Shown here one piece after another: positions 1 through 64,000 of a stretch of DNA of 64,000 bases. How positions within the stretch are numbered: the stretch's first letter is position 1; each line of letters begins with the position of its first letter. Made by a program: the position numbers and the translations under genes. The stretch lies in NCBI GenBank assembly GCA_964195995.1, contig CAXMQS010000088.1:10082-74081 (forward strand), read 5' to 3'. The notes below the pieces were generated by a model, which ran no database searches, was not told where the DNA came from, and saw only the letters and a list, made by a program, of their open reading frames with translations. Origin of the DNA: an uncultured Acidimicrobiia bacterium (GTDB lineage: Bacteria > Actinomycetota > Acidimicrobiia > Spongiisociales > JAOTWH01).

Positions 1-1130
1 TCGAATCGGACCTCCAGCGACGTCCCCGCTTCGACCCGGCGACCCTGGTGGGTAAGGGAAAGACGGAGGAGTTGGCCAGCCTCGTGAAGGCGCTCGACAT
101 CGACGTCGTCGTTTTCGACCACGGGCTCTCGCCTAGCCAGCAGCGCAACCTGCAGGAGGCCCTCGGCGTCGATGTTGTAGACCGCGAGGCGGTCATCCTC
201 GACATCTTCGCCCAACACGCCTCGAGTAGAGCGGGCATGCTCCAGGTAGAGCTGGCCCTGCTCCACTACCGCCTGCCGCGACTTCGGGGCAAGGGAGTCG
301 AAATGAGCCGTCTCGGCGGCGGCATAGGGACCCGCGGGCCGGGCGAAACCAAGCTGGAGACGGACAGGCGGCGAATCACAGAACGGATCCGTGCCCTAGA
401 GAAGGAGCTGGAACACCTGAGCACCGTTAGGGCAACCCAGCGCAAGGCCAGGGAACGCGCCACGTCGCCCGAGCTGGCACTCGTCGGATACACCAACGCC
501 GGCAAGTCCACCCTGCTCAATCAGCTGACAGACGCCGGCGTCCTCACCGAGGATCGGCTCTTCTCGACCCTCGACTCGACGGTGAGGCGCTTCGACCTGC
601 CGGGAGGACAGGAGGTGCTGCTCGCCGACACGGTCGGATTCGTACAGAGGCTCCCCCACCACCTTGTCGAGGCGTTTCGGTCGACGCTCGATGAGGCCGT
701 CCACGCCGACCTGCTCATCCATCTGGTCGATGGCTCGACGGCACAGGCAGAGCAACAGATCGAAGCAGTTCGTCAGGTCCTCGCAGAGATAGGTGCCGGC
801 GAGATCCCCGAGCTCCTGGTGCTCAACAAGGGCGATATAGCCGAGGCAGAGGTCTACAACCGGCTTCGTCTGCTGCACCCCGAGGCGGTACCGATCTCAG
901 CGCTCAGCGGGGACGGAATGGAGGGGCTCTTCGAGGCAGTCGTGAAGAAGCTGGCAGAGGCGACCACCGAGATCGAGCTCTTCGTGCCATACGCCCGCGG
1001 GGATGCCATGGCCGCCCTGCATCGGCGCGGCGAGGTGCTGAGCGAGACCCACAACGACGACGGGACAGTGGTTAGAGTGCGGCTCCCCCACGATGTCGTA
1101 GAGGAGTTCGCCGACCTCCAGCGAGGCTGA
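1..1130 (+). CDS. hflX: GTPase HflX (5' end cut by window edge)
   Basis: The frame stays open from base 3 (..QRRPRFDPATLVGKGKTEEL), so the GTG at 48 is internal. G-domain motifs GYTNAGKST, DTVGF and NKGD are present. Confidence 0.9.
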   Translation, partial: ESDLQRRPRFDPATLVGKGKTEELASLVKALDIDVVVFDHGLSPSQQRNLQEALGVDVVDREAVILDIFAQHASSRAGMLQVELALLHYRLPRLRGKGVEMSRLGGGIGTRGPGETKLETDRRRITERIRALEKELEHLSTVRATQRKARERATSPELALVGYTNAGKSTLLNQLTDAGVLTEDRLFSTLDSTVRRFDLPGGQEVLLADTVGFVQRLPHHLVEAFRSTLDEAVHADLLIHLVDGSTAQAEQQIEAVRQVLAEIGAGEIPELLVLNKGDIAEAEVYNRLRLLHPEAVPISALSGDGMEGLFEAVVKKLAEATTEIELFVPYARGDAMAALHRRGEVLSETHNDDGTVVRVRLPHDVVEEFADLQRG

Positions 1131-1171
1131 ATTACCTCAACCTGCCAGGTCGATAGCCCGATATACCTAGG

Positions 1172-4099
1172 ATGCGAGGGACTCGCGGGAGCATTGCTCC
1201 CGTACAACCCGAGCGGATATTCGTCCGCTTGACCCTCTGGGCCGGCCTCATCGGCGGCCCATGGTTCATCGTCCTCGGCCCGCTCAGCGGTGAGAGCGGT
1301 TACATGACCCTTTCCGGGTCGTGTTTCCTGGTAGCGCTCCTCGCGTGGCGCCAGCTGGCGACGAATCGCCTACGCCCCGGACTCATCGCCACTGCCGCCG
1401 CCACCCTCATGGTGTTGCAGCTTCCGTTCTTCCCCGAAGCCGAAGCAGTTGCGCAGACGATTCCGTTTGGTGTTGCCGGGTTCGGAGTCATCGCCAGCCC
1501 CTTCGTGCGAAAGAGAGCCTTCCCCTTCTATGCCCTGTACATGGGTGCCATGTACATGACTCAGCTGTACTGGACACCGGTTAGGACCAATACGGTCGTC
1601 AGCCTTGGCTTCGAGGTTGCCCTGTTCACGCTGATCTCAGTGGCCCTCCGCTTCATCTCAGGAGCCTCGGAGAAGAACAACCTGCGCTACCGCCACCTCT
1701 TCGAACGAGTGCCGACATCGATCTGGCTGGAGGACTTCTCAGAGGTCGCTGCCGTCATGAACGAGTGGAAACGGGCCGGCGTGCGCGACATCGAGGCCTT
1801 CCTGGAGGAGAACCCTGTCGAATTCGATCGGGCGATCTCCAAGATCACCGTGACCGACGTCAACCCTGCCACCGTCCGGCTGCTAAACGCCCCGGATCGC
1901 TCCAGCGTTCTCGGAACCCTCGACCCTCGCACCATCATCGAAGACACGCGCTCCTCGTTCGCGGCCATTCTCACGGCGATCTGGAACGACCAGGACACCG
2001 TCAAAACCGACGTCGTGGGGACGACAATCGACGGCAGACCGCTAGAAGCAGTACTTCGGATGCTGGCGCCGCGCGACGAGATGGGTCGGCTGCAACTAGA
2101 GGATGTGGTCGTATCGATGGCAGATGTCACCGACCTCAAGGCGACCCAGCGCCAGCTGGAACGCGCCAAGACCGCAGCAGAGGCGGCGTCGATCACCAAG
2201 TCGGAGTTCCTCGCCAACATGAGCCATGAGATTCGCACCCCGATGAACGCCATCCTTGGCATGACGGAACTGGCACTGGTCACGGACATGACGCCGGAGC
2301 AGCGTGAGTATCTCGGCATGACGAAGTCCTCAGTCGACGCACTGCTCACCCTCGTCAACGACATCCTTGACTTCTCGAAGATCGAGGCCGGCAAGATGCA
2401 ACTCGACAACGTCGCCTTCAGCGTGCGCGACAGCATCGGCGACACCATCCGCACTCTGGCAGTGAAGGCCGCCGAGAAGGGGCTGGCGCTGACTCACGAG
2501 ATCGTTGGAGATATTCCGGAGGGGTTGCAGGGCGACCCCGGCCGCCTTCGCCAGATACTCATCAACCTCATCGGGAACGCATTGAAGTTCACTCACGTCG
2601 GCGGTGTTGCCGTCACCGTTACCGCTGATGACATGGGCGGCGACGAGACCATGCTCCATTTCTCGGTTGCAGACACCGGGATCGGGATTCCGGACGACCA
2701 ACAGGACGCCATCTTCGACACGTTCGCCCAGGCGGACGGATCTGCCACTCGTCGCTACGGCGGGACCGGGCTCGGATTGTCCATCACCGCACAACTCGTT
2801 GAGATGATGGGTGGCCGTACCTGGGTGGAGAGCGAGGTAGGGGCTGGAAGCATATTTCACTTCACAGCGCGTTTCGGGATAGTCGACGACTCGACCGTTT
2901 CGGTGGCGACAACAGACCTCTCCCGAACGAAGGTGCTAACTGTTGCCGACCGGAGCCGGCAGCGTGCCCTCGTCGAGATGTTACGTCAGGGAGGCATGCA
3001 TCCCATCTCAGTACACGCTGCTGCCGATGCTTTGGATCTGCTCGACGATCTAAGCGAGACCGAGCAACCCGAAGTCATCGTTGCCGAGGTGGATGACTCT
3101 TCGGGTGTCTCGTCGCGGCTCATCGATGCAGGACTCCCCATCATCATGCTGGCGGATCCCGGAAGACGCGGCGACGCCGGCCGCTTCCACAAGATGGGGG
3201 TAGCTGCATACTTGACGAATCCAGTGTCACACTCGGATCTCCTCGACACCATCCGAACCGCGGTGGCGGGCACCGCCGGAGGTGCGCTGATCACTCGCCA
3301 CTGGCTCCGCGAGCACCGCAAACACTTTCGGGTCCTCGTTGCCGACGACAGCCCGACCAACCGCATGCTGGCGATGCGCCTCCTCGAGAACGGAGGCCAC
3401 GAGGTCACTTCCGTCGATGACGGCTCTCAGGCCGTCGAGGCACTCGAAAGCAACCTCTACGACGTTGTGCTGATGGACGTCCAGATGCCCGTTATGGATG
3501 GCTTCGAAGCAACCGCGGAGATCCGCCAGCGTGAAAGCATGAGCGGCAAGCACATCCCCATCATCGCGTTGACGGCGCATGCCATGGATGGTGATCGCCA
3601 GCGATGCCTCGACGCCGGGATGGACGCCTATGTTTCCAAGCCCTTCCGGAGCGCCGAACTGTTTGCCACCATCGAGCAGCTAGTCGTCGTAGCCGGAGAG
3701 GCTCCGCAAATGGACATCATCGACCACGAGGACTACGAAGATTCGGGCCCCGCTATCGATCGTCGTGAGTTGATGGAATCCGTGGGTGGCATGCCTGACC
3801 TTCTCCGCGAGATCGTGAACCTGGTCATCGAAGAGATCCCACCGATCGCGGCAGAGATTCCACCGGCCATCGACAGCCCTGACCTCGAAGTCGTCGCCCG
3901 TCGCGCCCACCGCATCAAGGGCAGCGTCGGCAGCGTCGCCGCCAGGAGGGCTTACCTCGCGGCGAGCAACCTCGAGCAATGTGCAGATGCCGGAGACCCC
4001 GCCGCGGTGGCTGTGGCGTGGGACACCCTGAGTCGTGAGCTCAAAATCATGGAAGCCGAGCTCTACGAACTGCGCGCTCCACCTGTCCTCTACGAATAG
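1172..4099 (+). CDS. hybrid sensor histidine kinase (membrane N-terminus, PAS-like, HisKA, HATPase_c, pseudo-receiver, receiver, HPt)
   Basis: Hydrophobic first ~170 aa. H-box SHEIRTPMNAILGM; N/G boxes NLIGNALKFT, DTGIGI, GGTGLGLSI. True receiver RVLVADDSPTNR..LMDVQMPVMDG..YVSKPF. HPt motif AHRIKGS. Confidence 0.9.
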   Translation: MRGTRGSIAPVQPERIFVRLTLWAGLIGGPWFIVLGPLSGESGYMTLSGSCFLVALLAWRQLATNRLRPGLIATAAATLMVLQLPFFPEAEAVAQTIPFGVAGFGVIASPFVRKRAFPFYALYMGAMYMTQLYWTPVRTNTVVSLGFEVALFTLISVALRFISGASEKNNLRYRHLFERVPTSIWLEDFSEVAAVMNEWKRAGVRDIEAFLEENPVEFDRAISKITVTDVNPATVRLLNAPDRSSVLGTLDPRTIIEDTRSSFAAILTAIWNDQDTVKTDVVGTTIDGRPLEAVLRMLAPRDEMGRLQLEDVVVSMADVTDLKATQRQLERAKTAAEAASITKSEFLANMSHEIRTPMNAILGMTELALVTDMTPEQREYLGMTKSSVDALLTLVNDILDFSKIEAGKMQLDNVAFSVRDSIGDTIRTLAVKAAEKGLALTHEIVGDIPEGLQGDPGRLRQILINLIGNALKFTHVGGVAVTVTADDMGGDETMLHFSVADTGIGIPDDQQDAIFDTFAQADGSATRRYGGTGLGLSITAQLVEMMGGRTWVESEVGAGSIFHFTARFGIVDDSTVSVATTDLSRTKVLTVADRSRQRALVEMLRQGGMHPISVHAAADALDLLDDLSETEQPEVIVAEVDDSSGVSSRLIDAGLPIIMLADPGRRGDAGRFHKMGVAAYLTNPVSHSDLLDTIRTAVAGTAGGALITRHWLREHRKHFRVLVADDSPTNRMLAMRLLENGGHEVTSVDDGSQAVEALESNLYDVVLMDVQMPVMDGFEATAEIRQRESMSGKHIPIIALTAHAMDGDRQRCLDAGMDAYVSKPFRSAELFATIEQLVVVAGEAPQMDIIDHEDYEDSGPAIDRRELMESVGGMPDLLREIVNLVIEEIPPIAAEIPPAIDSPDLEVVARRAHRIKGSVGSVAARRAYLAASNLEQCADAGDPAAVAVAWDTLSRELKIMEAELYELRAPPVLYE

Positions 4100-5292
4100 C
4101 GCCGCAGCTCTCTTCTGGCCACCGACCGCTTATGCACCTCGTCCGGCCCGTCAGCGATACGCAGCGTTCTGGCGTGCGCATAGAGCGCAGCCAACGGTGT
4201 GTCATCGGAGACGCCGGCACCACCGTGGGCCTGTATCGACTTGTCGATGACCCATGTTGCCATCTCGGGGGCGGCGACTTTGATGGCCGAGATCTCGATC
4301 CGGGCTCCCTTGCTGCCAACGGTGTCCATAAGCCATGCCGTCTTCAGGACTAGCAAACGCACCTGCTCGATCCTGACACGAGACTCGGCTATCCAGTCCT
4401 GAACAACGCCCTGATCCGCTATGGGGCCTCCGAACGCCTCCCGAGCGAGCACCCGTGTGCACATCAGGTCGAAGGCCCGCTCTGCCATTCCGATGAGCCG
4501 CATGCAGTGGTGAATCCTCCCGGGACCCAGCCGCGCCTGAGCGATGGCGAAACCGCCACCTTGTTCCCCCAGCAGGTTGTCAACCGGTACCCGCACGTCG
4601 GTGAACGAGAGCTCGGGGTGGCCGCCCCTCTCGTGGTAGCCGAACACCGGGACCCGTCTCACCACCTCGACGCCCTGCGTATCGAGCGGAACCAGGATCA
4701 TCGACTGCCTGTGGTAGGTGTCGGCGTCGGGATCCGTCACTCCCATCACGATGGCGATCTTGCAGCGGGGTGAAGCAGCGCCGCTCGACCACCACTTGCG
4801 TCCGTTGATCACGTACTCGTCCCCGTCGCGCTCAACGCTGGTCCGGATGTTGCGAGCATCCGAAGAGGCGACGTCGGGCTCTGTCATCGAAAAGCACGAC
4901 CTGATCTCTGCGTCAAGCAGCGGTTGCAGCCACTGTTCCTGCTGGAGTGGCGTGCCGAACTCGGCGAGGATCTCCATGTTCCCGGTATCTGGCGCGGCAC
5001 AGTTGAGGGCCTCGGGGGCCAGCCATGGACTGCGGCCCGTGATCTCGGCGAGTGGCGCGTATCCGAGGTTGCTCAGCCCAGCGCCCCGCCCCCCGGGCAG
5101 GAAGAGGTTCCATAGGCCGCGGCCTCTCGCCTCAGTCTTCAGGTCCTCGAGAACGGGCGGGTGAAAGTCGGGGTCGCCTGCGTCTTCCATCTGCCTGGCA
5201 TAGAGGGCCTCAGCCGGGTAGACGAACTCGGACATGAACGTCTCGAGCCGATCGATCAACTCGAGGATGGCTGGTGAGTGTTGAAAATCCAT
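4090..5292 (-). CDS. acyl-CoA dehydrogenase, ACAD10/11 (FadE2)-like
   Basis: MDFQHSPAILELIDRLETFMSEFVYPAE.. is an N-terminus typical of the ACAD10/11-like clade, with ACAD middle and C-terminal regions. Start moved to ATG 5292, which leaves a 4-nt gap to the upstream ADH gene. Confidence 0.85.
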   Translation of the reverse strand: MDFQHSPAILELIDRLETFMSEFVYPAEALYARQMEDAGDPDFHPPVLEDLKTEARGRGLWNLFLPGGRGAGLSNLGYAPLAEITGRSPWLAPEALNCAAPDTGNMEILAEFGTPLQQEQWLQPLLDAEIRSCFSMTEPDVASSDARNIRTSVERDGDEYVINGRKWWSSGAASPRCKIAIVMGVTDPDADTYHRQSMILVPLDTQGVEVVRRVPVFGYHERGGHPELSFTDVRVPVDNLLGEQGGGFAIAQARLGPGRIHHCMRLIGMAERAFDLMCTRVLAREAFGGPIADQGVVQDWIAESRVRIEQVRLLVLKTAWLMDTVGSKGARIEISAIKVAAPEMATWVIDKSIQAHGGAGVSDDTPLAALYAHARTLRIADGPDEVHKRSVARRELRRYS

Positions 5293-5296
5293 CAGC

Positions 5297-6313
5297 TCAT
5301 ACTTCCACAATCGTCCGCACATCGTCGCCCCAAGAGGCCAATCGATCCAGCGTCTCGTTGATGGTTACCGCTCCCAGGGGAATCGTTCGCGAGATCAGGG
5401 AGTCAATGTCAAGCGAGCCGGCTTCGGCCAGGGCCAGTAACTGCGGAATCTCCGAGGCCAGGTGGTCACTGCTGCCGATGAGCTGCCTCTCTCCGATGAC
5501 GAGGTCCGCGTACGGCCCCACCGCCAATGACTCTGCGGTGAGCCCGACCGCGACCGCTCTCCCCATCGGCGCCAGAACGTCGAGGGCGCTTCGCATCACT
5601 GCAGCGGATCCAACCAGATCGAGGGCGATGTCTGCCCCTTCCTCGACGACATCTCTGATCGCTGTCTCCGGGTCCTGCCCCGGATCCACCGCGGTAGCTC
5701 CAAAGGACTCGGCGAGACGACGCTTGGAAGGATTCGGATCGACCGCAACTACATGGCCACCCATGGAGCCGGCAAGCTGAATGGCAGATTGGCCGAGGCC
5801 GCCGGCTCCGAACACCACGACGATCGAGTCTTCGGCGATGCGCCCGACCGTCAACGCGTGGAAGACCGTCGCGGTCGAACACATCATCACGGCGGCGGCG
5901 GCGGTGCTCACTGCGTCGGGAATCTCGAAGGCGTTGCGGGCCGGGACGACGATGGTGTCGGCGAAGCCGCCGTCCAGCTCCTTGCCAAGCATCTGCCCCG
6001 TCTCGCAGAACTGCTCGAACCCACTTGCGCAGTGCCGACATTCTCCGCAGGACACGAGATAGTGAAGGCAGACCCGGGTACCCACATCAAGGGCTGCTCC
6101 AGCGCCCGCCGCCGCGATGGTTCCGGCGATCTCGTGACCAAGAGTGCGAGGTAGCGAGCGCAGAGCAGGGAAACCTGATCGATAGTGCAGGTCGGACCTA
6201 CACACTCCGGCAGCCTCAATGCGCACAGCGACCTCGCTGCTAGCCGGCTCTTGGACCGTCAGCTCGATGTCTTCGAGGGGGGCACCCGGCGTGACCAGCT
6301 GGACTGCGCGCAT
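5297..6313 (-). CDS. zinc-dependent alcohol dehydrogenase family oxidoreductase
   Basis: MRAVQL.. start. Motifs GVCRSDLH, GHEIAG, the structural-Zn Cys cluster CGECRHC and the Rossmann motif VFGAGGLG. Confidence 0.85.
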   Translation of the reverse strand: MRAVQLVTPGAPLEDIELTVQEPASSEVAVRIEAAGVCRSDLHYRSGFPALRSLPRTLGHEIAGTIAAAGAGAALDVGTRVCLHYLVSCGECRHCASGFEQFCETGQMLGKELDGGFADTIVVPARNAFEIPDAVSTAAAAVMMCSTATVFHALTVGRIAEDSIVVVFGAGGLGQSAIQLAGSMGGHVVAVDPNPSKRRLAESFGATAVDPGQDPETAIRDVVEEGADIALDLVGSAAVMRSALDVLAPMGRAVAVGLTAESLAVGPYADLVIGERQLIGSSDHLASEIPQLLALAEAGSLDIDSLISRTIPLGAVTINETLDRLASWGDDVRTIVEV

Positions 6314-6399
6314 ACCCGACACGCTAGGACGCCACACCGACCTCGAATCAATTCATCAAAGAAAACCTCCTGGATGCCGATGCCATAGGCGGAGGTTCT

Positions 6400-7614
6400 T
6401 TGGACCACGAAGCACTTGAATTGAAGCTGAAGCGCGCGAAGGTCGAGCGCGACGCTGCGCAAGCGCTTGCAGAAGCGAGTTCCGACCTGGTGGCGCACGT
6501 CAGCCATGACATGCGGGCGCCGCTCAACGGCATCCTCGGCATGGCCCAGTTGCTGCTTGAAGGAGAGCTCGACGCAGAGCAGCGAGAGTTCGCCGAGCTC
6601 ATCAACAGCTCGGGAGAAGCCCTGCTGACTCTCATCAACGACCTCCTCGACCACTCCAAGATCGAGGCAGGCAAGCTGTCGATCGACAGCGTCGCCTTCG
6701 ATCTGCAGCACGCTGTGAGCGACACAGTCCGCGCCCTTGAGCTTCCTGCTGGAGCAAAGGGACTGTCGTTGACCCTGCACTCGGGGAGCGACGTGCCCAC
6801 GATGGTCGCCGGGGATCCGGGGCGCATTAGGCAGATCCTCTTCAACCTCATCGGAAACGCCATCAAATTCACCCACGAAGGATCGATCTCGGTTTCCATC
6901 GGTGTCGATGAGATCCGTGAGGGAGAGGTCGTCCTGCGTTTCAGCGTCGCAGACACCGGAATCGGCATGACGGCAGAACAGGCCGCAGCCATCTTCCGTC
7001 CATTCGAACAGGCCGACGCCAACGTGTTCCGCTCCTACGGCGGCACCGGCCTTGGGTTAGCCATCAGTCGTCGGCTTGCCGACATGATGGACGGACAGAT
7101 GTGGGTTGAATCGACGCCAGACGCCGGCTCCACGTTCTGGTTCACCGTCACGCTGAGTACGAAGGAGCCTGCGGCGATGACGGAAAGCGGTCTCCCGGCC
7201 GCCCGCGATCAGCTCGAGGTTGTGCTCGTTACAGACTCGCAGCGCCGAGCCGTCGTCAACGGCCTGGAGGGCGCCAGGGTCCGCGTGATTCGGGTTTCAG
7301 ATGCGTCCAAGTCGCCATCGGCGCTCGGCAAAGCCATTGCCGAGCGCCCGGCACACGTCGTGGTCCTCGACTTCCGCGATGAAGGCCTGCGGGCTCCTCA
7401 GACCTCGCTTCCTGCTGCCGGCAACGCCAAGACCATCGTGTTGACACCTGCTGGTCAGCGTGGCGACGCTGCCCGCTGTCGTGAGCTTGGCATAAGTGCC
7501 TACCTCACTGGGAGCGTTACCAGCCGTGATATCAGTGGCGCCGTCGACGCCATCGTCGGTGGGGTGCCTGCTCTCATCACTCGCCACTGGCTGCGAGAGC
7601 AGGCTCAGAGGTAG
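6400..7614 (+). CDS. soluble histidine kinase with C-terminal pseudo-receiver (no sensor domain)
   Basis: TTG start 4 nt after GGAGG (6391-6395). H-box SHDMRAPLNGILGM; HATPase boxes NLIGNAIKFT, DTGIGM, GGTGLGLAI. The tail is paralogous to the mid-region of the 975-aa kinase and ends ALITRHWLRE. Confidence 0.8.
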   Translation: MDHEALELKLKRAKVERDAAQALAEASSDLVAHVSHDMRAPLNGILGMAQLLLEGELDAEQREFAELINSSGEALLTLINDLLDHSKIEAGKLSIDSVAFDLQHAVSDTVRALELPAGAKGLSLTLHSGSDVPTMVAGDPGRIRQILFNLIGNAIKFTHEGSISVSIGVDEIREGEVVLRFSVADTGIGMTAEQAAAIFRPFEQADANVFRSYGGTGLGLAISRRLADMMDGQMWVESTPDAGSTFWFTVTLSTKEPAAMTESGLPAARDQLEVVLVTDSQRRAVVNGLEGARVRVIRVSDASKSPSALGKAIAERPAHVVVLDFRDEGLRAPQTSLPAAGNAKTIVLTPAGQRGDAARCRELGISAYLTGSVTSRDISGAVDAIVGGVPALITRHWLREQAQR

Positions 7615-8933
7615 TCGGTGACCTCCGGATGCTGCGGCTCCGGATCGGGATCACTCGGCGTCTCAACCTTGAGTCGACGAGCCTCGGCGAGTGGCACCAA
7701 CAGCCCGCTGATGTACACGAGCTGAGCCAACAAAGCGCCGACGCCTGCGAGCGCCAGGCCGAACCCAACGGGAATGCTGATCACCACCGGGAGCAAAGCG
7801 CCCAGAACCCATGCTGATTGGAAAATGGTCTCGGAAACGGTGAAGGCGTGCCCTCGATCCTCCGGTGTCACGGTCGACTGCAGGAGACCGTCGTAACCGA
7901 ACTTGGCAGTCCCCCAAGCCAGGCCGGCGGCACCCGCCAGAGCGACTGCGGCGGGAAGACCGAAGATCTGCGCGGCAACGAAGGCTGCCGCTGCCTCCAC
8001 CGCGAGCGAAGCGACGACCATCGGCTCCTCACGCAGGTGTCTTTCTAACCACGGTGACGTCAGCGAGGCGATGAAGAACCCGAAACCGGCACCGGCGAGC
8101 ATGGCTCCGAAGTCGGCAACAGGCGCATCCACGTCGCGGAACGCGAACGCAACCAGCATCAGCAGGTACCCGTTCAGAAAGCGCACGCCCGCGGTCGCCA
8201 CCCGCGCCAACCGAACGCCCCGCGGTGCAGGAGCCCGCCGCCTCCAGCCGCCGACCACTTGATCCGAAGGGACTTCCGGCAGCTGCACCCCCGCCACAGT
8301 GGCTGCGGCGAACAGGACCGAGGCCACGGCGATGGCCAGCCAGGGCGCGATAGCGACGAGCCCCACTCCAAGGAGGGCCACCGCGGCCGTGGTCAGAATG
8401 CCGATTCGAGCGAGGCGAGCGTTGGCCGAGACCAACTCGACAGGATTGTCGATAACAACGGGCATGAGACTGCCTCGACCTATGCCGTGGACACGACTGG
8501 AGATGAGCAAGAGAAAGGCCAGCGGGAACAACCAGATCGAGTCGAGGCCGGTGATCAGCAAGCCGAAGGCAACGAGGGTTCGTGCCGCGGTGCTGAGGAT
8601 GATGCCTGCGCGGTACGCCGTCGGAAAACGCAGGAAGAGCCGGGTGAGGAGCGGTCCGATCACCGTGAACGGCGCCAGCGTCAACAGCAGATAGAGCGCC
8701 ATCTTGTCTCTGGCTTCTGCCGATGGGACCTGAAAGAAGAGGGAACCGGCCAGTGACATCGTGATCAGAGTGTCACCGGCAACGGCTGCGGAGTGGGACT
8801 CGGCCAACCGCCGGAACCTCTCTCCCTTGGAAGTGAACTGGGCACCGGCCGACTGCAGGGCGCGCTTGGAGCCACGGCCGACGGCACCTCGGAACGACTT
8901 CCCGCGAGTCGGCTTGCCCGGATTGGTTTCCAT
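7605..8933 (-). CDS. MFS-type membrane transporter
   Basis: ~12 hydrophobic segments after a basic cytoplasmic N-terminus. The 3' end overlaps the convergent kinase by 10 nt. Confidence 0.7.
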   Translation of the reverse strand: METNPGKPTRGKSFRGAVGRGSKRALQSAGAQFTSKGERFRRLAESHSAAVAGDTLITMSLAGSLFFQVPSAEARDKMALYLLLTLAPFTVIGPLLTRLFLRFPTAYRAGIILSTAARTLVAFGLLITGLDSIWLFPLAFLLLISSRVHGIGRGSLMPVVIDNPVELVSANARLARIGILTTAAVALLGVGLVAIAPWLAIAVASVLFAAATVAGVQLPEVPSDQVVGGWRRRAPAPRGVRLARVATAGVRFLNGYLLMLVAFAFRDVDAPVADFGAMLAGAGFGFFIASLTSPWLERHLREEPMVVASLAVEAAAAFVAAQIFGLPAAVALAGAAGLAWGTAKFGYDGLLQSTVTPEDRGHAFTVSETIFQSAWVLGALLPVVISIPVGFGLALAGVGALLAQLVYISGLLVPLAEARRLKVETPSDPDPEPQHPEVTDYL

Positions 8934-8950
8934 ACGCGTGATGAACCTCG

Positions 8951-9973
8951 CTAGGCGCTGAGGGTATTTCGGGCTTCGGCCGCCAGCGGCGGTACGAGAT
9001 CGCCAAGCTCCGCAAAGCGCTGATCGGCTGTCTGACCGTCAACATATCTCGCGTAGATCTGTTCGATGATGACGGCTATGCGAAAGTAGGCGAGCCCTAC
9101 ATAGAACGCGAGGTCGGAGAGGTCGAGACCGGTGGCTGAGGCGTAGCGCGCCGCCGCGTCCTCGGGTCGCAGGTAGGGAGAGAGCTCCGCGGCACTTGAT
9201 CCGAGCAAGGTGGGCGACTCGGAGTCGGCCCAGTAGGCAAGGGCAGTTCCCAGATCGACCAACGGGTCGCCGAGCGTTGACATATCCCAGTCGAAGACCG
9301 ACGTCACGGCGCCGTCGGGACCCAACATCGTGTTGTCCAGCTTGAAGTCGTTGTGCAACAGGACCGCCCGTTGCGGATCGGGAGCGACGCCAAGCGCTCC
9401 GGCGGCCGCGTCCATGTCTGCCAGCTCCCTGGTCTTGGCGCGGTGCCATCGATCTACCCACCCTGCGATCTGGCGACCAACGAAACCGTCCGGCCTGCCG
9501 TGGTCGTCCAGGCCAATCTCCGCGAAATCAACCTCGTGAAGTTCTGCCAGCGAGTCGATGAGGCTCGATGCCGCCAGCCGTCGTTTTGCGGTCTCGGCGA
9601 ACGGCCACGTCTCTCTCACGACCACGCCATGGCGTCGCTCCATCACGAAGAACGGCTTCCCCATGACGGCAACGTCTTGACAGAGCGCCACAGCTCGCGG
9701 CGCCTTCGGGTAGAGCTGCCATAGTCGAGACAGCACTCGATGCTCCCTGCTCATGTCGTGGCTTGCGGGGGCGACCTCCCCGAGGGGCGGGCGACGCAGC
9801 ACCAGCTCCCTTCCGGCAGCGTCGCGGGCTAGGTAAGTCAGATTCGCCTTGCCCCCAGGGAACTGCTCGAAGACGAATGGAGGTTCCAGATCGGCGACCT
9901 CGATTGACAAGAATGCGGCGACCGCGTCCTCGTCGAAGCCCTCCTCGGGACGAATAGGCGCAGTGTCCGTCAT
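8951..9973 (-). CDS. phosphotransferase (APH/choline-kinase-like) family protein
   Basis: Start at MTDTAPIRPEE (its ATG overlaps the ctaB stop as ATGA). Catalytic loop LLHNDFKLDN and DWD motif. Confidence 0.8.
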   Translation of the reverse strand: MTDTAPIRPEEGFDEDAVAAFLSIEVADLEPPFVFEQFPGGKANLTYLARDAAGRELVLRRPPLGEVAPASHDMSREHRVLSRLWQLYPKAPRAVALCQDVAVMGKPFFVMERRHGVVVRETWPFAETAKRRLAASSLIDSLAELHEVDFAEIGLDDHGRPDGFVGRQIAGWVDRWHRAKTRELADMDAAAGALGVAPDPQRAVLLHNDFKLDNTMLGPDGAVTSVFDWDMSTLGDPLVDLGTALAYWADSESPTLLGSSAAELSPYLRPEDAAARYASATGLDLSDLAFYVGLAYFRIAVIIEQIYARYVDGQTADQRFAELGDLVPPLAAEARNTLSA

Positions 9974-10845
9974 CCGATGAGACGGTCGACGGCCATGGCC
10001 ACGAAGAGGAGCCCGAGGTAGTAGACGGACTCCTTGAAGTAGCGCATGGCTCGATCCGGGCGACGCCACAGCTGGGTTGCGCCCCAGACGAACCATGAAC
10101 CGAGCAATCCCGCGGACAGGCCGTAGATGACGCCAAGCGAGGAAGCGGGAATCAGTGTCAGGGACACGGCGACCGTGGCAATGCTGTAGATCACCATCCG
10201 CCGACGGGTGACGTCCTCGCCGGCGACGACCGGAAGCATCGGAATCCCCGCCCGGGCGTAGTCATCCTTGAAGCGGAGGGCCAACGCCCAGAAGTGTGGA
10301 GGAGTCCACAGGAAGACGACAGCGAACATGAGGTAGGCGGGGAGCTCAACAGTTCCAGTGACGGCCGCCCAGCCAACGAGGGCCGGCACGGCGCCGGCGG
10401 CGCCGCCGATGACGATGTTCTCGACCGTCGTGCGCTTGAGGGCGAACGTATAGACGCCGACGTAAAAGAGCAGCGCTGCGGTCGCCAGAAGAGCAGACAG
10501 CAGGTTGACCGAAACAGTCAGAAGGGCGAAGCCGGCTATGCCGAGCCCGACGCCGATCGCCAACGCCGACGATGTCGACAGGCGATGGGTCGGGAGCGGC
10601 CGACCTGCAGTGCGCTCCATGACGATGTCGACATCACTGTCGAGCACATTGTTCAATGCATTGGCGCCGGCAGCCGAGAGAGTTCCACCCAACACCGTCG
10701 CCACCACGAGCCAGGTGCTCGGCCATCCATCTGCTGCTACGACCATGGCGGGCACCGTCGTCACCAAGAGCAGCTCGATGATGCGTGGTTTCGTCAGCTC
10801 GACCACAGCTCTAAGGCGACGGGCGGGAGCAGCTAGCGACGTCAT
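9970..10845 (-). CDS. ctaB: protoheme IX farnesyltransferase (heme O synthase)
   Basis: LTKPRIIELLLVTT.., a UbiA-family polytopic membrane protein. ATGA overlap with ctaA. Confidence 0.9.
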   Translation of the reverse strand: MTSLAAPARRLRAVVELTKPRIIELLLVTTVPAMVVAADGWPSTWLVVATVLGGTLSAAGANALNNVLDSDVDIVMERTAGRPLPTHRLSTSSALAIGVGLGIAGFALLTVSVNLLSALLATAALLFYVGVYTFALKRTTVENIVIGGAAGAVPALVGWAAVTGTVELPAYLMFAVVFLWTPPHFWALALRFKDDYARAGIPMLPVVAGEDVTRRRMVIYSIATVAVSLTLIPASSLGVIYGLSAGLLGSWFVWGATQLWRRPDRAMRYFKESVYYLGLLFVAMAVDRLIG

Positions 10846-11738
10846 GCCGCCGGCACCCTCTCTACTGCCAGCTCAGCTGCCGTCAACACCACAGCTGAGA
10901 TCCACAGGGCATCAGTGACCACGACATGGACCACCTGCATCCACAACGGGGCACCGAGCGCGAGATTGATGACTCCAACGATCACCTGGACACCGACGAT
11001 GGAGCCGACCAATGCTGCGAGGCTGCCTTGGAAGCCGCGCCTGTCGGCGGCCAATCGCCTGGTGACGACCACGAGATAGACGGCCGTTGCCACCGCCAGG
11101 ATCGGATGCAGTACTCGCAGCCTCACGAGGAAGTGGCTCCCCGAAGAAATGTCGTCGGTGATCGAGGCATCCGGGAACAGGGTGTCGCCGAGGGCCGTGA
11201 GCGCTCCTGCGGCGGCGACAACCAGCAGCGCCCCAAGCCCCCAGACCAGCAGCCGACCCTCGGACGACTGCCGACGAAGACGGATGGGTGGCCCGCCGCC
11301 CGCCCACCATGCCGTCAGGGCGAGCGCAGCAAGCAGGAAGAGAGTGTTTACGAGATGGAAGCCGTCGATGACAGCCCTCGCCACCGAGGTGTCGTCTCCA
11401 ACCCACTCGCCGAGGACGAGAGCGGCTCCGATAGCGACCTCCCCGACCATGAAGAGAAGCGCCGCTCCCGCAGCCCGACGCACCCGTACCACATCGACGC
11501 GACGGGCAAGCATGAAGAGCCAGATCGCAGCAAGGAAGGCCAACCCCGACGTCAGTCTGTGGGCGAATTCGATGATCGATTCGGTCGTGCCTTCCGGTAC
11601 GACCGACCCGTTGCACTGCGGCCAGTGAGAGCCGCAGCCAGCGCCCGAACCAGTCGCCCGCACGATGGCGCCGCCGGCGATCACGGCGACCGATAGGCCG
11701 GTCGCGATCCAGGCATATGTGACGAGACGGCGGGTCAT
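10842..11738 (-). CDS. ctaA: heme A synthase (CtaA/COX15)
   Basis: GSGAGCGSHWPQCNG motif, 8 predicted TM helices with paired His residues, immediately upstream of ctaB. Confidence 0.85.
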   Translation of the reverse strand: MTRRLVTYAWIATGLSVAVIAGGAIVRATGSGAGCGSHWPQCNGSVVPEGTTESIIEFAHRLTSGLAFLAAIWLFMLARRVDVVRVRRAAGAALLFMVGEVAIGAALVLGEWVGDDTSVARAVIDGFHLVNTLFLLAALALTAWWAGGGPPIRLRRQSSEGRLLVWGLGALLVVAAAGALTALGDTLFPDASITDDISSGSHFLVRLRVLHPILAVATAVYLVVVTRRLAADRRGFQGSLAALVGSIVGVQVIVGVINLALGAPLWMQVVHVVVTDALWISAVVLTAAELAVERVPAA

Positions 11739-11810
11739 GAGCGTGAGGCTACCTAGTGGCTTCAGACAGCGAGAGGCCGAGTTCGCGTAGACTGAAGCGA
11801 AAGGAGGAGC

Positions 11811-11900
11811 ATGAAGAAGCTATTCATGCTGGTGTTGCTGATCGGGCTTGCGGTGCTCATGGCCAAGACCCTTTCCGGCGAACACAGCCACACACATTGA
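11811..11900 (+). CDS. 29-aa small membrane peptide with His-rich tail (MKKLFMLVLLIGLAVLMAKTLSGEHSHTH)
   Basis: Not in the ORF track because it is under 60 aa. AAGGAGGAG lies directly upstream of the ATG. One TM helix. Its TGA overlaps a TTG (11897) that restores a canonical ACAD N-terminus. Confidence 0.4.
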   Translation: MKKLFMLVLLIGLAVLMAKTLSGEHSHTH

Positions 11901-13054
11901 CCGACGCCTACCAGCTGTCACCCGAACACCAGGACTTCCGCAAGGTGGTCCGCGAGTTCGCCCTGGACAAGGTCGCCCCGCGAGCCGCAGAGATCGATGC
12001 GACGGGCATCTGGCCTGCAGACCTTCACGCCGAGATGATCAAGATGGACCTCCTCTCGGTGATGTTCGACGAGGAGTCGGGTGGCGCCGGGGCAGACGGC
12101 ATCATCCAGGCAATCGTCGTCGAGGAGCTATCTCGGGTATGTGCCTCGACAGCGATGATCGCCTCGCTGAACAAGTTGGGGATGATCCCCGTGCTATTGC
12201 GAGGAACGGCCGAGCAGAAGGCGGCGTGGATCCCCGGCATCATCGCTGGGGAACACCAAGCCGCATACGGTCTCACCGAGCCAGAGGCAGGCTCAGACGT
12301 CGCCGCGATGCGCACCAAGGCAGTGCACGATGGGGACGAGTGGGTGATCACGGGGTCGAAGCGATTCATCTCCAACGCTGGGGTTGCATCGATCTACACG
12401 ATCTTCGCCAAGACCAACCCAGACGCCGGTGCTCGGGGCATCTCCTGTTTCCTCGTGCCCGCGGCTACGCAGGGCTTCGAGGTTGGCAAGTACGAGGACA
12501 AGATGGGGTTGCGTGGTTCGCCTACCGGCGAGCTGATCTTCAACGAGGTGCGGGTCCCGGCAGATGCCCTGGTCGGCGATGAGGGTGAGGGCATGCGTAT
12601 CGCCATGATGACTCTCGATCGCTCGCGTCCCGGCATCGCCGCCCAGGCTCTCGGCATCGCCCAAGGGGCATTGGACCTGGCCCTTGAATACGCCAAGGAA
12701 CGACGACAGTTCGATCGGCCCATTATCGACTTCCAGGCCGTCGGCTTCATGCTGGCTGACATGGACATCCAGATAAGCGCAGCTCGCCACCTTGTCTACG
12801 AGGCCCACGCCATGGCCGATCGCGACGATCCCGAGCTCACGCGTGTCGCCGCCATCGCCAAGTGCTTCGCCTCGGACACGGCCATGGAGGTGACCACCAA
12901 CGCCGTCCAGGTGCTCGGCGGCTACGGCTACATCAAGGACTTCCCGGCGGAGCGCTACATGCGAGACGCCAAGATCACCCAGCTCTACGAGGGAACCAAC
13001 CAGATCCAGCGCGTCGTCATCTCCCGCCGCCTGGCGGACCGCAAGACCATCTAG
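11897..13054 (+). CDS. acyl-CoA dehydrogenase
   Basis: The tracked N-terminus (11756) is low-complexity and spans the small ORF. The TTG at 11897 gives (M)TDAYQLSPEHQDFRKVVREF, a typical ACAD start, and the C-terminus has YEGTNQIQR. Confidence 0.85.
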   Translation: MTDAYQLSPEHQDFRKVVREFALDKVAPRAAEIDATGIWPADLHAEMIKMDLLSVMFDEESGGAGADGIIQAIVVEELSRVCASTAMIASLNKLGMIPVLLRGTAEQKAAWIPGIIAGEHQAAYGLTEPEAGSDVAAMRTKAVHDGDEWVITGSKRFISNAGVASIYTIFAKTNPDAGARGISCFLVPAATQGFEVGKYEDKMGLRGSPTGELIFNEVRVPADALVGDEGEGMRIAMMTLDRSRPGIAAQALGIAQGALDLALEYAKERRQFDRPIIDFQAVGFMLADMDIQISAARHLVYEAHAMADRDDPELTRVAAIAKCFASDTAMEVTTNAVQVLGGYGYIKDFPAERYMRDAKITQLYEGTNQIQRVVISRRLADRKTI

Positions 13055-13062
13055 GGCCTGGA

Positions 13063-13962
13063 CTAGCCGGTGAACTCGATGATGGCCTTGGCGATGTCGT
13101 CGCCGTGCGTGAGCACAGCCTCGTGCTTGGCGGCAGGCAGCTCGACCACCTTGGCCGCCAGCAGCTCGGCGAGCTCCCGCTGGCGGTGTGGAGGAACCAG
13201 CTGATCTGACGTCGGAATGATGACGAGAGACGGAACGTCGAGGTCGGCTGCCCACGCTCGTGAGTCGAAGTGCCAGATGGCGGCGCCCGACTCGAACGAC
13301 AGTGTCGAGTCGCGATCGAGCAGGCCCTCCCATAACCAGCGGGCGTGCTCGGGCTCGACGGCACCGCTCTTGAGGAGGTAGCGGTGCGTCGCCCTCGCCC
13401 ACTCAATGAGGGAAACGCGTCCGAGGCCTCGGGCGATAGCGAAGACCACGCGCGTTGCCAGCCGCCGCCTCGGGATCGGGAAGGCGGCCGTGGCTCCGAG
13501 CGCCAAGCTCGCGACCTTCTCGGGATGTCTCCTGGCGAGTGACTGGGCCACCATGCCGCCCATCGAGTAGCCGGCGACCGCAACTCTCCCCAACTCCAGA
13601 GCGTCCATGACTCCTGCGGCGTCGTCGGCGAGGTCCTCTATAGAGAACGAGCCCCGGATCCGCGCCGTGCCTCCGTGATTGCGCTGATCCATGAGGATGA
13701 GGCGGAAGTGGTCGCCGAGGGGCTCGATCGTCCGATACCACGTAGCGATGCTGGCGTAGCCCCAGCCGTGCAGCATGAAGAGAACGGGACCCTCAGGATT
13801 CCCGGCCTCGCGGATGAAGAACTCACGGTCTCCGACGAAGACCGACCTGCCTCGCAGCCTGGCGGGGTGGCGCTGCGGAGCCCGGAACCGGGGGACGAAC
13901 TCGGGGCCGAACAGGCGCCAGCCGACCCATCCACCAAGCAACATCCCTGCGAGCTTCTTCAT
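13063..13962 (-). CDS. alpha/beta hydrolase
   Basis: HGWG oxyanion region and nucleophile elbow GYSMGG. Confidence 0.8.
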   Translation of the reverse strand: MKKLAGMLLGGWVGWRLFGPEFVPRFRAPQRHPARLRGRSVFVGDREFFIREAGNPEGPVLFMLHGWGYASIATWYRTIEPLGDHFRLILMDQRNHGGTARIRGSFSIEDLADDAAGVMDALELGRVAVAGYSMGGMVAQSLARRHPEKVASLALGATAAFPIPRRRLATRVVFAIARGLGRVSLIEWARATHRYLLKSGAVEPEHARWLWEGLLDRDSTLSFESGAAIWHFDSRAWAADLDVPSLVIIPTSDQLVPPHRQRELAELLAAKVVELPAAKHEAVLTHGDDIAKAIIEFTG

Positions 13963-13972
13963 CGCCGCGAGG

Positions 13973-15157
13973 TTAGACGTCGCGTCTCAGCTGAGCTACG
14001 GGGCGACGCGCCTTGTCTCGCATGAACAACCCAACGACGGCTGCGGCCAGCAGCAATCCCGCCGCGATATTGAAGCCCATGGTGAAATCACCGGTGTCGG
14101 CGACCGATCCCAACCAGACGGGTCCGACGATGAGGCCAAGGTCGCCGGCCATCCGATACATGCCAACGGCCGATCCCTCCGCACCCTCAGGGGCAAGATC
14201 GCCCGCGAGCGTCGGCGGGACGATCCCGGCAACGCCGGCAACTACTCCGAAGACGATCGAAACGCCGAGCAGCCCTCCGTACGTCGTCATCTGCCCATAA
14301 GCGGCCACCGTCACGGCGGTCAGGGCCATGCCGGCGACCAAGACCGGACGCCGACCAACGCGATCGACAAGCCAGCCTCCTGGGTTGATGATCAGCACCG
14401 TCACCAGCGCGGAGATGGCAAGCACATCACCGATCTGTGACGCGGAGAGTCCTAGCTCCTCAGATCCGAACAAGGGAAGCAGCGTTACGCGGGCCCCCGC
14501 CCGCATCACGAACATGGCGAAGGCAACGAATAGCAATCCAGCAAAGGCTGGGGTACGGATCGTCGATCCAGCGGACCTCCACAATTCGCCAAGCGACTTG
14601 CCCGATGGCGGCACGTCTTCAACGAAACGCCACGAGATGTAGGCAACGATCACCCCCATGAAGGCGTATATCCAGAACGGTGTCGCGAAGTCGCCTAGCT
14701 CAGCCGCCCTGCCACCGATGAAGGGTCCAACGGCGACTCCCCCGAGGAGGCCCGTCTGGAAGAACGCTATCTCTCTGCCCATGCGGTCCTTGGGCGCCCG
14801 TGTGATGATCGTGTGCATCGCGGCAGTGCCGAACGCCGCTGAACCGAAGCCCTCTATGACCCGTGCCACCACCAGAACGGCGTAGTTGGGAGCCAGTGCT
14901 GCCAGCACCGATGACACTGCAACCACGATTCCACCAAAGGTCATGATCCGTCGGGGGCCGAGGCGGTCAGCAGCGACGCCGCCGATGGGATCGAATAGAA
15001 GCCGGGCCACCGCGAAACTCGAGACGAGCGCCCCCGCTCCCGTTCTGCTCACGCCGAACTCCCTGGCGTACAGAGGGAGGATGGGAGCGACGAGAGCGAT
15101 GCCCATCATCGTCAAGAACACCCCGACGGTCAGGATGCGGGTGTTGCGCGACGGCAT
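13973..15157 (-). CDS. MFS transporter
   Basis: 12-TM profile with the motif-A-like sequence GGVAADRLGPRR. Its start directly abuts the selD stop. Confidence 0.85.
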   Translation of the reverse strand: MPSRNTRILTVGVFLTMMGIALVAPILPLYAREFGVSRTGAGALVSSFAVARLLFDPIGGVAADRLGPRRIMTFGGIVVAVSSVLAALAPNYAVLVVARVIEGFGSAAFGTAAMHTIITRAPKDRMGREIAFFQTGLLGGVAVGPFIGGRAAELGDFATPFWIYAFMGVIVAYISWRFVEDVPPSGKSLGELWRSAGSTIRTPAFAGLLFVAFAMFVMRAGARVTLLPLFGSEELGLSASQIGDVLAISALVTVLIINPGGWLVDRVGRRPVLVAGMALTAVTVAAYGQMTTYGGLLGVSIVFGVVAGVAGIVPPTLAGDLAPEGAEGSAVGMYRMAGDLGLIVGPVWLGSVADTGDFTMGFNIAAGLLLAAAVVGLFMRDKARRPVAQLRRDV

Positions 15158-16180
15158 CTAGTAGACGGAAATTCCGCTGCCCGCCCGCAGGCGTCCGATG
15201 ATGGCTGCTGGCTCACCGAGCTCAGCCACGATCGTCGCGGCACCGGCCTCATCGGTGGCGATGAGGAGGCCGCCACTGGTCTGAGCGTCGGCCAGCAAGA
15301 CCCTGTCGACCTCGTCTGTGGCTCCGAAGTCGGTGAACCCCTCTGCGAATGTCAGATTGCGCTTGGTTCCCCCTGGAACGAAACCCTCGACCACCAGTTG
15401 ACGGACCCCGGGAAGAAGCGGGACAGACGCGCTGTCGATGTCTGCTCCAAGCCCCGAAGCCGTAATGAGCTCTCCGAGGTGTCCGAGGAGCCCGAAGCCG
15501 GTGACGTCCGTGGCGGTTACCACGCCGACTCCCAGCATGGCATCTCGCGCCGCGGAATTGAGGGTTGCCATCCAGTCGGTAGCGAGTTTCTCGAGCTCGC
15601 CGTCGATGGCGCCACGCTTGAGCGCCGTCGAAACGATGCCGGTGCCTATCGGCTTGGTTAGCACAAGTACCTGGCCGGCGGTTCCGCCACGATTGGTGAC
15701 TATGCGGTTGGGGTGAACAGTTCCGGTAACGGCCAGACCGAACTTCGGCTCGGGATCATCGACAGAGTGACCACCGACGAGGGTGCACTGCGCGTCAACG
15801 AGGACACTGGCGGAGCCTGCCAGTACGTCGGTCAGCAGCTCGAAGGGGAGCGTGTCGCGTGGCCAGCCGACCATCTGCATCGCCGTCAACGGCGTTGCGC
15901 CCATCGCATAGATATCCGAGAGCGCGTTGACCGCGGCGATGCGACCCCAGTCGAACGCGTCGTCGACGATAGGGGTGAAGAAGTCAACCGATTGCACCAA
16001 CGCCACCTCGGCGTTCAACCGGTAGACCCCGGCGTCATCGGCGTTGTCGAGTCCGACCAAGAGGTCGGGATGTCGTATCGCCGGGTTGTTGTCCAAAGGG
16101 CGCAGAACCTGCGCCAACTCGTCAGGTGCGAGCTTGCACGCTCAACCGGCGCCGTGGGAGTAGGCCGTCAGCTTGACCAC
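15158..16180 (-). CDS. selD: selenide, water dikinase (selenophosphate synthetase), Sec-containing form
   Basis: Extended 63 nt beyond the tracked start: GTG 16180, then ..LTAYSHGAG-TGA(16144..16142)-ACKLAPDEL. This matches the E. coli SelD sequence LTQYSHGAGCGCK. AGGAGG lies 4 nt upstream of the GTG. Confidence 0.85.
16100..16114 (-). promoter_or_regulatory. candidate SECIS apical hairpin for selD
   Basis: GCGCAG-GUU-CUGCGC (6-bp stem) starts 27 nt after the UGA. Confidence 0.3.
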
Positions 16181-16304
16181 ATCACCTCCTCTTTGCGGCG
16201 GCGAGTGTACGGGTTCGACAAGAGCGCGAACGCTGACCCCTTGCTAAGGGTCGCGGAAGAGATACCATCGCTGCCAACGGGATGCCATCGTGTATCCGGT
16301 TCCA

Positions 16305-16396
16305 GGCACGGGCGTCTCCTCCTCCCCCTTGGAGACACCCGAAAGCCTCTGAAACAGGCCCTCTTCTCCCCCCCCTAGAGGGCCTGTTTCTCTGTC
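16305..16396 (+). ncRNA. 6C-like small RNA candidate (two hairpins with C-rich loops); strand not resolved
   Basis: Hairpin 1: 16311-16339, loop UCCUCCCCCUU. Hairpin 2: 16351-16390, perfect 13-bp stem, loop UUCUCCCCCCCCUA, followed by UCUCUGU. It lies in the selD/mgtE divergent spacer. Confidence 0.35.
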
Positions 16397-16516
16397 CGGA
16401 GAGGCTGAGAGCGGACCCTGCCAGAGGCCGACTTCATCGGCGTCGCTCATGTTCGAGGCTGACTCGGCCGGCTCGAAGCTCATAGCTTCATAGCTCATCG
16501 CTCCTAGCCTTACCCC

Positions 16517-17893
16517 ATGCGCTTGCGCCTCCGACGCCCCCGTGATCTAGCTGTCGCTCTTCGCGAGCTGGCGAGGCGCCGTCCCCGCGAGGCCGAGGGG
16601 TACCTAGAGGACCACGCCGAGGAGTGGGAATCCATGGCGGAAGCCGACCCGGCGACGGCGGCCGACATCCTGGAGGCCGTTGGGCAAGAGGCGACGGTCG
16701 ATCTGCTGACCGACCTGGACCCAACCGAAGCCGCCGAAGTGTTGTCTGAGATGCGCTTGGACGCCGCCGCCGAAGCTCTGACCGAGTTTCCCGGCGAGTT
16801 CTCGGCTCGCATTGTCGAGGCCATGAGCGCCGCCGAAGCCGCGGACGTCATCGGCGTCATCGACCCTGCCGACCGACCGAAGGTATTGGAGCAGGTCGCA
16901 GACAAGGCAACCGACGAAGTCCTGGCGTTGCTCGCCTATCCGCCGGACAGCGCAGGTGGTCTGATGACCACGGAGTTCGCCGCCATCCAGATCGGGCTCA
17001 CCGCTGGAGAAGCGATCGAGGCCCTGCGTCGTCTGCAGGAAGACGTAGGCCAGCTGACCTACGTCTACATCACTGATCACGACCAACGCCTCCACGGCGT
17101 GCTGTCCTTCCGCGACCTGGTCTTTGCCCGGCCGGGGACCGGTATCGACGAGGCGATGGTCGCCAACCCTGTCGCCGTCCGGCCCGAGACGGATCGCGAG
17201 GAGGTCGCCGAACTCATCCAGCGCTACGGGCTGCTGTCACTTCCTGTTGTCGACTTCCGAGGCCGGCTACTCGGCATCGTGACGGTCGACGAGATCCTCG
17301 AAGCAGTGCAGGAGGAAGCCGTAGAGGACATCGCCGTCATGGTTGGTGCCGGTGTAAGTGAAACCGTCCACACGACCGTCGCCCGCTCGGTACGCAATCG
17401 ATTCCCTTGGATCGTCGTCAACCTCGGCATCGCGTTCCTCGTCGCCGTCGTCGTTAGCCGTTTCGAACCGGTGATCTCACGCACTGCGGTACTTGCCGCA
17501 TACATGCCGGTAGTGGCAGCTGTCGGAGGCAACGGAGGGGCGCAGAGCCTGGCCATCGTCATCAGGGCCCTCGCCACCGGCGACCTGCCAGAACACCGCT
17601 CCCTCCGGGTTGTCGGCAACCAGGCGCTAATCGGAGCCATCAACGGCCTGGCGGTAGCCGCGACAGCCTCGATCATCGCCTTCATATTCACCGACTCGGC
17701 AGAGATCGCGTTCGTCATCGGAATCGCCGCCCTTGCCAACATGATCGCGGCAGGCGCCGCCGGAGCGGCCATACCGATGCTCTTGCAGAGGTACGGACAG
17801 GATCCGGCGCTGGCCTCGAACATCTTTCTTACGCTCGTCACCGACATCGTGGGCTTCGGAGGGTTCCTGGCCATCGCCACACTTCTGCTCTAG
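16517..17893 (+). CDS. mgtE: magnesium transporter MgtE
   Basis: MgtE N-domain, tandem CBS region and a C-terminal 5-TM domain with VGGNGGAQS. Confidence 0.9.
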   Translation: MRLRLRRPRDLAVALRELARRRPREAEGYLEDHAEEWESMAEADPATAADILEAVGQEATVDLLTDLDPTEAAEVLSEMRLDAAAEALTEFPGEFSARIVEAMSAAEAADVIGVIDPADRPKVLEQVADKATDEVLALLAYPPDSAGGLMTTEFAAIQIGLTAGEAIEALRRLQEDVGQLTYVYITDHDQRLHGVLSFRDLVFARPGTGIDEAMVANPVAVRPETDREEVAELIQRYGLLSLPVVDFRGRLLGIVTVDEILEAVQEEAVEDIAVMVGAGVSETVHTTVARSVRNRFPWIVVNLGIAFLVAVVVSRFEPVISRTAVLAAYMPVVAAVGGNGGAQSLAIVIRALATGDLPEHRSLRVVGNQALIGAINGLAVAATASIIAFIFTDSAEIAFVIGIAALANMIAAGAAGAAIPMLLQRYGQDPALASNIFLTLVTDIVGFGGFLAIATLLL

Positions 17894-18390
17894 GAGCCGA
17901 GGATCACTTCTCCTACGTCGGCGAAGGGTCCGAGGTAGACCATTCTGAATCCGTCCTCCAACCGAAGGAAGTAGTGCAGGTCGAGCAGTGCCTGCTCTCC
18001 GACCGATACCGAGTCGGCGAGAACGAGTTGTGTTACGGCCGTGTCGTCGATGATGTGCAAGCCATTGACGGGCGGGAATCGCTCGACCATCTCACCAACG
18101 AGGTTCTGAAGATCGATGTCCGTGTAGGTGCCAGCGGGAACGGCAACCACGAGAACGTCGTCATCCGTGCGCTCGACGATCGTGAACTCGGGAAACGAGA
18201 AGCCGGGCCCAGTGGTTGGGGTCACGGCTGACGTCGTGCCTGGGGTGTTGTCTGCGGCGACGGTGGCTGGGGTCGTGGTGACGACGGGCGGCGCTGCGGT
18301 CGTCTGCGTGGTGGTCGTCGCTCCGCTGCTGTCACCGCACGCCGAGACGATGGCGAGGCAAGAAACGAAGATCGCTAGCCGAACAGCCAT
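17890..18390 (-). CDS. lipoprotein of unknown function
   Basis: Signal peptide with lipobox LAIVSAC, followed by a Thr/Pro-rich linker. Confidence 0.7.
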   Translation of the reverse strand: MAVRLAIFVSCLAIVSACGDSSGATTTTQTTAAPPVVTTTPATVAADNTPGTTSAVTPTTGPGFSFPEFTIVERTDDDVLVVAVPAGTYTDIDLQNLVGEMVERFPPVNGLHIIDDTAVTQLVLADSVSVGEQALLDLHYFLRLEDGFRMVYLGPFADVGEVILGS

Positions 18391-18413
18391 ACGGCGAGCC
18401 TACCGCCGGGCGG

Positions 18414-18815
18414 TCAGCGCGTTTTCAGCCAGTCGTCGTAACTCGTGCCCTCCAGCCACGGCACGCTGTTCACCATGCGGTAGCGACGTCGGACCTCGTC
18501 GAACGCCTCGGGGTCGGCCGATGACTCGAGGTCCAACATGGCGAGTCGAAGTCCCGGATCCCAACCCATCCCACCAAGGGCCTGGTCAACGGCCATCTCC
18601 CAATCTTGGGGTGGTTGCTGGTCGATCCAGTATTTGCGAATGCGCCTCCCGTTGCGCATCCCGGAGCGCACCTGCTTCAGCACCTCCCGAGAGAGTGCCT
18701 CCCCTTCCGATGCGATCTCCGCGACCCATTCCGCGAGGCGTTCATCGGTCCAGCCCCGTGGGTCAGAGACGATGGATTCGTAGAGGGCATCAACGGCACG
18801 CGCCAAACGAAGCAA
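18414..18815 (-). CDS. hypothetical cytoplasmic protein
   Basis: 133-aa ORF abutting the upstream aminotransferase stop. No motif recognised. Confidence 0.55.
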   Translation of the reverse strand: MLRLARAVDALYESIVSDPRGWTDERLAEWVAEIASEGEALSREVLKQVRSGMRNGRRIRKYWIDQQPPQDWEMAVDQALGGMGWDPGLRLAMLDLESSADPEAFDEVRRRYRMVNSVPWLEGTSYDDWLKTR

Positions 18816-19640
18816 CTAGCGCCCACCAACCTCGGCCGTGATTCGCTCTAGAACGGACGATCTGAGTTTCTCGGTGAGAGGTCCAGGGGTGAATACGGTC
18901 TCGTCGATCGCGACGACCGGCGACACCTCTTTGACCGTAGAGAGGACGGCAACCTCGTCTGCGCCGAGCACCCGAGCCAGTGGGAACACACCCTCCGCTA
19001 TCTCGATTCCGATACCCGCTGCCACCTCGAGCACGACGGTCCGGGTCACAGATTCGAGGACTCCCAGGTCAAGGGTCGGGGTCTCGAGGACGCCATCGAT
19101 GAACCACGCGATGGAGAAGGTGGGTCCTTCAAGCACTGAACCATCCCGACCGACGAGAAGGGCGTCGTGGAATCCATCTCTTTGCGCGGCCAGGCCAACG
19201 GCCATGTTCGGCGCGTAGGACACGGTCTTGGCCTGGGTGAGCTCACTGAAGGCACCCGCAGCATGCCACGGCGCCTGTCGCGCCGACAGGCGGAAGGCGG
19301 CTGGAACATCGGGGATCTCTTCCCAATAGACGATCACCCGCGGGGGCGTCTTCGTGAGGCTGTCGCGACTCCCTGCCGTCATCACTACCCGGATGTAGCA
19401 GTCGCCACCGGCGGCCGCCACCTGTGAGATCCATTCGGCCAGCTGGGCGGGCGGCTCGTCAAGGCCCAGGGCAGCCGCACTTCCCCTCATACGCAACAGG
19501 TGGGCGTCAAGCCCGAAGGGATGGCCGTTGTAGGAGCGTATGTACTCGAAGCAGCCGAAGCCGCGGATGAGGCTCCAATCGAAGACGGAAACCGAGGCAT
19601 CTTCGGCGGCCACTTCGACGCCATCGATCAGCACACGCAT
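18816..19640 (-). CDS. class IV aminotransferase (BCAT / D-amino-acid / ADC-lyase family)
   Basis: Fold-type IV pattern: ..VSVFDWSLIRGFGCFEYIRSYNG.. and a ~270-aa length. Confidence 0.8.
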   Translation of the reverse strand: MRVLIDGVEVAAEDASVSVFDWSLIRGFGCFEYIRSYNGHPFGLDAHLLRMRGSAAALGLDEPPAQLAEWISQVAAAGGDCYIRVVMTAGSRDSLTKTPPRVIVYWEEIPDVPAAFRLSARQAPWHAAGAFSELTQAKTVSYAPNMAVGLAAQRDGFHDALLVGRDGSVLEGPTFSIAWFIDGVLETPTLDLGVLESVTRTVVLEVAAGIGIEIAEGVFPLARVLGADEVAVLSTVKEVSPVVAIDETVFTPGPLTEKLRSSVLERITAEVGGR

Positions 19641-19649
19641 CGTCAGATG

Positions 19650-21293
19650 TTATCCGCGGTAGCGGTGCGTAATCGGCTGCCGCCGATCTCGACCGAAGGC
19701 CTTCTCGGTGATCCTGACACCGGGGGCTGCCTGGCGGCGCTTGTACTCATTGCGATCGACCATGGTGATGATGTCGGTCACTGTCTCGGCGTCGAAGCCT
19801 GCGGCGACTATCTGGCCGAGCTGTCGATCGTCCTCGACGTACAGCTCGATGATCTGATCTAGAACGTCGTATGGCGGCAACGAGTCCGAGTCAAGCTGAT
19901 CCGGCCTGAGTTCAGCCGACGGCGGCTTTTCGATGATGCTGGGAGGGATCACTTCCGACTCACGATTGCGCCAATTGGCCAGTCTGTAGACCAGTGTCTT
20001 CGACACATCTTTGAGCACTGCGAAACCGCCGACCATGTCCCCGTAAAGGGTCGCATAGCCGACGGACATCTCCGACTTGTTGCCGGTGGCGACGACCATC
20101 GGCCCGAACTTATTGCTGATAGCCATCAGAGTGGCGCCGCGAATCCGTGCCTGCAGGTTCTCCTCGGCGACGCCTTCGGGGGCGTCTGCGAAGACATCTG
20201 CAAGTGCCTGGCGGTGGGCGTCGAAGGTCTTTCCGATCCCGATGACATCGAGTCGGATGCCGAGGCGACGGGCCAGCTCGGTGGCGTCGCCCTCTGACTC
20301 GGGAGCGTTGTATGGCCCCGGCATGGCAACCCCCCACACCGCGTCCGGACCGAGAGCGTCGGCGGCGATGACGGCAGTCAGGGCCGAGTCGATGCCGCCG
20401 CTGAGGCCGATGACAACGCCCTCGAAGCCGTTCTTATGCACATAATCCTGCAAGCCAACGGTCAACGCCCTGTAGACGGACTGCTCCTCAACAGGATCCT
20501 CGGACAGCACCGGTTGCTGCGTCTCCCCAGCGCCAGTCGCCAGGTCGACAAAGAAGAGCTCCTCACCGAACTGCGGACCCCGGTAGATCATCGTCCCCTC
20601 GGAGTCGAAGGCCATGCTTTGCCCGTCGAAGACGAGCTCGTCCTGGCCGCCGACCAGGTTCAGGTATACGACGGGCACAGCGAATCGTTTCGCTTGCCGA
20701 CTCAGGAGCTGAGCCCGATCAACTCCCTTGCCCATGTGAAACGGCGAGCCGTTGATGTTCAGCAGAAGCTCGGCGCCGGCGGCGCAATGCGCGGCAGGCG
20801 GTCCATCGGCGACCCAGATGTCTTCGCAGATGGTGAGGCCGACGGAAACCCCTCCGATATCGAAGGTCTGGCCTTCGGGCGAGCCGGGAACGAAGTACCG
20901 AGCCTCGTCGAAGACCCCATAGTTGGGAAGCAAGACCTTGTGATAGGTCGCAACGACGTGTCCGTTCCTGACAAGGGCCGCGGCGTTGGCAATGCCTCTA
21001 TCGGTCGCATCGGTGTGGCGGCGATGGACACCATCGACAACGTCTACGAAACCAACGAGCGTCGCCATCTCGCCGGAAGCTTCGGCGAGATCGTTCAGCA
21101 CCTCGAGGTTCCGCTCGACGAACCCCGTGCGATAGACGAGGTCCTCGGGTGGGTATCCCGTGACCGCCAGTTCCGGCGTCAGCAGGACGTCGGCGCCCCC
21201 CTGCTGCGCTTCTGTCATGGCATCGAGCAGCAGAGCGCGATTCCCATCGAGATCACCGACGGTCAGGTTGAGCTGGGCTCCAGCAACTCGCAT
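19650..21293 (-). CDS. nadE: glutamine-dependent NAD+ synthetase
   Basis: N-terminal CN-hydrolase domain plus an NAD-synthetase domain with the PP-loop GLSGGIDSA. Confidence 0.9.
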   Translation of the reverse strand: MRVAGAQLNLTVGDLDGNRALLLDAMTEAQQGGADVLLTPELAVTGYPPEDLVYRTGFVERNLEVLNDLAEASGEMATLVGFVDVVDGVHRRHTDATDRGIANAAALVRNGHVVATYHKVLLPNYGVFDEARYFVPGSPEGQTFDIGGVSVGLTICEDIWVADGPPAAHCAAGAELLLNINGSPFHMGKGVDRAQLLSRQAKRFAVPVVYLNLVGGQDELVFDGQSMAFDSEGTMIYRGPQFGEELFFVDLATGAGETQQPVLSEDPVEEQSVYRALTVGLQDYVHKNGFEGVVIGLSGGIDSALTAVIAADALGPDAVWGVAMPGPYNAPESEGDATELARRLGIRLDVIGIGKTFDAHRQALADVFADAPEGVAEENLQARIRGATLMAISNKFGPMVVATGNKSEMSVGYATLYGDMVGGFAVLKDVSKTLVYRLANWRNRESEVIPPSIIEKPPSAELRPDQLDSDSLPPYDVLDQIIELYVEDDRQLGQIVAAGFDAETVTDIITMVDRNEYKRRQAAPGVRITEKAFGRDRRQPITHRYRG

Positions 21294-21487
21294 GATGTGA
21301 GCCTAAAGCTCAAGCCCAGTGCGCGGCCCCTTCGGGAACCGTCAGCACTCTCACAACGTCGACCGCGGGGTGTTGCGCGAGGCCTTGTGCCACCTCTTCG
21401 GCCAGGCCAAAGATCTCATCGTTCCGCGCCCCGCACACAACCGCCTGCACGTCATGCACGGTACAGGGGGGCCGATAGGCTCGAACC

Positions 21488-22438
21488 ATGGAGCGGGTGC
21501 TCGTAACCGGTGCCGCCGGCTGGCTCGGCGGACGAGCCGTCCAGCTTCTGGAAGCGCGTCCCGACACGACTGTGCTCGCGATCGACGACACCGAAACGCA
21601 CACTGGCTTCTCTTCCGACTTCGTCAAGATCGGTCTCGACAGCCTCGAATTCGCTGAGCTGCTCGCGAAGTTCTCGCCGACAGCGGTGCTACATCTCGGG
21701 ACGATCGACCGCTCGGCAATGGTTGGGGCGGAGATAAGCGACCGGGGCTTGGTGGTAGGTGCCCAAGCCTTGTTTGGAGCGATCGCCCGGAGTTCCGACA
21801 CGAAGACAGTTGTGATCAAATCTGAAGCAGGCGTGTATGGCATGGGTCCGCGGCAGCCCTCTGTCGCCACCGAAGAGTCGTCTACCACGGCCAAGGGAGC
21901 TTCTCGCCACCAGCGCAGGCTGCGAGAGATGGAGGCGTTCGTCGCCACCCAGGCCGAGCGCCACAAGTCGGCAAGCTATTCCGTCCTCAGGTTCGCACCC
22001 ATCGTCGGCCCCCACATTGGCAACGACCTGAGCCGATACCTGGCGCTGCCGGTCGTCCCGACCCGGCTTGGCTTCGACCCCCGGCTGCAGTTCATCTCAG
22101 AAGACGACGCTCTCGCGGTCCTCATCAGCGCGGTTGACTCGCCCCGCGCTGGCATCTTCAACATCGCCGCCGACGGACAGCTCTATCTCAGCCGGGTGCT
22201 GCGGTTGGGAAGGCGCCTCCAGCAACCGATTCCCAACCGTGCCCTCCGCGCCGCTCGAAGGGGCCTCGCAGGCTGGGGGATCCACCTCACCGACGATGAC
22301 ATGCGGATGCTCAAATACGGGCGGGTGATGGACACATCGAAGGCCAGGGGTGCCCTCGAAGTGCAGCCGACACTCAACTGTCGACAGACTGTCCTCTCCC
22401 TTTATGAGCGCCTTCCCGAAAGCCAGCCAGATGCGTGA
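21488..22438 (+). CDS. NAD-dependent epimerase/dehydratase family protein
   Basis: MERVLVTGAAGWLGGR Rossmann N-terminus. Confidence 0.85.
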   Translation: MERVLVTGAAGWLGGRAVQLLEARPDTTVLAIDDTETHTGFSSDFVKIGLDSLEFAELLAKFSPTAVLHLGTIDRSAMVGAEISDRGLVVGAQALFGAIARSSDTKTVVIKSEAGVYGMGPRQPSVATEESSTTAKGASRHQRRLREMEAFVATQAERHKSASYSVLRFAPIVGPHIGNDLSRYLALPVVPTRLGFDPRLQFISEDDALAVLISAVDSPRAGIFNIAADGQLYLSRVLRLGRRLQQPIPNRALRAARRGLAGWGIHLTDDDMRMLKYGRVMDTSKARGALEVQPTLNCRQTVLSLYERLPESQPDA

Positions 22439-23558
22439 CTTCGCCGATATGAACAAAGCCGACCTGTTGGCGCTGGCCAGGGAGGTTGACATCAAGGGCA
22501 GGTCGAAGATGACGAAGGAGCAGCTCATCGATGCCCTTCGGGGAGCCATGCCCAAAGAGTTGCCAAAGGAGGATCCCCGGCAGCGTCTCGCTGATCGGCT
22601 GGCCAAGCTGGTCGATACCGATCGCCGGTGCGGGTGGCAGAGCGCCGAGGGACACGTCTGCGGGCTTCCCACCGCTACGGGCTCGGCGGCTTGCGTTCTC
22701 CACGGCGGCGTCGACATCGAAGACCTTGCCGTTCCCGTCGTCGGGAGGCTCGGCTTCGACACCTGGCCAACCCTGCTGCGACACCTGTGGCTTGCCAGCT
22801 ACAGCATCGATCCACTTGGACTCGACCCGATCGTTGCGGAGATGGCTTGGCACGTCGGCAACGGCCTGTACTTCGACTACTTCCGCGTCGAAGTTGAGGG
22901 GATCGAGCATGTGCCGATGGTTGGCCCAGCGATCGTCGCTGGCAATCACGGCGGTGCCGCTCTGCCGTATGACGCCGCCATGCTGATGTTGGCAGTCATG
23001 AACGAGGCCCCCTTGCCGCGAAGGGTGCGGGTAGTCGGCACCGAGATCTTCAACATGCTGCCACTCGTCTCCCACCTGTACCGCAAGGCGGGGGCTGCCT
23101 TCGCCAGCCGCGACGACGCACTGCGCATACTCGGCGACGGCCATCTGCTGGGAGTATTCCCCGAAGGCGAGCGCGGGTTCATGAAGCCGGTATGGGAGGC
23201 GTATCAGCTACAGCGCTTCGGCCGCGGCGGGTTCGTCGAGCTGGCCGGCCAGTCCGGAGCCCCGATCGTCCCCGTGGCCATCGTCGGTTCCGAGGAGGTG
23301 CACCCAGCGGTGGCGGTATCCAAGACGCTGGCTCGGGTTGTTCGAATGGTCCTGCCCGAACAAAGAGTCGACGGGGTGGCCGTCTGGCTCAATCCGATTC
23401 CGCTCCCGGTCAAGTGGCGGATTCGGTTCCTACCTCCTGTGGGACCTCCGTCCGATCCTGACGATCCGCTCGAGGTCCTCGAGACCACCGAGCTCATCAA
23501 GAGCCGAATCCAGGCCGAACTGGACGACATGGTGGCCAACAGGGGTTCGATCTTCTAG
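22431..23558 (+). CDS. lysophospholipid (PlsC-type) acyltransferase with N-terminal Rho_N-like domain
   Basis: Start ATG 22431 overlaps the upstream stop. MNKADLLALAREVDIKGRSKMTKEQLIDAL is Rho_N-like. Acyltransferase blocks AGNHGG and FPEGERG. Confidence 0.8.
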   Translation: MRDFADMNKADLLALAREVDIKGRSKMTKEQLIDALRGAMPKELPKEDPRQRLADRLAKLVDTDRRCGWQSAEGHVCGLPTATGSAACVLHGGVDIEDLAVPVVGRLGFDTWPTLLRHLWLASYSIDPLGLDPIVAEMAWHVGNGLYFDYFRVEVEGIEHVPMVGPAIVAGNHGGAALPYDAAMLMLAVMNEAPLPRRVRVVGTEIFNMLPLVSHLYRKAGAAFASRDDALRILGDGHLLGVFPEGERGFMKPVWEAYQLQRFGRGGFVELAGQSGAPIVPVAIVGSEEVHPAVAVSKTLARVVRMVLPEQRVDGVAVWLNPIPLPVKWRIRFLPPVGPPSDPDDPLEVLETTELIKSRIQAELDDMVANRGSIF

Positions 23559-23596
23559 TTGCGCCTCGGGTCAATCCGCTAGCAATAGCAAGCGAA

Positions 23597-23956
23597 GTGC
23601 GGTATTCTGCACATGAGATGCGAGGCCAGATTTCCGACGTAGGCGACTTCATTCGACAGCAACGCGAGCGCAGCGCTATGTCGGTGCGCAAGCTGGCAGA
23701 CCTGGCCGGCATCTCGAACCCGTATCTGAGCCAGATCGAGCGAGGACTACGCAGGCCATCGGCCGACATCCTCAAATCGGTTGCCAAAGGGCTCTCCATC
23801 AGCGCCGAGACGCTCTACGAGAGAGCAGGACTGATGGAGAAGAAGGAGCGACCGACCGTCACAGACGCCATCGCCGAAGATACGGCCCTGACCCCAAAAC
23901 AGAAACAGGCGCTGCTGCAGATCTACAGCAGCTTCATCACGAAGGAGAGAGAATGA
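23597..23956 (+). CDS. XRE-family helix-turn-helix regulator
   Basis: HTH motif MSVRKLADLAGISNPYLSQIERG. The start may instead be ATG 23618, which sits 9 nt after a TATTCT -10-like hexamer (possibly leaderless). Confidence 0.8.
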   Translation: MRYSAHEMRGQISDVGDFIRQQRERSAMSVRKLADLAGISNPYLSQIERGLRRPSADILKSVAKGLSISAETLYERAGLMEKKERPTVTDAIAEDTALTPKQKQALLQIYSSFITKERE

Positions 23957-24402
23957 AAGTCACTGATGCGTTCTACGCAACAATCGGAGCGCCCGTGCTC
24001 GCCGGCCGCAAGCTGGTCGATTTCGGCGGCAAAGCCGTGGTCGCTGTTCGCGACGGAGTCGAGGCCTCAACCATCGAGGGTCGCACCGTTGCCGAGAAGT
24101 TCGGAGACGGCAACGTGGTCGAAGAGCTGAACACCCGCCTCGAGGTCGATGAGCGAGTAGGCAAGCTGCGCGATCAGGTCGAAAGCGTCGTCGAGCGCTG
24201 GCGCGAGGGCTTCCAGGCGGACAAGAAGGCCGAGGCCCCCAAGCCCGCCGCCAAATCCACAGCCAAGAAGGCCCCTGCCAAGAAGGCGGCGGCGAAGAAG
24301 CCAGCTGCCAAGAAGGCTGCGGCCAAGCCCAAGGCGACACCCAAGCCAGAGGCCACAGAGGAGACAACGCCGGTCGATGACAGGGTCGACATCACCGCCT
24401 AG
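23953..24402 (+). CDS. HbhA-like protein with Lys/Ala-rich C-terminal repeats
   Basis: ATGA coupling to the XRE gene. Helical N-part, then AKKAPAKKAAAKKPAAKKAAAKPKA repeats. Confidence 0.65.
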   Translation: MKVTDAFYATIGAPVLAGRKLVDFGGKAVVAVRDGVEASTIEGRTVAEKFGDGNVVEELNTRLEVDERVGKLRDQVESVVERWREGFQADKKAEAPKPAAKSTAKKAPAKKAAAKKPAAKKAAAKPKATPKPEATEETTPVDDRVDITA

Positions 24403-24425
24403 GGCGGAACGGTCCAAGTGAGAAA

Positions 24426-24449
24426 AGAGCCCCGGTAACCCGGGGCTCT
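24426..24449. terminator. bidirectional intrinsic-terminator hairpin
   Basis: AGAGCCCCGG-TAAC-CCGGGGCTCT (10-bp stem) flanked by AAAA and TT, between convergent genes. Confidence 0.6.
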
Positions 24450-24472
24450 TTGCGCGACATCAACGCGTCAAG

Positions 24473-24877
24473 TCAGCGGGACACCAAGGGGGAAAGCTTC
24501 TTGGCTTCATTGATCCAGGCGTTCACCATGCCCTCGGTGGGCAGACGGCGCACCAGCTTCTTCGCCTGGTTGACGTCGGTCATCTTCTTCGTGAGCGAAG
24601 CTGCGCTGCGATTACGGAGTTCTTTCACAGTGTCCACACCGGCGGCCTCGAGCAGGTCGCTGTATTCGGAGCCGATCCCTTTGACCCTCATGAGGTCGGC
24701 CCGATTGACCCACACGAGGATCTGTCTCTCAGGGACGGTGGCGGCAAGACCAAGTGCCCGGCGGCCCTTGCGAGCACCGGCCTTCTTAAGAAGAGACTCT
24801 GTAGTCCGCACTCCCGCTTTGCGCAGCTTCCTGGCGTCCGTGGGGCCCATGCCCTCTATGGTGTCGATTGACGACAC
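24473..24877 (-). CDS. DUF4332 domain protein
   Basis: IEGMGPTDARKLRKAGVRT.. and VKGIGSEYSDLLEAAGVDTV helix-hairpin-helix-like repeats. Confidence 0.8.
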   Translation of the reverse strand: MSSIDTIEGMGPTDARKLRKAGVRTTESLLKKAGARKGRRALGLAATVPERQILVWVNRADLMRVKGIGSEYSDLLEAAGVDTVKELRNRSAASLTKKMTDVNQAKKLVRRLPTEGMVNAWINEAKKLSPLVSR

Positions 24878-24961
24878 AGCAGTTCCTTTCCGTTCGGCGT
24901 GCCCGCCTCCCCTAGCGGCGGCGGCGAGGATAACTGCGTGAGACGCGACGTGCCACCGGGA

Positions 24962-25516
24962 TCAGTTGATGGACCCGGGAGCTGGCTCGGAGATCACCAC
25001 GGTGCTCGACCATTCCGGATGTGCCGCCAGCAATTCTTCGAGGCGCTGATCTGTGTCAGAAGTCATCACGTGATCCCAAAGCTGGCGTCCGAGGAGGACG
25101 GGTCCCCCTCGGACGTAGCGGTAGGTAGGGGCCGCAGCCATCTTCCCCGACGTCGCCAGGCTATCCACGAGAGCAGCAACGGTCCCCCCAGGGACCTCCG
25201 GCACATCACTGTCGATGATGAGAGCCGCGTCCGCATCGGGGAGCAAATGAGAGACCGCGTCGAGACCAACGCTGATCGCAGAGGAACGGCTGTTTCCATC
25301 CTCGTCGAGCACCGCGATGCAACCGCCTAGATCCATCGACTCGACGAGGTGCTCGTCGTCCTTACCGAACACGACAACGACCGGCTCCGCGAGATCCCAC
25401 TGCTTCGCCAGAGCGATCACGGCCTCCAACACGGGCTTGCCGTCAAAGGGAGCCTGCGGGCGTGCAGGCGAAGCGGTGATGATGACGCCAGCGATCTCTT
25501 GTTTGGCCTCATCCAC
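24962..25516 (-). CDS. MobA/MocA-like nucleotidyltransferase-fold protein with a degenerate NTP loop
   Basis: GTG 25516 lies 18 nt after the giant-gene stop. LIIDSDVPEV and PTYRYVRGGPVLL resemble MocA. The N-terminal LAAGxSxRMG loop is replaced by ITASPARPQAPFDG. Confidence 0.6.
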   Translation of the reverse strand: MDEAKQEIAGVIITASPARPQAPFDGKPVLEAVIALAKQWDLAEPVVVVFGKDDEHLVESMDLGGCIAVLDEDGNSRSSAISVGLDAVSHLLPDADAALIIDSDVPEVPGGTVAALVDSLATSGKMAAAPTYRYVRGGPVLLGRQLWDHVMTSDTDQRLEELLAAHPEWSSTVVISEPAPGSIN

Positions 25517-25533
25517 TGCGGCCAGGTTACGAC

Positions 25534-28500
25534 CTAACGGTCCTGGGCGATGGCCACGAGATAGATCTTGCCGTTCTTGTACTCGAAGTGGGCCATCCAA
25601 GACCCGGTCACGCCGTCGCGGCCGAAGGACATGAAGTGGAAGTTGTGGAGCTCCGTCGGGATGAGTGCAGAGACGAGGATCGGCGTATCGATCGCAGGCT
25701 CGGGCGAGACGGCGGCGGCCGCCAGGAACGGCTCAGCGATGGCCTCGGTGAAGTCGACGCTATGGAAGGGGATGCTGCGGCCTGCCACGACCGCCTCGAT
25801 GTCCTGGGTCCGCACAACCACGGGCGAGCCCCCAAGACCAATAGCGAGTCCGCGCTCGCCGACGAGGGATCCGACTGATCCCTCGTCGGCGAAGGCGTTG
25901 CGCATCCGCTCGATGATGGCGCCAACCCTTTCGTCCTCGACGAACTCTTCGTCGGTGACCTGCTCTGTGAGGTAGTAGAAGTCCACCCAGCCGCTTCGGT
26001 CCCCGGCCTCGATCTCTATCCAGTCGATCCCTTCGAGTGGTCGCACCTTCGAGATAGCAACGATGTCGCGTGCCGTCGGACTGAGGTGGTGCCTGATCTT
26101 CGAGTCATCTCCCGGCTCTTCGTAGATCGGAAGCGAAGACTCGGGATCCCGCATGACGACGGCGTACAAGCGACGCTTGCCGCCGAGGAACGGAAGGATC
26201 CTGACTACGGAGCTCCAGCGGAATCCTCCAAGAAGCATCGACCACATCAGGGAGATCAACAACAGGATCAACGGAATCTGGAGCGTTTCGAGGCTCTGGA
26301 AGAAGGCACCCGTGAGCAGCTCGACGCCACTTGGCGCCAAAACCTCGATGCCGTCGGGCACGTCGAAGTTGATGAGGGGACTCCCGACTTCGTTCGATAG
26401 ATCGGTCGCAGTGTCGAATACGTCACGAGGCACGACGATGAAGATCGAGGACTCGTCAGTGCCGCCCTTGCCGTCAGAAGCGCGATAGGAAACCTCGATA
26501 CTCCCGAAGAAGCCCGGGTATGCCCGGAACGTGACGGTCCCGTCGGCATTGGCCACGAAAGACCCGTTGGAGTCGCTCCCGACGGAGGCCAGGATCAGGA
26601 AGTCGCCATCTGGGTCGATGTCGTTGGCGAGCACCTGGATGTTGACCTCGAAGTAGTCGTTCACGACAAGGAAGTCCTGCATGCCGACAGGCGGATCGTT
26701 GAGGGGGAACACCCGGACGTCGACCGCCGCCGAGGACGTGCCGCCGTTGCCATCGGAGATGGTGTACCTGAAGTGATCGATTCCGGTGTAGTTGTGGGCT
26801 GGCGTGTAGGTCACTTGCCCGCCGACATCGATGGTCAGGGTCCCGTGTTCGGCCGCAGTCACCGCGGTGACGAACAGGCTGTCACCGTCTGGGTCAGAGT
26901 CGTTGAGGGTGAGCTCGAAAGTCCCCGTCGAGTCCTCGTAGAGCACGTATGCGTCGTCGACCGCAAATGGCGGCTTGTTCTTGGCCTCGATCGACAGTGT
27001 CACCCTGACGGGCTCCGAGAAGGCGAGGCCGTCGAACACCCGGTAGGTGAAAGAGTCGTCGAAGTCGTTGTCGGCGCTATGCGCATAGGTGAACGAGCCG
27101 TCCGAATTGAGAGTCAGCGTCCCTCGGATCGGCAGGGCCTCGATGACAGAGGCGATCGGGTCGCCGTCTGGGTCCGTGTCGTTGGAGAGGACGCCTGGAG
27201 CGCCGATGACCATCGTGTCGTACTGGACCAAGTCGTAGTTGTCCGGAAGGCCCGTTGGCGGCCGATTGGTGTTGAGCACAGTGAGGCTGAAGGCGGTAGA
27301 TGCCGAGAGGCCTCCAGGGCCCGTGACCGTGACCGTGATCACGTAGACGCCGCTGTCGTCATACCCCGGAGTGCCGCTGATCAAGCCAGACGCCGGATCA
27401 ATCACCAGGAACGGAGGTAGTCCGATGGCCGAGAATGTCAAGGGGTCGCCGTTGATGTCACTCCCCGTCGCCGTGACGGCAAAGGGATCGATTTCGGAGA
27501 TCGTCGCATCCGGGATGGGATCGATGGCCGGCGGGTCGTTGACAGGAACCACGACGACGGTCACGTCCGCCCAGCCGCTCCAAGCCCCATCGTTGTCCTG
27601 TACCCGATAGGCGAAGGAGGTCGACCCGTTCCAATCGCCGACCGGGCTGAAGTCGAACGTGCCGTCGGCGTTGTTGGTGACGGTCCCGATGGTGCCGGTG
27701 TCGTCGAGCTGCACGGAAGGCGCGAGCAGCGTCCCATCGATGTCGGAGTCGTTGCCGAGGACGCCTCCGGTGGTGAACGGGACGTCCTCGGGTGTGTTGA
27801 ATGCCGGGCCCGAGTCGTCGACAGCGATTGGCGGATCGTTGACATCGCCTACCGTGACGCTGACCGACGCCCAGTTGGACCAGGCTCCAATGTCATCCTG
27901 AACGCGATAGTCGAACGAGGTGGTGCCGTTCCAGTCGGCTGCCGGACTGAAGTCGAAGGTCCCATCGGCGTTGTTGATGACGGTTCCGATGGTGCCGGTG
28001 ACATCGAGCTGTACCGAAACCGGGACCAGCGTGCCGTCGATGTCGGAATCATTGCCGAAAACGTCTCCGGTGGTGAAGGGCGTGTCCTCCAGGGTGTTGA
28101 AGGCGGGACCCGAGTCGTCGATCGCCACCGGTGCGTCGTTGACCCCAGTGACGGTGATGGTCACAGTGGCGGTGTTGGAGACACCAGAGTGGGAGTCGGT
28201 GGCTCGGTAGGTGAAGGTGATGTCACGGTCCTCGCCCAGCGCCAGGTCCTGGAAGTCGGTGCCGGGATCGAAGTCGAAGGTGCCGTTGACCGCACCCAGG
28301 GCCGCGGCGCCTTCACCGACACCCGGTGGGGTGACAATGGCGTAGACCAAGGTGGTGGGATCGTCGTCGGAGTCGACGTCGTTGGAGTCGAATGACCCAG
28401 TGACGACGGGGCCATCTTCGGTGGCGTTGTCAGAGACGTCTTGGGACACCGGTGCGTCGTTGACCCCAGTGACGGTGATGGTCACAGTGGCCCAATTCGA

Positions 28501-31500
28501 CCAGTCACCATCGTCGTCCTTAACCCGGTAGTCGAAAGTAGTGGTCCGGCTGTCGCCAACGGCCAAGTCGTGGTAGCTAGCACCGGGGTCGAAGTCGAAA
28601 GTGCCGTTGGCGTTGTTGGCGACAGTGCCCACCGTCGCCGCGTCGTCCAGCTCGACGGAGGATGGATCGAGGATGCCGTCTGTGTCGAAATCGTTACTGA
28701 GTACGTCTGCCGTCGTGAACGACGTGTCCTCGTCCGTGCTGAAGCCAGCCGGTCCAGGATCGTCAACCGCCGTAGGCGGATCGTTGATGTCGTTCACCGT
28801 GATGCGGAACACCTGCGTCGGCGAGGTGTTGTCGTTGGGCGCAGGCGCACCGAGGCCCGAGTCAACCAACTCGATAGTTATGTCGGCAAATCCACTCAAT
28901 GCCGGTGTCGGCGTGAACGTCAGCGTTCCGGTCGGCGACAGTGCAGGGCCCACCGAGAACAGGCCGGGGTTGGTGTTCGTAACGATGTTGAAGCTGACCG
29001 TCTGCGGCGGCACCTCATCCGGTGGCCCCTCCAAGATGGCAGTGGCCCAAGCCACGAAGGTCTGCGGTGGTGCATCCTCAGCTACAACGACGTCGGCACC
29101 CTTGGTGAACGACGGCTCATCGTTGATGGCGGTGATGGTGATGTTGAAGGTCTGGGTCGGTGACACGTTGTCGTTGGGTGGGACGTTGGATCCCGAGTCG
29201 GTGAGGTAGATGTCGACCGAGGTGGTGCCGTTGGCGTTGGCCGCAGGGGTGAAGGTCAGGTTGCCAGTGGCGGGGTCGACCGCCGGCTGGGTGCTGAACA
29301 GGGCGGGGGTGGCTGCGGTGACGGTGAAGGTCAGGATCTGTGCCGACTCGTCGGCGGGACCCTCGGTGATGCCAGTAGCCCAGCCACCACCCAACAGGTA
29401 GGCGCCGGAGTCCTCGTCCACAGTGACATCGGCACCCTTGGTGAACGACGGCTCATCGTTGACGGCATCGATGGTGATGTTGACGGTCGCAGTGTCGGTA
29501 AGTAGACCGTCCGATACCGTGTAATCGAAGGTGTCGCTCCCGTTGAAATCGCCAGGAGGGTCGTACACGAGTTCGTCGTCGGTCGGGTCGCCAGGCGTGC
29601 CCATGACGTCGAGGGAGATCGTTCCTCCGTTGGCGGAGACAGCATCGAAGCTGTCTATCTGCAGGGCATCGATGTCGGCATCGGTGTCGTTCGCCATGAC
29701 GTCGACGTTGACTGCTGTGTCCTCATTCGTAGATGGGGTGTCGTCGTTTGCGATCGGTGCAACGTTGACGTTGCGGTTCGGCCCGAATTCCGAGGTGTCC
29801 TTGGTCACTGAATCAACTGATATCGCCGATGCCGAATCACCAGCAGCCAGGGCCGCCGTTACGAACGGCCCCCAATTGCCGAGGCCGTCGGCCGTAACGA
29901 AACCGAGGTACTCGACTCCCTCGCCGAAATCCGAACCGCTCAGCGTGTCTCCGAGCCCGGCAACGGCCCGATAGATCTCGACCCGCGAGTTGGGGCATGC
30001 CAAGCCGCTCATAGTCGTGGTCCCTGTGACAAGCACAGCACTCGTGATCAGCGGCGAGTCCGTGCCGAGGTTGCCGTCGCCGACGACGGTGCCGCAGGTA
30101 TTGGCGACCGAGCTATCTCCAAGAAGGATGCCATCGTTGGGGGTGATGCCGTCGCCGGTCGCCGTGCTACCCCCGGCAGCCACTAAATCGATGGCCGGAC
30201 CACCGTTGCTACCGAAGTCGTTGCGCGTCACCTCATTGCTGATTGCAGCATCAGACACGATTACTCCGGGACCGACATTGCCGGTAAGGACATTGAGTCG
30301 AACGGTGTTGCCGTCATCGTTGACTCGGATAGCGCCCGTCTGAACGGCGCGTTGCCCAGACCCGGTAATGGTGTTGTTCTCGATCAGCGTTCCGGTCATC
30401 GTTCCGTCGATACCCATCGCTCCAGAGTCGACTATGAGATTCCCACTGATCGTCCCACCGGAGCTGCCGCCGCCGTGGTTGATGCCATCTGCAATGGTGT
30501 CAACCTGGCCCGACTCCCTTACCTCGTTGCCTGAGATAGTGGTGCCGGTTGTGTCCGACGCGACGATGGCGTCGTTGTCCAAGAAGCCGATGAGGTTGTT
30601 GCGCACGCTCGCGCCATCGGTCTCCCTGAGGTAGACGCCCCGCAGCGTGCTGACAACAAGGGGGTCAACGAACCCATCCGGTGCTGAACCGATGACGTTG
30701 CGTTCGATGATGATCCCACTGGGCCTCATGAGCGGTACGCCGGCCATGTCAATGCCTCCAGCGAATCCCCAGGTGGCGAGATCGCGGATGGTGTAGTTGT
30801 CGGGAATCTGACCGGTGCTGGCATTCGAGGAGAAGGAGAACCCAACACCTATGCCCGAATCAGATCGCATCACTCCGAGCTCGGGCTTGGCGACTTGAGG
30901 CAAGGCCACCGGGCCTGCACCTACGTTCATGCCACCTGCGGCATTGGCTCCCAGAGAACCCAAGTTGGTGTCGCGAACCGTGACGCCGTCCGTCAGGTCG
31001 AATGCAGTGCCGTCGATGGTTGTATCTGCGTCGTGAGTGTCGGCCAGGGTCTCACCGACAGCACTGCCGGTGTAGTCGATCTCCCACCATTTATTGAGGC
31101 CGGGGAGATCGTCGGCGTTGGTGGGAACCGCCGGGACGAACCGCATGGCGTTGCCGAGGTTGATGGCGTTGGCATTGCGAATGAACTGATCAAGCGAACC
31201 CTGATATGAGCTCGCCGTGTAGCCGGCCGCCCACGCGGGCTCGAGATTCGTGACTACGTTGAAGCTGAAGCCGAAGTCGACAGATGCCACCCCGCCCGAC
31301 ACGCTCACCCTGGCAATGTGCTCAGCGGTAGTCAGGCCAGAAGCGTCATCATCGGTGGCTCCATCGACGCCTCCAAAGCAGGGTCCGACCCCCATCCGCT
31401 CCGCCGTGCCACCGAGCCCATCCGCGCACCAGCCTCCGTTCGGTCCGTAGGTCTGCTCGGCCCACGGCGTTGTCGAGAGGTAGGAAGCATGGATACCAGC

Positions 31501-33402
31501 AGATGGAGAGACGGTGAGAGAATCCACAACCACCCAGTAGTCGACCGGCAGCCCTGCCGTGAGGGTGTAGCTGCCGCCCGCCCCGGTTACAGCCGTGTCG
31601 ACCAACGTGTCAGCACCGTCGGGAATTGCGTTGCCGTTGTCCTGGTAAAGGCGGACGTCAACTCCGGCCCGACCCGGGTTGGCGCCGTCGCCGATGGCCT
31701 CGGCCCCGGGGAGCAGGTTGCCGTCAACATCCTCAAACACTGTCCCTGCGATCTGGCATCCTGAAAGATCGCTGGTCGAATTCGAAACCGAGGTCTGCCG
31801 GTAGCCGGCGATCGCCGAAGGGACCACCGCGGTCTGGGTGGTTTCGCCGGTCGGGAACTGGGCCTGGACGATGTAGGCACGGTCGGAGCCGAGGGGAAGT
31901 CCGAAGTGGACGGCCAGTGGATCTTGCGAGCCGTGACCTCGCCCACCGTTCACGTCCCGCACGCCGCTCAGAGCCGTCACCCCGTCACATGCGAAGAGCT
32001 GCAAGGTGGCTCCGACCGCGTCACGGTTCAGCCCCCCGCCGAGGTCATGGAGAGCCCGCACGAACATGTAGTCGATCGCCCCGGTTTGGACTGCGTCGTT
32101 ACGCCACAGTTCGTTGGCCGCTGCCGTTTGGCTGATGAGAACGTCGAGGTCACCGTCGTTGTCGTAGTCGGCGAACGACGCCCCTTCGCCATCACCCGCT
32201 CCGCCGACAAAGGTATTGGCTCCAAAGGTGATCGACCCGGGAGTCGAGGTGTTCGTATACAGGAGATCACCGGCGATAGTGTCGGTGAGAAATAGATCCA
32301 GGTCGCCATCATTATCGGTGTCACCACAGGCGGCACCATCGATGATGCTGCCCCCCGGGACGACCGGCACTCCGGTGGCGGTGAACGTGCCGACCGGTCC
32401 CTGCCGGTAGACCTGAGTCGTTGGGTGGTCGGTCCAGATGATGTCGAACAGCCCGTCGTCATCGAAATCGCAGAAGGCGACTGCTCCTTTGTTGGTGTTG
32501 AGGACGGCCACATCAAACCCACCCGCCACGAACGAACCACCGGTGTTCGCCCACAGGTCGACAAGGCCCTCCTTGCGCCCGAGGATGTCGACGTCACCGT
32601 CGCCATCGAAGTCTCCGACGGCGGAGTAGTCGCCGGAGGCGGCCACTTCCGGGAGACCGATCCCGTTGGGATCGCCGTTGGGGGTCCACCAGGTGAACGT
32701 GCCGGTGCCGTCGTTGTCCCACAGGTCGATGCCGAAGTCGTGGTTATCCATGATGATGTCGAGGTCGCCGTCGCCGTCGTAGTCGAGCAGGCCACCACCC
32801 TCCAGGTTGAAACCGCTAAGGGCGTCTGGCATGTCCAGCAGCACCACCGGGTTGCCTCCCGCATCACCGAAACCGTACGGTGGCACTCCGGCCGGGCCCT
32901 TGTTTATCCACACCGACAGGCGGGTGATCGCCTGGGTGATGAGGTCGACATGCCCATCGTTGTTGACGTCACCCCACACCACCTGCCGCCGATCATCAAC
33001 CCCTGCCAAGTTGGGCGTAGCGAGGCCGGGGGCATGAGTTGCCGTGACGTTCACGAACGAGGGGTTGGGGAGGCTGCAGTCGCTCCGGTAGAGCTGGGTG
33101 TACTGGTCAGGCCCGACCGGGTTTTCGGTGGTGACGATTACGTCGAGGCACCCGTCCTCGTTGAAGTCGGCCCAGGCCAGGCCGGCGTCCTTGATGCCAA
33201 CCGTTTCGAGACCCACCGGAGTTGCCGCGAACGCGGCGAAGGCCGCAGGAGCCACCAGAGTCAGGTTGCCGAGGGCGATCGTAAGAGCCGCGAACAGGGC
33301 GAACGGGCGCTCTATCCCCTTGGCGAAACGAACCCCCCTAGAGCGCGGTGAGGGCCCGGGCGTAGCCGGGCCAGGATCTGAGGTGAGTCTTACCCATCTC
33401 AT
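25534..33402 (-). CDS. giant (2,622 aa) single-pass surface protein: FG-GAP/VCBS + ASPIC/UnbV, SdrD-B-like, parallel beta-helix, ~11 cadherin/Ig-like modules, TM, cytoplasmic SH3-like tail
   Basis: Signal-like N-terminus. Repeated DxDGDGDxD FG-GAP motifs. NRDAVGA..GSQDPLAVHFGL is UnbV_ASPIC-like. ISGN/IENN beta-helix turns. Repeated VNDAP/VNDPP-bounded modules. TM segment LQIPLILLLISLMWSMLLGGF. Confidence 0.9.
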   Translation of the reverse strand: MRWVRLTSDPGPATPGPSPRSRGVRFAKGIERPFALFAALTIALGNLTLVAPAAFAAFAATPVGLETVGIKDAGLAWADFNEDGCLDVIVTTENPVGPDQYTQLYRSDCSLPNPSFVNVTATHAPGLATPNLAGVDDRRQVVWGDVNNDGHVDLITQAITRLSVWINKGPAGVPPYGFGDAGGNPVVLLDMPDALSGFNLEGGGLLDYDGDGDLDIIMDNHDFGIDLWDNDGTGTFTWWTPNGDPNGIGLPEVAASGDYSAVGDFDGDGDVDILGRKEGLVDLWANTGGSFVAGGFDVAVLNTNKGAVAFCDFDDDGLFDIIWTDHPTTQVYRQGPVGTFTATGVPVVPGGSIIDGAACGDTDNDGDLDLFLTDTIAGDLLYTNTSTPGSITFGANTFVGGAGDGEGASFADYDNDGDLDVLISQTAAANELWRNDAVQTGAIDYMFVRALHDLGGGLNRDAVGATLQLFACDGVTALSGVRDVNGGRGHGSQDPLAVHFGLPLGSDRAYIVQAQFPTGETTQTAVVPSAIAGYRQTSVSNSTSDLSGCQIAGTVFEDVDGNLLPGAEAIGDGANPGRAGVDVRLYQDNGNAIPDGADTLVDTAVTGAGGSYTLTAGLPVDYWVVVDSLTVSPSAGIHASYLSTTPWAEQTYGPNGGWCADGLGGTAERMGVGPCFGGVDGATDDDASGLTTAEHIARVSVSGGVASVDFGFSFNVVTNLEPAWAAGYTASSYQGSLDQFIRNANAINLGNAMRFVPAVPTNADDLPGLNKWWEIDYTGSAVGETLADTHDADTTIDGTAFDLTDGVTVRDTNLGSLGANAAGGMNVGAGPVALPQVAKPELGVMRSDSGIGVGFSFSSNASTGQIPDNYTIRDLATWGFAGGIDMAGVPLMRPSGIIIERNVIGSAPDGFVDPLVVSTLRGVYLRETDGASVRNNLIGFLDNDAIVASDTTGTTISGNEVRESGQVDTIADGINHGGGSSGGTISGNLIVDSGAMGIDGTMTGTLIENNTITGSGQRAVQTGAIRVNDDGNTVRLNVLTGNVGPGVIVSDAAISNEVTRNDFGSNGGPAIDLVAAGGSTATGDGITPNDGILLGDSSVANTCGTVVGDGNLGTDSPLITSAVLVTGTTTMSGLACPNSRVEIYRAVAGLGDTLSGSDFGEGVEYLGFVTADGLGNWGPFVTAALAAGDSASAISVDSVTKDTSEFGPNRNVNVAPIANDDTPSTNEDTAVNVDVMANDTDADIDALQIDSFDAVSANGGTISLDVMGTPGDPTDDELVYDPPGDFNGSDTFDYTVSDGLLTDTATVNITIDAVNDEPSFTKGADVTVDEDSGAYLLGGGWATGITEGPADESAQILTFTVTAATPALFSTQPAVDPATGNLTFTPAANANGTTSVDIYLTDSGSNVPPNDNVSPTQTFNITITAINDEPSFTKGADVVVAEDAPPQTFVAWATAILEGPPDEVPPQTVSFNIVTNTNPGLFSVGPALSPTGTLTFTPTPALSGFADITIELVDSGLGAPAPNDNTSPTQVFRITVNDINDPPTAVDDPGPAGFSTDEDTSFTTADVLSNDFDTDGILDPSSVELDDAATVGTVANNANGTFDFDPGASYHDLAVGDSRTTTFDYRVKDDDGDWSNWATVTITVTGVNDAPVSQDVSDNATEDGPVVTGSFDSNDVDSDDDPTTLVYAIVTPPGVGEGAAALGAVNGTFDFDPGTDFQDLALGEDRDITFTYRATDSHSGVSNTATVTITVTGVNDAPVAIDDSGPAFNTLEDTPFTTGDVFGNDSDIDGTLVPVSVQLDVTGTIGTVINNADGTFDFSPAADWNGTTSFDYRVQDDIGAWSNWASVSVTVGDVNDPPIAVDDSGPAFNTPEDVPFTTGGVLGNDSDIDGTLLAPSVQLDDTGTIGTVTNNADGTFDFSPVGDWNGSTSFAYRVQDNDGAWSGWADVTVVVVPVNDPPAIDPIPDATISEIDPFAVTATGSDINGDPLTFSAIGLPPFLVIDPASGLISGTPGYDDSGVYVITVTVTGPGGLSASTAFSLTVLNTNRPPTGLPDNYDLVQYDTMVIGAPGVLSNDTDPDGDPIASVIEALPIRGTLTLNSDGSFTYAHSADNDFDDSFTYRVFDGLAFSEPVRVTLSIEAKNKPPFAVDDAYVLYEDSTGTFELTLNDSDPDGDSLFVTAVTAAEHGTLTIDVGGQVTYTPAHNYTGIDHFRYTISDGNGGTSSAAVDVRVFPLNDPPVGMQDFLVVNDYFEVNIQVLANDIDPDGDFLILASVGSDSNGSFVANADGTVTFRAYPGFFGSIEVSYRASDGKGGTDESSIFIVVPRDVFDTATDLSNEVGSPLINFDVPDGIEVLAPSGVELLTGAFFQSLETLQIPLILLLISLMWSMLLGGFRWSSVVRILPFLGGKRRLYAVVMRDPESSLPIYEEPGDDSKIRHHLSPTARDIVAISKVRPLEGIDWIEIEAGDRSGWVDFYYLTEQVTDEEFVEDERVGAIIERMRNAFADEGSVGSLVGERGLAIGLGGSPVVVRTQDIEAVVAGRSIPFHSVDFTEAIAEPFLAAAAVSPEPAIDTPILVSALIPTELHNFHFMSFGRDGVTGSWMAHFEYKNGKIYLVAIAQDR
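26430..29770 (-). repeat. in-gene tandem array of ~290-320-nt modules encoding cadherin/Ig-like domains
   Basis: 27541-27840 and 27841-28140 align in register with a 300-nt period. An exact 45-nt repeat occurs at 28126-28170 and 28447-28491. Confidence 0.75.
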
Positions 33403-34868
33403 GGGAGAGCACCGGGCTCTCGATAGGGCTCGGCTGCCGCGATGTCGAGCGACACCGGATCGTTATATCCCGACGGCAGCGTGGTGCGGCTCAGCGGAGC
33501 CACGCTCGGTTTGCCGACGCTGACAAGAGGCATGACGACCACGAAGCTGGTCAACCCGTTCTCGCGGACGTATTGGACGGAGCCACCCATGCCGTCGGCG
33601 AGGGCGCGCACGATGGAGAGCCCGAGGCCAACGCTGCCGAGGAGGAGCGGCTGATGGCCCTGGTGCATGAAACGCTGGAACAGCCGCTCCTCCAGATCCT
33701 CGGGGATGCCATCGCCGTCGTCTACGACGGAGAGCGTGAATCGACCGTCGACGACCTCTGCCGAAACACTGAGGTCGGGGCCGCCGTACTTGCGAGCGTT
33801 GGAGATGAGATTGCGCAGGATCTGGCGGAAGCGGAGGCGGTCGGCGCGGATGGTTGCCTCGACCGACGAGACATCGACATGCAGGCCACCGCGCAACATC
33901 GGCCCGACGACTTCCTCGATCTCCTCGGTGATCTCGACATTCTCGAATGTGTAGTGCAAGGCGTCGGCGTCGAGTCGAGCGGTCGTCAGCAGGTCGTCGA
34001 CCATCCGCGCCAGGTCTGTCGACTCCGAGACGATCATGTTGATCAGCTCGGTTGCAGACTCGGAGCCGGCGACCGCCGGATCCTCCTCGAGCAGCAGAGC
34101 CAACCCGTAGATCGAAGTCAAGGGCGTTCGCAGTTCGTGAGAAGCGTTGGCCACGAAATCTTCGCGAGCCTTGCCGAGCTCGCGTTCCGTGCGCAGGGTG
34201 CCCTCGAGGTCCGTCTGCTTGGCCTGTCGTCGCGCGAACTCGCGGAAGATGAGGATGACGGCGGTAGGCACGAGGAAGGCGACGAGGAAGCCGGCCAGCA
34301 TTCTCATCCACGCCAGGAAGGCGTCAGACGAAGCGACCTCCGCGTTGAGCAGGTCGCGCTCGCGAACCAGTTCCAACTGGAGCAACGTCCACGACTTGTC
34401 GAGATCGGACTCGGCCAGCATGCGGGCCGCAATCGGATCGTTGGCTGCCATCAATCCCAGCACCGCGTGGCTTTGCTCCGTGAACTCGCCCACCGCACCA
34501 CGGAGGGACCCATCGAGCGACCGACGACTCTCGAGCTCATCCATGGCGTCGCCCAGGAGAGCGAGCGCCGACTCGGTCTCGCTTCTCGAGATCTCGAGCT
34601 GATCGGAGGAGTTGGAGCCGATGGCGAGATCGACGTTGGCGACGACGACGCCGAGCGCCAGCTGGGCCCTGGCGGTCGTCGCGACGCGTAGTGCCTCATC
34701 GGCTGAGTGGAGTGCTTCCGCACTATGGGTGATACGTCGCGTTTGCTGGGCAACAGCGAAGATCATCGCGAAGACAAGGAGCATCACGACGCCGATCACG
34801 AGGGTCAGGAGAAGTGGACGACCCAGTCGCGATAGCGAACTCGGCTCAGAAGCAGTGTCGGTAACCAC
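33399..34868 (-). CDS. membrane sensor histidine kinase (2 TM, helical extracytoplasmic sensor)
   Basis: H-box SHELRTPLTSIYG; N/G boxes NLISNARKYG, DDGDGI, GLGLSI. Its stop overlaps the giant-gene ATG (ATGA). Confidence 0.9.
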   Translation of the reverse strand: MVTDTASEPSSLSRLGRPLLLTLVIGVVMLLVFAMIFAVAQQTRRITHSAEALHSADEALRVATTARAQLALGVVVANVDLAIGSNSSDQLEISRSETESALALLGDAMDELESRRSLDGSLRGAVGEFTEQSHAVLGLMAANDPIAARMLAESDLDKSWTLLQLELVRERDLLNAEVASSDAFLAWMRMLAGFLVAFLVPTAVILIFREFARRQAKQTDLEGTLRTERELGKAREDFVANASHELRTPLTSIYGLALLLEEDPAVAGSESATELINMIVSESTDLARMVDDLLTTARLDADALHYTFENVEITEEIEEVVGPMLRGGLHVDVSSVEATIRADRLRFRQILRNLISNARKYGGPDLSVSAEVVDGRFTLSVVDDGDGIPEDLEERLFQRFMHQGHQPLLLGSVGLGLSIVRALADGMGGSVQYVRENGLTSFVVVMPLVSVGKPSVAPLSRTTLPSGYNDPVSLDIAAAEPYREPGALP

Positions 34869-34917
34869 TTCTAGTTCTTCGGCAAGCGCTACCGGTACTT
34901 TGAGGGAAACCGCATTG

Positions 34918-34931
34918 GGTGACTAGTCACC
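34918..34931. promoter_or_regulatory. perfect 14-bp palindrome GGTGACTAGTCACC (candidate operator)
   Basis: Read directly from the sequence. It lies in the kinase/ald divergent spacer. Confidence 0.3.
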
Positions 34932-34955
34932 TCGATGGAACCGGGTCCGGACGGC

Positions 34956-34986
34956 ACAGAAGGCGGCTCACGTGACCGCCTTCTGT
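34956..34986. promoter_or_regulatory. 31-nt near-perfect palindrome ACAGAAGGCGG-c-TCACGTGA-CCGCCTTCTGT
   Basis: 11-bp outer arms plus a palindromic TCACGTGA core. Same spacer as the 14-bp palindrome. Confidence 0.3.
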
Positions 34987-35078
34987 CGCCTTACTCCGCC
35001 CGCAAGATCGGGCCGATAAGTAACGATGAGGCTAGCGTTCCGTTGAGTGCCGCGTCGAGTCGAGAAGGAGGAGTTCAG

Positions 35079-36194
35079 GTGATCGTCGGAGTCCCGACCG
35101 AGATCAAGAAAGAGGAGTACCGCGTCGCCCTCACCCCGGCCGGCGCCAGGGAGCTCTCGTCTGTTGGCCACAGGGTGCTTGTCCAACAAGGCGCCGGCGC
35201 CGGCTCATCGTTCGATGACGAGGCATTCATCGAGGCAGGAGCCGAGATAGTCACCACGGCACAGGAGGTCTTTGCGGCCTCCGAACTCATCATCAAGGTC
35301 AAGGAGCCCCAGCTCGACGAGATACAGATGCTGAGAGCCGACCAAACCCTCTTCACGTTTCTCCACATCGCTGCGTATCCCGAGATGGGCAGGGCTCTTC
35401 TCGCGAGTGGGGCAACGGCCATCGCCTATGAAACGGTGGCACTCGCGTCCGGGACCCTCCCGCTCTTGGCACCGATGAGCGAGATCGCAGGTCGGATGGC
35501 AGTACAGGCCGGCGCCCACCATCTCGAAAGGCCACACGGCGGACGCGGTGTCTTGCTTGGTGGTGTCCCTGGCGTTGCCCCGGCCAGAGTCACCGTGCTC
35601 GGCGCCGGCCGCGCCGGCACGAACGCCGCGATGATCGCCGCTGGCATGGGTGCCGAAGTGATCGTTCTCGATCTCAACGTCGAACCGCTCCGACACATCG
35701 ACGAGATGCACCTCGGGCGCGTGGTTACCGTCCGCTCGTCGCTCTTCGCCATCGAGCAACACGTCTCGACGTCGGACCTGGTTGTCGGCGCGGTGCTCGT
35801 CCCAGGTGCCCGCGCCCCCGTTGTGGTGCCCGAAGCCGTCGTCGAGGAGATGCGACCGGGCAGCGTCGTCGTCGACATATCTATCGATCAGGGCGGGTGC
35901 ATCGAGACCGCGCACGAGACCACTCACGCAGATCCTGTGTATGTCACCCACGACGTCGTCCACTACGCGGTCGGCAATATCCCCGGAGCAGTTCCCAATA
36001 CCTCGACACACGCACTCACTAACGCAACACTTCGCTACATCGTCGCGCTTGCCCAGGGCGTTGGATCAGCGGTCACGAAACACCCCGAGCTGCAACTTGG
36101 CGTCAACGTCGCTGGCGGCAAAGTGACGCACTCGGCCGTCGGCGAGTTCCTCGAAGTACCTGTCGTCGATCCGCTCGAGGTACTCGCCGGCTGA
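35079..36194 (+). CDS. ald: alanine dehydrogenase
   Basis: GTG 35079 gives (M)IVGVPTEIKKEEYRVALTP, the canonical Ald N-terminus. GAAGGAGGAG lies 6 nt upstream. The tracked N-terminal extension was rejected. Confidence 0.9.
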   Translation: MIVGVPTEIKKEEYRVALTPAGARELSSVGHRVLVQQGAGAGSSFDDEAFIEAGAEIVTTAQEVFAASELIIKVKEPQLDEIQMLRADQTLFTFLHIAAYPEMGRALLASGATAIAYETVALASGTLPLLAPMSEIAGRMAVQAGAHHLERPHGGRGVLLGGVPGVAPARVTVLGAGRAGTNAAMIAAGMGAEVIVLDLNVEPLRHIDEMHLGRVVTVRSSLFAIEQHVSTSDLVVGAVLVPGARAPVVVPEAVVEEMRPGSVVVDISIDQGGCIETAHETTHADPVYVTHDVVHYAVGNIPGAVPNTSTHALTNATLRYIVALAQGVGSAVTKHPELQLGVNVAGGKVTHSAVGEFLEVPVVDPLEVLAG

Positions 36195-36656
36195 TCAGGC
36201 GTTCAGAACTTCACGGCCCGCCCAGCGCCCGTACCAGAGATAGAGCGCGGAAGCCCCAACGCCGACGATGGCAACCAGAACGAACCACGTGTCTGCCCAC
36301 ACGAATTCATCGGCCAGTGCGCTGACCACGAGCGCAACGGCAGCCAACGAGAACTGGAGAGCGAATGTGGTGACCATCGTCTGACGCCCCTTGGGCCGAC
36401 TCAGGACGAGCACGCCGCCGATGGCCCAACCGATGAGGATGGCACCGCTCCAGCGCATGCCGCTCAACAGCTCTACTTCCGAGGACCTGGCGCCTGCCAA
36501 GGTTCCCCAGATGAGGTCCGGCCATAGGGCGATCGGCAGCCCATAAGCCAGATTGACCACAATTGACAACAACACCGACAGCCTCAGGTGGGTGCCAGGT
36601 TCGAGCGGGGAAGCCTCCGCCGCCTTAGAGGTCGGCTCAATGGGTGGGGTTGTCAT
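36195..36656 (-). CDS. 4-TM membrane protein of unknown function
   Basis: Hydrophobicity pattern; lies downstream of the HTH gene on the same strand. Confidence 0.6.
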   Translation of the reverse strand: MTTPPIEPTSKAAEASPLEPGTHLRLSVLLSIVVNLAYGLPIALWPDLIWGTLAGARSSEVELLSGMRWSGAILIGWAIGGVLVLSRPKGRQTMVTTFALQFSLAAVALVVSALADEFVWADTWFVLVAIVGVGASALYLWYGRWAGREVLNA

Positions 36657-36708
36657 GGTTCCTCCTGGGTTGACGCCTCATGTATCGAGCGCGATAGGTC
36701 TCGACGCT

Positions 36709-36942
36709 TCACCGGTTCTGACCTGCTGCACCGTCAGAGCGCAGAGCAGCTGATTCGCGCTGAGTGTTGATCCAATCCTCGAAGTCCTGGCGAGCCACTC
36801 GCCACTCTCTGCCGAACTTCACGGCAGGGAGGTCGCCAGAGCGGATGACGCTTGTGGTGACAAATGCAGTTACGCCCATGTATTCGCAGATGTCCGCGAC
36901 AGAGAGCCACTCTTTGCCGATATCGACCTGGATTCGTTCCAC
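36709..36942 (-). CDS. excisionase-type (HTH_17/MerR-like) small DNA-binding protein
   Basis: WLSVADICEYMGV..SGDLPAVKFGREWRVARQDFEDWI. Confidence 0.75.
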   Translation of the reverse strand: MERIQVDIGKEWLSVADICEYMGVTAFVTTSVIRSGDLPAVKFGREWRVARQDFEDWINTQRESAALRSDGAAGQNR

Positions 36943-37087
36943 CCACCGAGCCTACGCCACGGCGGTGGCCCCCGGCAAGAAAGCCATTTGCCACGGCATA
37001 GCCAAATCAAGTAATCTGCTTTTCGCGACCTGACTCGAACTCTGTGGGCGAACGGGCTCAAACGGGCGGAGGGAGAGATAGGCGAAC

Positions 37088-38134
37088 ATGAATGTGAAGG
37101 CTACGACTGTCGAACAGCACGAGTTTGCGATTCGGCGACGTGGATACGACCAGGCGGAGGTTGATGCGGTGATGGGCCAATTGGGCCGATCGCTGCGCAA
37201 CTACGAACAGGAGAAGAAGGACCTTGAGGCGAAGCTCGCGCATGCTGGGCCCTCCGAAAAGAAGGCCTCTCCTCCTGCGAAGCGAGGCCAGGGACGAGCG
37301 GCGAAGCACCGCACGGAGAGTGAACTGATGAGACATACGGGAGATGCGGTGGAAGGGGCCCGTCAGCAGGCCGAGGCGATCCTGGCCGAAGCCAGGGCCG
37401 CGATCGACAAGATGTTCGACAGCATCGCAAGCGAGGCCAAGCAGGTGTTGGCCACGGCAGAGAGCGACGCTGCAAAGCACAAGGCCAAGATCGAAGAGGA
37501 GTCCGCCAAGCTGCTCGCCGACTCCCTCGCTAAGGCTGATGCCACCAAGAAGGCGGCAGCGACCGAGGCCGCTGAATTGCGAGCCAAGGCTGCACGCGAT
37601 GCGGCCGCCACGGTCGCGAAGGCACAAGCAGAGCATGACAAGCTGGCGACCCGCATACCTGAACTGCGCACGGCCCTCAGCCAATTCGAAGCACAGGTGC
37701 ACGCGCTCACCAACGTGCCCGTTGCCGACCTCAACGAGGAAGAGGCGACCCAGGCCGCTACCAAGGCTGCTGAAGTCGAGGTAACGATCGATAGCGATGC
37801 CGCGACCGGCGCCGCCAAGGCAGCGCTCGCCACAGCGACCTCGGTCTCTGTCGCAGCACCCGACGGATCGGGCACGCTGCCCGCAGCCAGAGATCTCGTC
37901 AATCTCGACGAGTACCGCGACCTGAAGGCATCGCATGTCGAGAAGGAGGCTCCGGTTCCAGCCCCCGCCAAGCCAGAACCAGCGCCCAGCCCGGCCGCTA
38001 GCGACGGCGCTCCGCTCGAACGGCTGGCATCGACCCACGTGGCCAGCCGGGGCATGCCAACTGACAAAGAGACCATCTACCAGCGACGGGGTGGAGGTCT
38101 GCGGCGTCGGATCAACTCACAAGGGGATGAGTAA
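37088..38134 (+). CDS. DivIVA-domain coiled-coil protein (paralog 1)
   Basis: N-terminal VEQHEFAIRRRGYDQAEVDAVM matches the DivIVA motif F..x..RGYDxxEVDxF. Long Ala/Glu/Lys coiled coil. Confidence 0.85.
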   Translation: MNVKATTVEQHEFAIRRRGYDQAEVDAVMGQLGRSLRNYEQEKKDLEAKLAHAGPSEKKASPPAKRGQGRAAKHRTESELMRHTGDAVEGARQQAEAILAEARAAIDKMFDSIASEAKQVLATAESDAAKHKAKIEEESAKLLADSLAKADATKKAAATEAAELRAKAARDAAATVAKAQAEHDKLATRIPELRTALSQFEAQVHALTNVPVADLNEEEATQAATKAAEVEVTIDSDAATGAAKAALATATSVSVAAPDGSGTLPAARDLVNLDEYRDLKASHVEKEAPVPAPAKPEPAPSPAASDGAPLERLASTHVASRGMPTDKETIYQRRGGGLRRRINSQGDE

Positions 38135-38251
38135 GAAGACGACGATGAGGTCTTGCCAAGACCCCCTTGACCACTGTATGATGTAATTGACGACCACTTA
38201 CCGTGGTCAGAGTATTGCGGGCACAATAGGGCAAGGCGGAGGTAGGCACCG

Positions 38252-39319
38252 ATGAAGGTACGTAGCGAGGACCTGTCAAAGGTCCGATTCCCAGAGGGCC
38301 GTCGCGGTTACGACGCCGACAAGGTCGATGCCGTCCTGTCCGGAGTCATCGAGACGCTCCGAGAGTACGAAGCAGCTGATGAGGCGCTCCATCGCACATT
38401 CGTAGAGGCTCAGCGGATCAAGGACGAGATGGTCGCCGAGGCCAGCGTCGAAGCTGACCAAGTGCGCGCTGAAAGCGAGAAGGCCAAGGCCGCCAAGCAG
38501 ATCGAGGCCGAAAATATCGTTGCCGCAGCCATCGAAGACGACTCCAAGCAACGCGCCTCTACTGAGGAGAACGTCGCCAAAGCGAAGGCGGAAATCGATC
38601 GGCGCATGGTCGAAGCAGAGGGTCTGGTCGCCGAGAAGGTGAAGGCCGCAGACCGCGACGCAGCCTCCGTCCGCACCGACGCTGCCAAGGAATCCGATGC
38701 CATGAGGACCGAGGCGAAGGCTGAGGCAAGCGCCACCGTCAACGCTGCCAAGAAGGCATCGACCGACATGCTCACCGCGGCCAAGGCGGAGCACGCTGAA
38801 CTCAGTAAGAAGGTCCCACAGCTTCGCACCGCCGTTAGCGACATTCGGACCCGACTCATCGAACTCGCTGAGTCGACTCAGGATGAGCTCGGTGTTGTCG
38901 ACGGGATGATCGATCTGGCCTCAAACGAGGCCGTCCCGGCCATCGCCAAAGACGCAACCCAGGACGACCTGAAGCCGGTGGCTGAGGCCACTCCCCCCAA
39001 GGAGGTTCCCCAGGCCCAGCCGACAGCCGAGCAGACGGCAGCGAAGAGCGAGTCGAAGGCTGCCAAGAGCAAGCCGAAAGCAGACGAGTCACCGGCCACG
39101 AAGGTCTCCGCAGAAGCCCCCGAGCAGACGGCTGCACCCGCGGCGAAGGTTGCGGACGCCAAGGATCTCGACGAATCGGTCTTCGACCCAACGAGTCTGA
39201 TGGCGCTGGCAAGCGATCTCGACGAAGCGGTGCCTGGAGACGAATCCAAGGAGTCCTTCTATGGTTCTGGGCTCAGACGGCGCCTAACCGAGGGCACGAA
39301 GACCAAGAAGGGGCGTTAG
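38252..39319 (+). CDS. DivIVA-domain coiled-coil protein (paralog 2)
   Basis: LSKVRFPEGRRGYDADKVDAVL. Shares AEH..L...P.LRTA.S and the C-terminal GLRRR motif with paralog 1. Confidence 0.85.
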   Translation: MKVRSEDLSKVRFPEGRRGYDADKVDAVLSGVIETLREYEAADEALHRTFVEAQRIKDEMVAEASVEADQVRAESEKAKAAKQIEAENIVAAAIEDDSKQRASTEENVAKAKAEIDRRMVEAEGLVAEKVKAADRDAASVRTDAAKESDAMRTEAKAEASATVNAAKKASTDMLTAAKAEHAELSKKVPQLRTAVSDIRTRLIELAESTQDELGVVDGMIDLASNEAVPAIAKDATQDDLKPVAEATPPKEVPQAQPTAEQTAAKSESKAAKSKPKADESPATKVSAEAPEQTAAPAAKVADAKDLDESVFDPTSLMALASDLDEAVPGDESKESFYGSGLRRRLTEGTKTKKGR

Positions 39320-39342
39320 CACCACCAAGCGTCGAACAGAAC

Positions 39343-39370
39343 GAAACCCGCTTCCTAAGAAGCGGGTTTC
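39343..39370. terminator. bidirectional terminator hairpin
   Basis: GAAACCCGCTTC-CTAA-GAAGCGGGTTTC (12-bp perfect stem) followed by TTCGTT. It spans the stop of the convergent ybaN-like gene. Confidence 0.65.
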
Positions 39371-39753
39371 TTCGTTGGGCGGCTGACGATGTACCAGATG
39401 ATCGCTGCCCCGATCGCCACCATGGCAACGCGGCCGGCGAGGCCCTTGACAAAGAACGTCATCGAGAAGCTGAAGCTGAGAGCTAGGGCGAACACTGCCG
39501 TCACCTTCGCTTTCATCGGGATTCCGAGGCCGGCTTGATAGTCCTCAACCAGTGGGCCCAGCCGGGGGTGATCGATGATCACGCCATACACGCGCTCGGA
39601 GGAGCGAGCGAAGAAGAAGGCTGCCAAGAGGATGAAAACCGTTCCCGGCATGACAGGAGCCACCAGACCGATGATGCCAAGGACCAGGCACACTCCACCA
39701 AGCAGCATGTAGAGGCCACGGAGGGCGCGGCTCGCGTGAACGTCTGCGGTCAT
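39355..39753 (-). CDS. YbaN/DUF454 family inner-membrane protein
   Basis: GIIGLVAPVMPGTVFILLAAFFFARSS. Start set at MTADVH (39753) to clear the upstream gene. Confidence 0.75.
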   Translation of the reverse strand: MTADVHASRALRGLYMLLGGVCLVLGIIGLVAPVMPGTVFILLAAFFFARSSERVYGVIIDHPRLGPLVEDYQAGLGIPMKAKVTAVFALALSFSFSMTFFVKGLAGRVAMVAIGAAIIWYIVSRPTKKPAS

Positions 39754-39799
39754 AGGCCTCAACCGTAGCCCTATCTCGTTGCCACAGGGCGTCGGAAAA

Positions 39800-40708
39800 T
39801 CACAGTGACACTGCGATGAGGGCGGCGAATCCCCCAAGCAGTATCAGACCGTCCCAGCGCTCGAGGCGACCGATCCGGCCAGAGAGCAGCGCCGCCAAAG
39901 CGACGATGACGACCATGAGGATCGTGGCACCGCCAAGGCCGCCAGCCGATCCAGGGTGTGCGAGCCCGGCGCTGCCTCCCACGACCAGCGAATTGAAAAT
40001 GTTCGACCCGATGACGTTCCCAGTTATCAAACCGGGTTCATCGCGACGAGCAGCTGCTACAGCGGTTGCGAACTCGGGCAACGAGGTGCCAACGGCGAGA
40101 ATCACCAACCCAACGAAGGCGCTCGTGAGCCCGATGTCGTCGGCCAGGCGTTCCGCCGACCACACCAGCAGCCAAGCACCGCTGACGGTGACCACCAGCG
40201 CCAGGGGCGCCGCGATGAGCTCGATACCAACCGCTACATCCTCATGCTTCGATGGTTCGTCCGGTGGGGGCGCTTCGCTCCGACGGATCAGGAGTGTGTA
40301 GACGAGTACCGCCCCCATCAATAGTGCCAGGCCCTCGATCCTGGCGATCTCGCCGTCGACAAGCACGAGAGCAAGCGCGGCCATGGCGACCGCCATCAAC
40401 ACCCCCTGGCTCCGCACGAGCGCTCGCGGAACATGGAGAACCCTGAGGAGAGCCGCGGTGCCGAGCACCAGCGTGAGGTTGCTGATATTCGAGCCAATGA
40501 CGTTGCCCATCGACTCCGCCGGTTCGCCTGCAACGAGCGACACCACCAGCTCTGGGATCGAGGTTCCGAGGCCGATAACGAGCGCCCCGATGAGGATCGG
40601 CGACATGCCGAAGTGGGCTGAGAGGCGCGCCGCCGACAGCACAGACCGATCGGCGGCGACCGTCAGCAGGGCCAGCCCAGCAGCGAGGGCGAAGATTGAG
40701 AGGATCAA
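39800..40708 (-). CDS. Ca2+/Na+ antiporter (CaCA family)
   Basis: Two alpha-repeats: GNVIGSNISNLTLVLG and GNVIGSNIFNSLVVGG. Confidence 0.85.
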   Translation of the reverse strand: MILSIFALAAGLALLTVAADRSVLSAARLSAHFGMSPILIGALVIGLGTSIPELVVSLVAGEPAESMGNVIGSNISNLTLVLGTAALLRVLHVPRALVRSQGVLMAVAMAALALVLVDGEIARIEGLALLMGAVLVYTLLIRRSEAPPPDEPSKHEDVAVGIELIAAPLALVVTVSGAWLLVWSAERLADDIGLTSAFVGLVILAVGTSLPEFATAVAAARRDEPGLITGNVIGSNIFNSLVVGGSAGLAHPGSAGGLGGATILMVVIVALAALLSGRIGRLERWDGLILLGGFAALIAVSL

Positions 40709-40773
40709 AAGAGAGTGGCCACGCGGAGCCGGGATGTTACCCGTAAGGCGTACAAGCCCACCGCTAGCCTCCC

Positions 40774-42135
40774 GTGATGGTCGATGAGCGCGCTCATAAA
40801 ACTTGGCTCAGCTCGGACCGCCGCATTCCGAGTCGATTCGTAAGACCACTCCTGCGCTTTACGCACGTCGAGGCAGCCGGTGGCGCGGTCCTGCTAGTCG
40901 CTGCCGTATTGGCGCTCGTGTGGGCCAACCTTCCCGGCGGAGAAAGCTATGAACGCTTCTTCGGCACCGAGGTCGGCTTTGATCTCGGAATCGTCCATGT
41001 CGAGGAAACGGTTCGCGACTTCGTCAACGACGGGTTGATGGCGATCTTCTTCTTCGTGGTTGGCCTCGAGATCAAGAGGGAGCTCATACGCGGCGACCTG
41101 CGTGATAGGAAGTCGGCGATGTTGCCGGCGTTCGGCGCCCTCGGTGGCATGATCTTCCCGGCGCTCATCTTCCTGGCATTCGTTCTAGGAGACGGTGAGG
41201 CAACCCGTGGATGGGGTATCCCCATGGCAACCGACATCGCATTCTCGGTCGGCGTCGTGGCCCTGCTCGGCTCCCGCGTCTCTGTTGGAGCCAAGCTCTT
41301 CCTGTTGGCACTGGCGATCGTCGATGACATCGGCGCCATTCTCGTGATCGCGATCTTCTACACCGAGGAGCTGGCGCTGGGATGGCTGGGGGGTGCGATC
41401 GGCCTGCTCGTTATCGTCGAGATAGCGAAGAGAGTCGGAGTCCGTTCTGCCGCCTTCTACCTGGTGGTCGGAGCCGGCGCGTGGTTCGCTCTCTTGGAAT
41501 CGGGAGTTCACGCCACCATCGCCGGTGTGGCGTTGGGCCTGATGACTCCTGCCTACTCCCTGTACAGCGACCCGGAATACCGCCAACGAGCTACCTGGAT
41601 CATGTCTCGCTACGACATGGACGCGGCGCAACACCGAGCGCCCGAGCGCATCGACGCCGATGCCATGGAGCTGGTCGCCGTAGCTAGGGAGTCGGTGTCT
41701 CCTCTCTCCCGACTTGAGACCGCATTCCACCCGTGGAGCTCGTTCGTGATCGTCCCCATCTTCGCACTTGCCAACGCCGGAATCCGGTTTGCCGGCATCG
41801 ACGTCGGCGAGGCACTGACGTCTCCAGTTGCTCTCGGGGTTGGCGTTGGGCTCGTCGTCGGCAAGGCCGTCGGTGTGTCGCTGTTCGTATGGCTGGCAGT
41901 GAAGCTCGGCTTTGCAAACCTCCCGAGAAACACAACATGGACCCACATGTTCGGCATGGCCGCCGCCGCCGGTATCGGCTTCACAGTCTCGCTGTTCATT
42001 ACCGAGCTGGCGTTCACCGATCCCGGGATTCTCGATCGGGCGAAGCTTGGCATATTCGTCGGCTCAGCGATCGCCGGCTTCCTGGCCTACTTCGTCTTGC
42101 GCCGTTCCCCCAAGACAGCGGAACACGATGGATAG
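40774..42135 (+). CDS. nhaA: Na+/H+ antiporter NhaA
   Basis: LALAIVDDIGAILVIAIFY and overall NhaA topology. Confidence 0.9.
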   Translation: MMVDERAHKTWLSSDRRIPSRFVRPLLRFTHVEAAGGAVLLVAAVLALVWANLPGGESYERFFGTEVGFDLGIVHVEETVRDFVNDGLMAIFFFVVGLEIKRELIRGDLRDRKSAMLPAFGALGGMIFPALIFLAFVLGDGEATRGWGIPMATDIAFSVGVVALLGSRVSVGAKLFLLALAIVDDIGAILVIAIFYTEELALGWLGGAIGLLVIVEIAKRVGVRSAAFYLVVGAGAWFALLESGVHATIAGVALGLMTPAYSLYSDPEYRQRATWIMSRYDMDAAQHRAPERIDADAMELVAVARESVSPLSRLETAFHPWSSFVIVPIFALANAGIRFAGIDVGEALTSPVALGVGVGLVVGKAVGVSLFVWLAVKLGFANLPRNTTWTHMFGMAAAAGIGFTVSLFITELAFTDPGILDRAKLGIFVGSAIAGFLAYFVLRRSPKTAEHDG

Positions 42136-43048
42136 AAGGAGGTTCATCAGAACCGCCGGCCTCGGACTCGCCACTATCCCCCTTGGAAGGTTCCTGGCGG
42201 CGTGCGGAGACGCAGCTGCCGAGACCAGTGTCGCCACCACCGGGCTTACAACCACCTCGACTCTTGCCGAGATCACGGTGGCGACAACCGCGGTAACGGC
42301 CACCGAAGCGGCGCCGGCCGCTGCTCCCCGGGCAGAGATCGTCGGCGCTCTATGTCGGGAGGCGTGGGGGGCGACGGCCGTCGGCACCAATGTCATTCCG
42401 CACACAATCGATCGCCTCACCGTGCACCACACGGCGTCCTTCCTCGATGACAACAGCAAGGCCCCCTCACGATTGAGGGGCCATCAGTCATATCACAAGA
42501 GCCTGGGCTGGCCGGACCTGGCATATCACATTGCCGTCGACGCCAACGGCAACATCTACGCCGGGAGACCGACGACGGCGCGAGGTGACACGGCCACCAA
42601 CTACGACCCGACCGGCCACTTCCTGGTTGTGGCCGAAGGGGACTTCAACTCCCAGCCAATACCCACCGCTCAGCTCGAGGGTGTCGCAATGGTGCTGGCC
42701 TGGGCGGCAACCGAGTTCTCGGCAGACCCATCAACAATCCGAGGACACCGAGATCTCGCCTCGACAAGTTGCCCCGGCGACGGCTTCTACTCCTTCATCG
42801 CCGACGGCACGTTGGAAGCCATGGTCGACGGGCGCATTGCCAACGGCGGCATCGATCTGCGCGTGGTGTGTGACGACGGCGCTTACGCCGCCGTTGCTGC
42901 AATCGAGGCCGGAGAGGTGCCAGCGCCACTCGCCACCCAGGCAAGCTTCTACCTGCGCAACTCCAACAGCCAAGGGAACGCCGACACCGTCATCGAGGAG
43001 TTCGGTGACAGCGACTGGATCCCGGTTAGCGGCAACTTCGGCGAATGA
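42128..43048 (+). CDS. N-acetylmuramoyl-L-alanine amidase (Amidase_2/PGRP) with Tat-lipoprotein signal
   Basis: ATG 42128 overlaps the nhaA stop. MDRRRFIRTAG..LAAC signal. Amidase motif LTVHHTAS..AYHIAVDANGNIY. Confidence 0.8.
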   Translation: MDRRRFIRTAGLGLATIPLGRFLAACGDAAAETSVATTGLTTTSTLAEITVATTAVTATEAAPAAAPRAEIVGALCREAWGATAVGTNVIPHTIDRLTVHHTASFLDDNSKAPSRLRGHQSYHKSLGWPDLAYHIAVDANGNIYAGRPTTARGDTATNYDPTGHFLVVAEGDFNSQPIPTAQLEGVAMVLAWAATEFSADPSTIRGHRDLASTSCPGDGFYSFIADGTLEAMVDGRIANGGIDLRVVCDDGAYAAVAAIEAGEVPAPLATQASFYLRNSNSQGNADTVIEEFGDSDWIPVSGNFGE

Positions 43049-43058
43049 GAACAACAGC

Positions 43059-43718
43059 ATGAGCCGGCGGATTCTGGTCTTGGTCGGCTGGCTGGTTATG
43101 ACAGCACCGACCGCGTTGGCTGCAGACACCGTCGGTGCGTTCGATCCTGATACCGCGATGTGGCATCTCCGTCTTGGTGACGACACTGCGACAACCTTCG
43201 AGTTCGGGAATCCAGGAGATGTGCCTTTCATGGGCGACTGGGACTGCGACGGCGTCGACACCCCCGGCCTCTACCGCCAGAGCGACGGCTTCGTCTATCT
43301 TCGCAACGCCAATACGACAGGGATCGCGGACATTCGCTACTTCTTCGGGGATCCGGGTGACGTCCCGCTGGCCGGCGACTTCGATGGCGACAACTGCGAC
43401 ACGGTGTCCCTTTACCGTCCAGCGATGCAACGTTTCTTCGTGATCGACACGCTCGGAAGCGATGACGGCGGGCTGGGAGCGGCTGCAACCGACTTCGTCT
43501 TCGGAGATCCCGGGGATCAACCATTCGCTGGAGACCTCAACGGCGACGGCATCGACACCTTCGGCCTCTACCGGGAGGCCACCGGCTTCGTGTACTACCG
43601 CAACTCGCTCGCGGAGGGGGTCGCCGATGCACAGTTCTTCTTCGGCGATCCCAACGACCAATTCGTCGCCGGCGACTGGACCGGAGACCACACTGACACG
43701 GTCGGTGTTTACCGATGA
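43059..43718 (+). CDS. secreted protein with four FG-GAP-like repeats
   Basis: Signal peptide ending ALA-AD. Four copies of F.FG(N/D)PGD.P..GD(W/F/L).GDG.DT.G.YR. The tracked upstream extension was rejected. Confidence 0.75.
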   Translation: MSRRILVLVGWLVMTAPTALAADTVGAFDPDTAMWHLRLGDDTATTFEFGNPGDVPFMGDWDCDGVDTPGLYRQSDGFVYLRNANTTGIADIRYFFGDPGDVPLAGDFDGDNCDTVSLYRPAMQRFFVIDTLGSDDGGLGAAATDFVFGDPGDQPFAGDLNGDGIDTFGLYREATGFVYYRNSLAEGVADAQFFFGDPNDQFVAGDWTGDHTDTVGVYR

Positions 43719-44104
43719 TCCTGGCTTGGCGACTTGGGCTGGGATGGCTTGTCGGCAGACATCGCATTCTGCTCACGACCGCCAACCGGCGCGTCGTACT
43801 GCCGTTTCGATTCTTCGCAGATACCTTCTACCTTCGTCGAGTAGAGGCGCCGTGGGTGGACGACCTCGCCGCCACCCCCACCGCCACCCTGCAGGCGTGG
43901 CCGGGCCCACGTCCGGTGAGAGTCCGCCAGATCGATGATCCCGAGGAGGCCGAACTCGTCGGCCGCCTGTGGGGTGACGGTGCATCCGTGATCGCACTGT
44001 CACCGACAGGCCAGCGCACCCCAGACATGACGGCGCCCGACCTCATGTGGGTGCTACCAACCGCCCTGGTCATCTTGGTGGCCGCGCGCCGGTTGTCCCG
44101 CTAG
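43715..44104 (+). CDS. hypothetical protein (weak resemblance to the DUF385/deazaflavin-nitroreductase fold)
   Basis: ATGA coupling. RILLTTANRR..P and W..DLAATPTATLQ resemble Ddn-family blocks only loosely. Confidence 0.5.
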   Translation: MILAWRLGLGWLVGRHRILLTTANRRVVLPFRFFADTFYLRRVEAPWVDDLAATPTATLQAWPGPRPVRVRQIDDPEEAELVGRLWGDGASVIALSPTGQRTPDMTAPDLMWVLPTALVILVAARRLSR

Positions 44105-44122
44105 CTCGTAGCCTGGCGCCAG

Positions 44123-44650
44123 ATGAAGCTTCCACCCTTGACCCTCAGCGATCACGAGAGCAACGACTACGAGCTGGTCTTCGAGCGGACGACGGTCATC
44201 GCTCTCGTCCGCTACTACGGCTGAGCTGGCTGTCTCGATTTCCTGTCGCAGTTGGCGACAGCTCATGCCACCATCCAGTCGCTCGGAGCCATGGTGATCG
44301 CCATCGGGCCCAAGGCGCAGTATCAAGCGGCACACCTATCGACGACCCTCCCCTATCCCTTGCTACTTGATCCCGAGCTGTCGGTACGGCGCCTCCTGGG
44401 AGTACGGGAGCAAACGGGGGCTGCGTTCTTCTTCAACGTGAGGGGCTGGCTGCGCTACCTGGGAGCCTTCTTGCGCCATCGCCACCAAGGCCGGCTCGTT
44501 GGCAGGCGACAGACCCTGCCTGCCGTAGCCATCGTTTCGCCACAGGGTGAAGTCCGGTGGCTCCATCAGGGCCGCTCCGTCGCCGACTATCCCAAGATCG
44601 CAACCGTCGTCGCCAGACTCAGGGAACAGACCGTGCCGCCAGCCCGTTGA
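44123..44650 (+). CDS. Prx-like (AhpC/TSA, PRX_like2-type) thioredoxin-fold selenoprotein, U-x-x-C motif
   Basis: From ATG 44123 the frame reads MKLPPLTLSDHESNDYELVFERTTVIALVRYYG-TGA(44222-44224)-AGCLDFLSQL. It continues in frame into tracked ORF 44252..44650. Confidence 0.7.
44243..44261 (+). promoter_or_regulatory. candidate SECIS apical hairpin for the Prx-like gene
   Basis: CUGUCGC-AGUUG-GCGACAG (7-bp perfect stem) starts 18 nt after the UGA. Confidence 0.35.
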
Positions 44651-44669
44651 TTCGGATGTGGCCGACTCG

Positions 44670-45407
44670 ATGAACCCGATAAGAGCCGCGGTGCGCGTAT
44701 GGCGAGCCCTGCAGCGAACAGCTCCCCCGAAACCAAGCGGTGACGGCACGGCATATCACGACGGATTCCGCCCGGTTCTCGAGGCTGTGCGCGATGGAGG
44801 CATCGGTGCCATTCCGGCCGCCCAACTGGACTCCTACCTGGCGATGCTCGGTGCTATCGACCCCGACGGACTCACTCGAGATCACGCGCTCGCCTACTGG
44901 CTCAACCTCTACAACGCCCATGCCCTTGCCGTCGCCGGGCGAGCCGAGAGCGCCAACGCGTCATCGGTGCTGCGCCTCAAGGGGGCGTTCAACAACACCG
45001 CGATCACCGTTGCCGGTGTCCCCATCTCGCTCGACGGGATCGAGCACGGCAAGCTGAGACGACTTGGGGATCCGAGGATTCACGCCGCATTGGTGTGCGG
45101 GGCCATCTCCTGCCCAACGCTGCGCTTCGAGCCGTTCGATGGTGACAAGATCGACGACCAACTCGACGACCAGATCCGCAGCTTCCTGGTCAACGGCGGC
45201 GCCGCGATGGACGGGAACACGCTGCAGCTATCGCGTATCTTCCTGTGGTTCTCCGGCGACTTCGTCCGCAATATGCCGGCGTGGCGACCGGCCGCCAAGA
45301 GCGACCTACTGCAGGCCCTCCGGCAGTGGCTTCCCGACAACGCTCAAACCGCCCAACGCGTCGAGTTCATGCGTTACGACTGGGGACTCGCCTGCACCGT
45401 TCGGTAG
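44670..45407 (+). CDS. DUF547 domain protein
   Basis: YWLNLYNAHAL and ALVCGAISCPTLR blocks. The start could instead be GTG 44658. Confidence 0.8.
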   Translation: MNPIRAAVRVWRALQRTAPPKPSGDGTAYHDGFRPVLEAVRDGGIGAIPAAQLDSYLAMLGAIDPDGLTRDHALAYWLNLYNAHALAVAGRAESANASSVLRLKGAFNNTAITVAGVPISLDGIEHGKLRRLGDPRIHAALVCGAISCPTLRFEPFDGDKIDDQLDDQIRSFLVNGGAAMDGNTLQLSRIFLWFSGDFVRNMPAWRPAAKSDLLQALRQWLPDNAQTAQRVEFMRYDWGLACTVR

Positions 45408-46000
45408 CGGGTCCCGATCCCAAGCAGTGCGAGAGCGACGACGGCGGCGAACAGATCGTTCGGAATGACCAGCCGCATGAGCTGGCGACCGTCGACGATC
45501 CATTCGCCATCGGTTCCAACCCCGACCGTGTCGAGGTAGCGCCAGATAGCCCACACGCAGAAGACTCCGATGGCGACCGCCGTCCCGCTCGCCGCGGCAG
45601 ACCCCCAGCGCCGACGAGCGCCGATAGCCGCGGCTGCTACCACCCAGGCGATGTCAAGCGCGCTCAACAGCTGCAGAAACTGCATGGATGAATCGAACCG
45701 GAGTGCCGCTGAGCTGGCCAGTGTCACCAAGGCTGCCGCTCCTGTAACGAGAGCAACCACCGAACCCGCCGCCGCCAGGGATCGGAAAGGCTCTGCCAGG
45801 TCGGGGAACCACCCAGGCTCGTCGGCGATCGGCGCCAGAGTGAGGGCCACACCTACCTCAAAGACAACGACGGCGGAGAGGTGCCAAGTCGAAACCGCGA
45901 TGACGTGGTCCGCGGCATCGATCGCGAGCAGCGGTAGGGCGAGCACTGCTCCGAAGACAGTCCACCGCAACGCCGTTGCCAGCACCCGCTCGGCCGACAT
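45374..46000 (-). CDS. polytopic membrane protein of unknown function
   Basis: ~6 hydrophobic helices. Its ATG shares one base with the upstream stop (TGATG). Confidence 0.6.
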   Translation of the reverse strand: MSAERVLATALRWTVFGAVLALPLLAIDAADHVIAVSTWHLSAVVVFEVGVALTLAPIADEPGWFPDLAEPFRSLAAAGSVVALVTGAAALVTLASSAALRFDSSMQFLQLLSALDIAWVVAAAAIGARRRWGSAAASGTAVAIGVFCVWAIWRYLDTVGVGTDGEWIVDGRQLMRLVIPNDLFAAVVALALLGIGTRYRTVQASPQS

Positions 46001-46347
46001 CAGTCTCCTCTGGGGTGTTCACCGAAGATGGCGTGCGGACCAGCTGCCCCCGCCGCGTAGAAGAGGTCGAAGCGCCTCCCCGACGCCGACGGTTCTATGC
46101 ACTTGAGCACTCCCGCCATGAACTGATCGATGAGATGGGAATCAGCGAAGCGGTCCGCTGTCTCCTGATCTTCGAACTGGGTGATGATGGAGACGCGGGC
46201 AGGATTGATGTCATCGAGGAGCACGGAGTGGTGAGTCGGAGCGTCGGGGTGGGCCAGAGCCGCTCGCTCCCACTGCTGCACCGCGTTGACGAAGTCCTGC
46301 ATCCCGCCGTCGGCAACCGTGCATTCGATGATCTCAATGCATCGCAT
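46000..46347 (-). CDS. ABM-like (dimeric alpha+beta barrel) small protein
   Basis: IIECTV..G..DFVNAV....SIITQFEDQETADRF follows the ABM-domain pattern. Weak call. Confidence 0.5.
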   Translation of the reverse strand: MRCIEIIECTVADGGMQDFVNAVQQWERAALAHPDAPTHHSVLLDDINPARVSIITQFEDQETADRFADSHLIDQFMAGVLKCIEPSASGRRFDLFYAAGAAGPHAIFGEHPRGD

Positions 46348-46366
46348 GGGCGGAACCTAGCTGGGT

Positions 46367-47227
46367 CTAGTCCTTAGTTGGCTGCGCGATTCGCTCGCGA
46401 GCGAGTTCCACGTAACCGGCATCCGTGTCATAGCCAACGAAGTGCCGTCCAGTTTCGAGCGCCGCCAGCGCAGTGGCCCCAGCACCCATGAAAGGGTCGA
46501 GCACGAGATCGCCCGTGAACGTGTACAGCTCAATGAGACGGCGTGGCAGCTCGACCGGGAACGGCGCAGGGTGACCAACCCGTTTGGCCGACTCGGGACG
46601 GATGTTCCACACCGACAGAGTCGATGAGACGAAGTCGTCCTTTTCGATCGTGTCATCGCCCTTGCGGATACGACGGAAGGTCTCCTTGCAGCCTACGACG
46701 ACGTACTCGTGGACGTCCCGTAGCGTTGGGTTCTTCGCCGACTGCCAAGATCCCCACGCCGTCGATCCCCCGGCCGCCTTGGCCTTCTGCCAGATAATCT
46801 CGCCTCGCAAGAGGAAACCAACGTCCGTTAGCAATCCAGCAACGTGGTGGTTGAGCGGCAGGTAAGGCTTGCGGCCGAGATTGGCAACATTGACGGCCAC
46901 CCTCCCGCCGGGTTCAAGCACCCGATAGGTCTCGGCCAGCACCCTCTTGAGGAGTTCCAGATACTCGGACAGGCTGAGGTCGGCGTCGTAATCCTTGCCG
47001 ACGTTGTATGGAGGCGAGGTCACCATGAGGGAAACGCAGTTGTCGGGGATCTGCAACATCGATTCGGATGATTGATGAAACAGCTCGTCGATGATCGCAG
47101 GTGGCGGATCGACGAGAGGGCTCAGTTCCTTGGCTTCGGCCTGTACTGCGATCTTGCGCTCGTAGAACTCGGAAGCGTCGTGGCTCTCGCGTTTGCCCGA
47201 GCCAAAGGACGAGGTCGAGGTCGGCAT
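46367..47227 (-). CDS. beta-class DNA methyltransferase (N4-cytosine or N6-adenine; TSPPY variant)
   Basis: Motif IV TSPPYNVGKDY precedes motif I LDPFMGAGATA. Sampled lines are ~50-58% GC, against 63-73% in sampled neighbouring lines. Confidence 0.85.
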   Translation of the reverse strand: MPTSTSSFGSGKRESHDASEFYERKIAVQAEAKELSPLVDPPPAIIDELFHQSSESMLQIPDNCVSLMVTSPPYNVGKDYDADLSLSEYLELLKRVLAETYRVLEPGGRVAVNVANLGRKPYLPLNHHVAGLLTDVGFLLRGEIIWQKAKAAGGSTAWGSWQSAKNPTLRDVHEYVVVGCKETFRRIRKGDDTIEKDDFVSSTLSVWNIRPESAKRVGHPAPFPVELPRRLIELYTFTGDLVLDPFMGAGATALAALETGRHFVGYDTDAGYVELARERIAQPTKD

Positions 47228-47270
47228 GGCGGAAACCGTACCAGCGCCAGGGGCGAGCCGTAGGCCATAA

Positions 47271-47333
47271 GACGCAGGACGCAGGACGCAGGACGCAGGA
47301 CGCAGGACGCAGGACGCAGGACGCAGGACGCAG
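47271..47333. repeat. perfect heptanucleotide microsatellite (GACGCAG)x9, followed by a degenerate GAGGAGC unit
   Basis: Counted directly from the sequence. Its proximal end is 43 nt upstream of the methyltransferase ATG. Confidence 0.95.
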
Positions 47334-47625
47334 GAGGAGCCTTGACTTGTCGCACGGAGGCCTGGCGTCTCTCCCCCCGTAGGTGGGAGTACCGGCGAAG
47401 CCGGGGAGGGGGGCTTCTTGGTGGGCGCGTATCTACGGGAGCCGCCTCCGCCTTCACGCCCTCCGGACGCTCCGCCTAGGGGGGAGGAAACAAGACCGGC
47501 CGACCAGCGGTTGCTGGCAAAGCCGTAGGCCCCATCGGACGGCCGATGGCGGTCCCGCTTGAGGCTTGAGCGTTACAGCAGCCCAAGGCTCAAAGCACAC
47601 AGCTTCTGCAGTAGCTTTTCCCCCA

Positions 47626-49062
47626 ATGATCACCGCCTTCACCGACACACCTTCCTGGGTGCCGGACGCCGTCTTCTATCAGATCTTCCCCGATCGCTTC
47701 GCCCGCTCCGACCGTGTTACCAAAAGCCGGAACCTCGAGGAGTGGGATGCCACCCCGACCCATCATGGATTCAAGGGTGGCGATCTCGGGGGTGTTATCG
47801 AGCATCTCGACCACATCATCGACCTCGGAGCCAACGCCATCCTGTTCAACCCGATCTTCCAATCGGCGTCGAATCACCGCTACCACGCACACGACTACTA
47901 CAAGATCGACCCGCTCCTCGGTGACGAAGCCCTCTTCGACGAGATGCTGGCGGCCTGCCACGAGCGCGGCATCAGGGTCGTTCTGGACGGCGTCCTCAAC
48001 CACTGCTCTCGCGGATTCTTCCAGTTCAACGACATCCTCGAGAACGGACCCCAGTCGCCGTACATCGACTGGTTCGACATCAAGGAATTCCCCATCTACC
48101 CGTACCACCCGTCGCAGGCGGAGGACCCCAACTACGAGTCATGGATCGGCCTCCCGGCGCTGCCCGAGTTCAACATAAGGAACCCTGACGTGAGGGAGTA
48201 CATCTTCGGTGTGGTCGAGTACTGGACTCGCAAGGGCATCGATGGCTGGCGGCTCGATGTTGCCCACGAGATCACCGAACCCGGCTTCTGGCAGGAGTTC
48301 CGTCGCCGCGTCAGAGAGATCAACCCCGAGGCCTACATCGTTTCGGAGATCTGGCAGGATTCTTCGGCCTGGATAAACGATCGAGAGCAGTTCGACGGCA
48401 CCATGAACTACCTCTTCACGGGGAACGCACTGTCGTTCGCGGCGGGACGTCACCTGGATGAGACGACGGTTCTCGACCAGGTGCCCTGGCCGAATACGCC
48501 TCCCATGGACGCGATGGCCTTTTCCGCCGCGGTTGACCGCATCCGCGCCCTGTACACCGATCAGGCGACGCTCGGCAACCTCAACTGCTTCGCTAGCCAC
48601 GACACCGCGCGAACATTGACCATTGTTGGAAAGGATGAGGCTGCAGTGCGCCTCACGCTTCTCCTTGTGCTGTCGTTTCCGGGCGCCGCTCACATCTACT
48701 ACGGAGACGAGATCGGCCTCGAAGGCCACAATGATCCGCTATCACGCAACGCGATCCCCTGGGACGACGCTGCTGACTGGAACCACGGGCTGTTGGAGTC
48801 ATACAGGGAGCTGATTGCGCTGCGCGTCGCCAAGCCAGCCATGCGGAGTCTCCCCTACCGAACGCTGTTAGCAGAGGGTCTCGTCTACGCCGTCGAGCGC
48901 GGCGAGGGAGACGATCGGGTGGTCGTCATCGTCAATGCCGGCGATGACGAGGCGGCACTGGACCTCGGCCTCGCCGCAGAACCGTTGTGGGGATCGGCAA
49001 CGGTTTCGGGCACGAGCATCACCATCCCTCGTCGCTCAGGTGCGGTGTTCGGCATCGAGTAA
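47626..49062 (+). CDS. GH13 alpha-amylase-family glycosidase (neopullulanase/alpha-glucosidase-like)
   Basis: ATG 47626 gives MITAFTDTPSWVPDAVFYQIFPDRF. Conserved regions DGVLNH, GWRLDVAHE, SEIW and FASHDT. Confidence 0.9.
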   Translation: MITAFTDTPSWVPDAVFYQIFPDRFARSDRVTKSRNLEEWDATPTHHGFKGGDLGGVIEHLDHIIDLGANAILFNPIFQSASNHRYHAHDYYKIDPLLGDEALFDEMLAACHERGIRVVLDGVLNHCSRGFFQFNDILENGPQSPYIDWFDIKEFPIYPYHPSQAEDPNYESWIGLPALPEFNIRNPDVREYIFGVVEYWTRKGIDGWRLDVAHEITEPGFWQEFRRRVREINPEAYIVSEIWQDSSAWINDREQFDGTMNYLFTGNALSFAAGRHLDETTVLDQVPWPNTPPMDAMAFSAAVDRIRALYTDQATLGNLNCFASHDTARTLTIVGKDEAAVRLTLLLVLSFPGAAHIYYGDEIGLEGHNDPLSRNAIPWDDAADWNHGLLESYRELIALRVAKPAMRSLPYRTLLAEGLVYAVERGEGDDRVVVIVNAGDDEAALDLGLAAEPLWGSATVSGTSITIPRRSGAVFGIE

Positions 49063-49140
49063 CGGCTCATATGGCGATGGGAGCACCGCCTACCATGCCG
49101 CAGCTATGGCCCGGGTGCCGGTGCCATCACGGAGGCTCAC

Positions 49141-50460
49141 TTGAAGCTGCTAGTTCGAAGCGCACTGATGGCTGGCGTCCTTGGCGTCGTGGCCGTTGGC
49201 TGTGGACGCGGCATTGACGAGTCGGCAACCGGAGTTACGGCGCCTACATTGCAGCCCTCGGCAACGACCAGCGTCGCCTCGACGACGACGGAAGCTCCTG
49301 TCGAAGCAACAGAACTTGTGGTGTGGGTGCCGGTGCGGGCGCGAGCGGCAGTACGGGAGGCGGCAGCCACCTTCACGACGGCGACAGGCATAGGGGTCGC
49401 AGTCGAATCCGTCGAGCTCGACGAGATGGAACTCGCCATCAGCAGCGGTGTCGGACCCGACATCTTCATGGGCAGACACACCTGGCTGGCGCGCTTGGCG
49501 CCGCGGGGCCTCGCCGTACCGGCTGGGCTGGAGTCCCGCCTCGATGACTTCGTCGAGGTTGCTGGAGACGCCTTCACCTACGAGGGCATCGTGTACGGCG
49601 CCCCGGCAACCATGGAATCCATAGCCCTGTTCTACAACTCCAACGTCGTGACCAACCCCCCGGGGGCATTCTCCGAGATCAAGGAGGCGTGCCTGCAGAT
49701 TCGCGGTGGCGACGCCACTACCACGACCGTTGACTCAACGACGACAACGGTCCCCGAACCACTCGGGGCTGGTTGCCTCGAGTATCTCGCCGATGACGCC
49801 GAAGTTGGCCTAGCTCTCGTTACAGCTGGAGACGGCTATCTCTACCGACGGGTCGATGGCTCCTACATCGCGACCGACGTCGGACTCGCCACCGACTCCG
49901 CCGTCAGCAGGGCGGCAACGCTGCGCTCCCTAGTTGTCGACGGTGTTCTCGCCGGTGCCGACGACCGCGCAGCGATGGTGGCAAGGTTCGCCAGCGGCGA
50001 GACGCCATTCCTCATAGGAGATATCGGACTGGCGGAGGCCCTCAGCTCCTCGGCCACATCCTTCGGGGTACTGCAGCTGCCGATCATCACAGGTACGACG
50101 CCGCAACCCTTCGTCGAGGTGACCGGCTTCATGGTTGCCGGAAGAAGCGTCCAACAGCAGACGGCGCTTCTCTTCCTCAGCGACTATCTGGCCACTCCAT
50201 CGGCGATGGCCGACGTCTTTGGAGCCTCGACAGGGCTTCCCGCCTACAGGGCCACCGCCGACCTCGTCGCCGGTGATCAGGTTCTCGCAGGGCTACAGGC
50301 GGCGGCTGAGGCTGGGAGTCCGCTGCCGGCAGTGGACGGCATCGACGACGTGCTCGCGGCGTTGCGCGCCACCTTGGCTTCGATTCTGGATGCAGAGGGC
50401 CCTGAAGTTGAGGCCATCCTCGGCGAGGCTGCGCAGCTAGCGCTGTCCCTGGCCAGCTAG
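49141..50460 (+). CDS. sugar ABC-type substrate-binding lipoprotein (family 1 SBP)
   Basis: TTG start 5 nt after GGAGG. Lipobox VAVGC. MalE-like pattern (ESIALFYN..). Confidence 0.75.
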   Translation: MKLLVRSALMAGVLGVVAVGCGRGIDESATGVTAPTLQPSATTSVASTTTEAPVEATELVVWVPVRARAAVREAAATFTTATGIGVAVESVELDEMELAISSGVGPDIFMGRHTWLARLAPRGLAVPAGLESRLDDFVEVAGDAFTYEGIVYGAPATMESIALFYNSNVVTNPPGAFSEIKEACLQIRGGDATTTTVDSTTTTVPEPLGAGCLEYLADDAEVGLALVTAGDGYLYRRVDGSYIATDVGLATDSAVSRAATLRSLVVDGVLAGADDRAAMVARFASGETPFLIGDIGLAEALSSSATSFGVLQLPIITGTTPQPFVEVTGFMVAGRSVQQQTALLFLSDYLATPSAMADVFGASTGLPAYRATADLVAGDQVLAGLQAAAEAGSPLPAVDGIDDVLAALRATLASILDAEGPEVEAILGEAAQLALSLAS

Positions 50461-50699
50461 GCGAACGGGTCTGCTGGGAGATCGTCCGAGCCCGAGTTGC
50501 CATTGGCTTCGGCAGCAACCTTGGAGGCAGAAGCGGTCGCCTTGGCAGCGGCCTTCTTGGCCGGAGCCTCAACGTCGACCCGATCCTCCTGGACCAAAGC
50601 GATCACATCTTCCCAATCCCGCGCCAGGGCGCACTTGGCGCAATAGGCGGCGCTACCCCGCTTGACTACGGCCTCGGCGTTACAGCGTGAGCAATCCAC
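50457..50699 (-). CDS. small zinc-ribbon protein with Lys/Ala-rich tail
   Basis: CxxC-13-CxxC (CSRC..CAKC), followed by APAKKAAAKATA. Confidence 0.6.
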   Translation of the reverse strand: MDCSRCNAEAVVKRGSAAYCAKCALARDWEDVIALVQEDRVDVEAPAKKAAAKATASASKVAAEANGNSGSDDLPADPFA

Positions 50700-50753
50700 A
50701 GTTCTCCTGGCTTCTCTGCGAGATACTTCGGCAGTTCGCCGGAACCACTTGAG

Positions 50754-52970
50754 CTACTCGGAGTCGAGGGCGCTTTCTGCCAACATCATCGAGAGATCGC
50801 GAACGACGGCCGCACCGCCGAGCTCGGTGACCCCGTCATCGAGCATCACGTAACAGAAGGGGCAACTGGTCGCGATCTCGGTGGCACCGGTGGCAATCGC
50901 CTCCTGGGTGCGTTCGACATTGACCCGCTTGCCGGTGGATTCCTCCATCCACATTCGAGCACCGCCGGCCCCGCAGCACAGTCCCTCGGAGCCGCAGCGC
51001 GGCATCTCCACTCGATCTGACACGAAAGAATCGAGCACGGTGCGAGCTGGTGAGTAGATGTCGTTGTGCCGTCCCAGATAGCACGGGTCGTGGTAGGCGA
51101 CTCGCTTGTCGCTGCCTTTCTTGGGAACGATCCGTCCCTGCTCCACAAGGTCCATTAGCAGTTGGCTGTGGTGCACGACCTCGTAGTCGCCTCCGAATTG
51201 CGGGTACTCGTTCGCCAGCGTGTTGAAGCAGTGCGGACACTGGGTTACGACCTTGCGCACCCCGAGATCGTTCAGGGTTTCGATGTTCTGCAAGGCAAGA
51301 CCCTGGAACACGTACTCGTTGCCGGAGCGCCGTGCCGGATCCCCGCTACACAGCTCTCGTGGCCCCAGGATGGCGAAGTCGACCTCTGCCTCGTGAAGAA
51401 GGCGGGCAGTTGCGATGGTGACCTTGCGGTTGCGTTCGTCGAAACTCCCGGAGCAGCCGACCCAGTAGAGATACTCCGCGCTATCGGTGTCGACGCCGAG
51501 AAGTGGCACGTCGAAGTCGAGTTCGTCCCTCCAGTCGCCTCTTGACTGCTGGCTCATCCCCCACGGATTCTGCGAGTTCTCCATGTTGAGGAACGCCGAG
51601 CCGAGTTCCTGGGGGAAGTTGGACTCCATCAGCGTGAGGTGCCGACGCATATCCAGGATCTTGTCAAGGATCTCGATGTCGACGGGACAGGCGTCATCGC
51701 AGGCCTTGCATGTCGTGCACGCGAACACCTCTTCGGGGGTGATGCGCTCGAACACGACGTCTGACCCGAGGCTGATCTCCATGTCGACACCGACCGGCGG
51801 CGACACGGCAACAGCCGCAGTGCGCGAGGCCACCTCGCCGAGCTTCAGCACGATCTCGCGGGGATCGAGCGGCTTTCCCGTCAGGTTGGCTGGACATGCC
51901 GCCGTGCAGCGGCCGCACATTGTGCAGGCATCTGTGTCGAAGAGCTGCTTCCAGGTGAACTCGCCCACCCTCGAGGCGCCAACGGTCTCGATGTCGGCGG
52001 CTTCCAGCAGATTCGGCATCTCCCGCATCGCACCCTTGGTGCGATCGCGCGGTGACAGGTACATGTTCGCCGGCGAAGTCACCATGTGCCGCAGCTTCGT
52101 TGTCGGCAGCATCACCAAGAAGACACCGAACGCCACTGCATGCCCCACCCACAGCACCTGGTGAATACCGGCTGCGCTTCCTTGCGGAACCGCCAGGCTG
52201 AGCGGATAGCCGACGAAGGACCACGTCTCGAAAGACGGCCTGCCCTCGAGTCGGATGCGGGCTGCTTCGACGGCAAGACCGCTTACGCCGATGATGGCGA
52301 GCGTTACAAGGATCCACATGTCCTCGGACTTCGTCTTTGTCCGGATGCGCCACGGGCGAGCCCCATAGCGACGGACGGTGGCGAAGGTCAGGCCGCCAAG
52401 GAACACCAGGGCGAACAGATCCAGGGTGAAGGAATAGCCCTGGTAGAAGCCGCCGCTGAGGAACTTCCAACTCTCGGGGACGAGATTGTCGATCTCGAGG
52501 ATCACGGTCCCTGCAAAGAGGACGAGGAACCCCCAGTAGATCATCGAGTGCATCAAACCCGCCACTCGATCGCGCAGCAGGGTTCTCATCGACAGCCCGG
52601 CCTCGAGCCTCTTCAGCCTCTCCAGGGGTTTCCCACTGCGGCGGTCCGCACTTCCACGTTGCCAATTGCGGGCGCGCAACGAGAAGAGGTGGAACATCAG
52701 GCCAACTGCAGCGGCCGTCCCGACGTAGAACAGGGCTTTGAGGGGGCCGGGGACGTTGCCGAAGATCTTGCGGCCGATGTCGAATTGGGGGTGAGCTTGG
52801 AGCGACGCCGCTACCCAGGCCCCGAGAATGCTCAAGGGGCCGATGATGGCCAGTGCGGACAAGACGCCGCTGGCGCTCAATCGCTTGTTGTCGGCTGCCG
52901 GGTCGTCCACCGAGAAAGAGAGTAGCTCTCGGGGATACCAGTGCTCCTGACCGTCGGCACCGCTGAACAA
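50754..52970 (-). CDS. membrane-anchored iron-sulfur reductase (NarI/DsrM-like TM domain + 2x[4Fe-4S] + two CCG domains)
   Basis: CTMCGRCTAACP and CTTCKACDDACP ferredoxin motifs. C-terminal CCG-type motifs CPHC, CCGAGG. The start is uncertain; TTG 52970 was chosen because everything upstream overlaps the MFS gene. Confidence 0.75.
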   Translation of the reverse strand: MFSGADGQEHWYPRELLSFSVDDPAADNKRLSASGVLSALAIIGPLSILGAWVAASLQAHPQFDIGRKIFGNVPGPLKALFYVGTAAAVGLMFHLFSLRARNWQRGSADRRSGKPLERLKRLEAGLSMRTLLRDRVAGLMHSMIYWGFLVLFAGTVILEIDNLVPESWKFLSGGFYQGYSFTLDLFALVFLGGLTFATVRRYGARPWRIRTKTKSEDMWILVTLAIIGVSGLAVEAARIRLEGRPSFETWSFVGYPLSLAVPQGSAAGIHQVLWVGHAVAFGVFLVMLPTTKLRHMVTSPANMYLSPRDRTKGAMREMPNLLEAADIETVGASRVGEFTWKQLFDTDACTMCGRCTAACPANLTGKPLDPREIVLKLGEVASRTAAVAVSPPVGVDMEISLGSDVVFERITPEEVFACTTCKACDDACPVDIEILDKILDMRRHLTLMESNFPQELGSAFLNMENSQNPWGMSQQSRGDWRDELDFDVPLLGVDTDSAEYLYWVGCSGSFDERNRKVTIATARLLHEAEVDFAILGPRELCSGDPARRSGNEYVFQGLALQNIETLNDLGVRKVVTQCPHCFNTLANEYPQFGGDYEVVHHSQLLMDLVEQGRIVPKKGSDKRVAYHDPCYLGRHNDIYSPARTVLDSFVSDRVEMPRCGSEGLCCGAGGARMWMEESTGKRVNVERTQEAIATGATEIATSCPFCYVMLDDGVTELGGAAVVRDLSMMLAESALDSE

Positions 52971-52975
52971 GCCGG

Positions 52976-54151
52976 CTACGGCGGATCCTGGCCGGAAGTA
53001 CCCAGGGCCGAAGTCAGGACCAACACGGCGAGCACCGCTGGGATCGTGACCACCGCGATGGCTTGGCCAACAGTGAATGCGTCGGCTTCGGCGAGGAAGC
53101 CGACCATGGCCGGGGCGATGAGCAGCCCGACACGCGATCCGGCCGTGAGCGCCCCCAGGGAACGTCCACCGCCCGGCGACTTGGCGGCGGCGTCGTAGAG
53201 CTGGGGGAACACGACCGAAACGCCAAGGGCCGCGATGAACAGCCCGATGAAGACTGACCCGATCCAAGGGACGAGCGTGGCAATGGCGATACCGAGAGCG
53301 GCAATCACCGTCGCGGCGCGTATCGCAACTTGGCTGCCAAATCGATGGACAACGGTGTCTCCATTGAGGCGGCCGATGACCATGCCTGCGGTGAACGCCA
53401 CATATGCCAAGGCCGCAACGCCCTCCGATGCCGCCAGATCTTCGGTGGCGCGGAAGGCTGCCCAATCGCTGTTGACCATCTCGGGAATCACGGCAGCTGC
53501 CCCAACGAGGAGGAAGAACCAGAGCACCCGCCCGAGCCTGCGCGAGCTATTCGCTGTCGCCGGCGGTGGCCGGTCATCGTGCGTCAGCAGCCCCGGCGCG
53601 ACATAGAGCAAGGTCGCCAAGAGAGCGAGGGCCGCCAGCGCGAGATGCACACCGAGATCGACTCCCGCCGCCGCCATCCCGGTCGCGATGAGACCGCCGA
53701 CCACCGTACCGAGACTCCAGGTGGCGTGCAGGCGGTTCATGACCGGCTTTGCCCGCCTGGTACTGAGGGCGGAGCCTTGCACGTTCATGGCCACATCCGT
53801 GAACACGTCTGCTGCGTGGATCAGGCCAAGAACGAGCAGCAGCTGCCATACCGCGTCGACGACTCCAACGAGAGGGAGTAACAAGACGAGAAATGTCGAT
53901 CCGACCAGCATGACCCGCTTGGTGCTGAGCTCTTCGGTCGCTCGGCCAACCAAGGCGCTACCCAGGACGCCCCCGACGGTCGCCACCGCCAATACCCACC
54001 CGATCGTCGACAACGACGCTCCAACCTCATCTCGGATCTCTGGCAAGCGAGGCACGTATGACGCCACCACCGCGCCGTTGACGAAGAACTGAACCGCAAC
54101 CGCACGCAGCGCCCGCCGGTCGAGTTCGGTGCTCATCGTTGGACCTGCCAC
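52976..54151 (-). CDS. MFS transporter
   Basis: 12-TM hydrophobicity profile. Confidence 0.85.
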   Translation of the reverse strand: MAGPTMSTELDRRALRAVAVQFFVNGAVVASYVPRLPEIRDEVGASLSTIGWVLAVATVGGVLGSALVGRATEELSTKRVMLVGSTFLVLLLPLVGVVDAVWQLLLVLGLIHAADVFTDVAMNVQGSALSTRRAKPVMNRLHATWSLGTVVGGLIATGMAAAGVDLGVHLALAALALLATLLYVAPGLLTHDDRPPPATANSSRRLGRVLWFFLLVGAAAVIPEMVNSDWAAFRATEDLAASEGVAALAYVAFTAGMVIGRLNGDTVVHRFGSQVAIRAATVIAALGIAIATLVPWIGSVFIGLFIAALGVSVVFPQLYDAAAKSPGGGRSLGALTAGSRVGLLIAPAMVGFLAEADAFTVGQAIAVVTIPAVLAVLVLTSALGTSGQDPP

Positions 54152-54172
54152 ACCAGGGACCGATCGATCGCC

Positions 54173-54901
54173 TTACACATCCTTGGTGCCGAACCACATC
54201 CCGCGGCCGATGAAGCCCTCGTCGTCGTAGTCGACTTCGAGGCCGGCAGCTTCCATGGCAGCTCGATACTCGGCGGCCGCGAACAGCGTTGTCGGGTGGT
54301 CTTCGGCGAAGTAGCTAACGCCGTGTGGCGTCATCACCATGTGATGGAAGTTGATGACCACGTGGTTGTCGACCCTCTCTCCGGTGCTCATGCGGGCAAC
54401 CTTGAGATCGTCGCTGTTGTATGTCATCAAGTCGAGATGGCCGTCGCTCCACCCCTCGACATCCAACCATGGCTCCACGATCAACACGCCGCCCGGCACC
54501 AGATGCCTGGTCATGTTGCTGATCGCCCTCGCGAGCGAATCGGTGTCTGGCATGTAGCCGATAGCACTGAAGAGACAGGTCACCGCATCGAACCGCCGAT
54601 CGAGCTCGAAGTGCCGCATGTCACCAAGGTGGAAGGCGACATCGGGGTTGCGCTCGGTGGCGATGGCCAGCATCGGCTCGGAAAGATCGATGCCCTCGAC
54701 TTCGTAGAACCGTTGCAGGCGTTCAATGTGCAGGCCAGTGCCACAGGCGACGTCGAGGAGCGTTGCCGCACCAGGTCTCCTCGCCTGGATCCAGGTGTGA
54801 AGACGCTCGACATCGGCCTCGTAGTCCTTCATCTGGCCGTACAGAACGTCGTAGATCCTTGCCGACCCCTCCCACGGCTCCATCGCCATCGCTGCCTCCA
54901 A
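54173..54901 (-). CDS. class I SAM-dependent methyltransferase (TylM1/DesVI-like)
   Basis: YDVLY..KDYEADV, LLDVACGTGLH and CLFSAIGYM blocks. Confidence 0.85.
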   Translation of the reverse strand: MEAAMAMEPWEGSARIYDVLYGQMKDYEADVERLHTWIQARRPGAATLLDVACGTGLHIERLQRFYEVEGIDLSEPMLAIATERNPDVAFHLGDMRHFELDRRFDAVTCLFSAIGYMPDTDSLARAISNMTRHLVPGGVLIVEPWLDVEGWSDGHLDLMTYNSDDLKVARMSTGERVDNHVVINFHHMVMTPHGVSYFAEDHPTTLFAAAEYRAAMEAAGLEVDYDDEGFIGRGMWFGTKDV

Positions 54902-54905
54902 CGAC

Positions 54906-54933
54906 AGACGCCGCTGGCGGACCAGCGGCGTCT
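54906..54933 (-). terminator. intercistronic hairpin after pspA (attenuator or partial terminator)
   Basis: AGACGCCGCTGG-CGGA-CCAGCGGCGTCT, a 12-bp perfect stem with no clear U-tract. Confidence 0.35.
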
Positions 54934-54952
54934 CTCTACGGTTTGTGCCGCC

Positions 54953-55675
54953 TCAGCCTGTGATGCCGAGCTCGGCCTTGAGCTCCTCGAGCTTGGCATC
55001 CGCCTGGCTCAGCGAGATCGCCTCGCGTAGCTCAGCCTCAGCGCCCTGCGGGGTCGCCTCGTTGAGCTCGGCCTTGGCCATCGCATCTGCCTTGCGGGAT
55101 TCGATCTTCTCTTCGACCCTCGCCAGCGACGGCATCTCGTCGTCGAATGTCGAGGACAAGGCGTCCATCGCTTTGTTTACGGACTCCTGCATCTTGGCCT
55201 GCTGGAGAGAGCCCATCAGCTCCATCTTCTTGGCCGACAGTTCCTGGAGACGCATGGCGTTTGACTGGACGGCTCCCTTGGCGTCCTCGGCCTGGCTCAT
55301 GGCTGTCTCGTACTGCCCGCGCAGGGCTGTGAGGTTGTTCTCAGCAGCCTGGAGGCGCATCGCAAGACCCTGTGCGGACTGTGTCCACTTGTCGGTGCCA
55401 GCGGCGTCGCCGGCGGCCGTCGATTCCTGCGCCTTGAGAAGCGCCTGCTTGGCCAATTCGCGAGCCTCGCCTACCTCATCAGCCGAGTTCTCAATCTGAC
55501 TCTCGAGCTTGTGGCGATGCGCCACGACCTTGGCTGCTTGATTGCGGAGTTCCTGGTCGCGCTTGCGAGCCTCGGTGATGGCTTGTTCCATCTCGATCTC
55601 GGGGTCCATCGCCTTTTCCGCCGTCGAGCGGAATAGCTGCTTGATATATCCCCATAGTCGTTTGAGGAAACCCAT
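54953..55675 (-). CDS. pspA: PspA/IM30 family protein
   Basis: MGFLKRLWGYIKQLF..AEKAMDPEIEMEQAI and a long coiled coil. Confidence 0.9.
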   Translation of the reverse strand: MGFLKRLWGYIKQLFRSTAEKAMDPEIEMEQAITEARKRDQELRNQAAKVVAHRHKLESQIENSADEVGEARELAKQALLKAQESTAAGDAAGTDKWTQSAQGLAMRLQAAENNLTALRGQYETAMSQAEDAKGAVQSNAMRLQELSAKKMELMGSLQQAKMQESVNKAMDALSSTFDDEMPSLARVEEKIESRKADAMAKAELNEATPQGAEAELREAISLSQADAKLEELKAELGITG

Positions 55676-55739
55676 GTTTCACGTCCCTTTCGATGAGAGC
55701 GGCAGTCTAGGAGAAGTGGGGGACGGCTGGGCCGGTCGA

Positions 55740-57095
55740 TTACCGGCGGCGGCGCCTGCCGCCGCGTGAGCGCTTCGACTTTGGACTCGGAGAAGGCGAG
55801 GATCGGCGGGTGGCTGAACGGGAGGAGGATGGCCCCGGAATGGGCCCGGATGAACTTCCCGACGACCTAGTCGAGGAGGCTCTCGACGTGGATCTACGTG
55901 ATGAGCGGCCGAAGAGCCCTCCCCCGCGGCGGCCCTTGCCGAGCAGGTCTGGCAATGCCTGACTAGCACCACCAACGAGGATCGACAGCAGGTCCATCCC
56001 TCCGAAGCCGCCGCCGCCGTGGGATTTGGGCGCACGAGGAGCAGGCACCCGACGACCACCGACGTCGATCATCCTGGGGTCGGGCCGTTGTCCAGCAGTC
56101 AGCTTGCCGGCGTCTGCCTTGCACACCCTCACCTCTCTGTTCCCGGCCGAGGTCTTGATGGTGGCTTCGACTGTCGGCCCCCGGTGGGTTGGGTCGAAGA
56201 AACAGCGAGCCATCTCCTTGCGAGGCTTGGGGGGCATCGGATCTCCATCGAGGATGGCCTGGCTCGAATCGAGCTGCCATGCCGCCTCGTCCAGTCGATC
56301 GGACAGGGCTTCGAGTTGGGCCAAGGTCGTGGCCTTCTCGAACTCTTCGGACGCCTTCTCGTAGACCCCGCTGCCCTCCTCGAAGAAGGCGACAGCCTTG
56401 GGGCCACCAAGCCGAACCCGGTCAGCCAGGTCGAGGATGTCGTTGGCCATCGAGTCGAGCTGTGACTGGATCTCGTTGCGGGCCCCTTGGATATCGCCCT
56501 CCGAGCGCGCCACCGATGCCTTCTTGGACTTCCTCATCACGAACCAGGCGATAGCCACGAAGCCGAGGACGATTATCAGAAGAACCCACAGCCCACTGCC
56601 GCCGCCCGAGCTAGAAGCTGACGGGGCAGGAGCCTGAGTTGGCGTTGGCACCGCGGCTGGGACAGTGGCGCCGGTCAGGGTCTCCACCACATTGGTGAGG
56701 TAGACGAGATCGCTGCCCCCGGCTGCGTCTGCGGCATTGAGGGCTGCCTCGACGTCTGCGCGGTCGAACTCGTCGACCGTCTCGTAGCCAACAAAGCCAT
56801 CTTCGGTGAGAACGATGACGGTCGCCGGGCCGCCAATGGCGTCGAGAACGCCACCGGCAAAGGTGGTTGGTCCGCCGCCGGGGCTCTCGTCCAGCACCAC
56901 GAGGGAGAGGCGGAATCCCCGGTCGCGAGCACCGCTGACAAGATCGCTCACCCGAGACTCGCTGATGCTGGTCCCGGGGCCGAGGTAGTAGCCCTCCTCA
57001 GAGACGGCAACAACGGCGTCGATGGTGGTCTGGGCGGCCGCAGGAGCGGCGACCAGCATCAGCGCGACGATGGGGGGGAGCAATCGGCGAGTCAT
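55740..57095 (-). CDS. single-pass membrane protein (secreted N-domain, cytoplasmic helical domain, Ser/Arg-rich tail)
   Basis: Start set at MTRRLLPPIVALMLVAAPAAA (signal peptide). TM segment LWVLLIIVLGFVAIAWFV. CFFDPTHRG block. The tail is rich in RS/SR dipeptides. Confidence 0.7.
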   Translation of the reverse strand: MTRRLLPPIVALMLVAAPAAAQTTIDAVVAVSEEGYYLGPGTSISESRVSDLVSGARDRGFRLSLVVLDESPGGGPTTFAGGVLDAIGGPATVIVLTEDGFVGYETVDEFDRADVEAALNAADAAGGSDLVYLTNVVETLTGATVPAAVPTPTQAPAPSASSSGGGSGLWVLLIIVLGFVAIAWFVMRKSKKASVARSEGDIQGARNEIQSQLDSMANDILDLADRVRLGGPKAVAFFEEGSGVYEKASEEFEKATTLAQLEALSDRLDEAAWQLDSSQAILDGDPMPPKPRKEMARCFFDPTHRGPTVEATIKTSAGNREVRVCKADAGKLTAGQRPDPRMIDVGGRRVPAPRAPKSHGGGGFGGMDLLSILVGGASQALPDLLGKGRRGGGLFGRSSRRSTSRASSTRSSGSSSGPIPGPSSSRSATRRSSPSPSPKSKRSRGGRRRRR

Positions 57096-57189
57096 AGCTA
57101 CGAGAGGATAGACCCTGTGCCAGGGGCCGCTCCGAGCCCGAAGAGCGCGGCCACCACGCGATGAAACCCCTCGGTGGCCCGCCATCCGC

Positions 57190-58005
57190 CTAGGCGTCGT
57201 CGTCCGTCGAACCCAGCTCTCGAGAGCGTGCTGCGGCTGCCCTGATGGCATCCTCGACCAGTGAGCGAAAGCCCCCGCCGTCGAGCACGTGCATGGCGGC
57301 GGCGGTCGTGCCCCCGGGTGATGTCACCTGGGCTCGGAGCGCAGCCGGTGAACTCTCCGACTCGCGCATCAGGATGCCGGCACCCCGCATGGTTTGTGCA
57401 ACGAGCCGCGTGGCTGCATGGTGGGGAAGGCCTTCCCTAAGTGCAGCTTCGGTAAGCGCCTCTGCCAAGAGGAAGGCGTACGCGGGCCCCGTCCCCGAAA
57501 CGGCGGTGACGGCATCGAGGTGCTGTTCACCGAGCCGAATGATCTGGCCGACGGCGCTGAGAACTGACTCGGCCTTCTCCATGGCCGTCGAATCGACGAA
57601 GCTCCCGGCGCAATAGGCGGTGATCGCCTCATCCACGGCGGCCGGCGTGTTCGGCATCGCCCTAATGACAGGCACCTCGCCGAGAGCGCTCTCGTAGGTC
57701 GCGATAGGCGTACCGGCGGCGAGAGAAACGACGACCTGGTCTTTGCGAACCTCCTCGCCCAGCTGTTGCAGGAGAGCTGGGACATCGCGCGGCTTCACCG
57801 ATACGACCACGACTTCTGAGCCCGCAACAGCCGTTGCCGCATCCAATGAAGCGGAGACGCCAAGGCGCTCGTCAAGCTCTTTGGCCCGCTCGGGGCGACG
57901 CACGCACAGAGTGAGGTCGGCTGCGTCCCAGCCGGCACGCAGCAATCCGGAAGCGAACATCTCGCCCATCGAGCCGACACCGACAATGGCAACAGACGGT
58001 TTCAT
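57190..58005 (-). CDS. proC: pyrroline-5-carboxylate reductase
   Basis: VAIVGVGSMGEM Rossmann motif and a ProC C-terminal dimerisation domain (SPGGTT). Confidence 0.9.
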   Translation of the reverse strand: MKPSVAIVGVGSMGEMFASGLLRAGWDAADLTLCVRRPERAKELDERLGVSASLDAATAVAGSEVVVVSVKPRDVPALLQQLGEEVRKDQVVVSLAAGTPIATYESALGEVPVIRAMPNTPAAVDEAITAYCAGSFVDSTAMEKAESVLSAVGQIIRLGEQHLDAVTAVSGTGPAYAFLLAEALTEAALREGLPHHAATRLVAQTMRGAGILMRESESSPAALRAQVTSPGGTTAAAMHVLDGGGFRSLVEDAIRAAAARSRELGSTDDDA

Positions 58006-58038
58006 GCCAGGAGTGTAGGGAGGTTGGGGTTTCGCGTT

Positions 58039-58590
58039 CTAGAGGATGCCGCGAGCAGGGGTGAGAGCGTCAGCGAACCACGCCATCTCCGCGGCCATCT
58101 TCTCGATGGCCCTCGCGGTGCGGTCGCTCGAAAAGGTGCCATCTTCATCGATGTCGGCTGCCACTCGCGAAACGAAGACCGAGTCACCGACGGGAACCAT
58201 GCGATGCGAGAGCGCTACCAACCGAAGTGACTCGACCAGCCTCGATCCGCCGTGGCCGCCGGCTGAAACACCGACGAAGCCGATGGGCTTTCTCGAGAAC
58301 TCGTCGCCACCTTCGTCCAGCAGCAGTTTCAATTCGCCCGGATAACCATGGTTGTATTCAGGGGCAACGATGACCACGCCATCCGCGCTCTCGATCGTCG
58401 AGCGGAACTCGCCGATCGTTGCCGTGCCTCGGCCGTCGTGAGTCGCACTCAGATCGAAGTCGGCGACATCGACCAGCTCGCTCTTGAGGCCGAGTCGCGA
58501 CAGCTCGGTGACGACGAAGTCGGCGACAGGGGCTGACTTTCGCTCGGCCCGAGCTGTGCCGAGGATCACTGGAAAGAAGTGCTGGTCCAT
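58039..58590 (-). CDS. NAD(P)H-dependent FMN reductase
   Basis: APEYNHGYPGELK motif and flavodoxin-like fold length. Confidence 0.85.
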   Translation of the reverse strand: MDQHFFPVILGTARAERKSAPVADFVVTELSRLGLKSELVDVADFDLSATHDGRGTATIGEFRSTIESADGVVIVAPEYNHGYPGELKLLLDEGGDEFSRKPIGFVGVSAGGHGGSRLVESLRLVALSHRMVPVGDSVFVSRVAADIDEDGTFSSDRTARAIEKMAAEMAWFADALTPARGIL

Positions 58591-58685
58591 TGCGTCAGTT
58601 GCAACCTCTGTCGCGGTACCGACATTCCGACCAGGAGCGCCGGGGACGGCGACCAGGTAGGCTATGTCTTATTGGGAGGTGGGCC

Positions 58686-59003
58686 ATGGCCGATTTGAGA
58701 CCGCTGGAGCGGCGAGTTGTGAAGCTCGCCGAGGCCGGGATCGATCGCGCCGAGATCGGGCGTCGTTTTAGGCGATCCGAGGCCCACATCTCACGCATCG
58801 TCGACCTCACCGAACTGCCCGGCCGCTCGGCGCAGCCAAAGAGCTCGACGCTGCGTCCCCTGGAACGCCGGGTGCTTCACCTGAGAGGTGAGGGTCACGA
58901 CCACACCGAGATCGGGCGTCGTTTCAAGCGCAGCCCCGAGCACATGCGCCGCGTCGAGGGCATGGCTCTCTACAAGATGGCTCGCACTCTCCTGCAGACG
59001 TAG
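58686..59003 (+). CDS. 105-aa protein with two tandem LuxR/sigma70-region-4-like HTH units
   Basis: ATG 58686 follows GGGAGG. Internal duplication: LRPLERRVVKLAEAGIDRAEIGRRFRRSEAHISR / LRPLERRVLHLRGEGHDHTEIGRRFKRSPEHMRR. Confidence 0.65.
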   Translation: MADLRPLERRVVKLAEAGIDRAEIGRRFRRSEAHISRIVDLTELPGRSAQPKSSTLRPLERRVLHLRGEGHDHTEIGRRFKRSPEHMRRVEGMALYKMARTLLQT

Positions 59004-59047
59004 CCGGTATTCGGAATAGCCGACGGCACGCGCCAACCTGTGTCTTC

Positions 59048-60325
59048 ATGACCCGTCGCGCTGGCATCGTCACATCGCTTCTCCTCGCCCTGGCGCTGGT
59101 CGCTGCCGCCTGCGGTGACAGCGGCGGCTCTCCGGGCGGGGCCCTTGCCGACGGCACCACTGCAGACGCCACGGCGGGCACGGGGAGTGACGGCACGACT
59201 GCCGATGGCACCACTGGCACTACGGCTGCGGCGCCAGATCTGGCTCCGCTGATAGGCCTCGACCTCGAGTTCATCACGGACGACATCCCGCGCCCCACCG
59301 GGATCATGACGGCGCCGGGTAGCGACTACCTCTATTTCGTCGACCAGCTCGGAACGGTCCGGGTCTTTGACACCGACTTCAACAATCTGCCCGACCGCTT
59401 CATCAACATCCGCGACATCGTCAAGATGGGCGGCATCGAGCAGGGGTTGCTGGGCATGGCGTTCCATCCCGACTTCGCCAGCAACGGCCGCTTCTTCGTT
59501 TACTACACAGACGCCGACGGCTCGCGCACGCTGGCCGAGTACGGAATGCTGTCCATGGAGCCGCCCATCGCCGACACCTCCACGGCCCGGATCCTGTTCG
59601 TCAGGCCGCAGCCAACGACGGAGCCACGGCACTACGGCGGCATGCTCAAGTTCGGGCCCGACGGCTATCTGTGGGTCTCGGTCGGCGACGGCGCCCGCGC
59701 CAGCGTCAACGGTCAGAACCCAGACAACATCTTCGGGACGATCCTGCGAATCGATGTCGACAGCGGTGACCCCTATGGAGTCCCCCCAGACAACCCGTTC
59801 GTCAACGGTGGCGGGCTGCCCGAGGTGTGGGCGTACGGCCTGCGCAACCCGTGGCGCTTCGATCTGGACCCGGTGGACGGCCTCATCTACATCGCGGATG
59901 TTGGGCAGGAGAGGATCGAAGAGGTCAACGTGGTGTCGATGACACAGGGTGGCTACAACTTCGGCTGGGACATTCTCGAGGCATCTCGCTGTTTCCGCGA
60001 GTCGGGATGCGATCGAACGGGGCTGACCGATCCGATCGTCGAGTACACCCACGACGAGGGCTGCTCGATCACGGGTGGAGTGGTTTACCGCGGAGACGCC
60101 ATGCCCGAGCTCAACGGCCACTACTTCTACGCCGACTGGTGCAACGGCTGGGTTCGCAGCTTCCGCCATATCGATGGTGCCGCTACCCAGACGGAAGATT
60201 GGACCCAGGACTTGTTCAACGCCGGCCAGGTCCAGGCTTTTGGGTTCGACAGCACCGGCGAGATGTACATCGGCAACCACGAAGGCCTCATCTACAAGGT
60301 CGTGCCCGTCAGGGCGGACTCCTAG
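59048..60325 (+). CDS. PQQ-dependent sugar dehydrogenase (soluble glucose/sorbosone dehydrogenase family) lipoprotein
   Basis: Lipobox VAAAC. GLLGMAFHPDF and HYGGMLKFGPDGYLWVSVGDG blocks. Confidence 0.85.
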   Translation: MTRRAGIVTSLLLALALVAAACGDSGGSPGGALADGTTADATAGTGSDGTTADGTTGTTAAAPDLAPLIGLDLEFITDDIPRPTGIMTAPGSDYLYFVDQLGTVRVFDTDFNNLPDRFINIRDIVKMGGIEQGLLGMAFHPDFASNGRFFVYYTDADGSRTLAEYGMLSMEPPIADTSTARILFVRPQPTTEPRHYGGMLKFGPDGYLWVSVGDGARASVNGQNPDNIFGTILRIDVDSGDPYGVPPDNPFVNGGGLPEVWAYGLRNPWRFDLDPVDGLIYIADVGQERIEEVNVVSMTQGGYNFGWDILEASRCFRESGCDRTGLTDPIVEYTHDEGCSITGGVVYRGDAMPELNGHYFYADWCNGWVRSFRHIDGAATQTEDWTQDLFNAGQVQAFGFDSTGEMYIGNHEGLIYKVVPVRADS

Positions 60326-60726
60326 ACAACGGCCCTGACGCCGTCTGCATCGACTCGATAGCGGCGTCCCGACTCGAATCCGGCGATCGAGGCAACGACC
60401 ACGATGGGACAGGATCGGTCGTAGAGCTCGCCGGCGACGAGGGCTCCCGCCAACAGGATCTCGTCGCTCTGATCGAGGACTATGGCGCAGGGTCCGGTTC
60501 CCAGCCGGAGACACTCGGCGAGCACGCTGGACGCCGACGAGCTGCCCTTGCCGTGGGACATCACCAACACCCGACCTGCGACGGAGCTGCCGGCCTGGGG
60601 ATGGCGCTGATCGATGATGTCGCCGGTGGCCGCATCCACACCACCCCAGAAGCTGATCGGTTCCGCCAACACCAGCGCCTCCCCCTCAGCGAAACCTGCC
60701 AGCAGGACGCGCTGGTCAGTTGTCAT
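60322..60726 (-). CDS. aconitase X swivel-domain subunit (DUF126)
   Basis: LAEPISFWGGVD..TG.I.D..HP..G.S..GRVLV...GKGSS. Confidence 0.8.
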   Translation of the reverse strand: MTTDQRVLLAGFAEGEALVLAEPISFWGGVDAATGDIIDQRHPQAGSSVAGRVLVMSHGKGSSSASSVLAECLRLGTGPCAIVLDQSDEILLAGALVAGELYDRSCPIVVVASIAGFESGRRYRVDADGVRAVV

Positions 60727-61978
60727 GCCACCACCTGTCGGATCTTGTTATCTCACCGGCGATAGCGGAGGCGACGCAGTCCTCGGTTGAGCCGAACACC
60801 ACCTGGGCTCCGATGTTCGCCGGTGCGTAGTAGGCCCACTTCGCGGAATCGGTCATCATCACCTGGCCCGGCTCAACAGACATGATCGGCTTGAGGTAGG
60901 TGCAGGTGTCGGTGACGATCTCTACGCCCGCCCCCAGCAAGGCGTCGCCAGCACTGCTTGCCGCCAAGACGTCGCGGGCCGTGTTGACCGAACATTCGAT
61001 GGTCGGCGCCACCCGCTGTGATCCGAAGAGACCTGCGATTCGATCGAGCTCAGCCACCGAGGCGTGCGGGGTGCCGAGGGCGACGGCACCAAGCGGGCCG
61101 GCAGCAACAGTGCTCAGATCATCACGGGCGCGCGTGAGGTCCTCGGCCGTGATCGTCATCCTTGCCACGTCGACCCTGCCTCCAAGAGCCTCCTGCAGCG
61201 TCGGAGCCTCTGGTGTGATGCCAACGGCATGGAACATGGCAACTGCTCCCGACGATGCGGCGCCCGCCCCAAGCGCCTTGAGTTGATCCTCCGTTGCGGA
61301 CTCGAGTCCAACGATGACAGGGATGCGCAGGCCCGCCTCGTAGCCGATGAGGTGACCGAGCACCGGGAAGAGGGCATCGCTCTCGGCCACCGACGCCGGC
61401 AGGTCGACCAGCTCGAAGATGATCCCGCCCCTCCTCCCGGCATCGAGATGGAGTCCGGCTGCTGGAGCCCGTCCCGTGATCGCGGCGCAGATATCCGTGA
61501 AGTCCCCGTAGCGCTCGGTGCGGGCGCCGAGCACCGAGTTGGCGAAGACGATGGCGTTGGATTCGCCCCAGGCCACCTGGGCCCCGAAGGAAGGGCGGTC
61601 TTCGAGTTGATAGGGAGCACAGGTCCAGGTGGCACGCCCCCCGAGCGCCTCGTAGGCGGCGACCAAACGAGCCGCCTCGGGCGCATGGTCTGTGTCCCCA
61701 CGGTTCAGCTCGGGATGGAGCAGGTCAAGCGAGGTCACATTGAGGGTGGTGGGCACCGCAACTTGGCCGCGCTCGTCCACGAGCCGCTCTGCGAACTCAA
61801 GACCGGCCATCCCATGGAAGAGGCAGGAGTCGATGTGAGCTCCAGATATGTCGAGCAGCTGTGCCGCGCCCAATGCTTCGGCGACGGAAACCAGGATCCG
61901 CATGGCGATCTGCTCGGCACCCGTTCCCTCACCTGACAGCATCGCCTGATCTGAATCGGAGAGGGCAAGTGGTGCCAC
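60716..61978 (-). CDS. aconitase X catalytic subunit (DUF521)
   Basis: ~420 aa, with ISGAHIDSC, CAPYQ and TDSAKWAYYAP blocks. Overlaps the small subunit by 11 nt. Confidence 0.8.
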   Translation of the reverse strand: MAPLALSDSDQAMLSGEGTGAEQIAMRILVSVAEALGAAQLLDISGAHIDSCLFHGMAGLEFAERLVDERGQVAVPTTLNVTSLDLLHPELNRGDTDHAPEAARLVAAYEALGGRATWTCAPYQLEDRPSFGAQVAWGESNAIVFANSVLGARTERYGDFTDICAAITGRAPAAGLHLDAGRRGGIIFELVDLPASVAESDALFPVLGHLIGYEAGLRIPVIVGLESATEDQLKALGAGAASSGAVAMFHAVGITPEAPTLQEALGGRVDVARMTITAEDLTRARDDLSTVAAGPLGAVALGTPHASVAELDRIAGLFGSQRVAPTIECSVNTARDVLAASSAGDALLGAGVEIVTDTCTYLKPIMSVEPGQVMMTDSAKWAYYAPANIGAQVVFGSTEDCVASAIAGEITRSDRWWHDN

Positions 61979-61980
61979 GG

Positions 61981-62535
61981 TTAGCCGGCGATGAGGTCGT
62001 CTGTGTTGACGACGGTGGCGAACTCCCCGTGGAGATTGGTCGCCGTGATCCTGGCGAGTTCGTCAGCGGTAACCGGCGAGCCGTCGGGGGCCACCATGTC
62101 GTAGGTGTGGGTGGCGTCGAGAGCGAACAAGGTGGAGTAGCCGAGGTTGCCTGCCATGCGAGCGGTCGTCTCACAGCACATGTTGGTCTGGATACCACAG
62201 ATCACCACTGTGTCGATGCCCCGCGCACGCAGCCAGCCGTCGAGGTCGGGCTCACCGTAGAAAGCCGAGTTGACCGACTTGGAAACGAGCAGATCCGAGT
62301 CGCCGGTGACGATGTCTTGGAAGTCGTTGCCGTCCTGCCCTGGGCGGAATGGCGACTGCGGTTCGACGGAGTCGTGCCGCACGAAGACGATCGGACGATC
62401 GTGTCTCCGCCACTCCTCGATGAGCCGGGCGGTGTTGGACTCCATCTCCGGGTTGTTGCGGCGCCCCCATCCGGGGTCGGCGAAACCCTGCTGCACGTCG
62501 ATGACCAAGAGGGCTGCGTTGTTGGGGATCTCCAT
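61981..62535 (-). CDS. isochorismatase-family cysteine hydrolase
   Basis: ALLVIDVQQGF and the catalytic-Cys region VVICGIQTNMCCETT. Confidence 0.85.
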   Translation of the reverse strand: MEIPNNAALLVIDVQQGFADPGWGRRNNPEMESNTARLIEEWRRHDRPIVFVRHDSVEPQSPFRPGQDGNDFQDIVTGDSDLLVSKSVNSAFYGEPDLDGWLRARGIDTVVICGIQTNMCCETTARMAGNLGYSTLFALDATHTYDMVAPDGSPVTADELARITATNLHGEFATVVNTDDLIAG

Positions 62536-62554
62536 GGGTCGACGCTACCTCGTC

Positions 62555-62887
62555 TCAGCTGATCGCTTGCAACAGCCACAGGGTGGCCATGCCTACCGCG
62601 ATCGTGGCCAGCACGTTCTTGGTGCGCCACGCCACCAGTGCCGCGACGATGCCGGCCAGCATTCTCTCGTTCCACGGATCGAAGATCAGGTCGGGGTGGG
62701 TGAGGCTGGGAGTGATGAGCGCTGCGAGCACGGCCGCAGGGATCAGCCGCAGAGCCCTGCGCGCCAGGTCGGGGATCTCGTCTGCGCTGCGCTTGAGAAG
62801 ACCGATAAATGAGTACCGAAGAGCCAGGGTGCCGGCCCCTGCCAGTCCCATCACCAGCCAGATCTCCCAAGAGGCTAAGGACGTCAT
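62555..62887 (-). CDS. azlD: branched-chain amino acid transport protein AzlD
   Basis: Start at MTSLASWEIWLVM (ATGA overlap with the azlC stop). ~110 aa, 3-4 TM. Confidence 0.75.
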   Translation of the reverse strand: MTSLASWEIWLVMGLAGAGTLALRYSFIGLLKRSADEIPDLARRALRLIPAAVLAALITPSLTHPDLIFDPWNERMLAGIVAALVAWRTKNVLATIAVGMATLWLLQAIS

Positions 62888-63564
62888 CGCCGCGACTCCG
62901 CGATGAGGCCGGTGGCGATGCCGACCACGGCGGCCAGCGGCAGGCCGAGGTTGTAGGCCAGGGGCTGCGCAACCACCGCGGTGAGTCCCCCGACGATCGC
63001 AGCAACGGACGTAGCCCGGTCGGTAATGGCCGGGAACAGCAGAGCGAGGAACACGAGCGGGATGGCGAAGTCGAGGGACCACTCGGGAGGGATGCCGGAG
63101 CCAAGCACCACCCCAACGATCGTCGACGACTGCCAGGTAACGAACAGCGCAAGAGCCGCTCCGAAGTAGTAGGCCAGCTTGAGCTCGGTTGACTCGTCCT
63201 CCTTGCCATAACGGATGATCGAAGCGGCAAACGCCTGGTCCGTCAGCAGGTAGGAGGTTGCCAGCTTCTGCGGAGTCGTCGCCGATACGAAGTGGGGAGA
63301 CAGCGACGCGCTGTACATCACGAATCGAGAGTTGATGACGACGACCGTCGCCACGATGACGACGATGGCTGCATCGCGACCGATGAGCTCGTACGCGGCC
63401 AGCTGTGAGGCGCCGGCGAACACCACCGGGGAGAACGCGATCGCCTGGAGACTGCTCAGGCCAGACTCAACGGCAGCCACGCCGGCGATGATGCCGAAGG
63501 GCACCATGCCGATGAGGATGGGGGCGATGGTGAGCACCCCTGCTCGGAAGTTTTGGCGACGCAT
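62884..63564 (-). CDS. azlC: AzlC-family branched-chain amino acid permease subunit
   Basis: GVLTIAPILIGMVPFGIIAG..FAGASQLA pattern. Confidence 0.8.
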   Translation of the reverse strand: MRRQNFRAGVLTIAPILIGMVPFGIIAGVAAVESGLSSLQAIAFSPVVFAGASQLAAYELIGRDAAIVVIVATVVVINSRFVMYSASLSPHFVSATTPQKLATSYLLTDQAFAASIIRYGKEDESTELKLAYYFGAALALFVTWQSSTIVGVVLGSGIPPEWSLDFAIPLVFLALLFPAITDRATSVAAIVGGLTAVVAQPLAYNLGLPLAAVVGIATGLIAESRR

Positions 63565-63576
63565 TGGCCGCGCAAG

Positions 63577-64000
63577 CTAGTCGCCCGCAGCGATGAACTC
63601 GGCGTCGGGTATTTCCGACTCTATGCCACGAATCCGGGGTCGGCTATAGCCGTAGACGGCCAAGATCATCATCCCGATGCCGCTGAGGACGAAGAGGAAC
63701 CCGATCCCTCTCCCTGGGCCAGTGCCGATCACCACGCCAACCGAGTCCGCAAGCGCACCGCCCGGCTGCAGCCGCGGCTCGAAGACGCTGTCTGCCAGTG
63801 GTCCCGCCGCCAAGATGGCGAGAGGGGACACCGCGCTCGAAATCATCCGACGTAGGGAGAACACCCTTCCCTGGATCCCTGCCTCCACCTTGCGCTGCCA
63901 GATCGTCTGACTCAACGCATTGACGATGGGCATCACAACCAGCATGAGAACGAATGCCCCACCGATGAGAGGCACCGATGCGCGCAGCCCGGCAACAGAT
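63577..64000 (-). CDS. MFS transporter, C-terminal part (5' end beyond window)
   Basis: The frame stays open to base 64000. Hydrophobic TM segments and an MFS loop (GRVFSLRRM). Confidence 0.7.
   Translation of the reverse strand, partial: SVAGLRASVPLIGGAFVLMLVVMPIVNALSQTIWQRKVEAGIQGRVFSLRRMISSAVSPLAILAAGPLADSVFEPRLQPGGALADSVGVVIGTGPGRGIGFLFVLSGIGMMILAVYGYSRPRIRGIESEIPDAEFIAAGD

Follow-up and report, generated by a model that had tools for sequence, protein, structure and literature searches.

A perfect heptanucleotide array upstream of an apparently orphan DNA methyltransferase gene in Acidimicrobiia is probably an ordinary microsatellite of a lineage-wide repeat class

The stretch of DNA analyzed here, called the window, spans 64 kb of an Acidimicrobiia genome and contains a perfect heptanucleotide tandem array in the non-coding DNA between two divergent genes, one for a DNA methyltransferase and the other for a GH13 alpha-amylase-family protein. 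Tandem Repeats Finder placed the array at 47271..47335 and reported (GACGCAG)x9.3 on the plus strand with period 7, 100% matches and a score of 130, the top score among the short-period arrays of the window; in the sense of the methyltransferase gene it reads (CTGCGTC)n. Together with direct reading of the bases, this result bears out the nine perfect 7-mers described in the initial annotation. The degenerate tenth unit also listed there was not recovered, as after nine units only GA stays in register and the following GGAGC mismatches. The array had been described as intergenic with its end 43 nt from the methyltransferase ATG (47227), and the distance is exactly 43 nt (47228..47270). The 14-mer GACGCAGGACGCAG, a dimer of GACGCAG, occurs eight times, all inside the array, against 0.05 occurrences expected from dinucleotide-preserving shuffles, and it is absent from the rest of the window and from the 167 related loci searched (designated below by L numbers). 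Among about 35 perfect arrays found in about 1.1 Mb, the GACGCAG array is the longest. The single strands of the array showed no folding (-2.8 kcal/mol, not better than shuffles), and a structural role of the repeat DNA as a hairpin or G4 was rejected, the array being without hairpin or quadruplex potential.

Short-read assemblers can mis-size tandem repeats, and in the Logan assembly of run ERR13301390 the contig stops after 30 nt of repeat, which is where an assembly with k=31 must break. Contigs of this run, which come from the same strain and were found by look-up of both flanking proteins, restart at window position 47390. However, the Logan contig carries the same promoter-to-array junction followed by at least 4.3 units, so the array is not an artifact of one assembly, with the reservation that this run is possibly also the source of the window. 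The 65-nt array is moreover shorter than typical reads, and similar arrays are found in many independent assemblies. We therefore regard it as very unlikely that an assembler created the repeat or its copy number. A metagenome scan for the array/promoter junction gave 0 matches, and hence recovered no copy-number alleles.

The methyltransferase gene (46367..47227, minus strand) encodes a stand-alone Type II enzyme of 286 aa that matches PF01555 (E=6e-42) and the PADLOC MTase_II model (E=1.6e-102). Motif IV (TSPPY) is N-terminal and motif I (DPFMGAGAT) is C-terminal, which is the beta-class order. Among solved structures, 2zie, a putative modification methylase from Thermus, is the nearest, and N4-cytosine methyltransferases come next. 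The SPPY motif is typical for N4-cytosine methyltransferases, and the window enzyme is probably one of these. An exact look-up of the protein returned no identical record; orthologues at 65-77% identity are present in hundreds of Acidimicrobiia MAGs and metagenome contigs, and homologues have lengths of 283-295 aa and share the N-terminus MPTSTSSFG. Orthologues with about 60% identity were also seen in low-GC Desulfomonilaceae, Syntrophaceae and Thermodesulfobacteriota MAGs (loci L053-L080 and L142-L167), and the methyltransferase family therefore spans phyla. These low-GC genes are preceded by a TTGACN(17)TAnnnT-type promoter and a structured-looking leader.

The divergent GH13 gene (47626..49062, plus strand; PF00128, E=1e-61), with its start about 290 nt away from the array, carries a separate -10-like hexamer, TAGCTT, 8 nt upstream of the ATG; its synteny with the methyltransferase gene is also found in L085 and L086. 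Directly downstream of the methyltransferase gene lies a conserved gene for a hypothetical protein of 115 aa (46000..46347, minus strand), which is syntenic in L082, L085 and L168 and gave no Pfam, NCBIfam or PADLOC match and no nuclease signature. In the window and its close relatives, the genes on the side opposite GH13 encode this hypothetical protein, a membrane protein of 208 aa and a DUF547 protein. A search of the neighbors for a restriction partner using Pfam, NCBIfam and PADLOC identified no nuclease or defense match, and no compositional island was detected. The methyltransferase is thus apparently a conserved orphan Type II enzyme, and not a Type III mod or Type I hsd protein. It resembles the CcrM-type orphan methyltransferases in the PF01555 domain, the beta class, the lack of an adjacent nuclease and the class-wide conservation. 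However, the match to the CcrM equivalog model reached 60.6 bits against a cut-off of 830, motif IV is SPPY, and the C-terminal CcrM domain is absent.

The position of the array relative to the coding sequence was considered next to the possibility of a translated repeat that extends the methyltransferase at its N-terminus, in which case a change in copy number would shift the frame and result in intragenic phase variation. Upstream of the ATG, the reading frame indeed runs without a stop across the array and as far as at least 47500, but at 64% GC chance alone is expected to give long open frames, and no ATG, GTG or TTG was found in this frame upstream of the ATG. Because the upstream frame has no start codon and the homologues begin at the same Met, the array is not translated. 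The upstream "peptide" is, in addition, not conserved in L001, the closest relative. The missing start codons and the common homologue start effectively refute the extension, and we give it practically no chance of being correct. As the array lies outside the ORF, its unit length is irrelevant to the reading frame.

Between the array and the ATG lies a conserved core promoter segment of 43 nt (47228..47270, minus strand), which on the gene strand ends in CTTATGGCCTACGGCTCGCCCCTGGCGCTGGTACGGTTTCCGCC directly before the ATG. It is near-identical in L001 (41/43 bases) and closely similar in L084, whereas the sequence upstream of it is entirely different. The segment contains an extended -10-like element, TGgTACGGT (47235..47243, minus strand), in which the TG is at 47243..47242 and the hexamer at 47240..47235, giving the start context TACGGT-TTCCGCC-ATG. 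The -10-like hexamer noted in the initial annotation, 7 nt before the ATG, is therefore present, and it belongs to a conserved type, as a TAC[CG]GT-type hexamer was found within 80 nt upstream of the gene in 105/117 high-GC orthologous loci. A scan with the sigma-70 consensus found no promoter, as expected with actinobacterial promoters, and the -10 assignment consequently comes from comparative conservation. On this basis, TG-n-TAC[CG]GT most likely functions as an extended -10 promoter. Actinobacterial extended -10 promoters depend little on upstream sequence.

The same comparison makes the previously suggested leaderless mRNA plausible. No Shine-Dalgarno sequence precedes the methyltransferase ATG, and throughout the clade of the window (the window, L001, L081 and L083-L086) TAC[CG]GT is located 6-8 nt from the ATG without a Shine-Dalgarno sequence, which is the arrangement expected of leaderless genes (TANNNT ending 6-8 nt before the start). 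In other, more distant clades, TAC[CG]GT is found 17-30 nt upstream of the start and is followed by AGGAGG. The hexamer close to the ATG in one clade, as opposed to a leader with AGGAGG elsewhere, suggests that the clade of the window lost its leader. Leaderless genes are known in actinobacteria, and a leaderless methyltransferase mRNA would agree with this. With the A of the ATG counted as +1, which would also be the transcription start, the array spans about -44 to -108. It is separated from the -10 hexamer by 30 nt and begins about 7 nt past the -35 position, so its earlier placement at or just upstream of the -35 zone holds. Since the array is outside both the ORF and the -10/-35 spacer, it is not needed by the basic promoter.

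A further feature of the promoter was observed in a subset of relatives. In 28/117 high-GC orthologous loci, a consensus DnaA-box 9-mer (TGTGGATAA or TGTGGACAA, complement of TTATCCACA) abuts the conserved -10 element. These boxes lie 30-52 nt upstream of the methyltransferase start and account for 28/35 such 9-mers in 950 kb (loci L013, L018, L021, L029, L034, L035, L037, L038, L050, L051, L056, L099, L101, L104, L107, L109, L115, L121-L123, L127, L130, L132-L135, L137 and L139). This placement suggests DnaA or cell-cycle control of the orphan methyltransferase in one Acidimicrobiia subclade, and the possible cell-cycle coupling is a further likeness to CcrM. The promoter of the window methyltransferase itself has no DnaA box, in which it differs from the CcrM-type systems.

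On the other side of the array, a spacer of 265 nt (47336..47600), which is common to the window and L001 (flanks 91% identical), holds a palindromic REP/MITE-like element of about 115 nt (47362-47490) with GC-rich terminal inverted repeats, CTCCCCCCGTAGGTGGGAG ... CTCCGCCTAGGGGGGAG. The arms of the element are CTCCCCCC at 47371-47378 and GGGGGGAG at 47479-47486, and an inner hairpin, GGTACTCCCACCTACGGGGGGAG, is located at 47371-47393 on the minus strand. The element is kept in L001 and is single-copy within the window. Related hairpin units (GGTACTTCCCCCAGAGGGGGAAG) are found upstream of the methyltransferase gene in L083 and as five tandem 40-nt units in L084. Rfam and tRNA scans of the whole window at gathering thresholds gave no match, and a permissive Rfam scan of 47150-47700 gave one chance-level match only (E=4.4). 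When the 265-nt spacer was folded, the z-scores were only marginal (-1.9 and -2.3), and therefore no structured RNA is claimed.

The site occupied by the array was then compared across the clade with at least 85% methyltransferase identity. In L001, an Acidimicrobiia MAG with methyltransferase identities of 99% for the protein and 95.8% for the DNA, both flanks are present and 22 unrelated bases replace the array. The comparison of copy number among relatives proposed in the initial annotation thus yielded presence versus absence only, between species-level relatives, with L001 being without the array. In L084 (89% protein identity), five tandem hairpin units of about 40 nt (GGGTACTTCCCCCAGAGGGGGAAGGGTCCTCCTGCGCTC, positions 190-405) abut the core promoter, and L085 (89% protein identity) has two different imperfect heptamer arrays about 110-170 nt upstream. 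Still other sequence is found at the site in L081-L083 (96-97% protein identity). The entire spacer between the methyltransferase gene and its divergent neighbor in L086 measures 64 nt, and nothing farther upstream is therefore required for basal expression in that genome; together with the missing array in L001, this indicates that the array is dispensable for expression. The stretch just upstream of the 43-nt core is hypervariable and repeat-rich, and by this comparison the GACGCAG array is lineage-specific and young. The observation of zero substitutions in the 65-nt array has a probability of about 0.05 if the array has been static since the split from L001, and this purity implies either recent birth or continuing slippage. 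As separate observations, the hairpin of the L084 type occurs as a single copy in L083 and, diverged, in the window and L001, and a linker in L084, TCCTCCTGCGCTC, resembles the seed of the heptamer in the window. The heptamer arrays upstream of the methyltransferase in L085 (2830-2895; 89% identity) and L123 (8450-8576; 69% identity; L124 is the same contig) are both of a GCGA(A/G)TT type, and each is preceded by a roughly inverse-complementary array of the CGCTTCT or CTTCGCC type. Shared descent, transfer and convergence are candidate origins of this likeness.

The same relatives bear on the idea that the array is a set of binding sites for a regulator, or of GACGC/GCGTC methylation targets of the adjacent enzyme, which would result in autoregulation. 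Nine identical GACGC sites within 63 bp beside a promoter would suit such a role, and three units amount to 21 bp, or two helical turns. However, these sites are absent in L001, the GACGCAG dimer is confined to the array within the window and the 167 loci searched, and the unrelated units found upstream of orthologues that are 67-89% identical misfit a conserved binding or target motif. We consider an array of target sites improbable.

In order to place the array among the tandem repeats of its lineage, perfect arrays with at least 3 copies and at least 18 nt were counted in 1.31 Mb of related Acidimicrobiia loci. Period 7 accounted for 25/30 of these arrays, and the others had periods of 6 (2 arrays), 3 (1), 9 (1) and 15 (1); in the first 858 kb, the count was 15/20. 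The period-7 arrays are nearly all non-coding and are found in tandem, divergent and convergent (3'/3') spacers, with diverse units that include GACGCAG, GTCCCTC, AGTCAGG and TCCATCA, among others. Turnover between relatives is evident at orthologous sites, which hold (ACTGGCT)x3.7 in L034 versus (GACTGGG)x6.6 in L115, (AATACGG)x4.1 in L118 versus about 2 copies in L120, and different heptamer units in L029 and L109. In the non-coding DNA of this lineage, tandem repeats thus have period 7 by default, without being specific to methyltransferase genes, and with such a lineage-wide bias the presence of a non-triplet microsatellite next to a gene carries no special meaning here. Two orthologous compound clusters were also seen (L034:280-400 and L115:3619-3744), in which three different heptamer arrays share a spacer and both units and copy numbers have changed. 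The spacer of the L034 cluster is convergent by GC3-based gene calls, and the clusters are similar to the short tandemly repeated heptamer clusters of cyanobacteria. Another period-7 array is present in the window just upstream of mgtE, a degenerate AGCTCAT x4.4 at 16477-16508.

These arrays share the features of the intergenic heptanucleotide SSRs of other bacteria. According to PMC4679880 and PMC4692102, which cite Mrazek 2007, bacterial SSRs show an excess of heptameric repeats, for which polymerase slippage is the suggested cause, and Actinobacteria are among the genomes richest in 5-11-nt repeats. Examples there include the long SSRs of Mrazek et al. 2007, the heptamers of Calothrix and Nostoc, GGGAATC in Xanthomonas and TAACTGA in Beggiatoaceae (PMC4692102, PMC4679880). 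In those bacteria as in this lineage, 7-nt units are arranged head-to-tail, mostly in intergenic DNA and with period 7 dominant, copy number and sequence vary between close relatives, and a slippage origin is proposed; the GACGCAG array shows the head-to-tail pure copies and the non-coding site, and its lineage the period-7 excess and rapid turnover. In contrast to the known cases, the units in this lineage are very diverse, with no dominant motif, and are not G-quadruplex-forming, and the host belongs to the high-GC Acidimicrobiia, for which the reviews PMC4692102 and PMC4679880 describe no such repeats.

Period-7 arrays are nevertheless somewhat more frequent near this gene than elsewhere. 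In L020, L041, L043, L085, L112 and L123 (6/122 other lineages), the 300 nt preceding the orthologue contain heptamer arrays, with unrelated units such as GGTGTCT, TCCATCA, GTTCACA and GCGAGTT upstream of orthologues at 67-89% identity. Upstream regions of the methyltransferase make up 9.1% of the non-coding DNA, yet they provide 6/23 of the non-coding array-bearing regions, an enrichment of about 2.9-fold (one-sided binomial p=0.015, calculated post hoc against a non-coding background defined by crude gene calls from a GC3-based heuristic). The window was left out of this count to avoid ascertainment bias. The enrichment is suggestive but modest and may hint at selection or a local mutational peculiarity; the view that heptamer arrays are specific to methyltransferase upstream regions was downgraded once the counts were normalized to non-coding DNA. 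The arrays overlap the -35 zone in L020 and L043 and are about 100 nt off in L085, and the array-to-(-10) distances, which range between about 9 and about 100 nt, show no conserved architecture.

The initial annotation had interpreted the array as a non-triplet SSR beside a methyltransferase gene and therefore as the hallmark of a phasevarion. Phasevarions, which involve Type III mod or Type I hsd systems in Neisseria, Haemophilus, Helicobacter, Moraxella and Mycoplasma, do resemble the window in having an SSR beside a DNA methyltransferase gene. In phasevarions, however, the ORF normally contains the repeat and is switched by frameshift, or switching takes place by hsdS inversion. The array in the window lies neither in the methyltransferase ORF nor in the -10/-35 spacer but 43 nt upstream of the start and upstream of the -35 zone, and the enzyme is a stand-alone PF01555 protein of the Type II beta class and not the product of a Type III mod, Type I hsdM/hsdS or Type IIG R-M gene. 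As period-7 arrays are also lineage-wide and the array is absent in the closest relative, the interpretation was not sustained in this form, and the array suggests a phasevarion only weakly.

A different way in which the array could act is as a contingency locus or rheostat, in which slippage by 7-bp units shifts and rotates the upstream DNA relative to RNA polymerase and thereby varies methyltransferase expression. The shifted DNA could be an activator site, an UP-like contact or the REP-like element, and the result would be phasevarion-like epigenetic subpopulations. The array does lie directly upstream of a promoter, the putative start site of which is placed by the conserved -10 element, with 43 nt between the array and the ATG and about 7 nt between the array and the -35 position. 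Its purity suggests ongoing slippage, and unrelated heptamer arrays recur upstream of six orthologues, reaching the -35 zone in two of them. Haemophilus influenzae provides precedents in the 7-bp promoter repeats of hmw1A/hmw2A and in a (CAAG)32 tract, which in strain F3031 is 58 bp upstream of an adenine methylase homologue (PMC2651432). The hmw1A/hmw2A repeats, about 10-40 heptanucleotide copies located 70-110 bp upstream of the start codon (Dawid et al. 1999 via PMC2651432), would be the closest demonstrated mechanistic analogue of such a rheostat; like the window, these genes have a heptanucleotide array in the promoter region, and there the copy number grades expression, as described in the same paper. 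However, for hmw1A/hmw2A both the variation and its effect on expression have been demonstrated, for surface adhesins of a host-adapted pathogen (PMC2651432), whereas the gene in the window is a conserved orphan methyltransferase of an environmental bacterium.

Several further observations argue against a rheostat. An array that is neither in the ORF nor between -10 and -35 faces an extended -10 promoter, which should tolerate upstream change. The array is missing in the closest relative and heptamer arrays are missing in 116/122 orthologues, the array-to-(-10) distance is inconsistent, and the same type of array is found in spacers without a promoter. The host is an environmental, free-living bacterium, in which the gene has the character of a core-like orphan methyltransferase rather than of an R-M mod gene. 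We therefore consider a contingency role of this array possible but unlikely. The broader proposal, that heptamer arrays have been repeatedly recruited beside the promoter of the orphan methyltransferase as copy-number rheostats that make epigenetic subpopulations, appears doubtful and still less probable.

We favor, as the probable explanation, an ordinary microsatellite generated by slippage and belonging to the lineage-wide period-7 class, any effect of which would be incidental and not that of a dedicated switch. The array would have grown from a short CCTGCGTC-like seed in the hypervariable stretch next to the methyltransferase core promoter, and recent expansion by slippage would have produced a young heptanucleotide microsatellite. 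The methyltransferase would be expressed from the extended -10 element TGgTACGGT, probably as a leaderless mRNA. As its purity suggests, the array is probably unstable in length, with slippage likely to be ongoing. Any change in methyltransferase output would then be a side effect of the spacing or helical phase of the upstream DNA, which would change in 7-bp steps.

If the array is an ordinary microsatellite, perfect repeats of a non-triplet unit next to genes do not by themselves mark contingency loci in Acidimicrobiia. The heptamer bias with diverse units would then be a high-GC actinobacterial case of an unexplained bacterial phenomenon, and it could help test whether polymerase slippage favors 7-nt units. 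If the array is instead a rheostat, methyltransferase phase variation would extend to environmental Actinomycetota and to a conserved orphan enzyme. Repeated recruitment of such rheostats would make this the first phasevarion-like system in free-living high-GC Actinomycetota, operating via promoter geometry and not frameshift. Either of these minority readings, if true, would be of real interest for bacterial epigenetics.

Two other features of the window are worth recording. Upstream of the mgtE Mg2+ transporter gene (16517-17893) lies a non-coding leader of 400 nt (16118-16516) with a strong terminator-like hairpin at about 16356-16393, CAGGCCCTCTTCTCCCCCCCCTAGAGGGCCTG. This leader gave no Rfam match at gathering thresholds and could be an unrecognized Mg2+-responsive leader. 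Finally, a giant ORF of 2622 aa on the minus strand (25534-33402) encodes FG-GAP, beta-helix and many Big_9 and cadherin-like domains and includes a 300-nt DNA repeat present in 1.8 copies (27596-28143); its product is a probable surface adhesin.
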